Positions 1 through 64,000 of a stretch of DNA of 64,000 bases are shown here, piece by piece. The first letter of the stretch is position 1, and each line of letters starts with the position of its first letter. The DNA lies in NCBI GenBank assembly GCA_003212795.1, contig QCOV01000004.1:11762-75761 (forward strand), written 5' to 3'. The stretch comes from OCS116 cluster bacterium AG-435-F03. GTDB taxonomy: Bacteria > Pseudomonadota > Alphaproteobacteria > MED-G09. Position numbers and translations under genes: made by a program. Under the pieces are notes generated by a model, which searched no databases, was not told the origin of the DNA, and saw only the letters and a program-made list of their open reading frames with translations.

Positions 1-585
1 AAAGGTAATTGTTTAGGACTACATGTTAACATGCCTTTTGCTCCACCAACTAAGGAGGCTATGGAAAATCCAAGTGAAAGAGATAAAATTGCATTTGAAG
101 GCTTAAATTATTATCAAGAATGGGGTTCTGGTTATTCAAAACAACAAAGTACAAGACCACAAACTTTAGGATATAGCCTTGTAGACTCCCCAATTGGTCA
201 AGCGGCTTGGATAATAGAAAAATTCTATGAATGGACTGATTGTGATGGCCATCCAGAAAACATTCTTACAAAAGAAGAGTTAATCGATAATATTATGTTT
301 TACTGGTTAACAAAAAGTGGAGCGTCCTCAGCACGTCTTTATTGGGAGAGCTTTGGATCATTTGGAGGAAATCCTAACGAAAAGCTTACACTACCGATTG
401 GTTGTAGTATTTTTCCAAAAGAAATTTCTCGTACTCCAAAAGCTTGGGCAGAACAAGTCTACTCAAATATTGTTTATTGGAATGAATTAGAAAAAGGCGG
501 TCATTTTGCAGCATTTGAACAACCTGAAATTTTTATAAATGAAATTAGAAATTGTTTCCGAACAATGCGTGACAATTTATCTTAA
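1..585 (+). CDS. Epoxide hydrolase-like alpha/beta hydrolase, C-terminal fragment (5' end truncated by the window edge)
   Basis: The reading frame is open from nt 1. The C-terminus has the epoxide-hydrolase-like catalytic region with 'GGHFAAFEQPE'. It is about 190 aa where a full protein would be about 380 aa. Confidence 0.55.
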   Translation, partial: KGNCLGLHVNMPFAPPTKEAMENPSERDKIAFEGLNYYQEWGSGYSKQQSTRPQTLGYSLVDSPIGQAAWIIEKFYEWTDCDGHPENILTKEELIDNIMFYWLTKSGASSARLYWESFGSFGGNPNEKLTLPIGCSIFPKEISRTPKAWAEQVYSNIVYWNELEKGGHFAAFEQPEIFINEIRNCFRTMRDNLS

Positions 586-644
586 TATTAACATTGCAGT
601 TTCTACAATAAGACTTATTTTCGTTGCATTGTAGGGAGAATTAA

Positions 645-1733
645 ATGGTTAGGTTATTACTTTTATTATCAATTCTATTGTTTTCAATCAATATATCGGC
701 AATGTCGACTGCTATTGGACATGGCCCAATAGGCTTAATGGCTGATCATTTCCATAAAAAAGGAGAGTGGATGATATCTCTTAGGGTATCGAATATGGAA
801 ATGAAAAAAAATACTTTGGATGGCAAAAATATTTCAGATATTGAAGTTTTAAATCAGCCTAATCCTTCTTTCAAAATGTCTTCTATGAACGACATGCCTA
901 TGATGGAAATGTCATCAATGAAAATGCCTAAAAATCTAAGTGTAATTCCAAGAAAAATGACTATGAGAATGATTATGCTTGGGGCGATGTATGCGCCATC
1001 TGACAAAATAACTCTAATGGGCATGGCAATGTTCAATGACAAGGAAATGGAATTGGATACATATAGAGTAATGATGAATAGAAACTATTTAGGATCATTC
1101 GAAACCTCATCATCAGATTTATCAAAAATATCATTATCAGCATTATTTAATCTTCATGAAAATGAAAGCTCAAGATGGCATTTAATAGGTGGATTAGAGA
1201 AAAGCATTGGTGAAAATACAAAAAAAGGAATGGTTTTAACGCCAATGAACACAAATACCTCAATTACTTTGCCATACGGTATGCAGCCAAGTGATAAAGC
1301 TTTAAGATTATTAACTGGAGTTACAAATGTTACTAAAATAAATAATTTTGTTTTAGGTAACCAAATTTTATTTAGAAAAAGCATTGAAGAAGAAGACTGG
1401 AATTTTGGCGATGAATTTGAATATAACCTTTGGTTTCAAGGTTCATTTAATGACAATATTTCATATTCATTAAGGTTAAATTATTTAGATACTGATTCAA
1501 TAAGCGGTAAAAATGAAAATATAATGGCCCCTGTTCAAACAGCAAATCCAAGAAATTATGGTGGTGAAATCTTAAACATCGGAATAGGTTTTAATTTCAT
1601 AACAAATTTTTTACCTGGAAAACACTCTGATAGGTTAGCAATCGAGTATATTATACCCATTGACCAAGATAAAAGTGGTTTACAAATGAAGAATGAAGCT
1701 AAATTTATAATAGGTTTTCAAAAATCGTTATAA
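645..1733 (+). CDS. Secreted Met-rich protein, possible outer-membrane beta-barrel (copper-handling candidate)
   Basis: N-terminal signal peptide (MVRLLLLLSILLFSINISA) with an RBS 'AGGGAGAA' upstream. A Met-rich stretch 'MSSMNDMPMMEMSSMKMPKN...MTMRMIMLGAMY' resembles MxM/MxxM Cu(I) motifs. The C-terminal region alternates hydrophobic and polar residues. Confidence 0.4.
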   Translation: MVRLLLLLSILLFSINISAMSTAIGHGPIGLMADHFHKKGEWMISLRVSNMEMKKNTLDGKNISDIEVLNQPNPSFKMSSMNDMPMMEMSSMKMPKNLSVIPRKMTMRMIMLGAMYAPSDKITLMGMAMFNDKEMELDTYRVMMNRNYLGSFETSSSDLSKISLSALFNLHENESSRWHLIGGLEKSIGENTKKGMVLTPMNTNTSITLPYGMQPSDKALRLLTGVTNVTKINNFVLGNQILFRKSIEEEDWNFGDEFEYNLWFQGSFNDNISYSLRLNYLDTDSISGKNENIMAPVQTANPRNYGGEILNIGIGFNFITNFLPGKHSDRLAIEYIIPIDQDKSGLQMKNEAKFIIGFQKSL

Positions 1734-1735
1734 AA

Positions 1736-2068
1736 TTAAATTTTTATTAAAAAATTTAGAATTGTTACAGAAATCACTGTTACTAAAATACTTATTAAAA
1801 AAGCTATATAAAAACCAAATTTTGAGATGACAAAAGGAAAAACTATAAACATTGGTATAGTTGGAACAATATAAAGCAATGTGTAAGACATATGTGATGA
1901 AATTTTTTCATCAGAATTTCCTTCATAATACATCCATAAAATAACAAGCAATGTCATTATAGGCATTGCCGCTATTAAGCCGCCTAGCTTATCATTAACT
2001 TTGGCAATTTCACTAATAAGAACTATAAGACCGGCAGTAACTATTATTTTAATTAGTAAAAAAATCAT
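1736..2068 (-). CDS. Small integral membrane protein (DUF3147-like)
   Basis: 110 aa, three to four predicted TM helices, packed directly against neighbouring genes. Confidence 0.35.
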   Translation of the reverse strand: MIFLLIKIIVTAGLIVLISEIAKVNDKLGGLIAAMPIMTLLVILWMYYEGNSDEKISSHMSYTLLYIVPTIPMFIVFPFVISKFGFYIAFLISILVTVISVTILNFLIKI

Positions 2069-2070
2069 GT

Positions 2071-3132
2071 TTAATTTATTTTTGTGATTTCAATCTTTTC
2101 AGAATTAGGTGGTAAAATTACCAATGTTCCATCATCAGATAATGTCCATTCCTTTCTTATATCATTCACACCTCTAACAAACATTCTCTCCATCAATGTA
2201 TTTCTTGGTGCAGGAGTAAGATGATAAAAAACCAAATGCTTCACATTTGCCTGATTTGCAATTTCAGCGGCCTCAACAGGCGTTGTATGATAAGTCACTA
2301 TATCAGCCATAATTTTTGCAGCTAAATTATTTCCAATTTTTTTATTCTCATTTTCCAAAATTTTAACAATGTGGTTAGCTTGTGCCTCATGAAATAAAAC
2401 ATCAGCATTTATAGAATTCTTAATTGTATTTTCAGTAGATATTGTATCCCCACTTATTACAATAGACCTTCCTTTATAATCAAAGCGAAAACCTAAAGCT
2501 GGTTCAATAGGATCATGGATTACCTTAAAAGCAGTTACTTTCAAACCATTATCATCAATTATAATAGGATTTGATAAATCAATGGTAAAAGTCTCGTATC
2601 CAGCCAAATTAATGGGAGCGACCTTATCACCGTGATGCTCATTTCTAAATTGGTAATCTAATGTATATGCGTCTTCAAAACCATTAACAACATCTTCAAC
2701 TCCCTCAGGTCCGTAGACTTTTAATTTTTCAGTTTTAGTAGGATTATTAACCCATGTGTTTAAGTGTAAATCAGCAAGATCAGATATATGATCAGAATGA
2801 AGATGCGTAAAAAGAACGGCCTTAACCGGAGTTAGATCTATTCTCCAATTTCTCAAATTATTAATACTGCCATCACCAATATCAACTACATACAAGTTTT
2901 GACCCGCCTTAATGATAATGCAAGTTTCAGCTCTTCCAGGAGAAGGTAAGGGAGATCTGCTGCCACAAACTAAAGCGCTAAGTCCATCATCTGGTAAAGA
3001 AACAGGATTTGAAAGGACATTTTTTATAACATTTGTTACCACTCTATCCTGAATTGCAGGAACTCTAGATAAAACGAATAAGCTAATTACAAAGATAACT
3101 AATATAAGAATTATATATTTAACTATTTTCAA
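2071..3132 (-). CDS. MBL-fold metallo-hydrolase with N-terminal membrane anchor or signal
   Basis: Metallo-beta-lactamase fold motif 'FTHLHSDHISDL' (HxHxDH); N-terminal hydrophobic segment. Confidence 0.6.
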   Translation of the reverse strand: MKIVKYIILILVIFVISLFVLSRVPAIQDRVVTNVIKNVLSNPVSLPDDGLSALVCGSRSPLPSPGRAETCIIIKAGQNLYVVDIGDGSINNLRNWRIDLTPVKAVLFTHLHSDHISDLADLHLNTWVNNPTKTEKLKVYGPEGVEDVVNGFEDAYTLDYQFRNEHHGDKVAPINLAGYETFTIDLSNPIIIDDNGLKVTAFKVIHDPIEPALGFRFDYKGRSIVISGDTISTENTIKNSINADVLFHEAQANHIVKILENENKKIGNNLAAKIMADIVTYHTTPVEAAEIANQANVKHLVFYHLTPAPRNTLMERMFVRGVNDIRKEWTLSDDGTLVILPPNSEKIEITKIN

Positions 3133-3605
3133 TTTGCTCTCCTTAAAGATAAAACAAAGAATATTAATAATAAGATCAGAATGTATGGAGCCATATAAAA
3201 ACCAGGCGTACCTGCTGTATTATAATCGTTAATCACATCACCACCTCTTCCAAAAAATGGGTAATAAATAACTCTTACTCCCCACTCAAAAATCCAAAAT
3301 AAATACATTAATGGTATAAATGAACGATATTTAATAATTGCTATCCAGCATGCAAAACAGAAAATCAATTGGGCAAATCCCCAAATAGAGAAAAAACGAT
3401 AAATTAATGGCATTGGATCAGGGTCACCGTTCAAAACAACAATATTTGCAATATCATGCATTCCAAAAGGTTCAAAAAACATATGTATTACTGAGCGCCA
3501 AGTCATAAGAGCAAGAAATATTATAAATGCCCACAGGGCTATTCGATTTCCTGAATAGTTATTGTTCACATTTTCAGGAAATATCTTATTAAGAAAATTT
3601 ACCAA
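3129..3605 (-). CDS. Hypothetical integral membrane protein
   Basis: 158 aa, multiple hydrophobic helices; 4-nt overlap with the downstream gene. Confidence 0.35.
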   Translation of the reverse strand: MVNFLNKIFPENVNNNYSGNRIALWAFIIFLALMTWRSVIHMFFEPFGMHDIANIVVLNGDPDPMPLIYRFFSIWGFAQLIFCFACWIAIIKYRSFIPLMYLFWIFEWGVRVIYYPFFGRGGDVINDYNTAGTPGFYMAPYILILLLIFFVLSLRRAN

Positions 3606-4183
3606 TCAAATTCTCCTGTTTTAGTTTCAATATTAAGTTGTCCTTTTAAGCCTGCGGCACGGTGTTTTTCACTTTCTTGGTAATCCGTATCCATAATCAT
3701 TTCCATCATAGCTTTTCGACTGGGGTATTTAGCAATTGCAATTACGTCCCAAAGCTCACCTACTTCGCCCAACATCATTCGTTCAACTTTTCCCGAAAAA
3801 ATTAGTTCCGCATCAACTTTTTTAAGATGCTCTTGTACTTCTTGCCCATAAATTGAGTAAGCCTCTTCACCGGTTAAGTTAGTTTCCCTACCATCTTCAT
3901 ATTCTGCTTTATCTTTAAATTTCAGTAAATTAACCATATATATAGGTGTATCAATATCACCTTCCATAAACCCTTTCATTTGTTCATCATTTGGTACTAA
4001 TGCATTTTTTACTTCCATAATCTCATCTCCATTAATTTCTTTTACAGATAATTCCGACTTTTCTCCAGACCCTCGTGCTTCAATGATAAGAGGATATATT
4101 TCAAAAATAATATTTGCTCGGTAATGCCAAACAACGCTTCCCAAAATTATACAAATAAAAATAATGATTACAAAATTCTTCAT
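3599..4183 (-). CDS. DUF1330-like protein with N-terminal TM segment
   Basis: 'MVNLLKFKD...AYSIYG...WDVIAIAKYPSRKAMMEM' resembles the DUF1330 fold; N-terminal hydrophobic helix. Confidence 0.4.
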   Translation of the reverse strand: MKNFVIIIFICIILGSVVWHYRANIIFEIYPLIIEARGSGEKSELSVKEINGDEIMEVKNALVPNDEQMKGFMEGDIDTPIYMVNLLKFKDKAEYEDGRETNLTGEEAYSIYGQEVQEHLKKVDAELIFSGKVERMMLGEVGELWDVIAIAKYPSRKAMMEMIMDTDYQESEKHRAAGLKGQLNIETKTGEFDW

Positions 4184-5248
4184 TTATTCTTCCTTTATAA
4201 AATCTACAAGAATCTCTGAAAGCTTTTGAGATCTTGTCCATTGAAAAAAATGACCTCCTCCTATATGGGGTGCACTTTTTGCATTTGGACACATATTTAA
4301 AACATCTTGCTCTATTCCATTTGTTACAGGATCATCGCCAGCAAAAACACTGAGAAATGGTTTATCCCATTTCCTAAAAAATTCCCTTGCCTTCCTTTGT
4401 TCATCAAGAGATTGATCAGGAATTATAGGCACTTGACTTGGCATTGCTCTAGGGCCCATTTTGTAACTTGGGTCTGGAAACGGTGCCTCATATGCTTTTG
4501 CTATATATGACTTAAAAGGAGAAGCGTTATATTTTCCTAATAATATAAATATATAATTTAAAAATGTTGAAACTAGTGATCTCTTTTCCATTTGCATAGA
4601 TTGAATGAAACCAATGGGAAGATCCTCTGTATCCCAACAAAATTTCTGCCAATACATAAATTTTAATCCAGGATGGGTTTTACCATTATCCATTTCTCTC
4701 ACTTTTTTAGCCATAGATAATGGATGCAGTTTAATATCGCTCTCTCTAAAGGTTTTTATTTCTTCAACAACTTCTTCTGGTGCATCAGGATTATAGGGAA
4801 GTCCGGTATTGCCCATTGAAACCTTTGAAAACCTATATGGTTCCCTCGCAACTACTCTTAACCCAATTAACCCACCCCAATCCTGTCCAAAGAAAGTTAT
4901 ATCTTGAAAGTCATTAGCATTTAACCAGTCAACCATCCAATCGACTTGATTTTGGTAACTGTAATCAGATCTTGAAGCAGGTTTATCAGACTTTCCATAA
5001 CCCGGTAAATCAGGCGCGATAACTCTTATTCCAGCTTTTGTTAAGAAAGGTATCATTCTTGAGTAGAGATAACACCAAACTGGTTGACCATGCATTGCCA
5101 ACAGTATAGGTCCATCTTTAGGCCCTTCATCTATGTGATGTATTCTTAATTCACTTCCATCTTTAGTCTTTATATTCGTATAACATGGCTCATAAGGAAA
5201 ATCGGTTATTACATCAAAACTTTTGTCAGGCGTTCTCAATATTTTCAT
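4184..5248 (-). CDS. Alpha/beta hydrolase, haloalkane dehalogenase-like or epoxide hydrolase-like
   Basis: 'HGQPVWCYLY...DLPGYGKSDKP' and nucleophile elbow 'FFGQDWGGLIG' (cf. dehalogenase 'HGNP...DWG'). Confidence 0.55.
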   Translation of the reverse strand: MKILRTPDKSFDVITDFPYEPCYTNIKTKDGSELRIHHIDEGPKDGPILLAMHGQPVWCYLYSRMIPFLTKAGIRVIAPDLPGYGKSDKPASRSDYSYQNQVDWMVDWLNANDFQDITFFGQDWGGLIGLRVVAREPYRFSKVSMGNTGLPYNPDAPEEVVEEIKTFRESDIKLHPLSMAKKVREMDNGKTHPGLKFMYWQKFCWDTEDLPIGFIQSMQMEKRSLVSTFLNYIFILLGKYNASPFKSYIAKAYEAPFPDPSYKMGPRAMPSQVPIIPDQSLDEQRKAREFFRKWDKPFLSVFAGDDPVTNGIEQDVLNMCPNAKSAPHIGGGHFFQWTRSQKLSEILVDFIKEE

Positions 5249-5250
5249 AT

Positions 5251-6294
5251 TTACTCCTTACCTATCAGTAATTTTTCACAACCCGTTTCTTTTAAAAAAT
5301 TAAAAACCTTTGTCTTGTCATCTTGGTCAAGCTCATTAAATTCATCTCTAATCCATTCTAAGCACTTAGCTTGATAGGGAAATGTTTTTTGCTCCCACAT
5401 TTGGTCATCAATTTTTGTTGACCAAGTTTCTTTGCCCTCTTTAAAAGCTATTGAATTTGCAATCATTGCAGGTACATATCCATGACTCAATTCCTCAAAA
5501 ATGGAGAAGGTTGTGTCTGGAAAATCTTTAATTGATAAAAGATGACTTGAGTCTACATTAAAACCTGATAAATCCTCCATAATATCAACCCAAGCAACAG
5601 ATCTAGGTGATAACTCTAGAGCTATTTCTCTTGATGTTGGATCAAAGCCAATGAGTTGGGTCATTTGTCCATAAAAAGCAAAATCTGATGACAAAGGCTT
5701 ATTGCCCAATAAAAAGGGGGTAGTTTCAAAATGATTTTCTAATAATGCTAGAAATCTTTTATAACTTCTTTCAATAATATCTGCAGTTTTTTCATTGGAA
5801 CCAACAACCCATAATCTACTTATCTGCAAATCAGTAATATATTTTTTAAAATCTTTATGTACTTTTTCTTCTAAGTTTACTGAGTGAAGAAGAGGCAATA
5901 TATTGCCAGCATTATCAATATCCCTTTGAAAATGCCACCGATAATGGAACATGTATTTAGTTACCCATTCATCGCCAAAATCTTCAAGAATTGAGTTTAA
6001 TAAGGCAAGAGATTTATTTTTCGGAATAATACCTCTGTCAGAATTACTAACCTCAAGTTTTCTTATTATGGGTGTTGTATCGCAAATAGCTGTAACTTCA
6101 CTGCCATTATGTAATAAAACTACTGGTAAAAGTGTGGGTTTGGGAGTTTCCAAGCCCATCGAATTTAATATTTCTTTGGCATTACCCCAAATTACGGAAT
6201 GTTGAATATTCCTATACCTTAAAGCTGATAGCATTTTCCTAGTGTAGGGTGATGCTGGTAAGCCAATTATCGTTATTTTGTTTTTATTTTCCAA
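5251..6294 (-). CDS. Glutathione S-transferase family protein (thioredoxin-like N-domain with a long C-terminal domain)
   Basis: N-terminus 'ITIIGLPASPYTRKMLSALRYRNIQH' is typical of the GST N-terminal fold; 347 aa. Confidence 0.45.
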   Translation of the reverse strand: MENKNKITIIGLPASPYTRKMLSALRYRNIQHSVIWGNAKEILNSMGLETPKPTLLPVVLLHNGSEVTAICDTTPIIRKLEVSNSDRGIIPKNKSLALLNSILEDFGDEWVTKYMFHYRWHFQRDIDNAGNILPLLHSVNLEEKVHKDFKKYITDLQISRLWVVGSNEKTADIIERSYKRFLALLENHFETTPFLLGNKPLSSDFAFYGQMTQLIGFDPTSREIALELSPRSVAWVDIMEDLSGFNVDSSHLLSIKDFPDTTFSIFEELSHGYVPAMIANSIAFKEGKETWSTKIDDQMWEQKTFPYQAKCLEWIRDEFNELDQDDKTKVFNFLKETGCEKLLIGKE

Positions 6295-6339
6295 TAATAT
6301 ATACTCCTATCTATAATAAAAAATAACAAGTAATAAAGG

Positions 6340-7461
6340 TTGGATATGAGTCTCATCAAAGAAGAGTTACAAACATCAAAAAAAAATTTAACACAAAGAA
6401 GAATTGTTACAAATGATATTGATTTGGATGATTTAAAAAATGGAGAAATAATAGTTCAAATTGAAAATTTTGCTTTCACATCTAACAATGTTACATACGG
6501 TGTTGCAGGTGAAATGATGGGTTATTGGCAATTTTTTCCAACTATGAATGATCCTGAGAACATATGGGGATGCATACCAATGTGGGGTTTTGCTGAAATA
6601 AAGTACTCAAATAATAAAGAATTAGAAGTTGGAGAAAGACTTTTTGGTTATTTTCCGGCATCTAATATTTTGACTTTGAAACCGATAAAAATTTCACAAA
6701 AAACTTTTATAGATGGTGAGGAACATCGAAAAGAATTACCTCCAGTTTACAATAATTACATAAGATTAAACAATGAAGATAATTATAATAAGAATAATGA
6801 CAATATAAGGGCTCTTTTATTTCCACTTCATATAACGTCTTTTTGTTTATGTGATTATCTTCAAAATGAAAATTATTTAGGGGCTGAACAGGTGATCATA
6901 GTAAGCGCATCTAGTAAAACAGCTATTGGTCTTGCTCAAGGTTTGCAAAGTGAAGAGAAAAAACCTGAAATTATTGGGTTAACTTCAAAAAGAAATTCTG
7001 AATTTGTAAAAAGCTTAAATTCATATGATCAGATTTATTCTTATGATGACCTTGGTGATATAAATATTAATAATTCTAGTGTAATGGTCGATATGGCTGG
7101 TAATAGAGAAATACTAGGAAAACTTCATAGCTCACTTGGAAATCACATGCTTAAGTGTATTACAGTTGGTATGACACATTGGGATAATGAAACAACAGCT
7201 GATGATGCAATGGGTCAACTCATGAATAGAGATAGAACTGAGTTCTTTTTTGCTCCAGATCATATCCAAAAAAGAATAAGTGACTGGGGAACAGATGGTT
7301 ACAATAAAAAAACAACATCTTTTATGGATGCTAGAGCCGAACAAAGCAAAAATTGGATGAACATTAAAGAAGTTTCAGGATTAAATAATTTTTTAGATAC
7401 TTATGATGAAGTTATTCAAGGTGATATAAATCCAAATGAAGGAATAATTGTTAATATCTAA
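6340..7461 (+). CDS. Hypothetical protein (possible Rossmann-like domain)
   Basis: 373 aa ORF with a good coding look; 'VIIVSASSKTAIGLAQGL' is nucleotide-binding-like. No firm family assignment. Confidence 0.4.
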   Translation: MDMSLIKEELQTSKKNLTQRRIVTNDIDLDDLKNGEIIVQIENFAFTSNNVTYGVAGEMMGYWQFFPTMNDPENIWGCIPMWGFAEIKYSNNKELEVGERLFGYFPASNILTLKPIKISQKTFIDGEEHRKELPPVYNNYIRLNNEDNYNKNNDNIRALLFPLHITSFCLCDYLQNENYLGAEQVIIVSASSKTAIGLAQGLQSEEKKPEIIGLTSKRNSEFVKSLNSYDQIYSYDDLGDININNSSVMVDMAGNREILGKLHSSLGNHMLKCITVGMTHWDNETTADDAMGQLMNRDRTEFFFAPDHIQKRISDWGTDGYNKKTTSFMDARAEQSKNWMNIKEVSGLNNFLDTYDEVIQGDINPNEGIIVNI

Positions 7462-7493
7462 TTAAATAAATTCTTAAATCAGAGAATTATAGA

Positions 7494-8192
7494 CTACCAA
7501 GGATGAATATCGCCATTCCATTTATAAAAATTGCCAGAATCTTCTTTTGTTAGTCCGCTAATCACATTCCTAATACCAGACGCACTTTCTTCTGCTGTTA
7601 TTTCTGCACCTGGTCCACCCATATCCGTTTGAACCCATCCTGGATGCATGATTGACACAGTTATTGGATCTTCAGCCCAATCAAGAGATAATATTTTACC
7701 GACTTTACCAACTGCAGCTTTAGTGGTTGAATAAATATACATTCCACCCATTGGCCATGTAGAAGCGCCTAACTGACTGGAGAGTATCATTAGGTTTCCA
7801 TTACCCGAAGCAACTAAATTGCTTTTAAATGCTTTCGCAACCAAAAGTGGGCCAATTGTGTTTGTATCAAGAGTTTTATGCCATTGATCTATATCTATAT
7901 TATCAAGTGATTGTTGTTCCATTGGATCTCCTCCAACATCGCCTGCAACTATTATCACGGTATCTATAACGCTATCTCCTATATTAGTTGCAGCAGCGTC
8001 AATCGATGAGGGATCTGCAATATCAAGCTGTTCGATAGAAATATTTTCTGATCCTGAAGCAAGTTCGTCAAGCAAAGAGGCATTGGCTTTATCTCTAGCG
8101 CAAGCAATTACAGAATTTCCGTCATCGGAATACTGCTTTGTTAATTCAAGCCCAATTCCTCTAGTAGCACCAACAATTAATATATTTGACAT
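7494..8192 (-). CDS. Short-chain dehydrogenase/reductase (SDR)
   Basis: N-terminal 'ILIVGATRGIGLELTKQ' Rossmann motif; SDR length. Confidence 0.65.
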   Translation of the reverse strand: MSNILIVGATRGIGLELTKQYSDDGNSVIACARDKANASLLDELASGSENISIEQLDIADPSSIDAAATNIGDSVIDTVIIVAGDVGGDPMEQQSLDNIDIDQWHKTLDTNTIGPLLVAKAFKSNLVASGNGNLMILSSQLGASTWPMGGMYIYSTTKAAVGKVGKILSLDWAEDPITVSIMHPGWVQTDMGGPGAEITAEESASGIRNVISGLTKEDSGNFYKWNGDIHPW

Positions 8193-8261
8193 ATGTATCT
8201 CCCTTAATCCTAAATAATGACATCAATATTACAGAATGTATTTAAATACTCAACAACAACT

Positions 8262-8852
8262 TTATTTCCTTGGCTCTCTTATCATAGGGTGAGCGGGGGG
8301 AGAGTCACCAATTTGAACTTTACCCATACTTTCAAAACCATGCCTTTCATAAAGCGACATATTTCGCGGATTAGAAGATTCTAAATATGCTCTCTCTCCT
8401 CTTTCATCAATCGTTTTGAGGGCTTCTTTTAATATAAAGGAACCAACACCAAGACCTTGTTTTGATGGATCGACGCCAATAAAAGCTAAATACCAAGCAT
8501 CATCGGGATGATAATTTGAGAATTCCTCAAAAAACTGACTTACAAATTCAATTCTCTCCTCTGTCATCCATTCTAGTGTTGGATATAAACATGTTTCATC
8601 AAATTCAAAACCAGGTGGATGCCATATTGAAGCCCCATAAAAATTTTCTTCGGCAAATACTACATCATTAGAAAAAGATATTTTTGAAAATTCTTCCATC
8701 CATGTATCAAAATTTACTAAATAAATATTTGGATCAGGAAACACCCATCTTATTAAAGGATCAGATGAGAAGCCAAGTTTTAAAACGCCTTTTATTTTAT
8801 CTTTTTGTTGTTTTTGTGCCCTTATAATTTTTGGTAAATTATTCTCTTCCAT
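8262..8852 (-). CDS. GNAT family N-acetyltransferase
   Basis: Acetyl-CoA binding motif A 'QGLGVGSFILKEAL'. Confidence 0.5.
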   Translation of the reverse strand: MEENNLPKIIRAQKQQKDKIKGVLKLGFSSDPLIRWVFPDPNIYLVNFDTWMEEFSKISFSNDVVFAEENFYGASIWHPPGFEFDETCLYPTLEWMTEERIEFVSQFFEEFSNYHPDDAWYLAFIGVDPSKQGLGVGSFILKEALKTIDERGERAYLESSNPRNMSLYERHGFESMGKVQIGDSPPAHPMIREPRK

Positions 8853-8860
8853 AGCTTCCC

Positions 8861-9796
8861 TTACATTCGTTTAAAATTAAATTCATTATCCCTATACAAT
8901 ACTATATCAGCAAATTTTGGTATTTCTTCCAAAACATATCTTGTTAACCTTTCATAATGCATAACAAAATGAATAACCTCTTCTTTTGTCATAATTTTCT
9001 TTTTCATTTCTGGATCAGTAAGATTTTTTTCAAGAGTTTTTTCTTGTATCCATCTACTTTCAAAAATATGTTCCATGCTTGGCACCTTAATCATGAGCAA
9101 TATATCAAAACTGTTAAACAATTCCTGATAATCTCCCGATAATTCTCTATTATACCACTTTGACCAAACTCCATCTGGATCTTGTTTTTCTTCTAGCTCG
9201 TTTAAAGGTGGTGACCAATTTTTTTCAGAAATTGGCTTAGCTCCGCAAAACCATCCATCAAAAAAAATAAAATCTGGTTTTCCTTTGTATTGCACCCATT
9301 CACTCTCTGGTAAATGCTTATCTAATGGCTTAGAAAATACAGGAATTGATGTAATCATTTCATTTGTGGCAAAATTTAAGGAATCTATTGTCTTTAAACC
9401 AAGGTCAACATCATGAGTACCAGGTACACCCCTAACTTTACACATAGTATGAATTTTTTTTCCAAGTAATTCTCTATCATTTTGAGATTTGTATATGTCA
9501 TCAATTGAGAAGCCTGTAGTTCTTTTTTTAAATCCTTTTTTTAAGGCCAACTGAACAAAGTCAGATAATGTTGTTTTACCTGAACCTTGCCCGCCTGTAA
9601 GGCCTATCAATAAAGGTTTTGCAGTCTTTTCTAACGAATTTAGATATACAGCTATAGGAATTACTATTTCTTTGAAAAATTTTTGATCAATATTTTTAAT
9701 TTTAATACTATCAGAATAGGAAAATAAATCCTTTTTAACTTTTTCAAAAAGAATTAGGCAATTTTCATCATTTGAATCTGGTAGTTTTACAGCCAT
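8861..9796 (-). CDS. P-loop kinase, D-glycerate 3-kinase (plant GLYK)-like
   Basis: Walker A 'GLTGGQGSGKTTL', then 'SIDDIY', 'GVPGTHD' and 'FFDGWFCGAKP', resembling GLYK-family kinases. Confidence 0.45.
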   Translation of the reverse strand: MAVKLPDSNDENCLILFEKVKKDLFSYSDSIKIKNIDQKFFKEIVIPIAVYLNSLEKTAKPLLIGLTGGQGSGKTTLSDFVQLALKKGFKKRTTGFSIDDIYKSQNDRELLGKKIHTMCKVRGVPGTHDVDLGLKTIDSLNFATNEMITSIPVFSKPLDKHLPESEWVQYKGKPDFIFFDGWFCGAKPISEKNWSPPLNELEEKQDPDGVWSKWYNRELSGDYQELFNSFDILLMIKVPSMEHIFESRWIQEKTLEKNLTDPEMKKKIMTKEEVIHFVMHYERLTRYVLEEIPKFADIVLYRDNEFNFKRM

Positions 9797-9860
9797 AATA
9801 TTTCCCTTTGTTTACAATTTAACAAATATTATATAAAAAATGGAAAATTAAAAAAAAATC

Positions 9861-11099
9861 ATGGATAAATCATTTCTCATATTTTTAGCTATTCCTATTT
9901 TCTTTTTAATGATCTGTATTGAATTACTTTACTGTTATGCAAAAGGTAAAAACAATTATAGATTAAATGATACAATTACGAGTATCAATATCGGCTTAAT
10001 CAGTAGATTTCCAACAATATTAAACCTTGGATTTCAAGGTCTTACATTTTCATATGTTGCTACAAATATGAATCTCTTTCAATTATCTATTAACTCACCA
10101 TTTACATGGATTTTTGCATTTTTTTTATATGATTTTTTATATTATTGGATGCACAGATTGCATCATGAATATAAATTTCTCTGGGCAACACATGTTGTTC
10201 ATCATCATGGAGAAGAATTTAATCTTTCAACGGCATTAAGACAAACTAGTACAGGTTTTTTATGGAAATGGATATTTTTTGTACCAATTCTTCTTGTTGG
10301 GATACCTTCACCTGTATTTGTTGCTGTAGGAGGTTTAAATCTGATTTACCAATTTTGGGTTCATACAGAACATATTGGTAAATTAGGATGGTATGAAAGG
10401 TATTTTATAACTCCAAGTAACCATAGAATACATCACGCTAAGAATCCTGAATATGTCGATAAAAATTACGGAGGTGTTTTTATTCTATGGGATAGATTTT
10501 TTGGGACATATTGTGAAGAAAGAGATGACTTAAAGCCTGTATACGGAACTGTTAAAGCATTAAGAAGTTGGAATCCTTTATGGGCAAATATTGAAGTATT
10601 TATTAATATGGCGAAAGACTCATACCATACAAAGAATTGGAGAGATAAAGTAAAAGTTTGGTTTTCAAGGACTACTTGGCGTCCAGAAGATGTTGAAAAG
10701 AAATTCCCTTATAGAAATATTGATCAAAATGATAAATTTGATCCAAAAATATCCCCTAACCTTATGAAATTTGTTTGGATACAATTGATTTTTATTCCTT
10801 TTATGACACTTGTAGTTTTTTTCACTTTAAAAGGCCAAAGTTTCTTAGAGACCGCCATCTTTGGTATTTCTCTTTTTCTCTCATCAATAATAATTTCTCT
10901 AGTTTTATCAAATAAGATTAACACTATCATTTACGAATCTATCAGGTCTTTATTGGTTTTATCTATAATTTATTCAGGAATTATATCAATTGAGCTATTG
11001 GCTGCTCAAGTATTGGCTATTCATGCATTATTTAATATTGGCATGATTATTATTTATCGATTTTTTATTCATAAAGAAGAAGATTTAATAACTAATTAG
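9861..11099 (+). CDS. Fatty acid hydroxylase / sterol desaturase superfamily membrane protein with an extra C-terminal TM domain
   Basis: His boxes 'HRLHHEYKF', 'HVVHHH', 'HRIHHAKN'. An additional ~130 aa hydrophobic tail lies beyond the usual domain. Confidence 0.6.
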   Translation: MDKSFLIFLAIPIFFLMICIELLYCYAKGKNNYRLNDTITSINIGLISRFPTILNLGFQGLTFSYVATNMNLFQLSINSPFTWIFAFFLYDFLYYWMHRLHHEYKFLWATHVVHHHGEEFNLSTALRQTSTGFLWKWIFFVPILLVGIPSPVFVAVGGLNLIYQFWVHTEHIGKLGWYERYFITPSNHRIHHAKNPEYVDKNYGGVFILWDRFFGTYCEERDDLKPVYGTVKALRSWNPLWANIEVFINMAKDSYHTKNWRDKVKVWFSRTTWRPEDVEKKFPYRNIDQNDKFDPKISPNLMKFVWIQLIFIPFMTLVVFFTLKGQSFLETAIFGISLFLSSIIISLVLSNKINTIIYESIRSLLVLSIIYSGIISIELLAAQVLAIHALFNIGMIIIYRFFIHKEEDLITN

Positions 11100-11190
11100 A
11101 TAATATTAGTTGATCTATTTTCATAATTTAATTGTTTAAGTTATTTATTTATTTAAAATATTTTCAATATTTTAAAAGAGGTCAAAAATT

Positions 11191-11799
11191 ATGAACAAAT
11201 TTATTCTATTCGCTTTTGTAGTTTTATTTTTACTTTCATTAACCGAAACTTATGCGGGAGAAAAACACAATTCTGATGAATGGCAGATTAAAGCTTACTC
11301 AAGCGCGGCTCCTTCATTTATTGGTGATTTTGCAACAATTATAGGTGGGGATGGTAAAATACTTAGGGAAGGAACCAATGGTTGGACATGCCAAGCAGGC
11401 AATCCTAGACCTTTTCCTAAAGAAGGCTGGAAGGATGTTCATGAGGCTATGCCAGCATGTTCCGATAAGGAAGCAATCAAATGGATGATGGCATATATGC
11501 AGGGTAAGACACCTCAACTTGATAATGATGGCTGGATGTGGATGCTTCATGGTGATGTAGGAGAGGACAACTCTAAGGCTGGTATATTAAATGAAAAAGA
11601 TAGCACGCCAGGTCAATGGATTGAGTCTGGTCCACATTTAATGCTTATGCCAAAGGACCCATCTAGTTTGGACAATATGAATGCTGATTTTACAAATGGT
11701 GCCCCTTATGTGATGTTTCCAAAAACAATATGGGCACATGTAATGATTCCTGTTGAAGGTTATTATAAGTATCAAAAAGAATCAGAACCAAAAAAATAA
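11191..11799 (+). CDS. Secreted hypothetical protein
   Basis: Signal peptide 'MNKFILFAFVVLFLLSLTETYA'; several Cys and Trp; lies 9 nt upstream of the SDR gene. Confidence 0.4.
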   Translation: MNKFILFAFVVLFLLSLTETYAGEKHNSDEWQIKAYSSAAPSFIGDFATIIGGDGKILREGTNGWTCQAGNPRPFPKEGWKDVHEAMPACSDKEAIKWMMAYMQGKTPQLDNDGWMWMLHGDVGEDNSKAGILNEKDSTPGQWIESGPHLMLMPKDPSSLDNMNADFTNGAPYVMFPKTIWAHVMIPVEGYYKYQKESEPKK

Positions 11800-11808
11800 G
11801 GAGTAAAA

Positions 11809-12594
11809 ATGAAACCTGTATGTCTAGTTCTTGGTGCAGGAGCAGGGATCGGAGGAACTGTTGCTGCAAAATTTGCGAAAGAAGGATATCACTCATATTT
11901 ATGCAGAAGAAGTGATAAAGAAGGTCTTGATCGTTTAATTACTAATATTGAAGAAAATGGTGGCAAAGCATCAGGATCCCTTCTTAATGCTGTTGATGAT
12001 AATGTATTGGAAGATTTAATTGTCTCTATAGAGAGAGATATAGGTCCAATTGAGGTTCTAATCTACAACTTAGGTGCTCAGACTGGAATGAAATTACTTC
12101 ATCAAACAACTCATAAAGAATTTGAGTTAGGTTGGAGAATGGCTAGTTTTGGTTTGTTTAGGATTGCTAAGGTTTTATGTCCTTTGATGGTCGAAAGAAA
12201 AAAAGGCAATATAATTGTAACTTCTGCAACTGCGGCAATGAGAGGAAATAAAACGCAACATTCACATGCAGCTGCAATGGGTGCAAGAAGAATGCTTTGC
12301 CAATCTCTAAATGCTGAATTTGCTTCCCAAGGAATACATGTTGCCCATGTAGTAATTGATGGAGCTGTAGATGCTCCAGATACTTTAGGTAAATTGCTTG
12401 GACCAGAATTATATCAAAAAATGCGAGAAACCAAGGGTATGGAAAATGACGGGTTAATACTTCCAGAAAAAATTGCAGATACATATTATCATTTAGCTCA
12501 GCAACATAGATCAACTTGGACACATGAAATAGATATTAGGGCGTTTTCTGATTTAGCTTGGTGGAATCACGACACTATGCTCGATAAAGATTAA
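11809..12594 (+). CDS. Short-chain dehydrogenase/reductase (SDR)
   Basis: 'VCLVLGAGAGIGGTVAAKFAKEGY' Rossmann motif; RBS 'AAGGAG' upstream. Confidence 0.6.
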   Translation: MKPVCLVLGAGAGIGGTVAAKFAKEGYHSYLCRRSDKEGLDRLITNIEENGGKASGSLLNAVDDNVLEDLIVSIERDIGPIEVLIYNLGAQTGMKLLHQTTHKEFELGWRMASFGLFRIAKVLCPLMVERKKGNIIVTSATAAMRGNKTQHSHAAAMGARRMLCQSLNAEFASQGIHVAHVVIDGAVDAPDTLGKLLGPELYQKMRETKGMENDGLILPEKIADTYYHLAQQHRSTWTHEIDIRAFSDLAWWNHDTMLDKD

Positions 12595-12625
12595 ATGAAA
12601 ATTTATTCATGACTTTGAGGGAAAA

Positions 12626-13969
12626 TTGAAATTAAAAAAATCAACTTTGTTTTTTTACAGCTTGGCAGAGATGCCTATAAATATCGCCCTTTTTCCTATC
12701 CTTGTTTTTATTCCTAAATTTTACACTGGTGAAATGGGTGTACCTTTAGCCTTAGCAGCAAATATCATTTTAGCGGTTCGTATTTTTGATGTTTTTACTG
12801 ACCCAGTAGTTGGTTACATCAATGACCGAACTAATACAAAATGGGGAAGAAGAAGACCATGGATTGCAATAGCTACACCCTTACTTATGGTAAGTATCTA
12901 TATGCTATTTATTCCTCCTGAAGGAGCTGGAGCTCTTCATCTTTTCTTATGGATGTTTCTTCTTTCAATAGGAACAACCATGCTCATTATACCTTACTAT
13001 GCTTGGGGTGCAGAGTTATCACCGGACTATAATGAGAGATCAAGAATTACTGGATGGAGATCTATTTCTGGAGTAGTTGGTAGTCTAAGCGCTCAACTTA
13101 TCCCAACTATAGCTCTTGTTTTCTTTGGTCTTGGCGGTAGCACAAATGTTTTGTATATCGTTGGGATTGCTAGTGTAATTATTATGCCCATATGTGTATT
13201 TTTAACTGTATCAAAAGTTCCTGAGTCTAAAGATTACATCAAATCAAACATCTCTCCGATCAAGGGTTTCAAAATTATGTTAGAAAACTCTCCATTTAAG
13301 AGATTAATAATGGCTTTTATGTTTGGAGGTATAGCTTTTTCCATAACAATTCCACTGTATTTATTCTTTATAACTTATGTTCTTAAGGCAGAAGAAATGG
13401 CTATATTTATGCTTACATTTTTTTATCTTACAAATATTGTTGCCGTTCCATTTTGGGTTTGGTTATCAAAGCAAATCGGAAAGCATAAGGCATATATTTG
13501 TAGTTTTGCAATGATTGCATTTGCGCATCCTTTTTATCTTCTTTTGGGTGAAGGAGATTTTTGGTGGATGTTACCTATTACCATTACTACGGGTTTTGCT
13601 GCTGGGGGTTTTGCGGCATTACCAAATTCAATGAAGGCAGATGTTATTGATCTAGATACATTAAAAAGCGGAGAAAATAGATCTGGCCTATTTTTCTCAT
13701 CGTGGTCATTAACTTCAAAATTAGCTGGATCTGTAGGAACATGGTTAGCATTAACAGCATTATCTTGGATTAGTTTTAATACGGGAACAGATGTTAGTAA
13801 CGGTCCGACTCAATTGTTAGGACTTAAGCTTTTATTCTCTACTCTTCCCTCTTTCTTTTTTATAGCTGCAATAATTATTATATGGAAGTATCCTATAACA
13901 GAAGAAATGCATTCAAAAATTCGAAATGAATTAAAAAATTCAAAAACCGAAAGAATTCTTGAAACTTAA
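12626..13969 (+). CDS. GPH-family (glycoside-pentoside-hexuronide) cation symporter, MFS
   Basis: Signature 'DPVVGYINDRTNTKWGRRRPW' as in MelB-type transporters; about 12 TM segments. Confidence 0.65.
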   Translation: MKLKKSTLFFYSLAEMPINIALFPILVFIPKFYTGEMGVPLALAANIILAVRIFDVFTDPVVGYINDRTNTKWGRRRPWIAIATPLLMVSIYMLFIPPEGAGALHLFLWMFLLSIGTTMLIIPYYAWGAELSPDYNERSRITGWRSISGVVGSLSAQLIPTIALVFFGLGGSTNVLYIVGIASVIIMPICVFLTVSKVPESKDYIKSNISPIKGFKIMLENSPFKRLIMAFMFGGIAFSITIPLYLFFITYVLKAEEMAIFMLTFFYLTNIVAVPFWVWLSKQIGKHKAYICSFAMIAFAHPFYLLLGEGDFWWMLPITITTGFAAGGFAALPNSMKADVIDLDTLKSGENRSGLFFSSWSLTSKLAGSVGTWLALTALSWISFNTGTDVSNGPTQLLGLKLLFSTLPSFFFIAAIIIIWKYPITEEMHSKIRNELKNSKTERILET

Positions 13970-14021
13970 GAAGTATTTAATCATTGTAAAATGATATATT
14001 TCTATTATTAAGGCATATCTT

Positions 14022-15461
14022 ATGAGTAACACCATTTCCAACAACACCTTACACTTATACACATTAGGTTCTGGTGCTGTTGGAGTTAAGAATTTATTGT
14101 TTGGATCATGGCTTTTAGTTTATTTTAATCAGATTTTAGGTCTTGAACCATTATTAGCATCTTATGCTCTTGCTATTGCTCTAGTATTTGATGCAATCTC
14201 AGACCCCCTGGTTGGCGCTTGGTCAGACCGTTTTAAATCAAAATGGGGAAGAAGACATCCATTTGTGTATTTAGCAATAATACCTTTCGGTTTAAGTGCG
14301 TATTTTCTTTATTCAATTCCTTCAGATACTTCTCAAACTGCACTTTTTATAAAATTATTAATTGCATCAATTCTTTTGCGAACATTGTTTACTTTTTATG
14401 AGACACCTAGAGCAGCAATTGGTCCAGAACTTATTACTGATTATGAAAGGCGTAACACCTTAAGTGGTTATGGTGTTTTATACGGCAATATGGGTTTGGG
14501 GATTATGAGCTATGCAATGCTAGCTTTTTTTCTTGTGGAAACTGAAACATTTTCAGGTTCACGTGCTTTTTTAAATCCTGAAGCTTATCCAAAATTTGGT
14601 CTTTTAGCTTGTTTTTTAATCATAGTCTTTGGTCTAGTATCTTCATTATCAACACACAAATATATTCCTGACATGGTTGAACCAGATCCTAAGAGTTTTA
14701 AATTTTCTGAATTTTGGAAAGAAATAGTTGAGTCTCTTTCAAATAGAAATTGGTTAGTTCTTTTTACTGCTGGAACTATTTTAGCACTTAATATTGGAAT
14801 ATTTTCAAGTTTAGATAATTATTTTAGTATTTATTTTTGGCAATGGACTCCAGAAGAAATAAGCTTATTTCCAATTATTATAGCGCTTCCAGTTGTTTTA
14901 GCAGGATTCTTTGCGGCACCTTTAGCTAAAGGAAAGAGCAAAAAAAACTTTGCCATAGGCTTATTTCTTATCAATCTCATTGTTGAACCAATGCCAATTT
15001 GGTTAAGATTATTGGATCCATATGTACCAATGCAAATTTTTCCTGAAAATGGAACAGATGCTCTTTGGTGGACAATTATTATATTTTTATGTGTTGGTTA
15101 TTTTTTAAGAACAGCAGGATGGATATTAGTAATATCAATGGTTTATGATGTTGTTGAAGATGGTCAATTAACGACTGGACGAAGAGATGAAGGTCTTTAT
15201 TTGTCCGCAAATGGCTTTATTCAAAAAATAATTAGTGGACTAGGTGTTGTGTTTGTTGGTTTTCTTTTAGAGTTTGTAGGTTTTGATGTAAAAAACCCAA
15301 CAGTATTAGAAATGCAGGAACCAATTTACAGATTGGCATTTTTTCAAGCTATCTTAGGTCCAATTCTAACTTTAGCATCAATCTCATGTATGTTTTTCTA
15401 TAATATTTCTAAATCTTCGCATGAAGAAGCTCTTAAATCTTTAGAAATAGAAAAAGATTAA
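14022..15461 (+). CDS. GPH-family cation symporter, MFS (tandem paralog)
   Basis: Signature 'DPLVGAWSDRFKSKWGRRHPF'; about 12 TM segments. Confidence 0.65.
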   Translation: MSNTISNNTLHLYTLGSGAVGVKNLLFGSWLLVYFNQILGLEPLLASYALAIALVFDAISDPLVGAWSDRFKSKWGRRHPFVYLAIIPFGLSAYFLYSIPSDTSQTALFIKLLIASILLRTLFTFYETPRAAIGPELITDYERRNTLSGYGVLYGNMGLGIMSYAMLAFFLVETETFSGSRAFLNPEAYPKFGLLACFLIIVFGLVSSLSTHKYIPDMVEPDPKSFKFSEFWKEIVESLSNRNWLVLFTAGTILALNIGIFSSLDNYFSIYFWQWTPEEISLFPIIIALPVVLAGFFAAPLAKGKSKKNFAIGLFLINLIVEPMPIWLRLLDPYVPMQIFPENGTDALWWTIIIFLCVGYFLRTAGWILVISMVYDVVEDGQLTTGRRDEGLYLSANGFIQKIISGLGVVFVGFLLEFVGFDVKNPTVLEMQEPIYRLAFFQAILGPILTLASISCMFFYNISKSSHEEALKSLEIEKD

Positions 15462-15543
15462 TAATTTTTAACTGTTCAAGAATAAATAGAGACAAAGATA
15501 ATCAATTAATTTATCTTTATATAGCTTTTGGAGGTTACTACCT

Positions 15544-17127
15544 ATGAGCAAGTTTCAAGTAATTTTCTTGACCATCTCACTGGTGATTTCTGGTTGTGCG
15601 GAAGAGGTAAATGAAAAAATATCTGGTGATAGTTTTCAACAAACCTATTGGGTTGAAGATTATACAAAAGATTTAAATTTTCCTTGGGCAATAACTTGGT
15701 TACCAAATGGAGATCTATTAGTTACTGAGAGATTAGGAAAAATTAAACTAATACGCAAAGGTATCGTTGTTAGTGAAATACAAGGTGTTCCGGAAGTAAT
15801 GGTATCTAGTCCATTTGATGGTTTATTGGATATCAAACTTGATCCTGATTTCGAAACACAGCCTTATATCTATCTCTCATATACCAAAGGTACAACAACT
15901 GAAAGGGTAGGAGTTGTTTATCGGGCAAAAATTAAAGACAACAAATTAGTTGAAGGGAAAGAAATATTTAATACATCTCCTCCAGCCCCAACTGGTGGGC
16001 CAAATATAACAAGAATTAATTTTCTTTCGGATAAATCCTTAGTTGCAGCAGTTGGGTCTAGCGGTCAGCATGCTTATGGCATGGTGCAAAGATTAGATGG
16101 AGATATAGGAAAGATAATAAGAATATATAGAGATGGGACCGTACCCAAAGATAACGCTCTTTCAGCTGATAACCCGGATGCTAAAGCGGAATTATGGGCA
16201 ACTGGTCTACGTTCTATTGGAGGTTTAACACTAGATAACAACGATCAACTTTGGGGTGTAGAAATGGGACCACAAGGTGGAGATGAATTAAACCTTATTG
16301 AAGGTGGAGGAAATTATGGTTTTCCTCTGATTAGTTGGGGTTTTGATTATTCTGGTCGAGCTTTATCAGAAAGACAAACAGCAGCTGGTTTTGTTGATCC
16401 AATAGTAACTTGGAGTCCTTCAATTTCACCTTATGGAATTACTTTTTATCAAGGCGAAGCCTTCCCTAACTGGAATGGTGATTTTTTTATAGGTGTTTTG
16501 GGTGATCAAACAATTATAAGAATGAGAATTCGTGATGGTAAGGTATTAGAGCAACAAGATTTACTTCCTTATCATAATGAGAGAATTCGTTCGGTAGAGA
16601 CTGGCCCAGATGGATTTATATATGCAGTTACAGATTCCTCTAATGGTAAAATTATTCGTTTAAGACCAGGTAAGCCATCTCAAAAAGACCTTGCTAATGT
16701 ATCTAAACCATTCCCTATGCCAAAAACTAACAGTATTGTTGAAAGATTAAGACTACATGGTGTAATGCAAGATGAGGAAACCATGCTAGCTATTCAAGCT
16801 GCGTATGATCAAGAAAGAGCTGAGTTTATTTACAATCAAAATTGTGTAAGCTGTCATAGCTTAAAAGCCAATGCTGAAAGTAATATTGGCCCTCATCTAG
16901 AGTCAATTGCTGGTCGAAGATCTGGGTCTTTACCTAATTATAATTATTCTTCTGCTATGAAAATGAATAATAAAACAAGTGTAATATGGGACTCACGAAC
17001 AATTGCTGCCTATATAACCAATCCTCAAGCAATTTTTCCTGGTACCAAAATGGCTTCTACCCCTCTTAAATTTGAGGATGCTGTTCAGGTTAGTAATTAT
17101 TTAACAAGATTAAAAAATGAAGAGTAA
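15544..17127 (+). CDS. PQQ-dependent sugar dehydrogenase (soluble glucose/sorbosone dehydrogenase-like beta-propeller) fused to a C-terminal cytochrome c domain; lipoprotein
   Basis: Lipobox 'VISGCA'. Propeller motifs ('ITWLPNGDLLVTER', 'GGNYGFPLISWG'). C-terminal heme-binding 'CVSCHS' (CxxCH). Confidence 0.6.
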   Translation: MSKFQVIFLTISLVISGCAEEVNEKISGDSFQQTYWVEDYTKDLNFPWAITWLPNGDLLVTERLGKIKLIRKGIVVSEIQGVPEVMVSSPFDGLLDIKLDPDFETQPYIYLSYTKGTTTERVGVVYRAKIKDNKLVEGKEIFNTSPPAPTGGPNITRINFLSDKSLVAAVGSSGQHAYGMVQRLDGDIGKIIRIYRDGTVPKDNALSADNPDAKAELWATGLRSIGGLTLDNNDQLWGVEMGPQGGDELNLIEGGGNYGFPLISWGFDYSGRALSERQTAAGFVDPIVTWSPSISPYGITFYQGEAFPNWNGDFFIGVLGDQTIIRMRIRDGKVLEQQDLLPYHNERIRSVETGPDGFIYAVTDSSNGKIIRLRPGKPSQKDLANVSKPFPMPKTNSIVERLRLHGVMQDEETMLAIQAAYDQERAEFIYNQNCVSCHSLKANAESNIGPHLESIAGRRSGSLPNYNYSSAMKMNNKTSVIWDSRTIAAYITNPQAIFPGTKMASTPLKFEDAVQVSNYLTRLKNEE

Positions 17128-18268
17128 GAAATCTTTTTCTAGAAGAGCTTTTTTAGCTGGTACAGCTGCAACAAGTGCATTAGCTCTTTCTCCAAAACCT
17201 TTAAAAAGTGATGAAAGCATCTTCTCATCAAGAACTAGGTATCGACCATCTTTGGGAATCGTTAAACTCAATGGTAATGAAAATCCATATGGACCTAGTC
17301 AAAAAGCTTTAGCAGCTATTGATGAGGCATCTAAGCATTCTGGATATTATGTAAACTCATCAGGTGAGAAATTATGTTCAATGATTGCTGAAAAACATGG
17401 ATTAACAACTGATCATATAGTCTTGAGCTCAGGGTCTACAGCAGTTCTTATGAATGTAGCATTGGCATCACTTAAAAGAGGCCATATTTTAGCACCAGAC
17501 CTCTTTTGGGACAGTACAGCAAATTTAGCTTCAGATGTTAGTCAAAATAAATTGAAGCGCTTACCAAGTAATATAAAGCATGAAATAAATCTTAAAGTTA
17601 TGAGGGACTCAATTACTAAAGATATATCTCTAGTCCATATAACAAACCCAAATAACCCGACTGGCTCTATTTTAAATAACTTAGAATTAAAAGAATTTTG
17701 TAGAGAAATATCTAATTATTGTACGGTATTAATTGATGAAGCATATAATGATCTTACTGATAAACCGAATTCTTCAACTATGATTCCTCTTATCAAAGAA
17801 GGTAAGAATATTATTGTAACAAGAACATTTTCAAAAATTCATGGTCTTGCTGGTTTACGAATAGGCTATATGATAGCTAAACCCGAAATAATCAGTGAAG
17901 TTATGAAGTTTGGTTTTATTGGAAACTGGACAACTAATAAGGCAGGTGTTGCTGCAGCAATAGCCAGCTATAATGATGAAATTTTCTTATCACATTCTAA
18001 ATCAATGATAAATGAGGGTAAAGAGATGGTGATGGAGGCAATTAAAAAGAATGGTCTTTCCGCTTTACCTTCTAAAGCTAATTTCATTTTTGTTAACTTA
18101 GATTCCTTAAATGCTGATCAATTCAAAAAAAGTATGGCTAAGAGAAATATAATTATATCTGGAATTTTTAGAAATCATAAAAACTGGTCACGAGTAAGCA
18201 TGGGAAAGATTGCTGATTTACAAAAATATATAAATGCTTTGCCGGAGGTTTTGGAAGAAATTAGCTAG
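17117..18268 (+). CDS. Tat-exported PLP-dependent aminotransferase, class I/II (HisC-like)
   Basis: Twin-arginine signal 'FSRRAFLAGTAATSALA'. HisC-like 'LNGNENPYGPS', 'NPNNPTG', 'TFSKIHGLAGLRIGY' (PLP lysine). The start overlaps the upstream gene by 11 nt. Confidence 0.6.
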   Translation: MKSKKSFSRRAFLAGTAATSALALSPKPLKSDESIFSSRTRYRPSLGIVKLNGNENPYGPSQKALAAIDEASKHSGYYVNSSGEKLCSMIAEKHGLTTDHIVLSSGSTAVLMNVALASLKRGHILAPDLFWDSTANLASDVSQNKLKRLPSNIKHEINLKVMRDSITKDISLVHITNPNNPTGSILNNLELKEFCREISNYCTVLIDEAYNDLTDKPNSSTMIPLIKEGKNIIVTRTFSKIHGLAGLRIGYMIAKPEIISEVMKFGFIGNWTTNKAGVAAAIASYNDEIFLSHSKSMINEGKEMVMEAIKKNGLSALPSKANFIFVNLDSLNADQFKKSMAKRNIIISGIFRNHKNWSRVSMGKIADLQKYINALPEVLEEIS

Positions 18269-19337
18269 TCTTATTTATCAACTCACCTACATCCTTATAA
18301 ATTAAACAGGCCATAAGGATAAGACCAATATAACCTATAGAAGGATATATAAGGTTAATAAGCTGACCAAAAGGTAAAAGGTTTCCACCAAACCAACAAA
18401 TTAAAGTTAAAGATATGGCTAACAATCTAAAGCGTAAAGTATGCTCATCAGCAAAGCGTCTACAAATTGTCCACATTAAAGGTGTAACTGTTGTATAAAT
18501 TCCAAGAAAAATAACAGCAGCAAAAATTGATCCATACACTGGAAAAACCTTTGTTGCTAATATAAGTATTGGAACTTCAGCGTCATAGACAGATTGAATA
18601 TTGCCCATAAGAGCTAAAACAACAATAGTCATAGCGCTTATAAAAAGAAATGGGCCAAGCAATGCTACGCCCTTGACCTCAAAATTACTTTTAATTGTTG
18701 CGCCCACTAAAGGTAAAAACCCATATAATCCAGGAAGAGAAAAAACAGCATATAAAATTGCAGAAAAAAACCAATTTTCAGAGGCTCTTAGGATTTCTAA
18801 TCCATCAGATAAAAGGATTCCCTCTTTTAATGACAATGAATCATCTAATATTGTGGAAACGGCAGTAGCTAAAGTAAGAATGACTATTATTGGCCCAATA
18901 ATTCCAAGCACTTCAATAATTTTATTTAAACCTAACAAAAGCGTAATAGTTGCACAAAATGCCATTAATCCTGATCCAAAAATGACAGGTAAACCATAAG
19001 CTTGTTCTAAAGTAGCTCCTACACCACCTAACATTACGCCGTAAACAGCAACAATCATAATCATAGTGTACCAAGTCATAAAAATACCAAGATAACGACC
19101 GCAAAAATGCCGGAAAGCATCCTCGTTAGTTCGAAGATCATTTTGTTTACCAGCTTTAAGCAATGAGAAACAGGTATAAATCATGAGAAAACCACAAATT
19201 AATAGACCTATTAATCCTTTACTTCCAAAACCAACAAAGAATTGCATGGCCTCCTGTCCAGTTGAAAAAGCGCCACCTATCAGTAATGCTATATATGCAC
19301 CTGAAATACTAAATATTCTAATCCATTGATTATTCAT
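18261..19337 (-). CDS. Polytopic membrane protein, transporter-like (YkvI-like?)
   Basis: 358 aa with 10 or more hydrophobic helices; overlaps neighbours by 8 nt. Confidence 0.4.
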   Translation of the reverse strand: MNNQWIRIFSISGAYIALLIGGAFSTGQEAMQFFVGFGSKGLIGLLICGFLMIYTCFSLLKAGKQNDLRTNEDAFRHFCGRYLGIFMTWYTMIMIVAVYGVMLGGVGATLEQAYGLPVIFGSGLMAFCATITLLLGLNKIIEVLGIIGPIIVILTLATAVSTILDDSLSLKEGILLSDGLEILRASENWFFSAILYAVFSLPGLYGFLPLVGATIKSNFEVKGVALLGPFLFISAMTIVVLALMGNIQSVYDAEVPILILATKVFPVYGSIFAAVIFLGIYTTVTPLMWTICRRFADEHTLRFRLLAISLTLICWFGGNLLPFGQLINLIYPSIGYIGLILMACLIYKDVGELINKTS

Positions 19338-20019
19338 AAAGATTATATAACCACATAACTGATCTACTATGATCTATAAACCCTGTATCTTTAGCAACCT
19401 CGGGATCTGACAGGGTTTCAAGGAACTTTTCTATATCAGAATAATAACCTTCTGCGGTACCTTCAAAATCAAATATATCTACTCCTGCTGAATTAGCAGC
19501 TTTCTCAGAAAATTCTTCATCAGCATGGAATTGCCTATAACCTTGTAAACCTGAAACATTTTCTCTTACATCGGCTGCATGATGATCTAACCAGTGTTCG
19601 TGCCAGTCTTTCCTAGACCATTCTAAAGGACGTCTTAAAACCATATTAAGAAATAAAGGTTCGCTTCCAGGAACAATTACATGTTCATCACCTACAAGAG
19701 CAGCACTTTTAGAAGCGTCAATTAAAGATCCTAATTTTTCCCCTATACCTTGTATTGCCTCAACAAGTGATTCATATGATGCGTCTTCAGACCTGAACTC
19801 TATTATATTATCAAAAGGTGGTTGCTCAGGTAAATCATCTGGTTGACCATCTTGAGGAACACTTGCAGTTGGATCATCTGGAACCCTTATTGCCCTTCTA
19901 AATTGTAAGTTAGGTAAATTATGATTTATAGACTTGCACTCTTTATTAAGAATATCATCTATTTTATCTCTATTATTAATATCTGAAGCACTTAATAATA
20001 ATTGTAATTTTTTAATCAT
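19330..20019 (-). CDS. Hypothetical protein with acidic/Pro-rich linker
   Basis: 229 aa ORF packed tightly in the operon; no family recognised. Confidence 0.35.
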   Translation of the reverse strand: MIKKLQLLLSASDINNRDKIDDILNKECKSINHNLPNLQFRRAIRVPDDPTASVPQDGQPDDLPEQPPFDNIIEFRSEDASYESLVEAIQGIGEKLGSLIDASKSAALVGDEHVIVPGSEPLFLNMVLRRPLEWSRKDWHEHWLDHHAADVRENVSGLQGYRQFHADEEFSEKAANSAGVDIFDFEGTAEGYYSDIEKFLETLSDPEVAKDTGFIDHSRSVMWLYNLYE

Positions 20020-20026
20020 AAAAACC

Positions 20027-20941
20027 TTAGTGGGAATAAGGAACTAACGGACCAGTTCTATATGTGCCTCTGGATAATTCAGTAGCCACACTTGGAGCTA
20101 TTGGTAACCAACCTAATTCACTACGTGCACGATCAGATGTAATAATACACTCAATACAAGATAAATCTGCAAGCTCACCAAGAGCTTCTCTAGCTTCCTC
20201 AAGAGGCCAATGAACTACCTCAATTCCTGGGCCGAAATAATCTGCAATTAAAGTTGCATAATCTTTACTGCATGTAACTTCATCAGAAGCTGCATTATAG
20301 ATACCTTGAGCAGACTCATTTGTTACTATTTTAAGATAAAGATCTGAAAGTGGATCTACATGTATTGTACTGACCAAATTAGTACCTTCACCAATATGAA
20401 GAGATTTTCCTGATTCTCGAGCTCTAAAAATTAATCCTGTAAGCCAACCCCCTGCATGACCATAAATTAAACCCGGCCTTACGCTAGCCCCTCTAATGCC
20501 ATTCTCTGACATGGCTACTACTTGCAAATCATGACGTGCGCGCCATGCTCGAAGAGGATGTGGATTTTCAATTGGTTCGCTCTCATCACGAGGAACACCT
20601 TTAGTATCATTGTAAACAACACTTGCGCTAGTTGTAACAAAAACCTTACCAGTATCTTTAAATGCCTCCTCAACTGCCAAAATGAAATTCGTATCTAGTT
20701 TTTCCATTTCCTCATCATGAGAAGCTCCAATATGTACAACAGCGTCACATTCATCTGCTGTTTCACTAATAATTTCTGTATCAGCAAAACCACCAGCAAT
20801 CCATTTAACATTATCTCTCTCTTCAAGATTAGGAATATGGTGAGGTCTAACGAGTGCATGGACCTCATGACCATTATTGACAAAATGATTTAGTGCATGG
20901 GCACCTGCATGACCAGTGCAGCCCGTCATTAATACTTTCAT
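20027..20941 (-). CDS. NAD(P)-dependent epimerase/dehydratase family (extended SDR)
   Basis: 'MKVLMTGCTGHAGAHAL' Rossmann motif. RBS 'GAGGAGGGG' lies 6 nt upstream of the ATG at 20941, so the longer ORF-track start at 20956 is unlikely. Confidence 0.6.
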   Translation of the reverse strand: MKVLMTGCTGHAGAHALNHFVNNGHEVHALVRPHHIPNLEERDNVKWIAGGFADTEIISETADECDAVVHIGASHDEEMEKLDTNFILAVEEAFKDTGKVFVTTSASVVYNDTKGVPRDESEPIENPHPLRAWRARHDLQVVAMSENGIRGASVRPGLIYGHAGGWLTGLIFRARESGKSLHIGEGTNLVSTIHVDPLSDLYLKIVTNESAQGIYNAASDEVTCSKDYATLIADYFGPGIEVVHWPLEEAREALGELADLSCIECIITSDRARSELGWLPIAPSVATELSRGTYRTGPLVPYSH

Positions 20942-21010
20942 AGAACCCCTCCTCATAAAAACTTAACTTAAAATAGAATATTAATTAATTCAACCGGAGG
21001 ATATGGTTCA

Positions 21011-21050
21011 CAAAAAAATAATGCCCAGAGTTTTGCAACTCTGAGCATTA
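21011..21050 (-). terminator. Rho-independent terminator downstream of the TonB-dependent receptor
   Basis: On the minus strand, 'TAATGCTCAGAGTTGCAAAACTCTGGGCATTA' forms an 11-bp stem (1 mismatch) with a 4-nt loop, followed by 'TTTTTTT'. Confidence 0.55.
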
Positions 21051-21072
21051 CCTCAATAAATTTTAATATTAG

Positions 21073-23436
21073 TTAAAATTTATAATTTAATTTAAGACCA
21101 TAATTTCTTCCTGGTAAAGGAACCTCATTTTTAACAAATGAAGCGTGATTTCTGGCCACTTCGTCAAGAAGATTCTTACCAAATAATGAGAAACTTATTT
21201 CATTTTGATTATTTAGAACAAAAGTCTTTTTTAAAGAGAAATCAAGCATTTCATAGGCTTCGGTTTCAGTTTCACCTTCACCAATATCATTTTGCTCTTC
21301 AACATCTTTATAAGTCAATCTTGCTAAAAGATTATCCTCTGAATAAGAAACAGTTATAATATTTCTTGCAGGTACAATTCTTGGGATATTCATACCATTC
21401 TTAAATTCACCTGTAACTGAGTCTCTGCCGAGTGATAAAGTAAGATTACCTCTATCAAAAGTAAAAATCTGACTTATTTCAAACTCATAACCTTCAAGTT
21501 CAGCATCTTTTTGTAGGAAGTTTGCTAAAATAAGACCACCATGGTCATCATGATCACCATGCTCTTCATGCTCTTCATGCTCTTCTTCCGTTTCATCTTG
21601 TAGATAGATGTAGTTATCAATGTCATTTTTGAAAATATTACCTCTAAAAGAGAAATTATTATTTTTATAAAATATATTCAAATCAATGTTGTTAGCACTC
21701 TCAGATTCAAGTTCTGTATTGCCAACTTCAAAGCGGCCAGTAACTAAATGAGCTCCATTCATATATAGCTCTACTGGTGATGGTGCTCTTTCAACTCTTG
21801 CTAGGCCTAGACTAACTGTAAAGTTATCATTAACTTCTCTCGAAAAATTAACAGCAAAACTTGTTTCGCTATAATCTTTATTAAAGTAGTCAATTTCCTC
21901 TTCATGTTCGTCTTCATCATGATGTTCGTCTTCATCGTGATGTTCGTCTTCATCATGATGTTCGTCTTCATCATGATGCTCTTCTTCATGATGAGCTAAT
22001 GAACCTTTACGAGAAATATCATCATACCTAATACCGAAATCAATATCTAATAATCCGAATTCTTTAGACAAATAATAACCAATGGATAATTCTTCATTAT
22101 CTGTTGGCCTCATAAAAGCTTCAGCACCAACTATAGAAATTTCTTCTTCTACATAATTGATAGATAATTTTTGCTTAACAACATCATTTGTTAAATCAAA
22201 AACAAAACCTAGTTCCTTGGATTTATTTTCAAAATTTGTTGGACCTTCAGCATGGCCATGTTCATCATGTTCATCTTCATCATGATGCTCTTCTTCATCG
22301 TGATGCTCTTCTTCATCGTGATGCTCTTCTTCAGCATGTTGCTCAGTATGAAGATAGTCTGAAGATCTAAAGAAATAATTAATTTTTTTCAGCCAAGAAC
22401 TATTAACTACATAAGAACCTTCAACATCAAAAATATCAGATTCTGTATTGGAAAAGATTCTTTCACCTTCATGTTCATCATGACCTTCATGTTCGTCTTC
22501 ATCATGATGCTCTTCTTCATCGTGATGCTCATCTTCATCATGATGCTCTTCTTTACCATGCATTCCATGATCTTCATGACCATCACCATGGAATGGAACA
22601 CCAAAAAGACTTTCAGAGTTCTTATAAGAAATACCGAAATATCCCCATTCACCTGTTTTTGAAATACCAAATCTTTGTGATGTTGACTCAAAGTCAGAGT
22701 TTTCTAAGTAACCAAGATTTTCTTCTTCGTGGTGCTCATCTTCATCGTGATGCTCATCTTCATCGTGATGCTCATCTTCATCGTGATGCTCATCCTCGGT
22801 ATGAATTATTGCACCATTTGGAATATCATAATTATCAAACTGAGAATCTTTATAAGCCAAACTTACATTGAAACCACCAATGTTATTTTGATAAGAAAAA
22901 CTTCCACTTTCTCCGTCGTTAACAGATTGGGTTTCTAAAGCAATATTAAATTTGGGTTCTTTAAAATCTTCTCTAGCAATTGTATTATCAATGATATTTA
23001 CTATGCCTCCAACAGTCCCACTAGAATATAGAAGTGATGATGGTCCTCTAACTATTTCTATTTGTTGAATATCATTTAAATCAACCTCATTCATATGATC
23101 GTCACCAATAGTAGAAACATCTCTCAGAGTTTTACCATTATTCATAATTCTAACTCTATTACCTGATAAACCACGAATGATAGGATGACCAACAGCTGCG
23201 CCAAAATCTGAAGATTGAATTCCAAGAAGATTATCAAGTGACTCACCTAAGCTAACTGTGGTGTCAAAAGTTGCATCATCTCCCCCAATTACATGAATTG
23301 GATCGTCTAGGTCTGATAGGTTTGTATCAATGTAAGATGATGTAACTATAATTTCATCTATCTCATTCGAATATATTTTTTCGTTGTGTATTATTAAAGT
23401 ACCCACAAACAAAAGTACTAAAAGTAAATTTTTCAA
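21073..23436 (-). CDS. TonB-dependent outer-membrane receptor with five His/Asp/Glu-rich (HHDEDE)n inserts
   Basis: TTG start with RBS 'AAAGGAGAT'. Signal peptide. TonB box 'DEIIVTSSY'. Plug and barrel organisation. C-terminal '...LKLNYKF' ending in Phe. The five His-rich inserts are listed as repeats below. Confidence 0.8.
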   Translation of the reverse strand: MKNLLLVLLFVGTLIIHNEKIYSNEIDEIIVTSSYIDTNLSDLDDPIHVIGGDDATFDTTVSLGESLDNLLGIQSSDFGAAVGHPIIRGLSGNRVRIMNNGKTLRDVSTIGDDHMNEVDLNDIQQIEIVRGPSSLLYSSGTVGGIVNIIDNTIAREDFKEPKFNIALETQSVNDGESGSFSYQNNIGGFNVSLAYKDSQFDNYDIPNGAIIHTEDEHHDEDEHHDEDEHHDEDEHHEEENLGYLENSDFESTSQRFGISKTGEWGYFGISYKNSESLFGVPFHGDGHEDHGMHGKEEHHDEDEHHDEEEHHDEDEHEGHDEHEGERIFSNTESDIFDVEGSYVVNSSWLKKINYFFRSSDYLHTEQHAEEEHHDEEEHHDEEEHHDEDEHDEHGHAEGPTNFENKSKELGFVFDLTNDVVKQKLSINYVEEEISIVGAEAFMRPTDNEELSIGYYLSKEFGLLDIDFGIRYDDISRKGSLAHHEEEHHDEDEHHDEDEHHDEDEHHDEDEHEEEIDYFNKDYSETSFAVNFSREVNDNFTVSLGLARVERAPSPVELYMNGAHLVTGRFEVGNTELESESANNIDLNIFYKNNNFSFRGNIFKNDIDNYIYLQDETEEEHEEHEEHGDHDDHGGLILANFLQKDAELEGYEFEISQIFTFDRGNLTLSLGRDSVTGEFKNGMNIPRIVPARNIITVSYSEDNLLARLTYKDVEEQNDIGEGETETEAYEMLDFSLKKTFVLNNQNEISFSLFGKNLLDEVARNHASFVKNEVPLPGRNYGLKLNYKF
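21538..21591 (-). repeat. Repeat tract 5 encoding 'TEEEHEEHEEHGDHDDHGG'
   Basis: Plus strand 'ctcttcatg' 9-nt unit repeated three times. Confidence 0.7.
21898..21996 (-). repeat. Repeat tract 4 encoding 'AHHEEEHHDEDEHHDEDEHHDEDEHHDEDEHEEE'
   Basis: Plus strand 'gttcgtcttcatcatgat' repeated four times, near-perfect. Confidence 0.85.
22249..22341 (-). repeat. Repeat tract 3 encoding 'HAEEEHHDEEEHHDEEEHHDEDEHDEHGHAEG'
   Basis: Plus strand 'gatgctcttcttcatcgt' repeated three times. Confidence 0.8.
22462..22587 (-). repeat. Repeat tract 2 encoding 'HGDGHEDHGMHGKEEHHDEDEHHDEEEHHDEDEHEGHDEHEGE'
   Basis: Imperfect tandem 18-nt units (catcatgatg/ctcttcttcatcgtgatg). Confidence 0.75.
22723..22803 (-). 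repeat. In-frame tandem 18-nt repeat tract 1 encoding 'HTEDEHHDEDEHHDEDEHHDEDEHHEEE'
   Basis: Plus strand shows 'gatgctcatcttcatcgt' repeated three times. Confidence 0.8.
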
Positions 23437-23473
23437 TTTTATCTCCTTTTTAAATTTACATAAGAAATGAAAT

Positions 23474-23758
23474 TTAAATTTGAGGAGGTCCTCTGGAGTA
23501 AAATTTAGAAATATTGTTGTCTAAAAATTGATTATCTACTTTCTGAATAAAATAAAAAGTAGTATGGAATTGATCCCCAAAAGTTGCTATTTGATTATCA
23601 AACTCAGGGGCAACATTAACACAAAAATCACAATCTATTTCTACAGACATATGATCATGATGATCATGATGTTCGTGCAATATCTCTTCGGCTGAAACCG
23701 AAGTAAAAAATAACAAAGCTATAAAGAAAGCCAGTGTTTTATTAGATAAATTGTGCAT
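23474..23758 (-). CDS. Small secreted His-rich protein (candidate periplasmic metal-binding partner of the receptor)
   Basis: Signal peptide 'MHNLSNKTLAFFIALLFFTSVSA', then 'EEILHEHHDHHDHMSVEIDCDFC'. The stop lies 37 nt upstream of the receptor start on the same strand. Confidence 0.5.
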   Translation of the reverse strand: MHNLSNKTLAFFIALLFFTSVSAEEILHEHHDHHDHMSVEIDCDFCVNVAPEFDNQIATFGDQFHTTFYFIQKVDNQFLDNNISKFYSRGPPQI

Positions 23759-23795
23759 AGCGAGTTAAATATTAAAGATATCGCATAAAGTCAAA

Positions 23796-24407
23796 CTATA
23801 TAAGCAATTCCTCTACTTGCCATAATGTGTCTTTTCCAAAGAATATTTGATCGCCGACAAAAAAAGTTGGTATACCAAAAACCCCTCTTTCAACAGCTGA
23901 TTCAGTATTAGATATTAGTTTTGCTTTAACATCTGGATCCTGCATTTGACTCATTAATTTATCCGCATCTAATCCTGATTCAAGAAATGCTTCTTTGATG
24001 ACTTCTGGATCATCCATTTTCTTGGGTTGCTCCCACATATGAACTAATACTTTATCTATATAATCTTCAAGATAGCCATCCATTTCAGCAGCAATTGCAC
24101 CTCTTATAATTTGTAAACTTATTACCGGAAAGTGCGGATTCATTTGAAAAGATTGTAAACCATGTCTTTCAATAAATCTCGTTATTTCAAGTGATTGGTA
24201 TTCTAATTTACCTTTTACCTCAGCAAATTGAACCATTGGTGGGTTGTTATTAGTAGCCTTAAATATACCTCCCAAGAGAACAGGAATATAATTAACTTTA
24301 GCACCCGTTTTTTCAGAAATTGATTTAAGCACTTTATGACTTAAATATGCATTTGGACTAGCAAAATCAAAATAAAAATCTACTTCTTTGGTCATCATCT
24401 TCTCCAA
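23796..24407 (-). CDS. DsbA-like thioredoxin-fold protein / 2-hydroxychromene-2-carboxylate isomerase family (kappa-class GST-like)
   Basis: N-terminal 'VDFYFDFASPNAYL' is characteristic of the HCCA isomerase/DsbA-like family; 203 aa. Confidence 0.55.
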   Translation of the reverse strand: MEKMMTKEVDFYFDFASPNAYLSHKVLKSISEKTGAKVNYIPVLLGGIFKATNNNPPMVQFAEVKGKLEYQSLEITRFIERHGLQSFQMNPHFPVISLQIIRGAIAAEMDGYLEDYIDKVLVHMWEQPKKMDDPEVIKEAFLESGLDADKLMSQMQDPDVKAKLISNTESAVERGVFGIPTFFVGDQIFFGKDTLWQVEELLI

Positions 24408-24496
24408 TATTACTTAATTATTAATATTATATATTTTAAATAGTTTAGAAAGAAATAATTAAGAGATAATTTGATTTATAATGATATTATTTAACT

Positions 24497-25399
24497 ATGA
24501 TCTATTTCTATTTAATCATTTTTTTATTTGTAAGTATTTTCTTTAAAATACCTATTTTAGCGATATTTGGTGGAATAATTTTTAGTCTGATGTTTAAAAC
24601 TAAAAATGAATTTATTACGAAAAAATATTCAACAATTATTTTGCAGACTGGAATAGTTCTTCTTGGCTTTTCAATTAATTATCAATCAGCAATTAATTCT
24701 AGCTTGCAATACATGCCTGCAATATCAACATTTGTTGTATTAACTTTTACATTTGTTTTTTTATTAGGTCTTTCACTTAAAATTGATAAAAATTATTCTC
24801 TTTTAGTTGCTTCTGGATCATCAATTTGTGGTGGAACGGCAATGGTATCTATTGCACCAATTATTAAATCAAAAAATGAAGATTTAGCTGCAGCTTTAGC
24901 AATAATATTCATTCTAAATGCCTTAGGAGTATTTCTTTTTCCATTTATAGGGGAATTATTAAATTTATCTCAAAGTCAATTTGGAGTATGGGCCGCGACT
25001 GTAATTCATGATACTAGCGCGGTCATAGGCGCTTCAATGAGTTACGGGTATGAGTCTCTGGAGACTGCATCAACATTAAAACTAGGGCGAACTTTATGGT
25101 TAATACCATTAATTATGTTAATAAGCATAACTGAGAAGAGTGATAAAAAACATTTTCCATTCCCAATGTTTGTTATTTTTTTTATTTTAGCAATTATTTC
25201 AGGGTCTTATTTCAATACAACTATAGAAAAAGAAATTATCAGAAATGTTAGCCAAATTTTGCTCCTTATTGGTTTATTTTCGGTTGGAACACAAATAACA
25301 TTTAAGAATTTGAAAAATATTGATTCAAAGAAATTAATTTATCCAATTATTTCATGGATATTGATAATACCTTTTTCTTTTTTTATTGTTTTTCTCTAG
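24497..25399 (+). CDS. YeiH/UPF0324-like putative sulfate exporter family membrane protein
   Basis: 300 aa polytopic membrane protein; 'GVWAATVIHDTSAVIGA' resembles the YeiH family. Confidence 0.45.
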   Translation: MIYFYLIIFLFVSIFFKIPILAIFGGIIFSLMFKTKNEFITKKYSTIILQTGIVLLGFSINYQSAINSSLQYMPAISTFVVLTFTFVFLLGLSLKIDKNYSLLVASGSSICGGTAMVSIAPIIKSKNEDLAAALAIIFILNALGVFLFPFIGELLNLSQSQFGVWAATVIHDTSAVIGASMSYGYESLETASTLKLGRTLWLIPLIMLISITEKSDKKHFPFPMFVIFFILAIISGSYFNTTIEKEIIRNVSQILLLIGLFSVGTQITFKNLKNIDSKKLIYPIISWILIIPFSFFIVFL

Positions 25400-25431
25400 T
25401 TTAAGGCGAAGTCTTTTGAAATAGATATTTC

Positions 25432-26622
25432 TTAATCATTTTTAACTACTAATTTACCTTCATCTATCAATCTTTGTTGTAGTGACTTTTCATAACCAAG
25501 ATCCGAAAGTATCTCTAAGCCATGTTCACCTAATTTTGGTGCTGGTCTTACAATTTCACTTTCTGTTTCACTAAATCTTGCAGCCGGGCGTGCCTGCCTT
25601 ATTTGACCAAATCCATCAAAGTTATCATACAAAATTGTTTCATTTGCAGTTATTTGCTCATGATCCATTAATTCCATCCTATCAAGCAATGGGGCGCAAG
25701 GAACTCCTTCCTTTTGAAATCTTTCAAGTAAATCGTCACTATTCCACTTAGAAATTTCTTCTCCAGTCAGCTCTTTTCTCTCTTGTGCATTTACCATGCG
25801 AGAAGAAGAGTCTGAGAATCTTTCATCATCTATCAAATCTTCTCTGTCCAGAGCCCTGCACATTCCTCGCCATTCAGCATCAGAAACAGCACCAGCAGTG
25901 ATATAACGATCTTTTGCTTTATAAATTAAATCTTGTGTTCCTTGAATCTTTCGAACATCAAATTCCTTATCCTCGTAAACTAAACCAGCCATACCTTCAG
26001 GCCAGAAAAAAGCGAGCATACTATCTAACATTGATAAACTAATATGCTGCCCAGTGCCTGATACCTCTCTAGCATAGAGAGCTGATGAAACTGCTTGAGC
26101 AGCTGTCAATGCTGTCGTCTTATCAGCAATAATTATACGGAACATTTTAGGTCTTCCAGTATCTCTATCAGCTTGAATATCTGTTGCTCCCGATAAAGCT
26201 TGAATAACTGGATCATATACTCGTGATTGAGAGTAAGGACCTTTTTCACCAAAACCACTAATTGATAAATAAATAATTTTTTTATTTAACTTTCGAATGA
26301 CTTTTTCGCTAAAACCCATTCGATCAATGGCTCCTGGTCTAAAATTTTGCATGAAGACATCTGCATCTTCAACTAGTTTTAACAAAATTTCTTTTCCTTC
26401 TTTTGATTTTAAATCAATCGCTAATGATTTCTTACCTCTATTTACGGAGTAAAATGGTGCATTTACACCATTATGAGGCGTTGCCATATGTCGAACTTGA
26501 TCCCCAATAACTGGCTCAACTTTAATTACCTCTGCACCCTGGTCGGCCAAAATCATTGAGCACATTGGTCCTGATACCATACTTGTAAGATCAATTATTT
26601 TTATGCCTTTAAGTGGTCCCAT
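25432..26622 (-). CDS. CoA-transferase family III (CaiB/BaiF)
   Basis: N-terminal 'GPLKGIKIIDLTSMVSGPMCSMILADQGAEVIKVE' is a canonical CaiB/BaiF start. Confidence 0.7.
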   Translation of the reverse strand: MGPLKGIKIIDLTSMVSGPMCSMILADQGAEVIKVEPVIGDQVRHMATPHNGVNAPFYSVNRGKKSLAIDLKSKEGKEILLKLVEDADVFMQNFRPGAIDRMGFSEKVIRKLNKKIIYLSISGFGEKGPYSQSRVYDPVIQALSGATDIQADRDTGRPKMFRIIIADKTTALTAAQAVSSALYAREVSGTGQHISLSMLDSMLAFFWPEGMAGLVYEDKEFDVRKIQGTQDLIYKAKDRYITAGAVSDAEWRGMCRALDREDLIDDERFSDSSSRMVNAQERKELTGEEISKWNSDDLLERFQKEGVPCAPLLDRMELMDHEQITANETILYDNFDGFGQIRQARPAARFSETESEIVRPAPKLGEHGLEILSDLGYEKSLQQRLIDEGKLVVKND

Positions 26623-27277
26623 TATTAGCTACCTCAGTTGATTTATAATTTGCTAACATTGCCTTTTTGAAAGCCGGTCTTTTTTTTATATTTTCTCTAT
26701 ATGACATAATATTATCAGGTAATTTAAACTCATAATAAATTGCCCAGTCAAGACAAGAAATAAGCATGATATCTGCTAATCCAAATCCTTTATCAAGAAT
26801 GGATTTTTTATTTTTTATAAAATTATCAATTATTGCCAGATGCTTATCTAAATGCTCTCTACAAGCTTTTACTACAATTGGTGAGTCACCGTAAATCGAT
26901 TTGAGATCATAATGCCTTCTCATTACATAAAGAGCTGTTTCGTCAATTTCTCCATAAATGTAACTACACCATTCATCTTCTTTTGCTTTATCAATATTAT
27001 TCTTTGGTATAAATATTTTGTCAGATGGAAAGGTATATTGCAAATATCTACATATAGCTAAACTTTCAGACAATTTGATTTCACCATTTTCCAAAAATGG
27101 TATTTTTTGTTTAGGGTTGAGGTCTGTGTATTCTTTTGATTGTGTCTCACCAGTTCTTGGGCCAATAGGCATTAATTCATAATCTATTCCTAGCTCTTCA
27201 GCCATCCAAATTGGTCTTAGCGTTCTAGTTGTGCCAGCGCCCCATAATTTAATTTTATTTTCCAATATAGATCTCAA
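26609..27277 (-). CDS. Glutathione S-transferase
   Basis: GST N-domain 'IPFLENGEIKLSESLAICRYL'; overlaps the downstream CoA-transferase start by 14 nt. Confidence 0.55.
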   Translation of the reverse strand: MRSILENKIKLWGAGTTRTLRPIWMAEELGIDYELMPIGPRTGETQSKEYTDLNPKQKIPFLENGEIKLSESLAICRYLQYTFPSDKIFIPKNNIDKAKEDEWCSYIYGEIDETALYVMRRHYDLKSIYGDSPIVVKACREHLDKHLAIIDNFIKNKKSILDKGFGLADIMLISCLDWAIYYEFKLPDNIMSYRENIKKRPAFKKAMLANYKSTEVANNGTT

Positions 27278-27295
27278 AAATTCATTTTTAAAATA

Positions 27296-28165
27296 TCATA
27301 ATCTTTTTTTAGGGAAAATTAAAAGTTGATTGGTTTTGTCCATATAATCTTTATAACCATCTCTTTTAACTAAACTTCTATCATCCATCATTTTACAAGT
27401 AATCAATGCAAACATAAGATTCATAGATAATGGACATATAAATAAATACCAGTAAGAGGTATCAACAGCCAATGTCATGAAGAAGATTCCCCACCAAAAA
27501 AGAATTTCTCCTAAATAATTAGGGTGCCTTGAATATGACCAAAGACCAGTTTTTATAAATTTATTTTTATTATCTTTATTTTTTTTAAACTTCCAAAGCT
27601 GATTATCTGATATTAATTCTAATGTGACAGCCATAATAGTATAAAAACTGGCTAAATAAAGCCAATAACTCGATGTATTTGTTGATACAGATAAACCATA
27701 ATACAATGGCAAAAGAGACAAATTTACTTGCAGAGTAGGATATAAATGAATGCCAAAAAAATCTATGAATGAGGCAAATTTTAACTCTTTGAGGTCTTCA
27801 TAACGAAAATCCTCATCATATAAACCTTCCCATCTACGTGCCCAATTATATGTTAGTCGAATACCCCAATATAAAACGGGAATAAAAAATAAGAATATCT
27901 TCTCGTAATCTAGGTTTTCGGAATCCGGCCAAAAAGAAATATATATTACAATTGGTATAGGCGCTATTGACCAGAAAGGATCATAAAAACTTGAATTTTT
28001 AAATAGTAAACTAGCTATATAAACTATAACAGTCGCTATTATATGAGCAATTAGAACAGTTACCCATTGATTTAATACAATATTACTACATATTAAAATA
28101 CTTATAGCTAGAGCAAAAACATAAACTAGAAGGCAAATTATTAAACTTTTAACCTTTATTCCCAA
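27296..28165 (-). CDS. DUF1295 family membrane protein (steroid 5-alpha-reductase / ICMT-like fold)
   Basis: C-terminal 'YSRHPNYLGEILFWWGIFFM' motif; multiple TM helices. Confidence 0.5.
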   Translation of the reverse strand: MGIKVKSLIICLLVYVFALAISILICSNIVLNQWVTVLIAHIIATVIVYIASLLFKNSSFYDPFWSIAPIPIVIYISFWPDSENLDYEKIFLFFIPVLYWGIRLTYNWARRWEGLYDEDFRYEDLKELKFASFIDFFGIHLYPTLQVNLSLLPLYYGLSVSTNTSSYWLYLASFYTIMAVTLELISDNQLWKFKKNKDNKNKFIKTGLWSYSRHPNYLGEILFWWGIFFMTLAVDTSYWYLFICPLSMNLMFALITCKMMDDRSLVKRDGYKDYMDKTNQLLIFPKKRL

Positions 28166-29097
28166 TTAATAACCATCCTGCCTCTAGTACCTCCTGCATC
28201 CAGTCTTTTATGGGCCTCAAAAGCATTTTCTGGAGTTACTGTATCAGCTACTCTAAGAGATATAAGCCCTTCTTCAACTTGTTGACGAAGCTTATCAAGT
28301 TTATCGAAGTCGCAATCATATTCAATTACCCAAGTAGTGGTAAAATTTATATTTCTTTGAGGTTCTCCTCTAAATCCTCTTACACTTGTAAAAGATCCGT
28401 TGTCTTTAACAGCATCAATTGCTTTTTCATTTAATAAAGCTCCATCAGCAATACCATCAACACCTTCGGGAAAGACTTCTTTTATTTTTTCAGAAAAATT
28501 TTCACCTCTTGGTATTATATGATCGACACCTAATTCATTTAAAAGCTCAATATCATTTTCATTTGAATCCGCAATCACGGTTAAGCCATCGGCTTTTGCT
28601 AACTGAATTACATAACCCCCATAAGCACCTGGTCCACCAGTAACAGCAACAACTTGTCCTTTATTTAGATTTAATAAATCCAAAGAAAGTCGAGCTGTTA
28701 ATCCATTCATAGGTAATGTTGAAGACTCAGCAAAAGAATAGCCTTCCGGAGCCTTAACAACTGCAAACTGATTTAAAGTTATCTGCTCACGATATGCGCC
28801 GTGAAGTTCATTGGGTATAACCATTCCCATTACCTTATCACCAATACTTATGTCTGTTTCAACGCCTTCTCCAATTTGATCTACAATCCCAGAGATATCC
28901 ATTCCTGGAACTGATGGAAGAGGAAAATCTTTACGAAACTGAGATATTAAACCGCTTCTTGAAACAATATCTGTAGGATTTACAGCCGAAGCATAATTTT
29001 TAATTCTAATTTCTCCAGGACCCGCAGAAACCTCTGGAATATCCATTACTTCAAGAACTTCCGGATCCCCAAATTCTTTAAAACCAACTGCTCTCAT
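28156..29097 (-). CDS. Medium-chain dehydrogenase/reductase, NADPH:quinone oxidoreductase-like
   Basis: 'MRAVGFKEFGDPEVLEVMDIPE...' GroES-like and Rossmann domains ('VAVTGGPGAYGGYVIQLAK'). Confidence 0.6.
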   Translation of the reverse strand: MRAVGFKEFGDPEVLEVMDIPEVSAGPGEIRIKNYASAVNPTDIVSRSGLISQFRKDFPLPSVPGMDISGIVDQIGEGVETDISIGDKVMGMVIPNELHGAYREQITLNQFAVVKAPEGYSFAESSTLPMNGLTARLSLDLLNLNKGQVVAVTGGPGAYGGYVIQLAKADGLTVIADSNENDIELLNELGVDHIIPRGENFSEKIKEVFPEGVDGIADGALLNEKAIDAVKDNGSFTSVRGFRGEPQRNINFTTTWVIEYDCDFDKLDKLRQQVEEGLISLRVADTVTPENAFEAHKRLDAGGTRGRMVINWE

Positions 29098-30248
29098 ATT
29101 TCACTCCTCGTAATTACTGGAAATAGTTTAACTCCATTACTTATTTCTTTCGATAGATAATTCATAAATAACCCTGGATCAATAATTCCTGACTCTGGAG
29201 CATGAACACCAGAACTATCAATCAGCCCATCAATGAGCATTTTTACTCCACATGCTAAAGGAAAGGAAGTGGCTTCCCCCATTGATAGATCCATAATATC
29301 TCCATCAATAGTTACGCCAACTGAAATCTTTTGACCATTCCTATTTCCCTCAGCATAACCAAAGACTGGCGGTAAATGTAATTTTTCTGTTTTTTGCTTT
29401 GGGGTGGTCGATCCTTCCATCCATGTAAGAATCCTTGCAGCCATATTTTTTGTCAGAAGATTCATCTCAATTAAAAACCTTATAAACCTCAAGGTTGCAA
29501 TAAATCCTCTTTCTTCACCATGCATTATGTTTAATGACTCATTAATATTTGGATAATGGTAAGGAAAACTTATTGCTTCAGGATGGCCAAATATATTTGC
29601 TTTAAATTCTCCTAATTCTGGATAATGAATTTTTACTTCTGTTAAAGGTCTTTCCATTTGATATTTTCCATCTTTAAATACCTTAACTTTTCCAATCATT
29701 TGTTCGATAGCATGAACCATAGCTGCATTAACCCCTTTTTGTGATGATATAGGCTCTGGTTTAGCTGAGGACATATCCCATCCTGTATAAACTTTTGAAA
29801 TATCATCAAGCTCAAGCATAGCCATATAAGCAAGGATATTTGTTAAACCAGGACTAGCACCTAATCCTAAGATTGCTGTAATTCCAGCGTTTTTTGCCTG
29901 ATCATCTAAGAGAAACATTTTTTCAGTCGGCTCCCAATCATCACAAATATCAAAATAATGACAATTTGTTACTATTGAAGCTCTTAGAATTGGTTCTGCA
30001 AATTTAAAAAAAGGACCAGTAGTATTAACTACTATATCGACTTCAGACATAACCTCTAATAAAGATTCATGTTTTGTAACATCTAATCCTATGCCCTCTA
30101 CCTTATCACCAAAACTTAATGAAAAATCTTTTGCAGCATCAGCGTTGATATCAGCTACATAAATTTTTTTTATTTTAGAGTGTTTATATAAAGACTGAAC
30201 AGCATATCTTCCCATTCCACCACTGCCCCCTAATGCTAAAACCTTCAT
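29094..30248 (-). CDS. Saccharopine dehydrogenase-like NAD(P)-binding protein
   Basis: 'MKVLALGGSGGMGRYAVQSL' Rossmann motif; 384 aa; ATGA overlap with the downstream gene. Confidence 0.55.
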   Translation of the reverse strand: MKVLALGGSGGMGRYAVQSLYKHSKIKKIYVADINADAAKDFSLSFGDKVEGIGLDVTKHESLLEVMSEVDIVVNTTGPFFKFAEPILRASIVTNCHYFDICDDWEPTEKMFLLDDQAKNAGITAILGLGASPGLTNILAYMAMLELDDISKVYTGWDMSSAKPEPISSQKGVNAAMVHAIEQMIGKVKVFKDGKYQMERPLTEVKIHYPELGEFKANIFGHPEAISFPYHYPNINESLNIMHGEERGFIATLRFIRFLIEMNLLTKNMAARILTWMEGSTTPKQKTEKLHLPPVFGYAEGNRNGQKISVGVTIDGDIMDLSMGEATSFPLACGVKMLIDGLIDSSGVHAPESGIIDPGLFMNYLSKEISNGVKLFPVITRSEI

Positions 30249-30269
30249 ATCTTACCTCTTTATCATTAT

Positions 30270-30707
30270 TTATAAGTTTTTTTGACTTCCCAAATTAAAT
30301 ACGGGTCGTGTTACTGAGTAAGCCCAATAGAAAAATAAAAATTGTAGCACAAGACGAAAATAAAGGATTTCAATTGGAATATCTGGAAATGCCTCTGGAG
30401 AAATAGCCATATAAATATTAGCTGGATAAACAGCAATTAGTAGAGCAACTAAACCCCATCCCGCTATTTTTCGAAAGCGAGGAATTAAAACACCAATACC
30501 TGCAGCTATTTCAAAAAAACCACTTATATATACTGCCTCTTCATGTAATGGAAATGATGGAGGCATAATAGATAAATAAAAATCTGGATTAATAAAATGA
30601 TCCACACCAAAATAGATAAAAAAAGCAGACAGCCCAAACAAAACAAGCTTTTTCCATAAACCTAAGGGTAGTTTGAGGGCAATTGAAATATCATATAACA
30701 TGTTCAT
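30270..30707 (-). CDS. DoxX-like small membrane protein
   Basis: 145 aa with 4 TM helices. Confidence 0.35.
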   Translation of the reverse strand: MNMLYDISIALKLPLGLWKKLVLFGLSAFFIYFGVDHFINPDFYLSIMPPSFPLHEEAVYISGFFEIAAGIGVLIPRFRKIAGWGLVALLIAVYPANIYMAISPEAFPDIPIEILYFRLVLQFLFFYWAYSVTRPVFNLGSQKNL

Positions 30708-30709
30708 TC

Positions 30710-31507
30710 TTATAAATTAGAAAGAATTGTCTTAACATCATACTCGTCATCACCATCATATCGTGGTGCATATTTTTTATAAGCCTGGGTTATCTCATTA
30801 ATTCGCTTTTCAATATGAACAGTATTATAAGCGTGTGATACTATTATATGCTCTTCGTTTTTAATCTGTTCCTTAACAATTTCAGCAAACTTATCAGCAT
30901 TCATTCCACCTTCCACTTGACCTGTAAGAGGTGTATCTACATATCCAGGAAATATTGTTCCTACATGAATAAAATCTGGAAGATCGTTCCTTAGGCTCTC
31001 ACTTAACCCAAGAACTGCGTGTTTAGAAGCAACATATGCAACTGAATTAGGCACTGCAACAAACAATGAATTTTCAGAGCCTAAGTTATAAATTGCTGCT
31101 TTCGTTCCCTGCTCAATCATTTTTTTACTAAAAACCGAGCATCCTTGCCATACTCCGAAAAAATTAACATCAAAAACTTTTTTAGCTTCTTCAATATCTA
31201 CCTTATCAATCCTTCCTCGAGCACCAGAAATTCCTGCATTGTTAATCAACATATCTACACGTCCATAACGCTCGCAGGTAAAATCAGCGAATTTTTCAAC
31301 ACTTTTCAGATCGGTAACATCTAAATGAGTTTTATCGGCATCAATATTAAGGTTTTTTAATATATCTATAGCTTCTTGAAGTTTTTCTTCTCTAGTTTCC
31401 CCAATAACTATTTTAGCTCCCTCAGATCCGAAAGCTTTGGCAAGAGCAAAACCAATTCCGGTAGCGCCGCCTGTTATAGCAATAATCTTGTCTTTTAAGT
31501 CTTTCAT
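30710..31507 (-). CDS. Short-chain dehydrogenase/reductase (SDR)
   Basis: 'IAITGGATGIGFALAKAFGSEGAKIVI' motif. Confidence 0.65.
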   Translation of the reverse strand: MKDLKDKIIAITGGATGIGFALAKAFGSEGAKIVIGETREEKLQEAIDILKNLNIDADKTHLDVTDLKSVEKFADFTCERYGRVDMLINNAGISGARGRIDKVDIEEAKKVFDVNFFGVWQGCSVFSKKMIEQGTKAAIYNLGSENSLFVAVPNSVAYVASKHAVLGLSESLRNDLPDFIHVGTIFPGYVDTPLTGQVEGGMNADKFAEIVKEQIKNEEHIIVSHAYNTVHIEKRINEITQAYKKYAPRYDGDDEYDVKTILSNL

Positions 31508-31512
31508 GAAAA

Positions 31513-33252
31513 TTAGCTATTAAGAGCTATTTCTCTTTTTTCATTACTTCTTCGCACTAATTTTCCTGGAAGCGCTCCTGTATGAACACCATTATCAAAG
31601 ATAACTTCGCCAGCTTTAACGGTTATTTCATAACCTTCAGGTTTTTGAACTAATCTTCTTCCACCTGCAGGTAAATCAAATATTGCTTCGGGTCTATGCA
31701 GTCTCATTGAATCAAAATCGATGATATTGATATCAGCAATTTTTCCTTCTTTAATGTAACCTCTATCAAACATGCCAAATGCTTCTGCAGTACTTGATGT
31801 AAGAGACTTTACAATAAATTCTAATGATAATTTATCACCGCGAGTTCTATCTCGACCCCAATGCGTCATTATAAATGTAGGCATGCCAGCATCTGCAATC
31901 ACTCCACAATGGGCTCCTCCATCGCTTAGTCCAAATAACACATTTGGATGTTCCAGTAATTTTTTGTGAGGTTCCAAATCATATGTATGGTATCCACCTA
32001 AAGGCTGATAAAAAAGCTCTTTTCCTTCTCCTTGAATAAGTAGGTCATACATAACCTCCATAACATCTAAATTACGTTCTAGCGCAATTCCAGCTACACT
32101 ATCTTTAAACTCAGGTTCATAATTTGGTTTTTCACCTAGTGGAAAAACTTGACCCATTAAAGATGGTAAATCCTGTAGTAATTCATTTTTGATAGTAGTT
32201 TCTTCAGCAAGAATTTTCTTTTTTGTCTCTGGATCACGTAATCTCGCTAATAATTCATCATGATCAAGGGATGCAAGTTCATCTTTCCAAGTTGGGTGCC
32301 CAACAAATGCATGAAAACTTGACTGAAGACCATGTAATACGCCAGTAGGTCTTCCGGCAGCTTGCGGCCTAATTTCATGTCCCTCAAGGCGTGCTTGCTC
32401 AGCAAGATTATACATCTTATTGTTTTTATAAGCAGGAGCAGTTGTTGCGATCAAAGTTACAGTTAAACCTGTCTGCTTCTGAAAATCCTTAACCCATTCC
32501 CATTCTTCATCTTCGCCTAAATGATCTGATACTAACTCAAAAACCGAGTTATTTAGACCCTTCATTCCTAAGCCAAGTGCCAACATTTCCTCATTTCCAG
32601 AAAAAGTTCCAGGCATATACTCCCCATTAATGTCTTTATGTAATAATGTTTTGGAGCTAGAAAAACCTAATGCTCCAGCCTCTACACCCTCTCTAACTAA
32701 TTCAGCCATCTGAACTACTTCATCTTTAGTTGGAGCATAATCTGAATTACAACGCTCCCCCATTACATATGCACGTATTGCTCCATGGGGGACTTGGGTT
32801 GCAACATCAATTGCTCTAGGAAAAGACTCTAACGCATCAAGATATTCAGGAAAACTCTCCCATTGCCAATCAATACCTTCAGATAGAGCAGCGCCCGGAA
32901 TATCCTCAACTCCCTCCATTAATTCAATAAGGAAATCCCTATCCTTTGGTTTAACAGGCGCAAAACCTACACCGCAGTTACCCATAACCACTGTTGTTAC
33001 ACCATGCCAACTTGATGGCGCTAAAACTGGATCCCAAGTAGCTTGGCCATCATAATGAGTATGAACATCAACCCATCCAGGTGTCACTAGCTTACCTTCA
33101 GCATCTATCTCTTTATCGGCAGGCTCGTTAATTTCTCCTACACTAGCTATTTTGCCATCTTTTATAGCAATATCAGCAACATAACGATCATTTCCTGTGC
33201 CATCAATAATAGTGCCGTTTCTAATAATTAAGTCGTACATAGGGCTCTCCAA
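31513..33252 (-). CDS. Amidohydrolase, N-acyl-D-amino-acid deacylase (D-aminoacylase) family
   Basis: 'YDLIIRNGTIIDGTGNDRYVADIAIKDGKIASVG...GWVDVHTHYDGQ' is typical of the D-aminoacylase family; 579 aa. Confidence 0.6.
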   Translation of the reverse strand: MESPMYDLIIRNGTIIDGTGNDRYVADIAIKDGKIASVGEINEPADKEIDAEGKLVTPGWVDVHTHYDGQATWDPVLAPSSWHGVTTVVMGNCGVGFAPVKPKDRDFLIELMEGVEDIPGAALSEGIDWQWESFPEYLDALESFPRAIDVATQVPHGAIRAYVMGERCNSDYAPTKDEVVQMAELVREGVEAGALGFSSSKTLLHKDINGEYMPGTFSGNEEMLALGLGMKGLNNSVFELVSDHLGEDEEWEWVKDFQKQTGLTVTLIATTAPAYKNNKMYNLAEQARLEGHEIRPQAAGRPTGVLHGLQSSFHAFVGHPTWKDELASLDHDELLARLRDPETKKKILAEETTIKNELLQDLPSLMGQVFPLGEKPNYEPEFKDSVAGIALERNLDVMEVMYDLLIQGEGKELFYQPLGGYHTYDLEPHKKLLEHPNVLFGLSDGGAHCGVIADAGMPTFIMTHWGRDRTRGDKLSLEFIVKSLTSSTAEAFGMFDRGYIKEGKIADINIIDFDSMRLHRPEAIFDLPAGGRRLVQKPEGYEITVKAGEVIFDNGVHTGALPGKLVRRSNEKREIALNS

Positions 33253-33343
33253 TTAATTTTTTTAACAAAATATCATTTGGTTAAAATTGTATCAAGAAAA
33301 TATATTAAAACTAGTTTAAGCAAGAATTACTAGAGTCAAAGAA

Positions 33344-33550
33344 TTATTTATATTTTTCCCTTCTATCAGAAAATTCTCTAACTCTTTTTCTCCATGATTT
33401 ATATGAACGAGATTTTAAGTTTTCTCTCATTAGTTTTTTAACATCCTTTTCGCCAATCCCATAAATTGATTTAATATTATCAAAAGTAGCGTGATCAGAT
33501 AAAGCTAATTCAATAATTTCACTTTTCTCACTTTCTGAAAATTTCTTCAT
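33344..33550 (-). CDS. Small conserved hypothetical protein (DUF2805-like)
   Basis: 68 aa basic/acidic protein; assignment tentative. Confidence 0.3.
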   Translation of the reverse strand: MKKFSESEKSEIIELALSDHATFDNIKSIYGIGEKDVKKLMRENLKSRSYKSWRKRVREFSDRREKYK

Positions 33551-33592
33551 TATCTTATTTATAGTTTTCTTAAATTAGATTTTTTAAATAGG

Positions 33593-34246
33593 TCATCTGT
33601 TTAAAATCTTGTATGATCGACTCATAGCAATCTCTTTTAAATTATCGTCAGGATTTACAACTATTGGATCTCCACAAGCTTCAAACATTGGAAGATCATT
33701 TATTGAGTCAGAATAAAAAATTGAATCTTCAATTTTTAAATTATTTTCAGAACACCAATTCTTAACAGCCTTAACTTTTCCTTCACTAAATGTTGGTTCA
33801 CCCGATAAGCTACCTGTAAAGATATCTTTTTTTATTTCAACTGGTGTCCCAATGCTAAATTCTATTCCAAAATATTCAGCAAAACCTTTTACAAGAAAAT
33901 CATGTGATCCCGATGCAATAAGAACTTTGTCTGCAGACTTTGCCTCTTTTAAAAGGTCAGTAGTAAGGTCATCTGTTAAATCATCAATATTCTTTTTAAT
34001 AAATTCATCCACTAAATTTTCTACTGTAGTGATATCTAAATTTTTGAGAGGTGCCTGAATATAGCTTGAGTATTCATCAAAATTCAGAATGCCCTTCCTG
34101 TAGTCGCTATCAAATTGATTAAGTTTTGATGAGTGCTCATCGCCACCTAATAACCCTTTAATAACCAGAAAATTTATCCACCCTGCTTCGCAATCCCCGC
34201 ATAATAAAGTGTCATCTAAGTCAAAAATTATAAATTTCATTTTCAA
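33593..34246 (-). CDS. HAD-superfamily hydrolase (subfamily IB, phosphoserine phosphatase-like)
   Basis: Motif I 'FIIFDLDDTLL'; 217 aa. Confidence 0.5.
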   Translation of the reverse strand: MKMKFIIFDLDDTLLCGDCEAGWINFLVIKGLLGGDEHSSKLNQFDSDYRKGILNFDEYSSYIQAPLKNLDITTVENLVDEFIKKNIDDLTDDLTTDLLKEAKSADKVLIASGSHDFLVKGFAEYFGIEFSIGTPVEIKKDIFTGSLSGEPTFSEGKVKAVKNWCSENNLKIEDSIFYSDSINDLPMFEACGDPIVVNPDDNLKEIAMSRSYKILNR

Positions 34247-34257
34247 TCAACAAAAGT

Positions 34258-35046
34258 TCAAATATTTAATTTATCTTTATACCAATCAAGATATGTTCCT
34301 ATTACTAAGGAAAACTCCTCTCTTTTAGCTAAAGAGAATAAGTGTGTAAATGTTTTTGGATATTCATCTTTAAAATTATTAGCTACTAAATCAAAGCCTC
34401 TATCTTTTAAAACATCCTCATAATGCCCTTCTCTCAAAAATTGAGCAACATCACAAACAAAAGATATATCTGCGATACTCAAATTTTCACCAGATATAAA
34501 AGGACTCTCATTCAAAGCTTGCTCAATTCCAGATAAGTAAAATTCATAAGCCGCAGAAACTCTTTCATATCCTTCTTTGCTTACATTTTCATAATCCAAC
34601 ATATAAACTTGAGCTTCCCTTGCAAAAACTAGGTTTGCATCAAGGAAACTATCAATTCTTGAAGCTTGATATTCGTTTTCGCCATATAAATTAAACTCTT
34701 TACCTACCCTTGCAACAGCTCTTAATATACTATTAGACTCGAATATACCAATATCTCCATCTGGACTAAATGCAGCCGGTACTGTTCCAAAAGGATGAGC
34801 CTTTAAAAATGAGTCTGTTTTATATAAAACTCCTGAAAAACCTCTTTTGCCTTTCCTAGCATATTTATGATCGGGATTTTTTTCCTTTTCATCCAAAATC
34901 TTAGGGTTAAAATCCCAAAGCCATGAACCAAGGTTAGATGGTTTATCACCTATAACTTCAACCTCTACTCCACATATTTTTCCTGCAATAATAGCTTTCC
35001 AGACACGTGGATTAGGAATATATGAAAATATTTTTAATTTATACAT
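34258..35046 (-). CDS. Glutathione S-transferase-like protein
   Basis: Thioredoxin-like N-domain followed by a helical C-domain; 262 aa. Confidence 0.45.
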   Translation of the reverse strand: MYKLKIFSYIPNPRVWKAIIAGKICGVEVEVIGDKPSNLGSWLWDFNPKILDEKEKNPDHKYARKGKRGFSGVLYKTDSFLKAHPFGTVPAAFSPDGDIGIFESNSILRAVARVGKEFNLYGENEYQASRIDSFLDANLVFAREAQVYMLDYENVSKEGYERVSAAYEFYLSGIEQALNESPFISGENLSIADISFVCDVAQFLREGHYEDVLKDRGFDLVANNFKDEYPKTFTHLFSLAKREEFSLVIGTYLDWYKDKLNI

Positions 35047-35057
35047 TTTTTAACTAG

Positions 35058-35543
35058 TTAACGAACAACAAAACTACCAAATATATATTTTCCATCATCT
35101 TGTATTCCTGATTCACCAATAGGTCTACCTACTGCACTAGGAACATTTCCAACATAAAGTTGATAAGAGCCTGGTTTAATTGGAACAAGGCTAACATGTG
35201 CGGAGCCTATTTCGTCACATTCAATTGCGTTAAAGCTTAAACCCTGAAGATGGACTTCAATATCACCAACAGTTACCAATCTAAGATGGGAATTATGTAA
35301 AAGTTCTAACATTTCTATACGCCAGCCTGTTAAATCATCTCTAACATCAGGACAGTTAATATTTAGACGATAGTATTTACCAGTTATAAGTTTAATTTGT
35401 TCTGGAGCAATTTTAGGATATCCATCATTTAAAGTTGTTATAGTGATATCTATTTCTTCTGGAGGATATTTTGCAAGATTACCAGATGATTCTGAGATTA
35501 AGGGATAAAGTGAGATAGCGAAAATAATTAAAAGTTTTTTCAT
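35058..35543 (-). CDS. Secreted hypothetical protein
   Basis: Signal peptide 'MKKLLIIFAISLYPLISES'; 161 aa. Confidence 0.4.
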   Translation of the reverse strand: MKKLLIIFAISLYPLISESSGNLAKYPPEEIDITITTLNDGYPKIAPEQIKLITGKYYRLNINCPDVRDDLTGWRIEMLELLHNSHLRLVTVGDIEVHLQGLSFNAIECDEIGSAHVSLVPIKPGSYQLYVGNVPSAVGRPIGESGIQDDGKYIFGSFVVR

Positions 35544-35660
35544 AATAATTATTTAATAATTTTTTTTAGTTAGATGCAAATTATTCCACCTATATTGATT
35601 ATTGAAAATTATTAAAAGCTAGTTCATGATAACATTTCATTAGTTTTTTAATGGGATAAA

Positions 35661-37292
35661 ATGGAAGAAAATTTTGATTACATAATTGTAGGTGCTGGAA
35701 GTGCTGGTTGCGTATTAGCCAATAAATTATCAGATAACGATAAAAACTCTGTTCTTCTTATTGAGGCAGGAGGAAAGGATACAAACTTATTTATCCATAT
35801 GCCTTCTGGATATTCACAAATTGTTCCTAAATCAAACAAGCAAAATTATGGTTTCGAAACTGAACCAGAAAGCAATACAGCTGGAAGAAAATTATATTGG
35901 CCCAGAGGAAGGGGATGGGGTGGGTCATCATCAATTAATGCAATGATTTATACGCGAGGACATTCCTCGGATTATGATCATTGGAGACAGCTTGGTAATC
36001 CTGGTTGGTCTTATGATGATGTATTACCCTACTTTAAAAGAGCTGAAAACTATGAAGGCGATGGTGATGAAGAATTTCACGGGCAAGGTGGTCCACTAAA
36101 TGTAAAAAAATCAACAAGAGAAGATGATATTCTTTTGGATAAGTTTGTTGAAGCCGGCAAACAAGCAGGTTTCCCTTTAACAAATGATTTTAATGGAAAA
36201 CAGCAAGAAGGTTTTTCGCGTTATGAGCATACCATAAAAGGATCTAAAAGATTTAGTTCAGCAAGAGCCTATCTTTATCCTGCGTTAAATAGAAAAAATT
36301 TACATACCAAGACAAATATAACAGTAGATAAAGTTATATTTAAAAATAAAAAAGCAATTGGAGTAGAATATTTAGAAAAAGGTAAAAAGATTCTTAGCAC
36401 TTGTAATAGAGAGGTAATTTTATCCTCAGGCGCAGTAAATTCTCCACAAATATTATTGAGAAGTGGAATTGGAGATCCTGAAGAAATGAAAAAACATGGA
36501 ATTCAAGTTAATCACGAGCTCAAAGGTGTAGGAAAAAATTTACAGGATCATTTTGCTGTAGTTAGTCAATTTGCTTGTACACAACCAGTAACTCTTCATA
36601 GATCGGCAGGCTTTTTTAGTACAATGCTAGCTGGCGCAAAATATTTAATAACAGGAACTGGTGATGCCGCAAATCCACCCTGTGTTGGTGGTGCTTTTAT
36701 AAAATCACAACCTGAAAAAGAAATACCTGATATTCAAATACATTATGTATCAATTGCAATGCAAGATGTTCATGGTAGAGAAGGCGTCCCTCTAGAACAT
36801 GGTTTTTCTAATCTTGTTTATTTATGCAGACCTCAAAGTAGAGGACATATAACACTTAAGAGTTCCGATCCAAATGATGCCCCACTAATGTATCCAAATT
36901 ATTTTTCTGTAGAACAAGACCTAATTGATACTAGAAATGGACTTAGAGAAGCCCGTAGAGTCTTTATGCAGCCTGTTTTTGATGAGTTTAGGGGAGAGGA
37001 ACTTAAACCAGGATCAAATATAGATATAAATGATGATGATGAATTAGATAATTGGATAAGAGAAACTGGCGAAACACTCTATCATCCGGTTGGAACATGT
37101 AAAATGGGCATAGATGAACTTGCCGTAACTAATGAACATGGTCAAGTTCATGGAATTGAGTCTCTAAGAGTTGTTGATGCATCATTAATGCCTAGCTTGA
37201 TTGCTGGAAACACAAATGCACCAACAATTATGATAGCTGAAAAAATATCTGATCATATTAATGGAAAATCATTCTTATCGAAAGAAAACTAG
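35661..37292 (+). CDS. GMC-family oxidoreductase, choline dehydrogenase-like
   Basis: FAD-binding 'DYIIVGAGSAGCVLANKLS', GMC signature 'GGSSSINAMIYTRG', C-terminal 'HPVGTCKMG'. Confidence 0.7.
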   Translation: MEENFDYIIVGAGSAGCVLANKLSDNDKNSVLLIEAGGKDTNLFIHMPSGYSQIVPKSNKQNYGFETEPESNTAGRKLYWPRGRGWGGSSSINAMIYTRGHSSDYDHWRQLGNPGWSYDDVLPYFKRAENYEGDGDEEFHGQGGPLNVKKSTREDDILLDKFVEAGKQAGFPLTNDFNGKQQEGFSRYEHTIKGSKRFSSARAYLYPALNRKNLHTKTNITVDKVIFKNKKAIGVEYLEKGKKILSTCNREVILSSGAVNSPQILLRSGIGDPEEMKKHGIQVNHELKGVGKNLQDHFAVVSQFACTQPVTLHRSAGFFSTMLAGAKYLITGTGDAANPPCVGGAFIKSQPEKEIPDIQIHYVSIAMQDVHGREGVPLEHGFSNLVYLCRPQSRGHITLKSSDPNDAPLMYPNYFSVEQDLIDTRNGLREARRVFMQPVFDEFRGEELKPGSNIDINDDDELDNWIRETGETLYHPVGTCKMGIDELAVTNEHGQVHGIESLRVVDASLMPSLIAGNTNAPTIMIAEKISDHINGKSFLSKEN

Positions 37293-37310
37293 AGAATTAA
37301 TAAGTATTTA

Positions 37311-37931
37311 TTATGATTTTTGAGGATTTATACCTCTAAAAGTACTGTAATATTTTTGAATATAGGCTAAATCTTCTTCACTATTGCCAGTAGGGTTAAA
37401 GATATTTCCTATTTCTATACTTTTAGTTGGCGCATCAATAGAAATTAATAAAATTTTTGAATGTGTTTGTTTGGCTATTCTCAAAAAACCTGTTTTCCAT
37501 CTCTTTACCTTCTTTCTAGTTCCCTCAGGGGTCATAGCAATAACAATACTTCTTTCTTTTTTAACTATATTTACAACATTCTCGATTAATGATGACGGAT
37601 TATCTCTATAAACAGGAATACCACCAAGCCACTCAAAAAACTTTTTAAAACCAGGTTTAAATATTGAGTGTTTTCCAAGCCATCTTACCTTAATATTCAA
37701 ACCAAAAATTGCTAACATAGCCAAAATAAAATCCCAATTTGATGTATGAGGAGCAGCAATTATCACTATTCTCTCTTCATCAGGAACCTTTCCCTTTATA
37801 GTCCAGCCAGATATATTTATTCCAAATCTAGCAATTTTTCTTAATATTTTAGATCGACTACCTCTCAATCTTTCAGGTATTTGACTTTCAGAAATTCTTA
37901 TAATTTTTCTTATCACTTTACTCCCGCTCAA
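37311..37931 (-). CDS. Lysophospholipid (1-acyl-sn-glycerol-3-phosphate) acyltransferase-like
   Basis: HX4D motif 'AAPHTSNWDF' and 'TPEGTR' motif. Confidence 0.5.
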   Translation of the reverse strand: MSGSKVIRKIIRISESQIPERLRGSRSKILRKIARFGINISGWTIKGKVPDEERIVIIAAPHTSNWDFILAMLAIFGLNIKVRWLGKHSIFKPGFKKFFEWLGGIPVYRDNPSSLIENVVNIVKKERSIVIAMTPEGTRKKVKRWKTGFLRIAKQTHSKILLISIDAPTKSIEIGNIFNPTGNSEEDLAYIQKYYSTFRGINPQKS

Positions 37932-37959
37932 TATATTTCTGTGGGTATTTAATTATGGA

Positions 37960-39372
37960 TTAAAAATCCAAAACATATAATCCACCATAAATATAATCAC
38001 CTTTTTCTTTTCTTAGTTTAAATTTTTCAAAAAATATCATTTTAAAATTAAATTTTTTACAAAGACCCTCAATATATTTTTTTGAGTGGGAATAACGCCC
38101 TGAAGTTTCAAGGGTAAAACCATCTGATTCACTATTATGCTCAGTAGTAAATGCAAATTTACCGCTAGACCTATTTCTTGATTTAATAAGACGAAAAATT
38201 TCCGTTACATCACCAATATAAATAAAAACATCAGTTGATACAAAAACATCAAAATTAATATTTTTATTTTTTAAATAAGACTCAATATCCTCAATAATAA
38301 GATCATCATATACATTTTTTAATTTAGCTTTTTGTATCATTTTTCTGGATAGATCGACACCTATTATTTTTTTAGCAAAACCAGAAATCTGCTCTCCAAC
38401 GAGTCCTGTGCCACAACCTAAGTCTAATACTGATCCAAGAGATTTATCAAAAAACCTATTAATTAATATATTACTAATAAGTTTATGAGCATTATATTCA
38501 AGCTCATTTACTAAATTATTTTCAAAACTTGTGGCGTATTGATCAAATAATCTTTCTACATATTCTCTTGGTGGGCTTGATGTTGTCTTACCTTCTAGAG
38601 CAGATAGAAGATGTTGAGCCTCCAATTGTAATTGTTGAGAATCTATATTGTCCGGCTTAATTGAACTTACTTTTTTATAACATTCTATAGCATCTTCTAA
38701 TTTACCTAAATAATTATAGATTGAACCTAAATTATTATATGCTTTATAATTATTTGGCATTATATTTATAGCTCTTTTATTCCAATTTATGGCTTCTTGA
38801 TAATTTCCAAGATCTTTAAAAGTTAAGGCCAAATTGTTAAAAGCCTCAATATAATCGTTTTTTATATCAATCGCTTTAAGATACATATTTTTGGCCTCTT
38901 CATATCTTGTCAAACTCCTTAGAACATTACCTAAATTATAATAGGCAAAAGGAAAATTTGCTTTTATATTAATAGCCCGTAAAAGATTAGATTCAGCATC
39001 TTTAAATTTTTCTAATCTGTGCTCTACAACACCAAGATTACAATATGCATCAGCAAAGTTTGGATTAAGTGAGATTGCTTTTTTATAACTTTCTTCCGCA
39101 CTAGATAATTTTTGAAGTTTATCTAAAACATTTGCATAGTTAAAATGTAACTCACAATCATCTGAATTTAAAAAAATTAGTTTTTTATAAATAATTGCAG
39201 ATTCTTCTAGCAAACCCTCTTTATTGAGCAATGAACTCATTACTTTTAAAACAAAAGGATGATCGGGATAATCCCGTAATAGTGATTGAGCAAGAATTTT
39301 AGTACGAGCATAATTTTTATTACGATAAAGATGAAAAAGTTTTTCAATTTTTTTTTGAGATAATTTTTTCAT
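37960..39372 (-). CDS. TPR-repeat protein fused to a C-terminal class I SAM-dependent methyltransferase
   Basis: Multiple TPR units ('AISLNPNFADAYCNLG', 'AIDIKNDYIEAFNNLA') and SAM motif I 'VLDLGCGTGLVGE'. Start taken at the ATG at 39372 (MKKLSQ...); the ORF track extends to a GTG at 39384. Confidence 0.55.
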   Translation of the reverse strand: MKKLSQKKIEKLFHLYRNKNYARTKILAQSLLRDYPDHPFVLKVMSSLLNKEGLLEESAIIYKKLIFLNSDDCELHFNYANVLDKLQKLSSAEESYKKAISLNPNFADAYCNLGVVEHRLEKFKDAESNLLRAINIKANFPFAYYNLGNVLRSLTRYEEAKNMYLKAIDIKNDYIEAFNNLALTFKDLGNYQEAINWNKRAINIMPNNYKAYNNLGSIYNYLGKLEDAIECYKKVSSIKPDNIDSQQLQLEAQHLLSALEGKTTSSPPREYVERLFDQYATSFENNLVNELEYNAHKLISNILINRFFDKSLGSVLDLGCGTGLVGEQISGFAKKIIGVDLSRKMIQKAKLKNVYDDLIIEDIESYLKNKNINFDVFVSTDVFIYIGDVTEIFRLIKSRNRSSGKFAFTTEHNSESDGFTLETSGRYSHSKKYIEGLCKKFNFKMIFFEKFKLRKEKGDYIYGGLYVLDF

Positions 39373-39474
39373 GCTCACTCCCACTCAGTAATAACCCAAT
39401 TTTAAACCCTTGTAGCACATGGGTTTTAAAGGAGTAAAAAAAATTGTGTAACTTTTGTGTAACTGTTTTTCCAT

Positions 39475-39996
39475 TTAATAACCAATAAGAAGCAAACCTT
39501 TTAAGTCCAATTTTATTCTTTGTGTTGAATAAAATGGTTCAAGCCATTCGTATATTTTTAGATAATCATTTCTCCCTCTGTAACACTCCCTAACAGCAAT
39601 AACTAAATATTTAATATCTGTCATCATCGCAGCTTCAAAAACATCTTTTAAGAATTGGTGGTTATCTAATGCTCTCCCTGCTTCAACCTCTATAACAATA
39701 CCTGCTTCTTCTTTCCAAGCATCAACCTCAAAGAATAATCTTGCTTTATCCTCATTTCCTACATAGACAGGCATCCTTATCTTGTCCTTTTTAGCTTTAC
39801 TTTTTTCTACTAAAAATCCTTCTGCTTCAAGATCAGATTCAACTACTCTTAAAACATCGTCGCTAGATAATCTTCCTTCATTAGTTGAGTCATTTGAAAA
39901 TGAATCAATTTCATTTTCATGATTTTTGAATATATTTACTACTCTTTTAATGGATTCAGGAATATCATCATTTCTAGGAAAATAAGAGTAGTTCAT
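39475..39996 (-). CDS. ORFan hypothetical protein (possible nuclease-like fold) within a repeat-bounded insertion hotspot
   Basis: 173 aa; acidic N-terminus with alternating beta-like C-terminal 'FFEVDAWKEEAGIVIEVEAGR...KYLVIAVRE'. Flanked by repeats related to the guaA 3' end. Confidence 0.35.
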   Translation of the reverse strand: MNYSYFPRNDDIPESIKRVVNIFKNHENEIDSFSNDSTNEGRLSSDDVLRVVESDLEAEGFLVEKSKAKKDKIRMPVYVGNEDKARLFFEVDAWKEEAGIVIEVEAGRALDNHQFLKDVFEAAMMTDIKYLVIAVRECYRGRNDYLKIYEWLEPFYSTQRIKLDLKGLLLIGY

Positions 39997-40014
39997 AGCA
40001 AGTATATTCTTAAG

Positions 40015-40052
40015 TTATTGATTTTATTCACTTTATTCCCACTCAATAATAA
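40015..40052. repeat. 38-bp exact direct-repeat copy of the guaA 3' end plus downstream sequence (att-like)
   Basis: 'TAAGTTATTGATTTTATTCACTTTATTCCCACTCAATA' is identical to 40315-40352, which spans the guaA stop codon. Confidence 0.7.
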
Positions 40053-40061
40053 CCTTTTGAA

Positions 40062-40274
40062 CTATAGCCATTTCCAAATGGTATGTAATGATATCCAAAT
40101 AGCAAACCCAATCCCACTGAAAAATAAAAAAAGTAAAAAACCTGATAAACTTTTAAATCTAGTAAATATTTCATTATCAGGTTTTTTACTTTTCTTTTTA
40201 GATTCTTCAATCATTTCATTAATTATTTTTTTGTTAAGTTCAGGTGAGATTTTTCTGTTTTTATCAACATTCAT
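40062..40274 (-). CDS. Small hypothetical tail-anchored membrane protein (doubtful)
   Basis: 70 aa with a Lys-rich N-terminus and C-terminal TM. It lies over a 20-bp inverted repeat, so it may not be a real gene. Confidence 0.2.
   Translation of the reverse strand: MNVDKNRKISPELNKKIINEMIEESKKKSKKPDNEIFTRFKSLSGFLLFLFFSGIGFAIWISLHTIWKWL
40129..40193. repeat. 20-bp perfect inverted repeat (25-nt spacer), hairpin flanked by A/T runs; possibly a bidirectional terminator or miniature element core
   Basis: Arms 'AAAAGTAAAAAACCTGATAA' (40129-40148) and 'TTATCAGGTTTTTTACTTTT' (40174-40193). Confidence 0.6.
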
Positions 40275-40314
40275 TTTAATTTATCCAAAATTCTATACAA
40301 TCTATAAATATCTA

Positions 40315-40352
40315 AGTTATTGATTTTATTCACTTTATTCCCACTCAATAGT
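40315..40352. repeat. Direct repeat copy B (native guaA 3' end)
   Basis: Same 38-mer as 40015-40052; includes guaA codons for '...TIEWE*'. Confidence 0.7.
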
Positions 40353-41897
40353 GCCAGGTGGTTTTGATGTTATATCGTAAACCACTCTATTAATTCCTTT
40401 TACTTCATTAATAATACGAGTACTTACATTAGCTAAGAACTCTTGTTGAAAAGGATAATAATCCGCTGTCATACCATCAAGTGAAGTCACAGCCCTTAAA
40501 GCACAAACAAAATCATATGTTCTCTCGTCTCCCATCACACCAACCGTCTGAACAGGCAAAAGTACAGCAAAAGCTTGCCAAATCTCATTATAAAGTCCGG
40601 CTTTTCTTATCTCTTCAATATAAATAGTGTCAGCTTTCCTTAAAATATCGGCTTTTTTAGAAGAAATTTCACCAGGTAAACGAATTGCAAGTCCAGGGCC
40701 TGGAAATGGGTGTCTCTCAATAAAGTGACTGGGAATTCCTAGTTCTTTTCCGAGTTCTCTAACTTCATCTTTAAAAAGTTCTCGCAAAGGCTCAACTAGC
40801 TCCATATTCATTCGTTCTGGAAGCCCTCCTACATTGTGATGGCTTTTAATTGTCACAGATGGTCCACCCGTAAAAGAAACGCTCTCAATAACATCCGGAT
40901 AAAGAGTTCCTTGAGCTAAAAAATCTGCTCCGCCAATTTTGTTTGCCTCTTCTTCAAAAATATCGATAAAAGAGGAACCAATAATTTTTCTTTTTTCTTC
41001 AGGATCACTTACTCCAGTCAATCTAGTTAAAAAAGTATCGCCTGCATCAACATCTATAAGAGGAATATTAAAATTTTCTCTAAATAGATTTACTACTTCA
41101 TCCGTTTCATTCTCTCGCATTAAACCTGTATCCACATAAATGCATGTCAATTGGTCTCCGATTGCTTCATGAATAAGAACAGCTGCAACAGATGAATCTA
41201 CCCCTCCTGAAAGACCACAAATTACTTTTCCTTTTCCGACTTGAGTTCGTATATTCTCAATAGCAACCTTTTTAAATGAATCCATTGTCCAGTTACCGCT
41301 ACATCCAGAAATTTTATGAGTAAAATTTTTCAGTAATTTTGCACCATTTGGAGTATGAACAACCTCTGGATGAAACTGTACACCATAAAATGATCGGATT
41401 TCATCAGAAATAGCCGCAAATGGAGCGTTTTTACTTTCTGCAATAACTTCAAATCCTTTTGGCAGTTTTGTAACTTTATCACCATGACTCATCCAGACAG
41501 GTTCTGTATTTCCTTTAATATCGAACCCCTCAAATAAAGGTGAAGGCTTCAGGAATTTAATATTTGCTCTACCAAACTCTCTTTCATTTGATTTTTCTAC
41601 TTCGCCTCCAAGCAATGAACACATGATTTGTTGTCCATAACAAATTCCTAAGATAGGAATTTTTAAATCAAATATTTTATCATCAATTGTTGGCGCATCT
41701 TGGTTGTTAACTGATGCAGGACCACCTGATAATATAATGCCTTTTGGTTTTAATTTTTTAATAGCCTCATCTGCTTTTGAAAAAGGAAAAATCTCAGAAT
41801 AAATTCCACTCTCTCTTACCCTTCTTGCAATAAGCTGTGTAACTTGGCTACCAAAATCTAAAATTAAGATTGAATCGTTGTGTTGATCGTTTACCAT
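40335..41897 (-). CDS. guaA: GMP synthase (glutamine-hydrolysing)
   Basis: N-terminal glutamine amidotransferase ('[20 protein letters not shown]', 'GICYGQQ'), ATP-PPase 'SGGVDSSV', C-terminal dimerisation domain ending 'TIEWE'. Confidence 0.9.
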
Positions 41898-41910
41898 AAC
41901 AATTCTAGAA

Positions 41911-42237
41911 CTACTCCTCTTTCTTTTTATTATTTATAAGAGATTCTAAATCTTTTACATCCATTAGAAGAGGTCCGAGTGCTTTGGCTTTTTTATAAAA
42001 TATCTCAGCAGATGGTAAATCTTCACTCAGTAGGTAAATTTTACCCGCAATTGCCCAAGCCTTTGCATTTTTAGGATCAGCAACTACACTTTGTTGAATA
42101 AGAAAGATAGCAGATTCCAAATCTTTTTCTGCTATTTTAATTGCTTCCACTGCAAGATCATTAGAAAGAGATTTATTGGTTGCATTAGCTAAAAGGGGAG
42201 AAAATAAAATACCTATAAAAATTATAACCCTTATCAT
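41911..42237 (-). CDS. Small periplasmic TPR-like protein
   Basis: Signal peptide and helical repeats; inserted between guaB and guaA. Confidence 0.4.
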
Positions 42238-42244
42238 AGATATA

Positions 42245-43708
42245 TTAACCTCTTGTAGGATAATTAGGCGCTTCTCGAGTTACAACTACATCGTGCGTAT
42301 GACTTTCGTTTAGTGAAGCTGCTGTAATTTTAATAAAGTTAGTTTTCGTCTGGAAATCCTCTAAATTTTTACAACCTGTGTAACCCATTGATGCTCTTAA
42401 ACCACCAATTAATTGATAAATTACATTATGTACTGATCCAATATAAGGAACCTGCCCTTCAATTCCTTCAGGCACAAGTTTATCTGATGCACTGAGATCA
42501 GATTGGAAATATCTATCTGCTGATCCTTCAGCCATAGCTGCAACTGATCCCATTCCTCTATAGGATTTGAATCTCCTACCTTGGTGAAGAAATACTTCGC
42601 CTGGTGTTTCATCTGTTCCAGCAAAAAGAGAGCCGATCATTGCAAGATCAGCTCCTCCAGCTAGTGCTTTGGCTAAATCTCCAGAAAACTTAATACCCCC
42701 ATCAGCAATGACGGGTATTGAATGCTTTTTAGCCTCATTAACACAATCCATAATTGCCGTAAGCTGTGGCACACCAACACCTGCAATTATTCTTGTTGTA
42801 CATATTGATCCTGGACCAATACCAACCTTTATACAATCTGCACCTGCTCCAATTAATGATTTTGAAGCTTCTTTAGTTGCAACATTGCCAGCAACAACCT
42901 GAACAGAATTTGATAGTTTTTTTATCCTTTCAATAATCTGTGGAACTTTAATAGAGTGACCATGTGCAGTATCCACAACAATTATATCTGTTTCGCTATC
43001 AATTAATGCTTCAGCTCTTTCAAAACCTTTATCACCAACTGTCGTTGCTGCTGCAACCCTCAACCTACCCTTTTCATCTTTTGTAGCATCGGGATGTAAA
43101 TTAGATTTCTCAATATCTTTTACAGTGATTAAGCCAATACAACGATATTCGTTATCAACAACAAGCAATTTCTCTATTCGGTGTTTATGAAGTATTTCTT
43201 TTGCTTCATTTTCAGAAACATTATCTTTAACAGTAATCAAATCATTCTTAGTCATAAGTTCAGAAACTTTTTGATTTTTATTAGAGGCAAATCTAACATC
43301 TCTATTTGTCAAAATTCCTTCAAGTTTATTCGTTTTTGTGTCTGTTACAGGCACTCCTGAAATATTATTTTCTTTCATTAGAGCTAAAGCATCTTCAAGC
43401 GTAGAGTCTGGAGAAATAGTAAGTGGATTAACCACCATTCCGGATTCATATTTTTTTACTTTATTTACCTCTTTAATTTGCTGTTCAATTTCTAAATTTC
43501 TATGTATTACACCAATTCCTCCAGCTTGCGCCATAGCAATTGCCATACTTGATTCTGTCACTGTATCCATTGCTGCTGAAGCAACAGGAACATTAAGATC
43601 AATATTTTTTGTAATTTTTGTTTTTAAAATCGTTTCAGAAGGTAAGACGGCAGATTCTGAAGGCTCAAGTAATACATCATCAAAGGTGATAGCTTCTCGG
43701 ACTTTCAT
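42245..43708 (-). CDS. guaB: Inosine-5'-monophosphate dehydrogenase
   Basis: '[11 protein letters not shown]', CBS pair, catalytic '[11 protein letters not shown]'; RBS GGAGG upstream. Confidence 0.9.
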
Positions 43709-43787
43709 GTCAACCTCCTGTTTTCAGGTTATGTTGACATTTGCTTATAACCTATACAGAAATAAGTTCAAACACTTTTGAATTTTT

Positions 43788-44450
43788 TTACGCTTTAAAA
43801 CCTTTAGCTATTACATAATTTTCAGGAGATCCTTTTCTACTAGCATCTGGTTTGTAATGTTTTATCGTAGTAAAATTCTTTTTTAAAATATCTAGGAGCG
43901 CTTGATGTGTGCCACCTTGAAAAACTTTTGAACAGAAAGACCCCCCAGTCTTCAAAAAATTCAAAGCATAATCTGCAGCTAATTCTGCTAATTCTTGTGT
44001 CCTAATATGATCGGTTGATTTATGTCCTGTTGTATCTGAAGCCATATCGGAAAGAACCAAATCAACCTCAGTAACTATTTTACGTATTCGATCAAATGAT
44101 TCTTGTGATGACAAATCAAGATTAAGAATCTCAACGCCAGATATTGGATCCATCTCTAACTTATCAACTGCTATCACTTTATTACCTTTAATTTGATTTA
44201 CAACTTCTGACCAGCTACCCGGTGCTGCTCCAAGATCTAACACCACTTGATTCGGTCTTAACAAATCAAATTTCTCATTGATCTGAATTAATTTGTAGGC
44301 TGCTCTTGATCTTCTTCCTTCAACTTTTGATTGTTTAACATAAGGGTCATTCAATTGGCGTTGTAGCCATCTAGTAGAAGATATTTTTCGTTTTTTAGCT
44401 GTTTTGACCTTTTCTTTTAATCTTTTATAGGGTTTTTGCTTTTTAATCAT
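43788..44450 (-). CDS. rlmE: 23S rRNA (uridine2552-2'-O)-methyltransferase RlmE (FtsJ)
   Basis: 'RSRAAYKLIQINEKFDLLRPNQVVLDLGAAPGSWSEV' matches the FtsJ/RlmE family. Confidence 0.8.
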   Translation of the reverse strand: MIKKQKPYKRLKEKVKTAKKRKISSTRWLQRQLNDPYVKQSKVEGRRSRAAYKLIQINEKFDLLRPNQVVLDLGAAPGSWSEVVNQIKGNKVIAVDKLEMDPISGVEILNLDLSSQESFDRIRKIVTEVDLVLSDMASDTTGHKSTDHIRTQELAELAADYALNFLKTGGSFCSKVFQGGTHQALLDILKKNFTTIKHYKPDASRKGSPENYVIAKGFKA

Positions 44451-44519
44451 AATTGAATCTTATAAGTTAAATATTACTAACTAGTTAGCACATATAATAA
44501 CTTTCTAGCAGAGGAAAAT

Positions 44520-45338
44520 ATGTACATTGATAATATTTCTGAATTTGGTGCACATAAACCTTCCTTGTTAGTCGATCTAATTATTAAAATAACAAGATCA
44601 TTAGGGGAAAACTGGTTTTCTAAAAGGCTTATATTTTTTTTAAGAAAAGTGGCATTAAATTTCTCTGGAGAATGCATTGATACAGAGCTATTTCAAGGTC
44701 AAGCAAGACTATATACTAAAGGAAATATCTGTGAAAAAAGAGCTCTTTTTTCACCACAAATATTTGAAAGTTTTGAGAGAAATTTTATTTCAAGTTATGC
44801 AAAAGATGGTTCAATTTTTATAGATATTGGATCTAATATCGGTTTATATTCACTCTCTGTTGGAGCAAGGTATAAAGATTTTATTAATACTGAAATTCAT
44901 AGTATAGAACCACACCCAAATTTATTTAAAAGATTGCAATTCAATACATCTTTAAACAAGGATTTTCCTATAAAAATTCATAATTTGGCAATTATGGATA
45001 AGAATGGGGAATTTAATTTAAAAGTAAACGAAAGTAATCTTGGTCAGACAGTAATTTCTAATGAGGGACAAATAAAAGTTATAGGGAAAAGTCTTAATAC
45101 CTTTTTAAAAGAAGAAAACATTAATAAAATAACAGCTCTTAAAATTGATGTAGAGGGTAACGAAGAAAAGATTCTTATTCCATTTCTAAAGGAGGAAAAT
45201 AAAAAACTCTTTCCTAAAATAATTATTATAGAGCGGAATGATAATTTATGGGATAGTGATTTAATTAAAACCCTTAATAATTTTAATTACAGCATCCATA
45301 AAAAAACTAAAATGAACTACATATTAATTAATGATTAA
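44520..45338 (+). CDS. FkbM-family methyltransferase
   Basis: 'FIDIGSNIGLYS' SAM motif; FkbM-domain length. Confidence 0.55.
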   Translation: MYIDNISEFGAHKPSLLVDLIIKITRSLGENWFSKRLIFFLRKVALNFSGECIDTELFQGQARLYTKGNICEKRALFSPQIFESFERNFISSYAKDGSIFIDIGSNIGLYSLSVGARYKDFINTEIHSIEPHPNLFKRLQFNTSLNKDFPIKIHNLAIMDKNGEFNLKVNESNLGQTVISNEGQIKVIGKSLNTFLKEENINKITALKIDVEGNEEKILIPFLKEENKKLFPKIIIIERNDNLWDSDLIKTLNNFNYSIHKKTKMNYILIND

Positions 45339-45414
45339 TTTTATTTATTTAATAGAAAAAAATTTTATAAATGTGATAAGATTTTGATCTAAGCTAGGAA
45401 TAAAGGAGAAGAAT

Positions 45415-46260
45415 TTGTCTAAATATAATTCAATTATTGTTGATTTACCTAAAGATAGGATATCAAGAATTACTCTTAATAGACCAAAGCAAAGAAATTC
45501 TCTTTCAGCGGAATTAAGAACAGAGTTATTTCAAGTTTTAGAAAGTAATGACCTAAATAAGGAGATTAGTGTAACCATAATAAGAGGTTCTGGTGAGAGT
45601 TTCTCAGCAGGTTATGATTTAAAAAGATCAGATGATGATATTGATCCATATTATTCCGCGGGTGGCCTTGGGCACTGGCCAAGACATGTTGTTGATGGAT
45701 GTTTTAAAATTTGGGATTTAGCAAAGCCAGTTATTGCACAAGTTCACGGATATTGTCTTGCTGGAGGCACAGAATTAGCTCAATCATGTGATTTAGTATA
45801 TGTAGCTGATAACGCAAAGATAGGGTATCCAGTTGTTAGAAATATATCGCCTCCAGATAACCAATTTTTTCCTTGGATTGTTGGAATGAGAAAAGCTATG
45901 GAACTTATGTTAACAGGAAACTCAATGACAGGTCATGACGCAGTTGAATGTGGCTTTGCAAACCTTTCCTTTCCTGAAGAAAAACTTGAAGAAGAGGTTT
46001 TAAAAATTGCAGAAAATGTTGCTAAGGTACCCCAAGATGTTCAGCAAATTAATAAAAGAGCTGTTCATAGGCAAATGGAGATGATGGGCATTAGATCAGC
46101 TTTGAGAGCTGGTACAGAGTTACAGCAACTATCGATGCATACAAAATCTGCAAGAAATTTTTTTAAAATGGTTGCTGAGGAGGGCTTAACAAAAGCTCTG
46201 TCAGATAGAGATACAAAATATGGTGACTACAGAGAAACCAATGATAAAAAAAAGGACTAG
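45415..46260 (+). CDS. Enoyl-CoA hydratase/isomerase (crotonase) family
   Basis: 'SAGYDL...AQVHGYCLAGGTELA' oxyanion-hole motifs. Confidence 0.6.
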   Translation: MSKYNSIIVDLPKDRISRITLNRPKQRNSLSAELRTELFQVLESNDLNKEISVTIIRGSGESFSAGYDLKRSDDDIDPYYSAGGLGHWPRHVVDGCFKIWDLAKPVIAQVHGYCLAGGTELAQSCDLVYVADNAKIGYPVVRNISPPDNQFFPWIVGMRKAMELMLTGNSMTGHDAVECGFANLSFPEEKLEEEVLKIAENVAKVPQDVQQINKRAVHRQMEMMGIRSALRAGTELQQLSMHTKSARNFFKMVAEEGLTKALSDRDTKYGDYRETNDKKKD

Positions 46261-46270
46261 AAAACAATAC

Positions 46271-46732
46271 ATGGATAATAAAGAAAAAGTCTTAACATTG
46301 GCATCTGCTGCTAGGAAAGTTGGTATAGATCCTGAAGAGCTTCGAGAGCTTATTAATGAAGGCAGACTTGACGCTGTTGAAACCGAAGGTGGAAATTTGC
46401 TTATTGGTGAGGAATCTTTAAAAGGTATAATCAAAGAAATAGAAACAACTGAATTAGCCCAACAAGATCATGAGCATGAAATTGTACTTCATGATGATAT
46501 AAAAATTCTCTTAAGTCAGGCCGCAAATTTCATAGAAAGACAAGAAGAAGAACTAAAGATTTATAGAGAAAGAGAAGAAAAACATATTTCTTTACTTAAG
46601 GGTGCAGAAAAACAGATAAGTAAAACATTAGATCAAATAAGCATTCTTTATTCTCACAATATAAAATTAGGTAATGAAAACAGAAAAATCCTAAAAAAAC
46701 TTATAGAAATACAATCTAAAAATACAGCTTAA
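46271..46732 (+). CDS. Hypothetical DNA-binding (excisionase/MerR-type HTH-like) coiled-coil protein
   Basis: 'LTLASAARKVGIDPEELRELINEGRL' is HTH-like, followed by heptad-rich coiled coil. Start chosen to avoid overlap with the upstream gene. Confidence 0.35.
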   Translation: MDNKEKVLTLASAARKVGIDPEELRELINEGRLDAVETEGGNLLIGEESLKGIIKEIETTELAQQDHEHEIVLHDDIKILLSQAANFIERQEEELKIYREREEKHISLLKGAEKQISKTLDQISILYSHNIKLGNENRKILKKLIEIQSKNTA

Positions 46733-46742
46733 GGAGAAATAA

Positions 46743-47033
46743 ATGGTATGTGTATTAGCAACTTTAAAAGTTAAAGCGGACAAAACTCAAGATTTTGAGA
46801 CTATATTCAAAAAACTTAGTGAAGATGTTCGTTCGATTGAAGAAGGGAATATTTTTTATCAGGTGGCAAAAGATAGAGAAAATGAAAATACTTACCTAGT
46901 ATTAGAACATTATAAAGATCAAGAAAGTGTTGACGCACATGGAAAAAGTGATCACTTCAGGTCTGCAGGAAGAGAAATAGGAGAATGCTTAGATGGCCCA
47001 CCTATAATAAAATATCTTGATACTCTATTATAA
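46743..47033 (+). CDS. Antibiotic-biosynthesis monooxygenase (ABM) domain protein
   Basis: 96 aa with ferredoxin-like ABM pattern 'VLATLKVKADK...YLVLEHYKDQESVDAH'. Confidence 0.5.
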   Translation: MVCVLATLKVKADKTQDFETIFKKLSEDVRSIEEGNIFYQVAKDRENENTYLVLEHYKDQESVDAHGKSDHFRSAGREIGECLDGPPIIKYLDTLL

Positions 47034-47034
47034 A

Positions 47035-48450
47035 TTAATTGAAATATATACTATCGTCAGCTAGCTCAGCTTCTGCTGCTTCTGCTGCAAGTCTATCGGC
47101 TTCTCTTCTAGCCTGTTTTGATTCTATAACCTTAACCCATCTTCTAGCATCGGCTTCCATATCCTCATAACCAGTAGACCTTTTGAAAGCAAATAGTGCA
47201 GAATTTTCATATTTAATGCCTTTTTTATTTCTTGTAATACCAAGAAGAAGCCAAGCCCTTCCAGGATTTTCAAGATCACCTTTTTTAATAGCATATTTAA
47301 TATATTCCTCAGCTTCTTTCCAATTTTCCTCTTGCATAAAAGTTTGACCTAATCTTAAAAATAGTTCTCCATCTTCAGACATTTCAGCGGCCTTCTTCAA
47401 AGGAGGAATGGCTTTTTTCCATTCTCTTGCTGATAACCATGCATTAGCTAACTGTTCCCAATTTTTTTCTTCATCTTCAATTCTTCCGCTTTCTAATTCT
47501 TCTTCAAGAATTAGAGCGGCCTTATATGGTACTTCATAAAATAAGTATAATTGAGCAATCCTTAGTAATTCATCATGCTTTTCAAGCATGTCTTTTGAAA
47601 ACATGATCTGTTGAATATGAAAAGAATCTTCTTCTCTTTGTAATTCGGCATAAAGCGCAGCTAATTGTCTATAGTAATTCTTTTTGTCAGGAAACCTGTA
47701 TACCATAGCTTCAAGAATTGGAACAGATTCTTCATACCTGTCGTCAAATAATAAGATTGATAAGTATATTTGATACCAATTTTCTCTAGGCTCCGCAGCA
47801 GAAAATACCGCTTTTTCAGCATGTGGTTCTGCTTTCCTATAGTATTGTTTTTCTTCGGGGGAATCACTTTCAGTTTCCGAAGCAAAATAAAGATAGATTT
47901 GCGCTAATAAAGCATGTGCAGATGGTCCGGGAGGAAAGCCCATTTCCTCAGCGTCTTTAAACCATCTTAATAATTGATCGCGTCCCTCATCCCATCTATC
48001 TGTTGCGAGATAAAGTTGAGCAATCTGAAACTGTAAATCAAGTTGGTCTTGAGGTTGAAGAGCGTTTAAAGAGTAAACACGCTCAAGATAATCTAAAGAT
48101 TTTTCATATTGTTCTTTTTCGGCAAATACATAAGCCTGGAGTCTAATAATTTGAGCTTGTTCAAAAGGTCTTAAATCATCTCTTCTCAAAAGATTGCTTA
48201 AAATATCAAAAGCTCTATCAGGTAGATCTTCGCCTAATGCTTCCTGTGCCTTAATAAATTCTGCACCAACCTTCTTACTCATTGTTTGTGTTCTTTTTGC
48301 TTTAGGAGGTTTTCTTCTTTCTTTCTTTTTCTGAGCGTAGACTGTATCAGAAAATAATCCAGAAATTGTAATTGTTGCTGGCAAAGCCAATGAGAATATT
48401 ACAAAAACAAATATAAAATGTTTAATATAAATTTTTAAATTATCTAGCAT
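47035..48450 (-). CDS. TPR-repeat protein of the TonB2-type complex (TtpD-like)
   Basis: TM anchor then many TPR units; lies downstream of and overlaps tonB by 11 nt. Confidence 0.5.
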   Translation of the reverse strand: MLDNLKIYIKHFIFVFVIFSLALPATITISGLFSDTVYAQKKKERRKPPKAKRTQTMSKKVGAEFIKAQEALGEDLPDRAFDILSNLLRRDDLRPFEQAQIIRLQAYVFAEKEQYEKSLDYLERVYSLNALQPQDQLDLQFQIAQLYLATDRWDEGRDQLLRWFKDAEEMGFPPGPSAHALLAQIYLYFASETESDSPEEKQYYRKAEPHAEKAVFSAAEPRENWYQIYLSILLFDDRYEESVPILEAMVYRFPDKKNYYRQLAALYAELQREEDSFHIQQIMFSKDMLEKHDELLRIAQLYLFYEVPYKAALILEEELESGRIEDEEKNWEQLANAWLSAREWKKAIPPLKKAAEMSEDGELFLRLGQTFMQEENWKEAEEYIKYAIKKGDLENPGRAWLLLGITRNKKGIKYENSALFAFKRSTGYEDMEADARRWVKVIESKQARREADRLAAEAAEAELADDSIYFN

Positions 48451-49120
48451 CTTCTAACTCATAAGTAATTAAGTGTTGTACTCCGGGTCTGGGTACAGCC
48501 TTTCCATCTAAAATTCTTGGTTTATATTTCCATTTAACGATAGTTCTCAAAGCAGAACGATTAAAAATACCTGGGGGCTCTGCATCAACAACTATAGGGT
48601 TTGTTACAGCGCCACTAGGAGTAATTGTAAATTCTACTAAGACCCAACCTTCAATTCCTCTTTGTGTTGCTCTTCTTGGGTATTGAGGCGGAACTTTAAC
48701 AATAGGCAACACATCTGCGTCTGTTGAAGCCGCAAAAGAACCAAATGCAGGACCACCAAATTCTGGTGTTGCGACACTTTCAGCTGACATTTCAGGTCTT
48801 GGGGTTTCTGGAATATCCATATCTGGAGGATCAGGCTCTTGTTCTTGCTCAGGTCTATTTGGTTTTTTCTTAGCTGTTTGAGTTTCAGTATCCTGAAGCT
48901 GTCTTAAAAAACTTATATTGATATTTACACCTTCATCACCAATATCATACTCATTGCTTGTAACTAAGGCCTGCATAACCAAAAATAAAAAGACAGTTAC
49001 TATTGCAGCTAGTGGAATAGCGGTAACTCTACTGTCTAACTCTTTCAATGAATATCCTGCGATCTCGATATCTTGAGCTTTATTAATATAAAATTTTATT
49101 TTATTTATAAGTTCTAACAA
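48440..49120 (-). CDS. tonB: Energy transducer TonB
   Basis: N-terminal TM, Pro/Glu-rich spacer 'EPDPPDMDIPETPRPE', C-terminal TonB domain. Confidence 0.65.
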   Translation of the reverse strand: MLELINKIKFYINKAQDIEIAGYSLKELDSRVTAIPLAAIVTVFLFLVMQALVTSNEYDIGDEGVNINISFLRQLQDTETQTAKKKPNRPEQEQEPDPPDMDIPETPRPEMSAESVATPEFGGPAFGSFAASTDADVLPIVKVPPQYPRRATQRGIEGWVLVEFTITPSGAVTNPIVVDAEPPGIFNRSALRTIVKWKYKPRILDGKAVPRPGVQHLITYELEDAR

Positions 49121-49131
49121 GTTATCACCAA

Positions 49132-49533
49132 TTAATTTTTCTCAGATGCAGCAATTGAATATTGCTCTACTCCAGCTAATCTTACTGCATCAATAACTTC
49201 AACCATCAAACCAACTTCTGATCTTTCGTCAGCTTGAATAACAGCTCCACCTTGAGGATTTTCTGCATGGAGTTTTTCAACATTAGCCTGTACAGCATCC
49301 ATATCAACTAACCTTCTATTAATCCAAACTTCATTTTTGTCACTAATAGCTATTAATATACCTACTCTATTTTGCTGTTGGGCGGTTTCAGAGTCAGGAC
49401 GAGTAACATCAATGCCGGACTCCTTAACAAATGTAGCAGTAACAATGAAGAAAATAAGCATTATGAAAACAATATCCAATAAAGGCGTTATATTGATTTC
49501 ACTTTCTTCATCTAATCTCTGTCTTCTTCTCAT
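49132..49533 (-). CDS. exbD: Biopolymer transport protein ExbD/TolR
   Basis: 133 aa; 'INITPLLDIVFIMLIFFIV' TM and periplasmic domain. Confidence 0.7.
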   Translation of the reverse strand: MRRRQRLDEESEINITPLLDIVFIMLIFFIVTATFVKESGIDVTRPDSETAQQQNRVGILIAISDKNEVWINRRLVDMDAVQANVEKLHAENPQGGAVIQADERSEVGLMVEVIDAVRLAGVEQYSIAASEKN

Positions 49534-49556
49534 TTTTTTCTCCTAATATTCAAATG

Positions 49557-50102
49557 TTAAGATAAAGATAAATTATCTTCAACATAGGAAATCTCTCTTT
49601 TTGATCTAGACTCTAACTGTGCAATAAAAAATAAACCAGATAAAGACGCTACCATACCTGACATAGTGGGAAGAGTTGCTTTTGATATTCCAGCCGCCAT
49701 TGCTCGAGCATTTGAGGAACCTGTGATAGCCATAACATCAAAAACTTCTACCATACCAGTTACTGTTCCAAGTAATCCAAATAAAGGTGCAGCAGCAACA
49801 AGTGTTTTAATATAAAGCAAGCCCCTTTCAGAAGATTGCTTTACTTCACTAATAAGCTTTTCTCTAATTCTTCTGGCATACCAAGAACTATGGTCTGATC
49901 TTTCATTCCAATGATTTATTGCATTTTTTGATAGACCTTTTTGTGAGGTTGCAAAATGCCAATATCTTTCAATTATTAAAGCCCACATAATAAAAGTTGC
50001 AAGCATTATAGCTAAAAGAACATCGCCACCAAGCTCAATAAAATCACGTAATGAGCTGAAAGCTAAATCAGGTCTAACAAGTTTAATTAAAAAGTCACCC
50101 AT
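49557..50102 (-). CDS. exbB: MotA/TolQ/ExbB proton channel (short ExbB)
   Basis: 181 aa; C-terminal 'PLFGLLGTVTGMVEVF' signature. Confidence 0.7.
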   Translation of the reverse strand: MGDFLIKLVRPDLAFSSLRDFIELGGDVLLAIMLATFIMWALIIERYWHFATSQKGLSKNAINHWNERSDHSSWYARRIREKLISEVKQSSERGLLYIKTLVAAAPLFGLLGTVTGMVEVFDVMAITGSSNARAMAAGISKATLPTMSGMVASLSGLFFIAQLESRSKREISYVEDNLSLS

Positions 50103-50129
50103 TTATATAACCTTTAAATATCCTCAATT

Positions 50130-51521
50130 TTATCTAGATTCTGCTTTCGCAGCAATTAAACCTGCGCTTTGCTCTTCTAAAACTTGCTGAATAGATCTGC
50201 TTCTTTGTTGTGCAACAGAATGTAATAAAACAAGTGGAATAGCAGCAGTTAATCCTAAGACAGTTGTAACCAATGCCTGAGAAATACCACCAGCCATTAA
50301 TTTTGGATCACCAGTACCGAATAATGTAATTGCCTGGAATGTAACAATCATACCAGTAACAGTTCCGAGCAAGCCTAATAATGGAGCTACAGATGATAAT
50401 AATTTAATGAAATTAATACCTCTTTCTAAGGCAGGTAACTCCTTTAAAATTGCATCATCAAGTTTTAGTTCCAATGTTTCAACATCAGCACTTTGATTTG
50501 AATGATATGCTGAGAGAACTCTACCGAGTGGGTTATCATCATTTGGATTATCTACATCTTTTGATTGAGCGTTAACAGACCTAGAAACAATAGTTAATCT
50601 AAATATCCTCTCAGCTGAGAGAAGAAGCCCGATAATTAAAAGTCCAATAATAATATAACCAACCACTCCACCTTGACTAACTCTTTCTGATAGACCTGGA
50701 GTTTGAATTAATAATCCAAGAATTGCTCCTCTAGATGGGTCAATAGCACCTTTAACTATATCGCCTGTATCGCCATCAACAACATTATCTCCTAAGTCAA
50801 GAAATCTTGCCTGAGGTTGTCTACCTAGAACTCTATATCTTTCGTCATCAGGAAGATAACCTAAAAAATTACCTCTTCTATCAAATGCCGTCCAAGGCCC
50901 AACTCTAATAACATCCTCTTCAGAAAAACTACCATCTGTATCAACAATCGTACCTGTGAAACGCTTTACTTCACCTTGAGCTTTCATTTCCTCAAGAAGA
51001 TGGAACCACAATAATTCAAGCTCCTCATTAGATGGAAGTTTCTGTGATTTTGCCAAATTTGTTAATGTTTCATGTCTACCTGATAATTCACCGCTAATAA
51101 TGGATTCTTTAATTTGAGCACCCATTTCACTTGCAGTACCACGAACGACACCAAATAATTCACCAAAAGCGCCAAGTCTCTCTGCTTTAAGATCTTCTAA
51201 TTCGCTTAATTTAACATCATTTTCATCAAATTCTTTTTCTAAAACAACAGCTCTATCTTCTTCAACTTTTAGGTCGGCAAGAGTTTTATCAAGAATTGTT
51301 TGTTGTGTGTCTTGTTCAGCAACAAATTTAGCAATTCTTTGACGGTTTTCTTCAGTGTCATAAAGAGCTTCCTCTTGAACCTTAAGAATTAATTGTTCTA
51401 AAGATGTAACTTCAGCTGGAGTTTCATTTTCCTCTTTTTGAGCAAAAGAGCTAAGTGGGAAAGCAACAATTGATAAAAAAGAAACTAATATAATAATTTT
51501 ATTTTCTGTAAATTTTTTCAT
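50130..51521 (-). CDS. MotA/TolQ/ExbB family protein with long N-terminal periplasmic coiled-coil domain (TtpC-like)
   Basis: Signal peptide, about 250 aa coiled-coil, then 'APLLGLLGTVTGMIVTFQAI' channel signature. Confidence 0.65.
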   Translation of the reverse strand: MKKFTENKIIILVSFLSIVAFPLSSFAQKEENETPAEVTSLEQLILKVQEEALYDTEENRQRIAKFVAEQDTQQTILDKTLADLKVEEDRAVVLEKEFDENDVKLSELEDLKAERLGAFGELFGVVRGTASEMGAQIKESIISGELSGRHETLTNLAKSQKLPSNEELELLWFHLLEEMKAQGEVKRFTGTIVDTDGSFSEEDVIRVGPWTAFDRRGNFLGYLPDDERYRVLGRQPQARFLDLGDNVVDGDTGDIVKGAIDPSRGAILGLLIQTPGLSERVSQGGVVGYIIIGLLIIGLLLSAERIFRLTIVSRSVNAQSKDVDNPNDDNPLGRVLSAYHSNQSADVETLELKLDDAILKELPALERGINFIKLLSSVAPLLGLLGTVTGMIVTFQAITLFGTGDPKLMAGGISQALVTTVLGLTAAIPLVLLHSVAQQRSRSIQQVLEEQSAGLIAAKAESR

Positions 51522-51535
51522 TTTTTTCCCCTAAT

Positions 51536-52321
51536 TTATTCCGAAGTGATCTCAAGCGGAACGACCATTAAATCTGGCGCTGCTTGTTCATTAGCAATTC
51601 TAATTCCAACCTGGATTGGCAGACGATAAGATCCGCCCAATCTAGTCCACTCTCCATCTGCTTTATTCCAAACAGCTGCATCGTCTCCATCTAGAGTTTG
51701 GTAAATGTAAGAATTTCTTCCGATTCTTAAGAAATTAACTGTTCTGTCATCATCTGGGCTAACTTTACCGGTGTAAGCCTCAATTGTGCGACCATACTCA
51801 TTTTCTATTTCATAAGCTTCAGAAATTTTTCTATATTTTTCAGCTGGTGAAGCATCCGGGTTATTCATAAGAGTTCTTAAACCTTGAACTCTCTGTCTTC
51901 TTTCATCTATTAAAAATGGGACATCGAGTTCAACAAAAGTATCTAACGCATCTATCATTTTAAACATCAAAGGCATAACTGATCGTGTCAAACTACTTAT
52001 ACGAGCAACATCTTGCTCGATTCGAACCATTTTTCTCTCTTGCCTATCAATAAGAATTTCTAACTGGTCATTATATGCTGTTAGATCAATTAATTGCTGA
52101 TAGTTCTGTCTAAACTCTTGAACGATAACATTTGTTGAGTCATCTAAAGCATCAATTTGTCCTTGAGCTTCCTTTCCAGAATTATTTGATTGAGCAAAAA
52201 GTGATCTTACTGGATCTAATTGTCTAGCAGGATCAATGTTTTTTTGAGAATATGCATCATTTGATAATAAAAATATCAATGAAAATAATGCAATTTTTTT
52301 AATATTTATGTTTAAAGACAT
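51536..52321 (-). CDS. DUF3450 family periplasmic protein (TtpB-like), first gene of the TonB2-type operon
   Basis: Signal peptide, coiled-coil; conserved position upstream of the TtpC-like gene. Confidence 0.5.
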   Translation of the reverse strand: MSLNINIKKIALFSLIFLLSNDAYSQKNIDPARQLDPVRSLFAQSNNSGKEAQGQIDALDDSTNVIVQEFRQNYQQLIDLTAYNDQLEILIDRQERKMVRIEQDVARISSLTRSVMPLMFKMIDALDTFVELDVPFLIDERRQRVQGLRTLMNNPDASPAEKYRKISEAYEIENEYGRTIEAYTGKVSPDDDRTVNFLRIGRNSYIYQTLDGDDAAVWNKADGEWTRLGGSYRLPIQVGIRIANEQAAPDLMVVPLEITSE

Positions 52322-52344
52322 AGTGTCCCCTTTACCATTAAGCT

Positions 52345-52372
52345 TATAGAATAAAAAAATGAATATTCTATA
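52345..52372. promoter_or_regulatory. AT-rich inverted repeat in the promoter region of the TonB2-type operon (candidate Fur-type operator)
   Basis: 'TATAGAATA-aaaaaatgaa-TATTCTATA' has 9-bp perfect arms and contains the palindrome GAATATTC. It lies about 25-50 nt upstream of the DUF3450 start. Confidence 0.3.
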
Positions 52373-52548
52373 TAATTAATTAATACACTTTTAAAATTTT
52401 ACTGAATTGTCAACCTGATTTTTTTCCCCTCTTATCATTAGACCAAAAATTATTAGCAGTCTCAAACAATATAATCAATTTAGAAATTAAAAAAATTAAC
52501 ATTTTTATCTTGCAAATATGACTAGAGATTATTATATCCATATTAAAT

Positions 52549-52564
52549 ATGACGCTAGCGTCAT
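52549..52564. promoter_or_regulatory. 16-bp perfect palindrome immediately upstream of the RND efflux operon (candidate operator)
   Basis: 'ATGACGCTAGCGTCAT', followed directly by a consensus -10 'TATAAT' (52567-52572), with the ATG at 52583. Confidence 0.35.
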
Positions 52565-52582
52565 TTTTATAATGCTATTATC

Positions 52583-53662
52583 ATGAGTAAAACAGTAAAA
52601 ACATCACTAATAACTCTTTCTGTCCTTATTTTTTGGATGTTCACTGGTATATTTTCAAATGATGATGAAGGATCAAATTCAGTAATTGAAATTGAAGGTA
52701 ATACTGCAATAAATAACTCTACCCTAGTGAGCGCTAGAATTTTTAATGCAAAACCTAAAATATCTTTTGTTGTTTTAAGGGGCAGAACTGAGTCTGATAG
52801 AAATGTTTACATTGCAGCTGAGACAACCGGTATTGTAGAAAATATTTATTTTGAAAAGGGAGATAAGGTAAAAAAAGGTGAAATTATATGCAAACAATCA
52901 ATAGATGCTCGAAAAGCCAAACTTGATGAAGCTAATGCATTAATGAAACAAAAAGAGTTAGAATGGCAAGCCTCTAAGACATTAGTAGAGAAAGGATATA
53001 GATCACAGACACAATTAGCTGCTTCTTCAGCAGCATATGATGCTTCAAAAGCATTAGTTAAACAAATGGAGCAGGAGCTCGATAACATAAATATTAGAGC
53101 ACCATTTGATGGTATATTTAATGAAAAACTAGCGGAAATAGGTGATTTTTTATCAATAGGAAAGCCTTGCGGAAAAGTAGTTGACTACGATCCAATTAAA
53201 ATAACTGCTCAAGTGTCAGAAAAAGAAATTCTTAGTGTAAAAAATGGTCTTCCAGGTAGAGCTAATTTATCTACAGGAGAAAAAGTTGAAGGTTTAGTAA
53301 CATATGTTTCAAATACTGCTGATCCAGCAACCAGAACTTTTCGAATTGAAATGGAAGTTGAAAATAATAACCTTAGTTATAAAGATGGTTTAACAGCCGA
53401 AATTTTTATACCTATAAAAGAAATTAACGGCCATTTGATTCCTCCTTCCTCTTTAACATTAAATGAAGTAGGTGAAGTGGGTGTTCGCCATATTGTTGAT
53501 AAAAATAAAGCTAAATTTTCAAAAGTAGAAATCTTAGGCGATGAAAATGAACTTGTTTGGATTTCAGGGTTACCTGAAAAAGTTACAATTATTACTGTTG
53601 GTCATGAATTTGTATCAAACGGAGATTCGGTGAATTATAGATTACAGGATGAAAACAGTTGA
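52583..53662 (+). CDS. RND efflux periplasmic adaptor (membrane fusion protein, HlyD family)
   Basis: N-terminal TM, coiled-coil hairpin and beta-barrel domains; overlaps the RND permease start by 4 nt. Confidence 0.7.
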   Translation: MSKTVKTSLITLSVLIFWMFTGIFSNDDEGSNSVIEIEGNTAINNSTLVSARIFNAKPKISFVVLRGRTESDRNVYIAAETTGIVENIYFEKGDKVKKGEIICKQSIDARKAKLDEANALMKQKELEWQASKTLVEKGYRSQTQLAASSAAYDASKALVKQMEQELDNINIRAPFDGIFNEKLAEIGDFLSIGKPCGKVVDYDPIKITAQVSEKEILSVKNGLPGRANLSTGEKVEGLVTYVSNTADPATRTFRIEMEVENNNLSYKDGLTAEIFIPIKEINGHLIPPSSLTLNEVGEVGVRHIVDKNKAKFSKVEILGDENELVWISGLPEKVTIITVGHEFVSNGDSVNYRLQDENS

Positions 53663-56600
53663 TCAACATTATTGATTATATAATGGCTGCAAGAAAAACT
53701 ACTGTTTTTCTTATGCTTATTCTTATAACCATTGGAACCTTTACTTTCATATCAATACCAAAGGATGCAGAACCAGATATAGATGTTCCTTTTGTTTACG
53801 TTTCAGTGGTTTTACCTGGAATATCACCTGAAGATTCAGAAAGATTAATAGTTAGACCATTAGAAACAGAATTAAAAAATATTGAAGGATTAAAAGAAAT
53901 ATCAGGAATGGCATCCCAAAATTATGGATCTGTTTTATTAGAATTTGATATTAGCTTTGATAAGGATAAGGTTTTAAGTGATGTTAGGGAAAAAGTTGAT
54001 CTAGCTAAATCGGAATTTCCTCAAGATGCTGAGGAACCACAAGTCTTAGAATTTAATATGGCTACAATGCCTGTAATGACCGTTTCGTTATCAGGCAAAG
54101 TACCAAATAGGACTTTAATTTATCATGCAAAAGAACTTCAGAATCAAATAGAACGAGTACCCGGTATATTAGAAGCACCAATAGTGGGAGATAAAGAGGA
54201 ATTACTAGAAATACTTGTTAGTCCTTCTAAACTTGAGAATTATGATGTTTCACTTGCTGATTTGATAAGATCAATAACTGGTAACAATAGAATAGTTGCA
54301 GCTGGTACAATCAATAAAGGACAGGGAAAATTTTCAGTAAAAGTACCAGCAGTTTATGAAAGCGCACAAGACGTATACAACATAGGAATTATAACACGAG
54401 GCGAAGGTACTGTTAAACTTGGCGATATAGCTGAAATACGAAGTACATTTAAGGAAAATGAGACTTATGCAAGAATTGATGGCAAACCAGCTATCCACCT
54501 AGATGTAAAAAAAAGAATTGGTGAAAATGTAATCCTAATAAATAAAGAAATTAGAAAAGTTGGTAATAAATATAAGCAAGATAATCTTTCTAACAACATA
54601 TACATAGACTTTTCTGCAGATACATCTGATTACATTAATGAAATGCTTGGATCTTTATCTAATGCAATTTCAAATGCAATTATAAGCGTTATGCTTCTGG
54701 TTATAGCTTCACTAGGAATAAGATCGGCTTTAATGGTTGGGATATCCATTCCTACTTCTTTTCTTATGGCGATTACGCTTCTTGCTGTTTCTGGTGGATA
54801 TATAAACATGATGGTTATGTTTGGATTATTAGTTTCTGTAGGTCTACTTGTTGATGGATCAATAGTAATGGTTGAATATGCTGATAGGAAAATGGCAGAA
54901 GGTCTAGATAGGAAGGCAGCTTATACCCAGGCATATAAAAGAATGATATGGCCGATTATATCTTCTACTGCAACAACACTCGCAGCATTTCTACCATTAG
55001 TTTTATGGCCTGGTATACCAGGGCAATTCATGAAATGGATGCCGTTCATGGTAAGTCTAGTTTTAGTGTCTTCTTTACTTTCTGCATTAATTTTCATACC
55101 AGTAATGGGTTCTTTATTTGGTAGAACAGAAAATAAAAATAAAATTAAACTAGATGAAGAGTTCAGTTTTAATAATCTTAAGGGAATAACTCTTACATAC
55201 GCAAAATTATTAGAGAAATGTCTAAAAAGACCTATGGCAGTTCTATTGTCTGCAGTTCTTGTGGTCTTTACATTGATAATACTCTACTCAAATTTCAATG
55301 CTGGTTCACAGTATTCAGTTGATACTGACTCTAATCAAATGCTGGTTCACGTTAACGCAAGAGGAAATTTATCCCCTGAAGAAAAATTAGATCTTTCGAT
55401 AGATGTTGAAGAAATAGTGATGGGTACTGATGGCGTTGATAGAGTTCTTACATCGATAGGCTCTGGAGATGGATTTAATGTTTACTCTGCAATGGGTGGT
55501 TCAGGAAATAGAACAGATCAAATTGCCTCATTGATGGTTGAATTAAAGCCAGTTCATGAAAGAAGATCAGCTGATAAAATAAAAGATGATATTTTAAGTA
55601 AATCTAAACTTTTACCTGGGATTATTGTTGAGGCTTATAAAATTGAAAATAAACCTGATACAGGAAAAGATATTCAAATGGAAATAACCTCAAATAATAA
55701 AAATAATCTTGAAAAAGTAACAAAACTCATCACAGCAAAATTAGAAAATATGGATGGTATCCAGGAAGTTGATAACACCATGCCTTTACCCGGTATTGAG
55801 TGGATAATTAATGTTGATAGAGAGCTTGCTGGACGTTTTGGAGCGGATATATCAACTATTGGAGCAATTGTTCAATTGGTAACAAATGGAATTCTGGTTG
55901 ACAAGTATAGGCCAGATAATTCTGACGATGAGGTTGATATTCGAGTTCGATTTCCTGAAGAATACAGGATGATAGAGGAATTTGACCAATTAAGAATTCC
56001 TACAAGTGAAGGTGCTGTCCCATTATCAAATTTTGTAACAAGAACGCCAAATTCTAAGGTATCAACAATCGAAAGACTTGATGGTTTAAGAATTTTTAAA
56101 ATAAGAGCAAATACATCTATCGACCCTTCAACAGGTAAAAAGTATCTTGCAGTTGATAAAAGTAATGAATTAAAAAAATGGATTTCTCAAGAAAGCCTTC
56201 CAAAAAATGTATTTATCAAATTTGCTGGTTCAGATGAAGAAAGAGAGGAATCTGCTGCATTCCTGGGAAATGCTATGATAGGAGCCCTTTTTCTAATGTT
56301 CATAATTTTATTAACTCAATTTAATAGTTTTTATCAAGCTGCTATAACATTATCGACTGTAATATTATCTACAATTGGTGCTTTAACTGGTCTTATGATT
56401 GTTGGTCAATATTTTTCAGTAATTATGACTGGCTTAGGAATTGTTTCATTGGCAGGAATAATTGTTAATAACTCAATAGTCTTAATTGATACATATAATA
56501 GACTCAGAGTTCAGCATGAAGACCCAATTGAGACAATTTTGCATTCTTCTGTTCAACGATTTAGACCTATTGTCTTAACGACTGCTACCACAATGATTGC

Positions 56601-56838
56601 TCTTATACCGGTTGCTTTACAGGTTACAATTGGTTGGTTTGATAGAAGTATTGAATTTGGCGGATTAATGGCTGCATGGTGGGTTCCATTCTCTACAGCT
56701 GTAATTTGGGGATTAGGATTTTCAAGTGTATTAACTCTTTTTCTTGTACCTACACTCTTAAGTATGCCAATATATTTTGAGAGAAATAAACATAAAATTT
56801 TAAAGTTTTTTACTAATAAAATTCAACCGGCAGAGTAA
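53659..56838 (+). CDS. RND efflux permease (AcrB/AcrD/AcrF family)
   Basis: 1059 aa; 12 TM helices with two large periplasmic loops; conserved 'GLLVDGSIVMVEY' and 'AGIIVNNSIVLIDT' TM4/TM10 motifs. Confidence 0.85.
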   Translation: MINIIDYIMAARKTTVFLMLILITIGTFTFISIPKDAEPDIDVPFVYVSVVLPGISPEDSERLIVRPLETELKNIEGLKEISGMASQNYGSVLLEFDISFDKDKVLSDVREKVDLAKSEFPQDAEEPQVLEFNMATMPVMTVSLSGKVPNRTLIYHAKELQNQIERVPGILEAPIVGDKEELLEILVSPSKLENYDVSLADLIRSITGNNRIVAAGTINKGQGKFSVKVPAVYESAQDVYNIGIITRGEGTVKLGDIAEIRSTFKENETYARIDGKPAIHLDVKKRIGENVILINKEIRKVGNKYKQDNLSNNIYIDFSADTSDYINEMLGSLSNAISNAIISVMLLVIASLGIRSALMVGISIPTSFLMAITLLAVSGGYINMMVMFGLLVSVGLLVDGSIVMVEYADRKMAEGLDRKAAYTQAYKRMIWPIISSTATTLAAFLPLVLWPGIPGQFMKWMPFMVSLVLVSSLLSALIFIPVMGSLFGRTENKNKIKLDEEFSFNNLKGITLTYAKLLEKCLKRPMAVLLSAVLVVFTLIILYSNFNAGSQYSVDTDSNQMLVHVNARGNLSPEEKLDLSIDVEEIVMGTDGVDRVLTSIGSGDGFNVYSAMGGSGNRTDQIASLMVELKPVHERRSADKIKDDILSKSKLLPGIIVEAYKIENKPDTGKDIQMEITSNNKNNLEKVTKLITAKLENMDGIQEVDNTMPLPGIEWIINVDRELAGRFGADISTIGAIVQLVTNGILVDKYRPDNSDDEVDIRVRFPEEYRMIEEFDQLRIPTSEGAVPLSNFVTRTPNSKVSTIERLDGLRIFKIRANTSIDPSTGKKYLAVDKSNELKKWISQESLPKNVFIKFAGSDEEREESAAFLGNAMIGALFLMFIILLTQFNSFYQAAITLSTVILSTIGALTGLMIVGQYFSVIMTGLGIVSLAGIIVNNSIVLIDTYNRLRVQHEDPIETILHSSVQRFRPIVLTTATTMIALIPVALQVTIGWFDRSIEFGGLMAAWWVPFSTAVIWGLGFSSVLTLFLVPTLLSMPIYFERNKHKILKFFTNKIQPAE

Positions 56839-56840
56839 AA

Positions 56841-57401
56841 ATGGCTAACATAGGTGTATTTTGTTCATCACTTGATGGTGAAAAAATCTTTTCTGAGAAA
56901 GCTAAAGAGTTAGGCGCTTTATTGGCAAAAGAAAATTATTCTCTAGTCTATGGAGGAGGCAAACTTGGTTTAATGGGCGACCTAGCTAAGAGTGTTAAGA
57001 AAAACGATTCTGAAGTTATTTCAGTTATTCCAAGTTATTTAAATAAACCAAATATTACATTTAGTGAATCAGACGAAATTTATGAAACAAAAGATTTGTT
57101 TGAAAGAAAGAAAAAATTAATCGAATTATCAGATGTTTTAATTGCTCTTCCAGGAGGAGTAGGTACATTGGATGAAATATTTGATGTCATTGCATTATTT
57201 GCCCTTGGAGAAATTAATAAATCTATTTTCTTATTAAATATTAATAATTTCTGGTTGCCTTTTGATAATATGATAAAACATCTTAGAGATAATAAAATGA
57301 TTAGACCAAGTGATGACAAATTTATTGAAGCAAGAAGTTTAAAAAATTTATTTATTTCAAATAGTATTGAAGAGATATTCTCTCATCCAAAATTTATTTA
57401 A
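56841..57401 (+). CDS. LOG family protein (cytokinin riboside 5'-monophosphate phosphoribohydrolase-like)
   Basis: 'VYGGGKLGLMG' and 'PGGVGTLDE' LOG motifs; starts 3 nt after the RND stop. Confidence 0.65.
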   Translation: MANIGVFCSSLDGEKIFSEKAKELGALLAKENYSLVYGGGKLGLMGDLAKSVKKNDSEVISVIPSYLNKPNITFSESDEIYETKDLFERKKKLIELSDVLIALPGGVGTLDEIFDVIALFALGEINKSIFLLNINNFWLPFDNMIKHLRDNKMIRPSDDKFIEARSLKNLFISNSIEEIFSHPKFI

Positions 57402-58977
57402 TATCAGATTTTATTAACTTATAATTTATTGAGTCCATCAAAGCTTCAAATGATGCCTCAATAATGTTTGGGCTAATACCAACCGTAAACCAGCTTTGAT
57501 TTTTACTGTCCGAACTCTCAATTACAACTCTTGTAATAGCTTCAGTTCCACCATCTAAGATACGAACTTTATAATCAACTAAAGTAAGGTCTTGAATATA
57601 TTCATTGTATATTCCTAAATCTTTTCTTAATGCATTATCTAATGCATTAACTGGCCCATTACCCTCACCTGTTGAATTGATAATTCTTTCATCTACATTC
57701 AGCACTATATTTGCTTTTGATAAAGAGCTCTTATCTTTAGAGCCGGCAATGGTTACTTCATAATTCTCAACTGAAAAAAAACTTGGAACTTGATCCAAAA
57801 TATTTTTAGCAAGAATTTCAAAAGAAGCACCAGCTCCATCATATGAATATCCCATGTACTCTCTTTCTTTTACGATATCTAAAAGAGTATTTATTCTTTT
57901 ATCATCACTATCAATTTCCATACCTATAGACTTCAATCTTGATAATAAATTTGATCTTCCAGCCTGATTTGAGACTAAAATTTTTCTATTATTACCAACT
58001 AATTCTGGATTGACATGTTCATAAGTTGTTGGGTCCTTCATAACAGCCGATACATGAAGCCCACCTTTATGAGCAAATGCATTTTCACCAACATAAGGCT
58101 GGTGATTATTTGGATGTTTATTCAAAATATCATCAACTAATCGAGATAAATTTTTTAATTCAGATAGCTTGTTAGCATTAATTGAAATCTCATATTTATC
58201 AGAATATTCTTTTTTAAGTAATAATGTGGGAATTATAGATATTAAATTAGCATTTCCACATCTTTCACCTAATCCGTTTATAGTTCCTTGGAGATGTCTT
58301 GCACCAGCATCAATTGCAGCTAAGCTATTGGCGACAGCATTTTCTGTATCATTATGACAATGAATCCCAATCTTATCGCCTGGAAATTTTTTAGTAATTT
58401 CTTCTACGATATTAAAAATCTCACTAGGAAGTGTTCCTCCATTTGTATCGCATAATACTACCCATTCCGCACCAGATTCTAGTGCGGCTTCTATACATTT
58501 AAATGAGAATTCAGAATTTGATTTGTATCCGTCAAAAAAATGTTCGCAGTCAATAAGTGGTTCTTTACCGCCTGCCTTTACAGATAAAACTGAATCTTTT
58601 ATTGCCTCAATATTTTCTTCCAAAGAAATACCTAATGCCAGATCAACATGAAAATCCCAAGTTTTAGCGACTAAACAAACAGAATCAGAATGTGCGTCAA
58701 TTAGTGATCTCAGCTGAGGGTCATTATCAGCGGATCTTCCAGATCTTTTGGTCATTCCAAATGCTGTAAATTTAGCATTTGAAAAATTGTTTTTGTTTTC
58801 AAAAAACTTTGTGTCGGTAGGATTTGCTCCTGGCCACCCACCTTCAATATAGTCTATCCCAATATTATCAAGGGCATTAGCAATATTCACTTTATCCTGA
58901 ACTGAAAAATCTACTCCTTGGGTTTGTTGACCATCCCTAAGTGTAGTATCAAATAAAATAACCTTTTCTCTGGGCAT
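57394..58977 (-). CDS. cimA: (R)-citramalate synthase (CimA-type; LeuA family)
   Basis: 'ILFDTTLRDGQQTQGVDFS...IEGGWPGANPTD' is CimA-type; 527 aa with C-terminal LeuA-dimer domain. Confidence 0.55.
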   Translation of the reverse strand: MPREKVILFDTTLRDGQQTQGVDFSVQDKVNIANALDNIGIDYIEGGWPGANPTDTKFFENKNNFSNAKFTAFGMTKRSGRSADNDPQLRSLIDAHSDSVCLVAKTWDFHVDLALGISLEENIEAIKDSVLSVKAGGKEPLIDCEHFFDGYKSNSEFSFKCIEAALESGAEWVVLCDTNGGTLPSEIFNIVEEITKKFPGDKIGIHCHNDTENAVANSLAAIDAGARHLQGTINGLGERCGNANLISIIPTLLLKKEYSDKYEISINANKLSELKNLSRLVDDILNKHPNNHQPYVGENAFAHKGGLHVSAVMKDPTTYEHVNPELVGNNRKILVSNQAGRSNLLSRLKSIGMEIDSDDKRINTLLDIVKEREYMGYSYDGAGASFEILAKNILDQVPSFFSVENYEVTIAGSKDKSSLSKANIVLNVDERIINSTGEGNGPVNALDNALRKDLGIYNEYIQDLTLVDYKVRILDGGTEAITRVVIESSDSKNQSWFTVGISPNIIEASFEALMDSINYKLIKSDIK

Positions 58978-58978
58978 A

Positions 58979-60316
58979 CTATTTTCTCTTTAATCTTTCC
59001 ATTACTTTATTATAGCCCATTAATAAAATAAGTTTATTTAATTCTGGTCCATTTGTTTTTCCTGTTAAAGCAATTCTTATTGGCATAAACAATTCTTTAC
59101 CCTTTTTTTGTGTTTTTTCTTTTAATCTTAATATCCATTCATCCCATGTTTTTGAGTCCCAAGGTTCATTAGGTAAAAGATCCTGAGCAATAGTTAAATA
59201 ATTTTCTTCTAAATTAAAATCACCTTCAATTGGTTCATTTAAGATTTTGATCCAATCATTAACCTCTGATAAAGTTGAGATATTTTGTTTAATACAATCC
59301 CAAAATTCTGCATCCAAAAAATCATTTTTATCTTTAAGAAGCAGAGATATTTTTTCAAAATCGTAATTAGAAATTAATTGCGAATTAAGTTTATCTAGCT
59401 GATTATTGCTATAACGAGCAGGTGATTTACTAAGTGAACTAATTTCAAATTTATCAGCTAAAAGATCTAATGATTCAAAAGCTTCAATATCAACTGAACT
59501 ACCTATAGACGCATTAAGAGAATTGACTGCATTAGGATCAATATCTTTTTCTTTAAGCTGTTCAATTGAAGCCGCTGCATTTCTTTTTGAAAAAGGTTCA
59601 CCATTCTCTGAAACCAGTAAAGAATTATGTCCAAAAAGAGGTATGTTTGAATTAAGGGCATTAAATATTTCAATTTGTATTCCAGAATTTGTAATATGAT
59701 CTTCCCCTCTAATTATATGAGTTATATTCATATCAATATCATCAACAACGCTTGGCAGATTATATAGATAATCACCATCTTCTCTTTTTATAACAGGATC
59801 AGACTGGGCTGCTAGATCAACACTTACATCCCCCCTAATTAAATCTTTAAATTTAATTTTTTTACTTGAAAGCTTAAATCGCCAATATGGTTTTTTTCCA
59901 GAATCCAATAATGATTTTATTTCATCTTGTTTAAGTTTTAAGGCAGCTCGATCGTAAACAGGTGGCATCCTTCTTGTAATTAATCTTTTTCTTTTTTTAT
60001 CTAATTCATCGGGCGTTTCAAAACAAGGATAAATTAAATCTTTAGCTTTCAGAATATCAAATGCCTTATCATAAAGTGTAATTCTATTTGATTGCTGATA
60101 ACATTCATCATAATTCAAGCCAAGCCAACTAAGATCCTCTTTAATGCTATCTATATATTTATCCTTACTTCTCTCTTGATCAGTATCATCAATTCTTAAA
60201 ATAAACTTTCCATTACTTTTTTTTGAAACCAAAAAATTAAGCAATGCAGTCCTTACATTCCCTACATGAAGTAAGCCCGAAGGACTAGGAGCAAATCTTG
60301 TTACTGAATTATTCAA
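58979..60316 (-). CDS. gltX: Glutamate--tRNA ligase
   Basis: 'RFAPSPSGLLHVGNVRTAL' (HIGH) and 'RIDDTDQER' motifs; 445 aa. Confidence 0.8.
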   Translation of the reverse strand: MNNSVTRFAPSPSGLLHVGNVRTALLNFLVSKKSNGKFILRIDDTDQERSKDKYIDSIKEDLSWLGLNYDECYQQSNRITLYDKAFDILKAKDLIYPCFETPDELDKKRKRLITRRMPPVYDRAALKLKQDEIKSLLDSGKKPYWRFKLSSKKIKFKDLIRGDVSVDLAAQSDPVIKREDGDYLYNLPSVVDDIDMNITHIIRGEDHITNSGIQIEIFNALNSNIPLFGHNSLLVSENGEPFSKRNAAASIEQLKEKDIDPNAVNSLNASIGSSVDIEAFESLDLLADKFEISSLSKSPARYSNNQLDKLNSQLISNYDFEKISLLLKDKNDFLDAEFWDCIKQNISTLSEVNDWIKILNEPIEGDFNLEENYLTIAQDLLPNEPWDSKTWDEWILRLKEKTQKKGKELFMPIRIALTGKTNGPELNKLILLMGYNKVMERLKRK

Positions 60317-61958
60317 TTTTATCTCTAAATTTATTGGTTATTGGATATCTTCTATCTCTTCCAAAGTTTCTTAAACTAATTTTAACCCCTGGAGCAGATT
60401 GTCTTCTTTTGTATTCTGATACATATAATAAATTCTCAACCTTTTTAATTTCTTCTCTAGAAAATCCTTTTTTCTCAAGCTCACTTGTACTTAATTCATA
60501 TTCGACTAAACCTTCTAAAATTTGATCCAATTCATCATAAGGAGGAAGTGAATCTGAGTCTTTTTGATTGTCTCTAAGCTCAGCAGTTGGTTCTTTACTT
60601 ATTATAGATGCAGGTATGACATCTTTCTTATCTAATAATATATTATTTGGGAGATTGATATTTCGCCAATTGGCTAGAGCATATAATTCTGTCTTATAAA
60701 TATCTTTTATAGGATTAAATCCTCCATTCATATCTCCATACAAAGTGGAATAACCAACTGAAACTTCTGATTTATTTCCAGTCGTTATTAGCATCTTTCC
60801 TTTCTTATTCGATATGGCCATCAATATTGTGCCTCTTATTCTTGATTGTAAATTTTCTTCTGTAATGTCATTTGGCAAACCCTTAAATGAAGTCTTTAAA
60901 GACTCTTCAAGAGATAGAAAAGTATCGCTTATCGGTATAGTTTCTAAATTAATTTCTAATCTATTTGCACAATCCTCAGCATCAATCGTGCTATTTTCAG
61001 ATGTATAATTTGAAGGCAACATATAGGCTTCAACCTTATCTTTACCAAGAGCATCAACGGCTACAGCAGCACAAAATGCAGAGTCTATACCACCAGACAA
61101 ACCTAAAATAACTCCAGGAAAATTATTTTTACTTACATAATCTCTCAGACCAATAACTGTTGCCATATATATATTTTCTAAATCAGAAAATTTGAATTCA
61201 TTAAAAGATAGATTATTAAATTTTTTTTCTTTTTCATTAAACTCAATAACAGCATTATGCTCTTGCCATGGAGGAGCTTCATATATTATCTCTTTATCTC
61301 CATTCATTATAAGGCTACTTCCATCAAAAACCAATTCATCCTGACCTCCGACTTGATTAATATACACAAATGGAAGTCCAATCTCAGATACTCTATCTTC
61401 TATAATTGTTTTTCTCTGATTAATTTTATATTTATCAAAAGGAGATCCATTTGGAGAAACGATCAATTCGCAACCTTGATTCTTAAGCTCTAAACAAACA
61501 TTGTCCTGCCAAATATCTTCACAAATTGGAACTCCTAACTTAAGTCCTCTAAATTCAAATACTTTTGGAATATCATTTTGATGAAAAACACGTTTTTCAT
61601 CAAAAACGCTATAATTTGGTAAATTAATTTTTTTAGAAAAACCAATCAACTTACCTTCATCTACAATTGCTGCAGCATTAAATAGATTGTTTTTCTCATA
61701 TATTGGCAGACCGACAATTAAACCTACTTTTTTTGTTTTTGAATAATTTATTAATGTATCTAAAGCATTTCTGCATTCTTCAACAAATGACTTTTTTAAA
61801 ACTAAATCCTCAGGAGGATAACCAGATAAGAATAGTTCAGAAAAAACAACCAGATCAGAATTTAATTCTTCTGCTTGATCAAGAATATCGATAGCTCTTT
61901 TAAGATTACCGTCGATGTCTCCAACAATGTTATTTATTTGTGCTAAAAATAATTTCAT
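60309..61958 (-). CDS. nadE: Glutamine-dependent NAD+ synthetase
   Basis: N-terminal nitrilase/CN-hydrolase domain, C-terminal NAD synthetase 'GLSGGIDSA' P-loop; 549 aa. Confidence 0.85.
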   Translation of the reverse strand: MKLFLAQINNIVGDIDGNLKRAIDILDQAEELNSDLVVFSELFLSGYPPEDLVLKKSFVEECRNALDTLINYSKTKKVGLIVGLPIYEKNNLFNAAAIVDEGKLIGFSKKINLPNYSVFDEKRVFHQNDIPKVFEFRGLKLGVPICEDIWQDNVCLELKNQGCELIVSPNGSPFDKYKINQRKTIIEDRVSEIGLPFVYINQVGGQDELVFDGSSLIMNGDKEIIYEAPPWQEHNAVIEFNEKEKKFNNLSFNEFKFSDLENIYMATVIGLRDYVSKNNFPGVILGLSGGIDSAFCAAVAVDALGKDKVEAYMLPSNYTSENSTIDAEDCANRLEINLETIPISDTFLSLEESLKTSFKGLPNDITEENLQSRIRGTILMAISNKKGKMLITTGNKSEVSVGYSTLYGDMNGGFNPIKDIYKTELYALANWRNINLPNNILLDKKDVIPASIISKEPTAELRDNQKDSDSLPPYDELDQILEGLVEYELSTSELEKKGFSREEIKKVENLLYVSEYKRRQSAPGVKISLRNFGRDRRYPITNKFRDKIE

Positions 61959-62058
61959 TTTTCTAAAATTTAATATTTATCATAAGTTTAAACAAGTTTG
62001 CTTATTTATTATAACATTATATATACTTATCAATATCTATATCCAAGAGGAGTTGATT

Positions 62059-63069
62059 ATGAGTAGCAATAGAAGTAAAGAAATTCATTTAGCTAATAGA
62101 CCAACTGGATTTCCTGACGATACAAATTTTATAGTTAAAGAAGTTGATTTAACTGATCCAAACACTGACGAAGTATTAGTAAAAAATTTATGGATGTCTG
62201 TTGATCCTTATATGAGAGGACGAATGATTGACAGAAAGAGTTATGTTCCCCCTTTTCAAATAGATCAAGTTCTTGAAGGTGGGGCTATTGGTATCGTTGA
62301 AAAATCTAATTCTAGTAACCTAAATGAAGGTGATTATGTAATGTCAAATTACGGTTGGAGAGAGTATTTTGTTACGAATGAAAATAACTTAAAAGTTATA
62401 AATCCAGAATTCGGTCCTATTCAAGCTTATTTAGGGGCTCTTGGAATGCCAGGTTTAACTGCATATGCCGGTCTACTCGAAGTTGGTAAATTACAAGATG
62501 GAGAAAATGTTTTGGTTTCTGCAGCTGCAGGTGCTGTTGGATCTGTAGTATGTCAAATAGCTAAAGCAAAGGGTTGTAAAGTCTACGGAACATCAGGTTC
62601 AGATGAAAAATGTAGATGGCTTGAAAAAGAGTTAGGTATAGATAAAGCAATAAATTATAAAAAAGTAGATAATCTTATATCGGAATATAGGTCTCAAATA
62701 ACTGATGGAATAGATGTTTATTTTGAAAATGTTGGCGGTGATCATCTTGAGGCAGCAATTAATATTTTAAATGTTGGCGGCAGAATTGCTCTTTGCGGAA
62801 TGATTGACCAATATAATGATGAGGCCGTAAGAAGTGGACCACCTAACTTGATGATGTTAATTATGAAAAATGCGAGTATGGAAGGTTTCATTGTTTCAAA
62901 GTATAATCATCTTCAAGAACAATTCTTAAATGATATGAAGGGTTGGATCGATTCTGGTAATTTATCTTGGAAAGAGACAGTGGTTGAAGGCATTGATAAT
63001 GCTCCTAAAGCTTTTATAAATTTATTTTCAGGAAAAAATACTGGTAAAATGCTTGTAAAAATATCATAA
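62059..63069 (+). CDS. NADP-dependent oxidoreductase, MDR family (YncB/CurA/alkenal reductase-like)
   Basis: 'LANRPTGFPDDTNF...VKNLWMSVDPYMRGRM' and 'AAAGAVGSVVCQIAKAKGCKVYG'. RBS 'GAGGAG' before the ATG at 62059. The longer ORF-track N-terminus is AT-rich read-through. Confidence 0.7.
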   Translation: MSSNRSKEIHLANRPTGFPDDTNFIVKEVDLTDPNTDEVLVKNLWMSVDPYMRGRMIDRKSYVPPFQIDQVLEGGAIGIVEKSNSSNLNEGDYVMSNYGWREYFVTNENNLKVINPEFGPIQAYLGALGMPGLTAYAGLLEVGKLQDGENVLVSAAAGAVGSVVCQIAKAKGCKVYGTSGSDEKCRWLEKELGIDKAINYKKVDNLISEYRSQITDGIDVYFENVGGDHLEAAINILNVGGRIALCGMIDQYNDEAVRSGPPNLMMLIMKNASMEGFIVSKYNHLQEQFLNDMKGWIDSGNLSWKETVVEGIDNAPKAFINLFSGKNTGKMLVKIS

Positions 63070-63076
63070 GACAAAA

Positions 63077-63499
63077 ATGAGTGATTTAAAAATTGAAGAT
63101 TTAATTACCGATTTTGAATTTTTTGATAATTGGGAAGACAAATACAAATATATTATCGAATTAGGTAAAAACTGTCCCTCATTAAATGAAAATGAAAAAA
63201 ATAATGATAATAAGGTTGATGGTTGCGCAAGCCAAGTCTGGTTAATTACTAAAAAAGAAAAGCTAAATGATAAAATTATCCTTAAATTTAAGGGAGACTC
63301 AGATGCTTTAATAGTAAAAGGTTTGGTTGTTATTCTTTTCAGTATTTTTTCGGAAAAGTCACCAGATGAAATTATTAAAATCGATGCCTTTGAGAAATTG
63401 AGAAATCTTGATCTCGAGAGAAATCTAACTATGCAAAGATCAAACGGATTATCATCTATGGTAAAAAGGATTAAAGAAGAAGCTCAAAAATACATCTAG
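63077..63499 (+). CDS. sufE: Cysteine desulfuration protein SufE-like
   Basis: Conserved active-site region 'VDGCASQVWLI'; 140 aa. Confidence 0.7.
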   Translation: MSDLKIEDLITDFEFFDNWEDKYKYIIELGKNCPSLNENEKNNDNKVDGCASQVWLITKKEKLNDKIILKFKGDSDALIVKGLVVILFSIFSEKSPDEIIKIDAFEKLRNLDLERNLTMQRSNGLSSMVKRIKEEAQKYI

Positions 63500-63501
63500 A
63501 T

Positions 63502-64000
63502 ATGACTAAAAATTTTTTATATTACATGATTGGTCAGGGATCATGGTTTCTTTCACAAGGCCTTCAAATGGTTCTTTTTCCTACAATTCTAGTCTTAATG
63601 CTTAATGTTTCACCAGCTTTCTATGGATTGGCACAAGTATCTATTCTTGCCCCTTCAATTTTCTTAATTGTATTAGGGGGAGCAATTGCAGATAGGGTTG
63701 ATACAAGAAGATTGCTTGGAATTATCCACCTTTTAGCTACCTTACCTTTATTCCTTATATTATTTGGACTTAATTATAGCTTTCTTTCTTTTCAAATTAT
63801 GATTTTGTATGGTCTAACGACTGGAACAGCTCAAGCCTTTGCTCTTCCAGCGAGAGATAGCTTGCTTAACAAAGTTGCTGATGGGAATATTCAAAAAACT
63901 GTAATAACAGCTATGCTTATTCAATTCATTTGCCAATTAAGCGGGATGAGTATGGGTGGTTTAGCAGATGAGTGGGGGATTTTTCCTCTTGTTATTATGC
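63502..64000 (+). CDS. MFS transporter, 5' fragment (runs off the window end)
   Basis: ATG at 63502. Hydrophobic helices with 'GGAIADRVDTRRLLGI', an MFS motif A-like loop. Confidence 0.5.
   Translation, partial: MTKNFLYYMIGQGSWFLSQGLQMVLFPTILVLMLNVSPAFYGLAQVSILAPSIFLIVLGGAIADRVDTRRLLGIIHLLATLPLFLILFGLNYSFLSFQIMILYGLTTGTAQAFALPARDSLLNKVADGNIQKTVITAMLIQFICQLSGMSMGGLADEWGIFPLVIM

Follow-up and report, generated by a model that had tools for sequence, protein, structure and literature searches.

Gene mapping of the window (the whole 64-kb stretch of DNA that was analysed) showed that the essential GMP synthase gene guaA, on the minus strand at 40335..41897, is the target gene of an array of small inserted units. 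In the sense of guaA, the order is guaA, core A, unit 1 (ORF70), core B, unit 2 (ORF173), core C, unit 3 (TPR-methyltransferase), core D and an acyltransferase gene, and guaB and a small TPR gene precede guaA upstream of the array. GuaA was recognised by its GATase (E 3e-49) and GMP_synt_C (E 2e-44) Pfam domains and shared 87% identity with that of a 'Rhodobiaceae' MAG; exact-protein look-ups returned no record for GuaA or the TPR-methyltransferase of the window. The conserved right flank is a PlsC-like acyltransferase gene (37311..37913, minus strand; Pfam Acyltransferase 2e-12; NCBIfam AGP_acyltrn). No tRNA was present in the 64 kb.

The last guaA codons, ...ATT GAG TGG GAA TAA, provide the recombination core. 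An exact 38-mer, TAAGTTATTGATTTTATTCACTTTATTCCCACTCAATA, occurred in two copies in the window at 40011-40048 and 40313-40350, with a spacing of 302 bp, and was matched in none of 100 shuffles even with three mismatches permitted. The preliminary description of this DNA had reported this direct repeat, which proved to be exact and real, but its first copy had been placed at 40015-40052, 4 nt away from its actual position. The repeat had also been divided into 18 nt of guaA and 20 nt downstream; since guaA occupies 40335..41897 on the minus strand, it instead spans 16 nt of coding sequence (13 coding nt and the stop codon) and 22 nt downstream.

Core A (40313..40350, minus strand) is the attL-like copy of this repeat at the guaA tail, in which the octamer GAGTGGGA at 40339-40346 is followed by the 22 nt AGTGAATAAAATCAATAACTTA. 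These 22 nt are part of the inserted DNA; they were missing from the empty allele L293 and were also found in metagenomes behind guaA of the alpha as well as the gamma type. Core B (40011..40048, minus strand; octamer at 40037-40044), the second exact copy, forms the junction of units 1 and 2 and has an attP-like composition. Core C (39379-39396, minus strand; TCCCACTCAGTAATAACC), with the core ACTGAGTGGGA and the octamer at 39379-39386, directly adjoins the region where the TPR-methyltransferase gene starts and matched 40037-40054 at 17 of 18 positions, which confirms the third related core already suspected; a fourth one had been missed. This attR-like, degenerate core D (37916..37931; ATTGAGCGGGAGTAAAG, minus strand TTGAGCGGGAGTAAAG) is located at the acyltransferase gene start and has the octamer GAGCGGGA at 37922-37929. 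Beyond core D comes the native right flank, which opens with the GTG start of the acyltransferase and is collinear with the empty allele (...GAGTGGGAATAAAGTGATAAGAAAAATTATAAGAATTTC). The octamer was exact in cores A, B and C and mismatched in core D, and a search with TTGAGTGGGAATAAAG allowing up to 3 mismatches gave 8 matches in the window against 1.2 expected. In related loci, identity between contexts stopped at the octamer.

Unit 1 (40049..40312, 264 bp, minus strand) holds ORF70 (40062-40274, minus strand), which encodes 70 aa with a C-terminal hydrophobic segment and found nothing in Pfam, PADLOC, NCBIfam and PDB sequence searches. It also holds a 33-bp hairpin (about 40110-40212, minus strand; 26-nt arms at 40123-40148 and 40174-40199) with an RNA fold of -31.8 kcal/mol (z -6.05). 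A stretch of 247 bp of this unit was 100% identical in contigs L096-L098 behind another upstream gene, and the order in L096 was ORF70, core, an HNH-HIT gene, a 38-nt core and the acyltransferase. Unit 3 (about 37932-39378, minus strand) carries the TPR and SAM-methyltransferase gene (37960..39372, minus strand; Pfam TPR and Methyltransf families), which is the third cassette and is closed by the fourth core. This gene was absent from L293, L294, L292, L296 and L096. The tandem small cargo units of the preliminary description were thus borne out as three units, with the TPR-methyltransferase among them rather than outside.

Unit 2 (39379-40010, minus strand) consists of ORF173 (39475..39996, minus strand) and a 3' module that includes core C. 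The reading frame of 173 aa stands as first described, but it is not an ORFan, as 105 homologues were recovered with E <= 1e-3. D92, E103, E105 and K117 were invariant, and D92, E103 and E105 were so across 54 sequences. The AlphaFold model (pLDDT 92) returned OkrAI and BamHI as the best PDB matches in Foldseek (E 2e-3, probability 1.0, TM 0.56), so that the restriction-nuclease fold for which a structural search had been proposed was found. According to this model, ORF173 has a BamHI/OkrAI-like PD-(D/E)xK nuclease fold with a D...ExE signature (D92, E103, E105), and these residues are probably equivalent to BamHI D94, E111 and E113. ORF173 resembles the type II restriction endonucleases BamHI and OkrAI in fold and in the D...E-x-E signature, whereas sequence identity to them is just 14–16% and no Pfam or PADLOC family covers it; NCBIfam and PDB sequence searches likewise gave nothing. 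No DNA methyltransferase lies beside ORF173 in the window array, the TPR protein being a SAM methyltransferase of generic type, and ORF173 stood alone in this way in the window and in five other loci. In L091, a 71%-identical homologue adjoins a C5 DNA methyltransferase.

Comparison with conspecific contigs (98% nucleotide identity on both flanks) identified at least eight alleles of this interval, including an empty one and at least seven with differing first cassettes. In L293 and L294 the acyltransferase directly adjoins guaA, with 1 nt between the guaA stop and the acyltransferase start, and the sequence reads ...ACTATTGAGTGGGAATAA|AGTGATAAG... into the acyltransferase start. L293 aligned with window positions 44708-40330 (98.3%) and 37933-36919 (98.5%), and the two alignments overlap by 21 nt in L293. 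Since the empty allele is 98% identical on both flanks, the window carries an insertion of ~2.4 kb comprising the three units (37934..40329, minus strand), whose ends are ambiguous within the shared core of 21 nt. The comparison of related genomes suggested in the preliminary description thus showed that the guaA-acyltransferase interval is variable. It is important to note that about six of ten conspecific contigs ended within ~200 nt past guaA, indicating that this site breaks short-read assemblies and that its content is systematically missed in MAGs.

The same arrays were found at sixty-odd metagenome loci, which yielded ~76 distinct units (median length, 750 bp). Units were 0.3–2.5 kb and single-gene, and arrays reached five or more cassettes. 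Cores in the 380 kb scanned were predominantly in the orientation of guaA (160 versus 10 opposite), in 55 of 64 units the longest ORF ran in the same direction as guaA, and the core lay 3–15 nt ahead of many cassette start codons. The arrays lay behind the guaA of the window's alphaproteobacterium and of Gammaproteobacteria including SAR86, and source names for the GuaA clusters included SAR86, Gammaproteobacteria, Hyphomicrobiales and Rhodobiaceae. Cargo in the other arrays was rich in restriction-modification genes and also comprised nucleases and surface-modification genes.

Individual cassettes recurred in different settings. A 619-bp stretch of the ORF173 unit was present at 100% identity in 10 contigs that have other flanks, and its right junction was always GAGTGGGA| followed by one of three differing sequences. 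In other contigs, the left boundary of the ORF70 unit lay 5 nt ahead of the ATG and that of the ORF173 unit 1 nt ahead of it, in both cases off-core, so that additional deletion or illegitimate recombination is needed to account for them, and two window units were shorter than two-gene versions found elsewhere. The ORF173 cassette was also present, at 94.6% nucleotide identity, behind a guaA of gammaproteobacterial type, whose product shared 85% identity with gammaproteobacterial GuaA and 61% with that of the window. Additionally, L299 (alpha) and L213 (gamma) had a common cassette start with 95.7% identity over 93 nt. In the literature searches, no description of cassette arrays linked to guaA was found for SAR86, SAR11 or any other marine oligotroph.

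A ~95-nt module at the end of many cassettes is composed of two tandem direct repeats, an AAACCC..GGGTTT inverted motif and the core, an architecture that was compared over 48 cassette ends. In unit 2 the module and core C occupy 39379..39474 (minus strand), with the tandem repeats GTTACACAA at 39455-39463 and 39444-39452 (11-nt period) and the inverted motif at 39404-39426. A module of 86–96 nt, 87–92% identical, closed unrelated cassettes in 8 loci. The full module is missing in window units 1 and 3, and unit 1 has just GGTTATT ahead of its core. The module reads GTTACACAAAAGTTACACAA, then 56 nt including AAGGGTTT, then GAGTGGGA, and the attLR arm of GIsul2 reads CATGGTATTTTTCATGGCACT, then 60 nt including AAAGGGTTTT, then GAGTGGGA. 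The repeats, with their 11-nt period and their position 56–60 nt from the core, thus have the layout of the GIsul2 attLR arm, although their sequences differ from those of GIsul2. Tandem TGACGGTA pairs with an 11-nt period also occurred in the arms of L040 and L348. By sequence, the module repeats fell into at least eight subfamilies; repeats of module type include GTTACAMAA, TACTACACAC and GACAAAC. Other readings of the module were not supported. RNAalifold gave no consensus structure on 29 aligned modules and the inverted motif (8-bp stem) showed no covariation, which speaks against an RNA or ssDNA hairpin. A scan of the module and units for sigma-70 promoters and terminators yielded 20 promoter-like sites, where 17.3 were expected, and no terminator, and inspection by eye showed no ATAA-N6-TTAT arrangement of an Xer/dif-type site.

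The absence of an integrase, already remarked in the preliminary description, extended well beyond the window. A P4/GIsul2-type integrase HMM, iterated from the L091 integrase, found no match even at E <= 10 in the window and 90 array-bearing loci (484 kb), Pfam identified no recombinase among 20 cassette proteins, and neither genes nor remnants of int and transfer functions, nor an int, alpA or rep gene, were found anywhere in the array. For comparison, integrases adjoin guaA in L040, L061 and L066, and the one in Sphingobium L040 shares 57% identity with the pAB3 GIsul2 Int. A phage attP for the 38-mer was also sought, and viral contigs had no match for the exact 38-mer or for a relaxed 26-nt pattern (GGGA and the following 22 nt). 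The guaA tail 16-mer had 101 viral matches, which were prophage or island att sites of other bacteria with nothing in common beyond the guaA tail. The arm-repeat pattern GTTACAMAAAAGTTACAMA had 38 viral matches, at about chance level by rough estimate, and just one group, podovirus-like, had a similar appearance. In viral contigs that encode GIsul2-family integrases, ATTGAGTGGGAAT(A/G)A is present near int, and none of them had the marine 22-nt arm. A low-GC candidate, L352, proved to be Gilliamella-like.

Taken together, the guaA-acyltransferase interval is probably a tandem array of three integrase-less cassettes built by site-specific recombination at the guaA 3' end. The att-like scars proposed in the preliminary description are supported, as each check suggested there had a favourable outcome: the conspecific alleles vary and include an empty one, the 38-mer is no dispersed REP-like repeat, and the cargo ORF has a restriction-nuclease fold. 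In the proposed mechanism, a tyrosine integrase of GIsul2 or P4 type with an arm-binding domain would be supplied in trans by another element and would recombine the GAGTGGGA in the tail of guaA with an identical octamer carried by a circular cassette. Every integration would restore the guaA stop codon and leave a second core behind the cassette, which could serve as the entry point for the next one. As no integrase was found in the window or the 90 related loci, we infer the acting enzyme; the tandem repeats would be its arm-type binding sites, and the cassettes may still move as circles. Expression of the cassettes by read-through from guaA is plausible, because they are co-oriented and the core lies a few bases before the next start codon. 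The window copy itself may be partly fossil, given that units 1 and 3 do not have the full module and core D has a mismatched octamer.

Alternatively, the variation could be that of a fossil additive flexible genomic island with old att scars or short repeats, in which homologous or microhomology-mediated recombination after DNA uptake uses guaA, the cores and the acyltransferase as anchors and no dedicated recombinase acts now. The lack of an integrase in 484 kb of array-bearing sequence, the degenerate core D, the units without a module and the left boundaries of ORF70 and ORF173 at ORF starts are all compatible with this view, and additive islands with repeated tRNA 3' 20-mers have been read in this general way (PMC10872708). 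We nevertheless regard it as unlikely, since the ~95-nt module with its paired repeats is kept at high identity on unrelated cassettes, junctions fall precisely at the octamer, core orientation is strongly biased, and the same cassette with its 22-nt left arm occurs behind guaA of two classes without flanking homology for homologous recombination.

Two further explanations concern the nature of the repeated elements. A chromosomal integron-type array (CALIN), in which attC cassettes are moved by IntI, would fit the small, mostly single-gene, co-oriented cassettes with a conserved non-coding end element and no integrase nearby. It is important to note that attC is an imperfect palindrome with R''-L''/L'-R' and a GTTRRRY core. 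The boundary here is GAGTGGGA and not GTTRRRY, the module is made of direct repeats and a short inverted motif for which neither a consensus hairpin nor stem covariation was seen, the anchor of the array is the coding end of guaA and not an attI beside intI, and no tyrosine recombinase was found in the window, all of which renders this explanation extremely improbable. A dispersed REP- or MITE-like element, a regulatory element (terminator or ribosome-binding site) resembling the guaA tail, or an assembly artefact was considered highly improbable as well. The core could act as a ribosome-binding site from its position ahead of many cassette starts, and the hairpin in unit 1 is strong, but a simple scan revealed no terminator-like sites in the region. 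The preliminary description had named a common REP-like element as the finding that would speak against integration; the 38-mer was confined to this one locus in the window, 50 of its 51 metagenome matches were guaA ends or cassette ends in guaA-linked arrays, and independent assemblies (L096-098, L205, L218 and L237) gave the same junctions.

Site-specific integration at guaA can be extended to a broader and more tentative proposal, to which we give somewhat less than an even chance. It is that a working integron-like cassette system operates on a different recombinase family, in which a trans-acting integrase of GIsul2/P4 type would capture standardised mini-cassettes (ORF, ~95-nt arm module and GAGTGGGA) serially at the guaA end. 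Single genes, for the most part encoding restriction and other defence nucleases or enzymes of surface modification, would in this way circulate between abundant, streamlined marine bacteria of two classes, SAR86-type Gammaproteobacteria and a Rhodobiaceae-like alphaproteobacterium. Streamlined ocean bacteria possess large flexible gene pools and few recognisable mobile elements, and how single genes enter and leave their genomes is an open question. The guaA locus has a fixed point of entry at which crossover is defined to 8 bp; one population contains both an empty allele and many filled ones, and two bacterial classes have cassettes that are almost identical. Should the cassettes be actively mobile, the locus would represent a second system of cassette capture on the integron principle, based on a well-studied integrase family, and would explain the exchange of restriction and defence genes among marine plankton.

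The crossover core GAGTGGGA and the targeting of guaA are already known from GIsul2, which integrates at the guaA 3' end at the experimentally defined core 5'-GAGTGGGA-3' (PMC9376610). Its Int and att sites suffice for integration, Int also moves the att-flanked CR2-sul2 unit that has no integrase gene of its own, and its specificity loosens to TGGG at poor sites (PMC9376610). The guaA arrays share with the GIsul2 family (Harmer et al. 2017, as cited in PMC9376610) the target at the guaA 3' end, the same 8-mer and the rebuilding of the guaA end. They also share the arm architecture, with two tandem direct repeats at ~60 nt and a AAGGGTTT motif ~22 nt from the core. A further parallel lies in GIsul2 itself, where, as with CR2-sul2, extra att sites make integrase-less sub-units that are moved by the island's Int, and units pile up at attR. 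In contrast to GIsul2, the guaA arrays are composed of 0.3–2.5 kb single-gene cassettes and not a 15-kb island, have no tyrosine integrase (arm-binding domain and Phage_integrase) of their own, and occur in streamlined marine Alpha- and Gammaproteobacteria with nucleases, restriction-modification and surface-modification genes as cargo instead of antibiotic resistance.

CIMEs of the ICESt1 family are similar in that att ends are kept, integration and transfer genes are gone, and elements stack at a gene-end att site (PMC5704250). CIMEs are, however, described as decayed ICEs or IMEs, usually with one or two per site (PMC5704250), whereas the guaA arrays contain up to five or more units, and their standardised end module resembles a designed format for cassettes and not the outcome of decay. 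Strain-variable blocks split by the last ~20 nt of a target gene likewise make up additive flexible genomic islands and tycheposon arrays, in streamlined planktonic bacteria without classical mobile elements (PMC10872708; bioRxiv 10.1101/2020.12.28.424599). Those islands are tRNA-anchored and tycheposons have their own recombinases, whereas the array described here is guaA-anchored with no linked recombinase. Integrons and CALINs differ in having attC, GTTRRRY and IntI in place of the GAGTGGGA boundary and of an entry point at the end of a housekeeping gene, yet they resemble the guaA arrays in their co-oriented, promoterless-looking single-gene cassettes, each with a closing module, in their fixed entry point and in the sharing of cassettes across taxa.

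Our analysis of the 3' end of guaA (40335–41897, minus strand; Pfam GATase and GMP_synt_C) showed that the 38-mer TAAGTTATTGATTTTATTCACTTTATTCCCACTCAATA, composed of 16 nt of guaA coding sequence (stop included) and 22 nt of downstream sequence, occurred in exactly two copies in the window (40011–40048 and 40313–40350) with a spacing of 302 bp, while 100 shuffles returned 0 matches for the repeat. The duplicated guaA 3' end of the preliminary description was recovered as a repeat, with the first-copy coordinate given there being 4 nt off. A third core (core C, 39379–39396) matched at 17 of 18 positions, and a degenerate fourth copy with one mismatch (core D, 37916–37931) was located where the acyltransferase gene begins. 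In guaA sense (minus strand) the locus was ordered as guaA, core A, unit 1 (with the 70-aa ORF70; 264 bp), core B, unit 2 (encoding the 173-aa ORF173; 632 bp), core C, unit 3 (about 1.45 kb, encoding a TPR-methyltransferase), core D and the acyltransferase gene. An inverted core copy with one mismatch (TTGAGTGGGAATAACG; 38082–38097, plus strand) within the TPR-methyltransferase gene is probably a coding coincidence, because the encoded SGRYSHS motif is conserved as SGRFSHS in the homologue from locus L237. In the alpha lineage, guaB and guaA are separated by a 108-aa TPR-like ORF (41911–42237, minus strand); gamma-type loci lack this ORF and have the two genes side by side.

Contigs were counted as conspecific if their GuaB fell in the 90% cluster of the window's GuaB and their upstream gene order matched that of the window. 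L293 aligned to the window with 98.3% identity up to position 40330 and with 98.5% from 37933 onward, the two aligned blocks overlapping by 21 nt in L293, and its junction (...ACTATTGAGTGGGAATAA|AGTGATAAGAAAAATT...) consisted of the guaA stop, 1 nt and the acyltransferase GTG start. L293 is the empty site, in comparison to which the window holds about 2.4 kb extra. Other alleles carried one amine-oxidase cassette identified by Pfam (L292, L295) or a "solo" insert of 43 nt, in which the 38-mer was joined by another short core (L296, L298), and four more first cassettes were found in the same population (L291, L297, L299, L300). L291 (13505–16130) had a different insert of ~2.6 kb after guaA and, because window similarity resumed only at 36054, the acyltransferase and some of the GMC oxidoreductase either lack a window match in this allele or fall in a stretch that may be poorly resolved. 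About six of ten conspecific metagenome contigs ended at most about 200 nt past guaA, as did the contig from the nearest species-level genome (L001, 7560–7711; GuaA 87%), and one contig ended inside guaA (L001, L290, L295–L300). Such ends are typical of short-read assemblies at a repeat-bounded hypervariable site, and this systematic break hides the island in MAGs.

The ORF173 unit (619 bp, 39997 to 39379) was 100% identical in ten metagenome contigs with different sequences on both flanks, and at its right edge identity ended at GAGTGGGA, followed by three different sequences. Identical copies of the ORF70 unit were present in contigs L096–L098; in L096, gene X and ORF70 were followed by a core, then by an HNH-HIT gene with a full 38-nt core behind it and the acyltransferase, and the TPR-methyltransferase was absent. 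As judged from these alignments, the units appear to be mobile as units. Part of the 38-mer was found in 51 loci from a metagenome scan. Over 380 kb of scan loci and other contigs, 160 cores stood in guaA orientation versus 10 reversed, delimiting about 76 distinct inter-core units (median 750 bp, range 42 bp to 6 kb), and in 55 of 64 units the longest ORF ran in the same direction as guaA. An 'empty cassette', in which 4–8 nt separate the 38-mer from another short core (e.g. TTAGTAAATATTGAGTGGGAATGA), was a 42–44-nt insert with the left arm alone between two cores (loci L204, L206, L207, L213, L222, L240, L242, L245, L246, L296 and L298).

Sequence contexts diverged directly past GAGTGGGA and, on the left, a few bases ahead of ATTGAG. 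About half of the distinct cassette ends (48 of 92) had a module of ~95 nt, comprising two tandem direct repeats with an 11-nt period, a spacer, AAACCC(TT)-N7-11-(AA)GGGTTT, about 18 nt and the core. At least eight repeat types were distinguished, including GTTACACAA x2, TTACTACACAC x2, GTGACAAAC/ATGACAAAC and ATACAAAG x2, and both copies were alike within every module. One module type of 86–96 nt recurred with 87–92% identity on eight cassettes whose cargo was unrelated, and the ORF173 gene was found with two different module types. The inverted motif was kept as sequence; RNAalifold predicted no structure for it and no covariation was seen. At marine locus L209 (11190–11300, oriented copy), the 22-nt arm followed ...CAATTGGGA where a 553-aa non-guaA gene ends, standing directly after TGGGA, and may mark a secondary site of integration comparable to the TGGG sites described for the GIsul2 integrase. 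Four viral contigs with podovirus-like genes (L251, L256, L277 and L287; 32% GC) had an intergenic site composed of GTTACAAA x3, ATTGAG and ATAAAAGTATTTAAAATCAATGACTTA, with 21 matches to the 22-nt arm region over 27 positions, and no integrase was seen in the contig parts examined.

Arrays adjoined two guaA types. The window type (GuaA 77–100% identical, C-terminus ...PPGTIEWE, GC about 31%) belonged to 90% clusters with the source names "Hyphomicrobiales/Alphaproteobacteria bacterium", and one window protein to a cluster named "Rhodobiaceae bacterium". The guaB-guaA type (GuaA 52–57% identical, ...PPATIEWE, GC 37–39%) belonged to clusters named "Gammaproteobacteria bacterium" and "SAR86 cluster bacterium". 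An ORF173 cassette with 94.6% nucleotide identity occurred in L210, where the adjoining GuaA fragment shared 85% identity with the gamma type and 61% with the GuaA of the window, and alpha locus L299 and gamma locus L213 had a common cassette start (95.7% over 93 nt). The array system thus appears to be common to two bacterial classes. The 22 nt past the stop codon (AGTGAATAAAATCAATAACTTA) were identical behind both guaA types although synonymous sites at the guaA end differed, and are therefore part of the incoming DNA. The first 5 of these 22 nt equal the native alpha site, a hint, but not more, of an alpha-lineage origin of the arm.

ORF173 had 105 homologues across phyla, with invariant residues D92, E103, E105 and K117, and its predicted model (pLDDT 92) gave OkrAI and BamHI as best PDB matches. 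The family also travels in other island types, as a homologue with 71% identity sits in an island in L091/L092 (137–8522) together with a P4-type integrase, two C5 DNA methyltransferases and a DUF6339 protein; in L091 it is divergent to one adjoining C5 methyltransferase, and the island adjoins an apparent tRNA 3' fragment, as judged by eye. ORF70 contained a hairpin (40105–40215, minus strand; 33 bp, 25-nt loop, -31.8 kcal/mol, z -6.05) in which Lys-rich codons pair with Phe-rich codons, and unit 1 may carry a structured element instead of, or besides, a gene. Cargo elsewhere included BglII, Bpu10I and Eco47II nucleases, C5 and N6 methyltransferases, MrcB-HNH, HNH, GIY-YIG and HNH-HIT proteins, a zeta-toxin-like kinase, sulfotransferases, FkbM or TPR methyltransferases and an amine oxidase.

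ORF173 stands alone in the window, where it may be either a modification-dependent nuclease or an orphan; elsewhere (L081–L087, L216, L232) it was the second gene behind a GIY-YIG-domain protein of ~300 aa, and ORF70 (L096–L098) was second behind the nuclease-like gene X with overlapping stop and start. Identity to these two-gene versions began 5 nt (ORF70) and 1 nt (ORF173) before the ATG, so that the window copies of these two are trimmed one-gene versions. Because of these two-gene versions, the missing full 3' module in units 1 and 3 and the mismatch in core D, it follows that cassettes are also shaped by deletions or illegitimate events and that the window array may in part be fixed. The main rival explanation, an additive island that is now fossil and was reshuffled through homologous recombination, is considered unlikely. 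The most likely mechanism, held with reasonable confidence, is that integrase-less cassettes would accrete in tandem at the GAGTGGGA core of guaA, with a GIsul2/P4-type integrase acting in trans. Att-like integration at the guaA 3' end with tandem cargo, as initially proposed, was supported and the underlying observation confirmed. The reported absence of an integrase also held: none was detected in the window, in the loci with arrays (51 + 13 + 10) or in linkage with the 22-nt arm, and Pfam identified no recombinase among 20 cassette proteins. For this reason we infer the acting enzyme from its target, the core and the way in which the arm is built.

No description of guaA-anchored mini-cassette arrays in marine oligotrophs was found in the literature searched. 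Several integrative mobilisable elements target the guaA 3' end, and tandem accretion has been described to yield stacks of att-flanked CIMEs without integrase (PMC5704250). GIsul2 inserts at the guaA 3' end at 5'-GAGTGGGA-3', its tyrosine integrase and att sites being sufficient for integration; this integrase also excises and integrates CR2-sul2, an att-bounded unit that does not encode an integrase itself, and at poor sites it accepts a relaxed TGGG specificity (PMC9376610). In genomes of Sphingobium and Brevundimonas (L040, L061, L066), guaA was immediately followed by an integrase gene, the enzyme of L040 being 57% identical to the GIsul2 integrase on plasmid pAB3, and many viral or island contigs with GIsul2-family integrases had ATTGAGTGGGAAT(A/G)A about 320 nt from int. 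Tandem pairs of TGACGGTA with an 11-nt period were present in the L040 and L348 arms. Upstream of the internal att site, the pAB3 arm comprised CATGGTATTTTTCATGGCACT, 60 nt including AAAGGGTTTT and then GAGTGGGA, which is also the layout of the marine module (two tandem repeats, 56 nt including AAGGGTTT, then GAGTGGGA). Because the array is without an integrase it is not a GIsul2 member in the strict sense, but its site appears to be that of the GIsul2 family.
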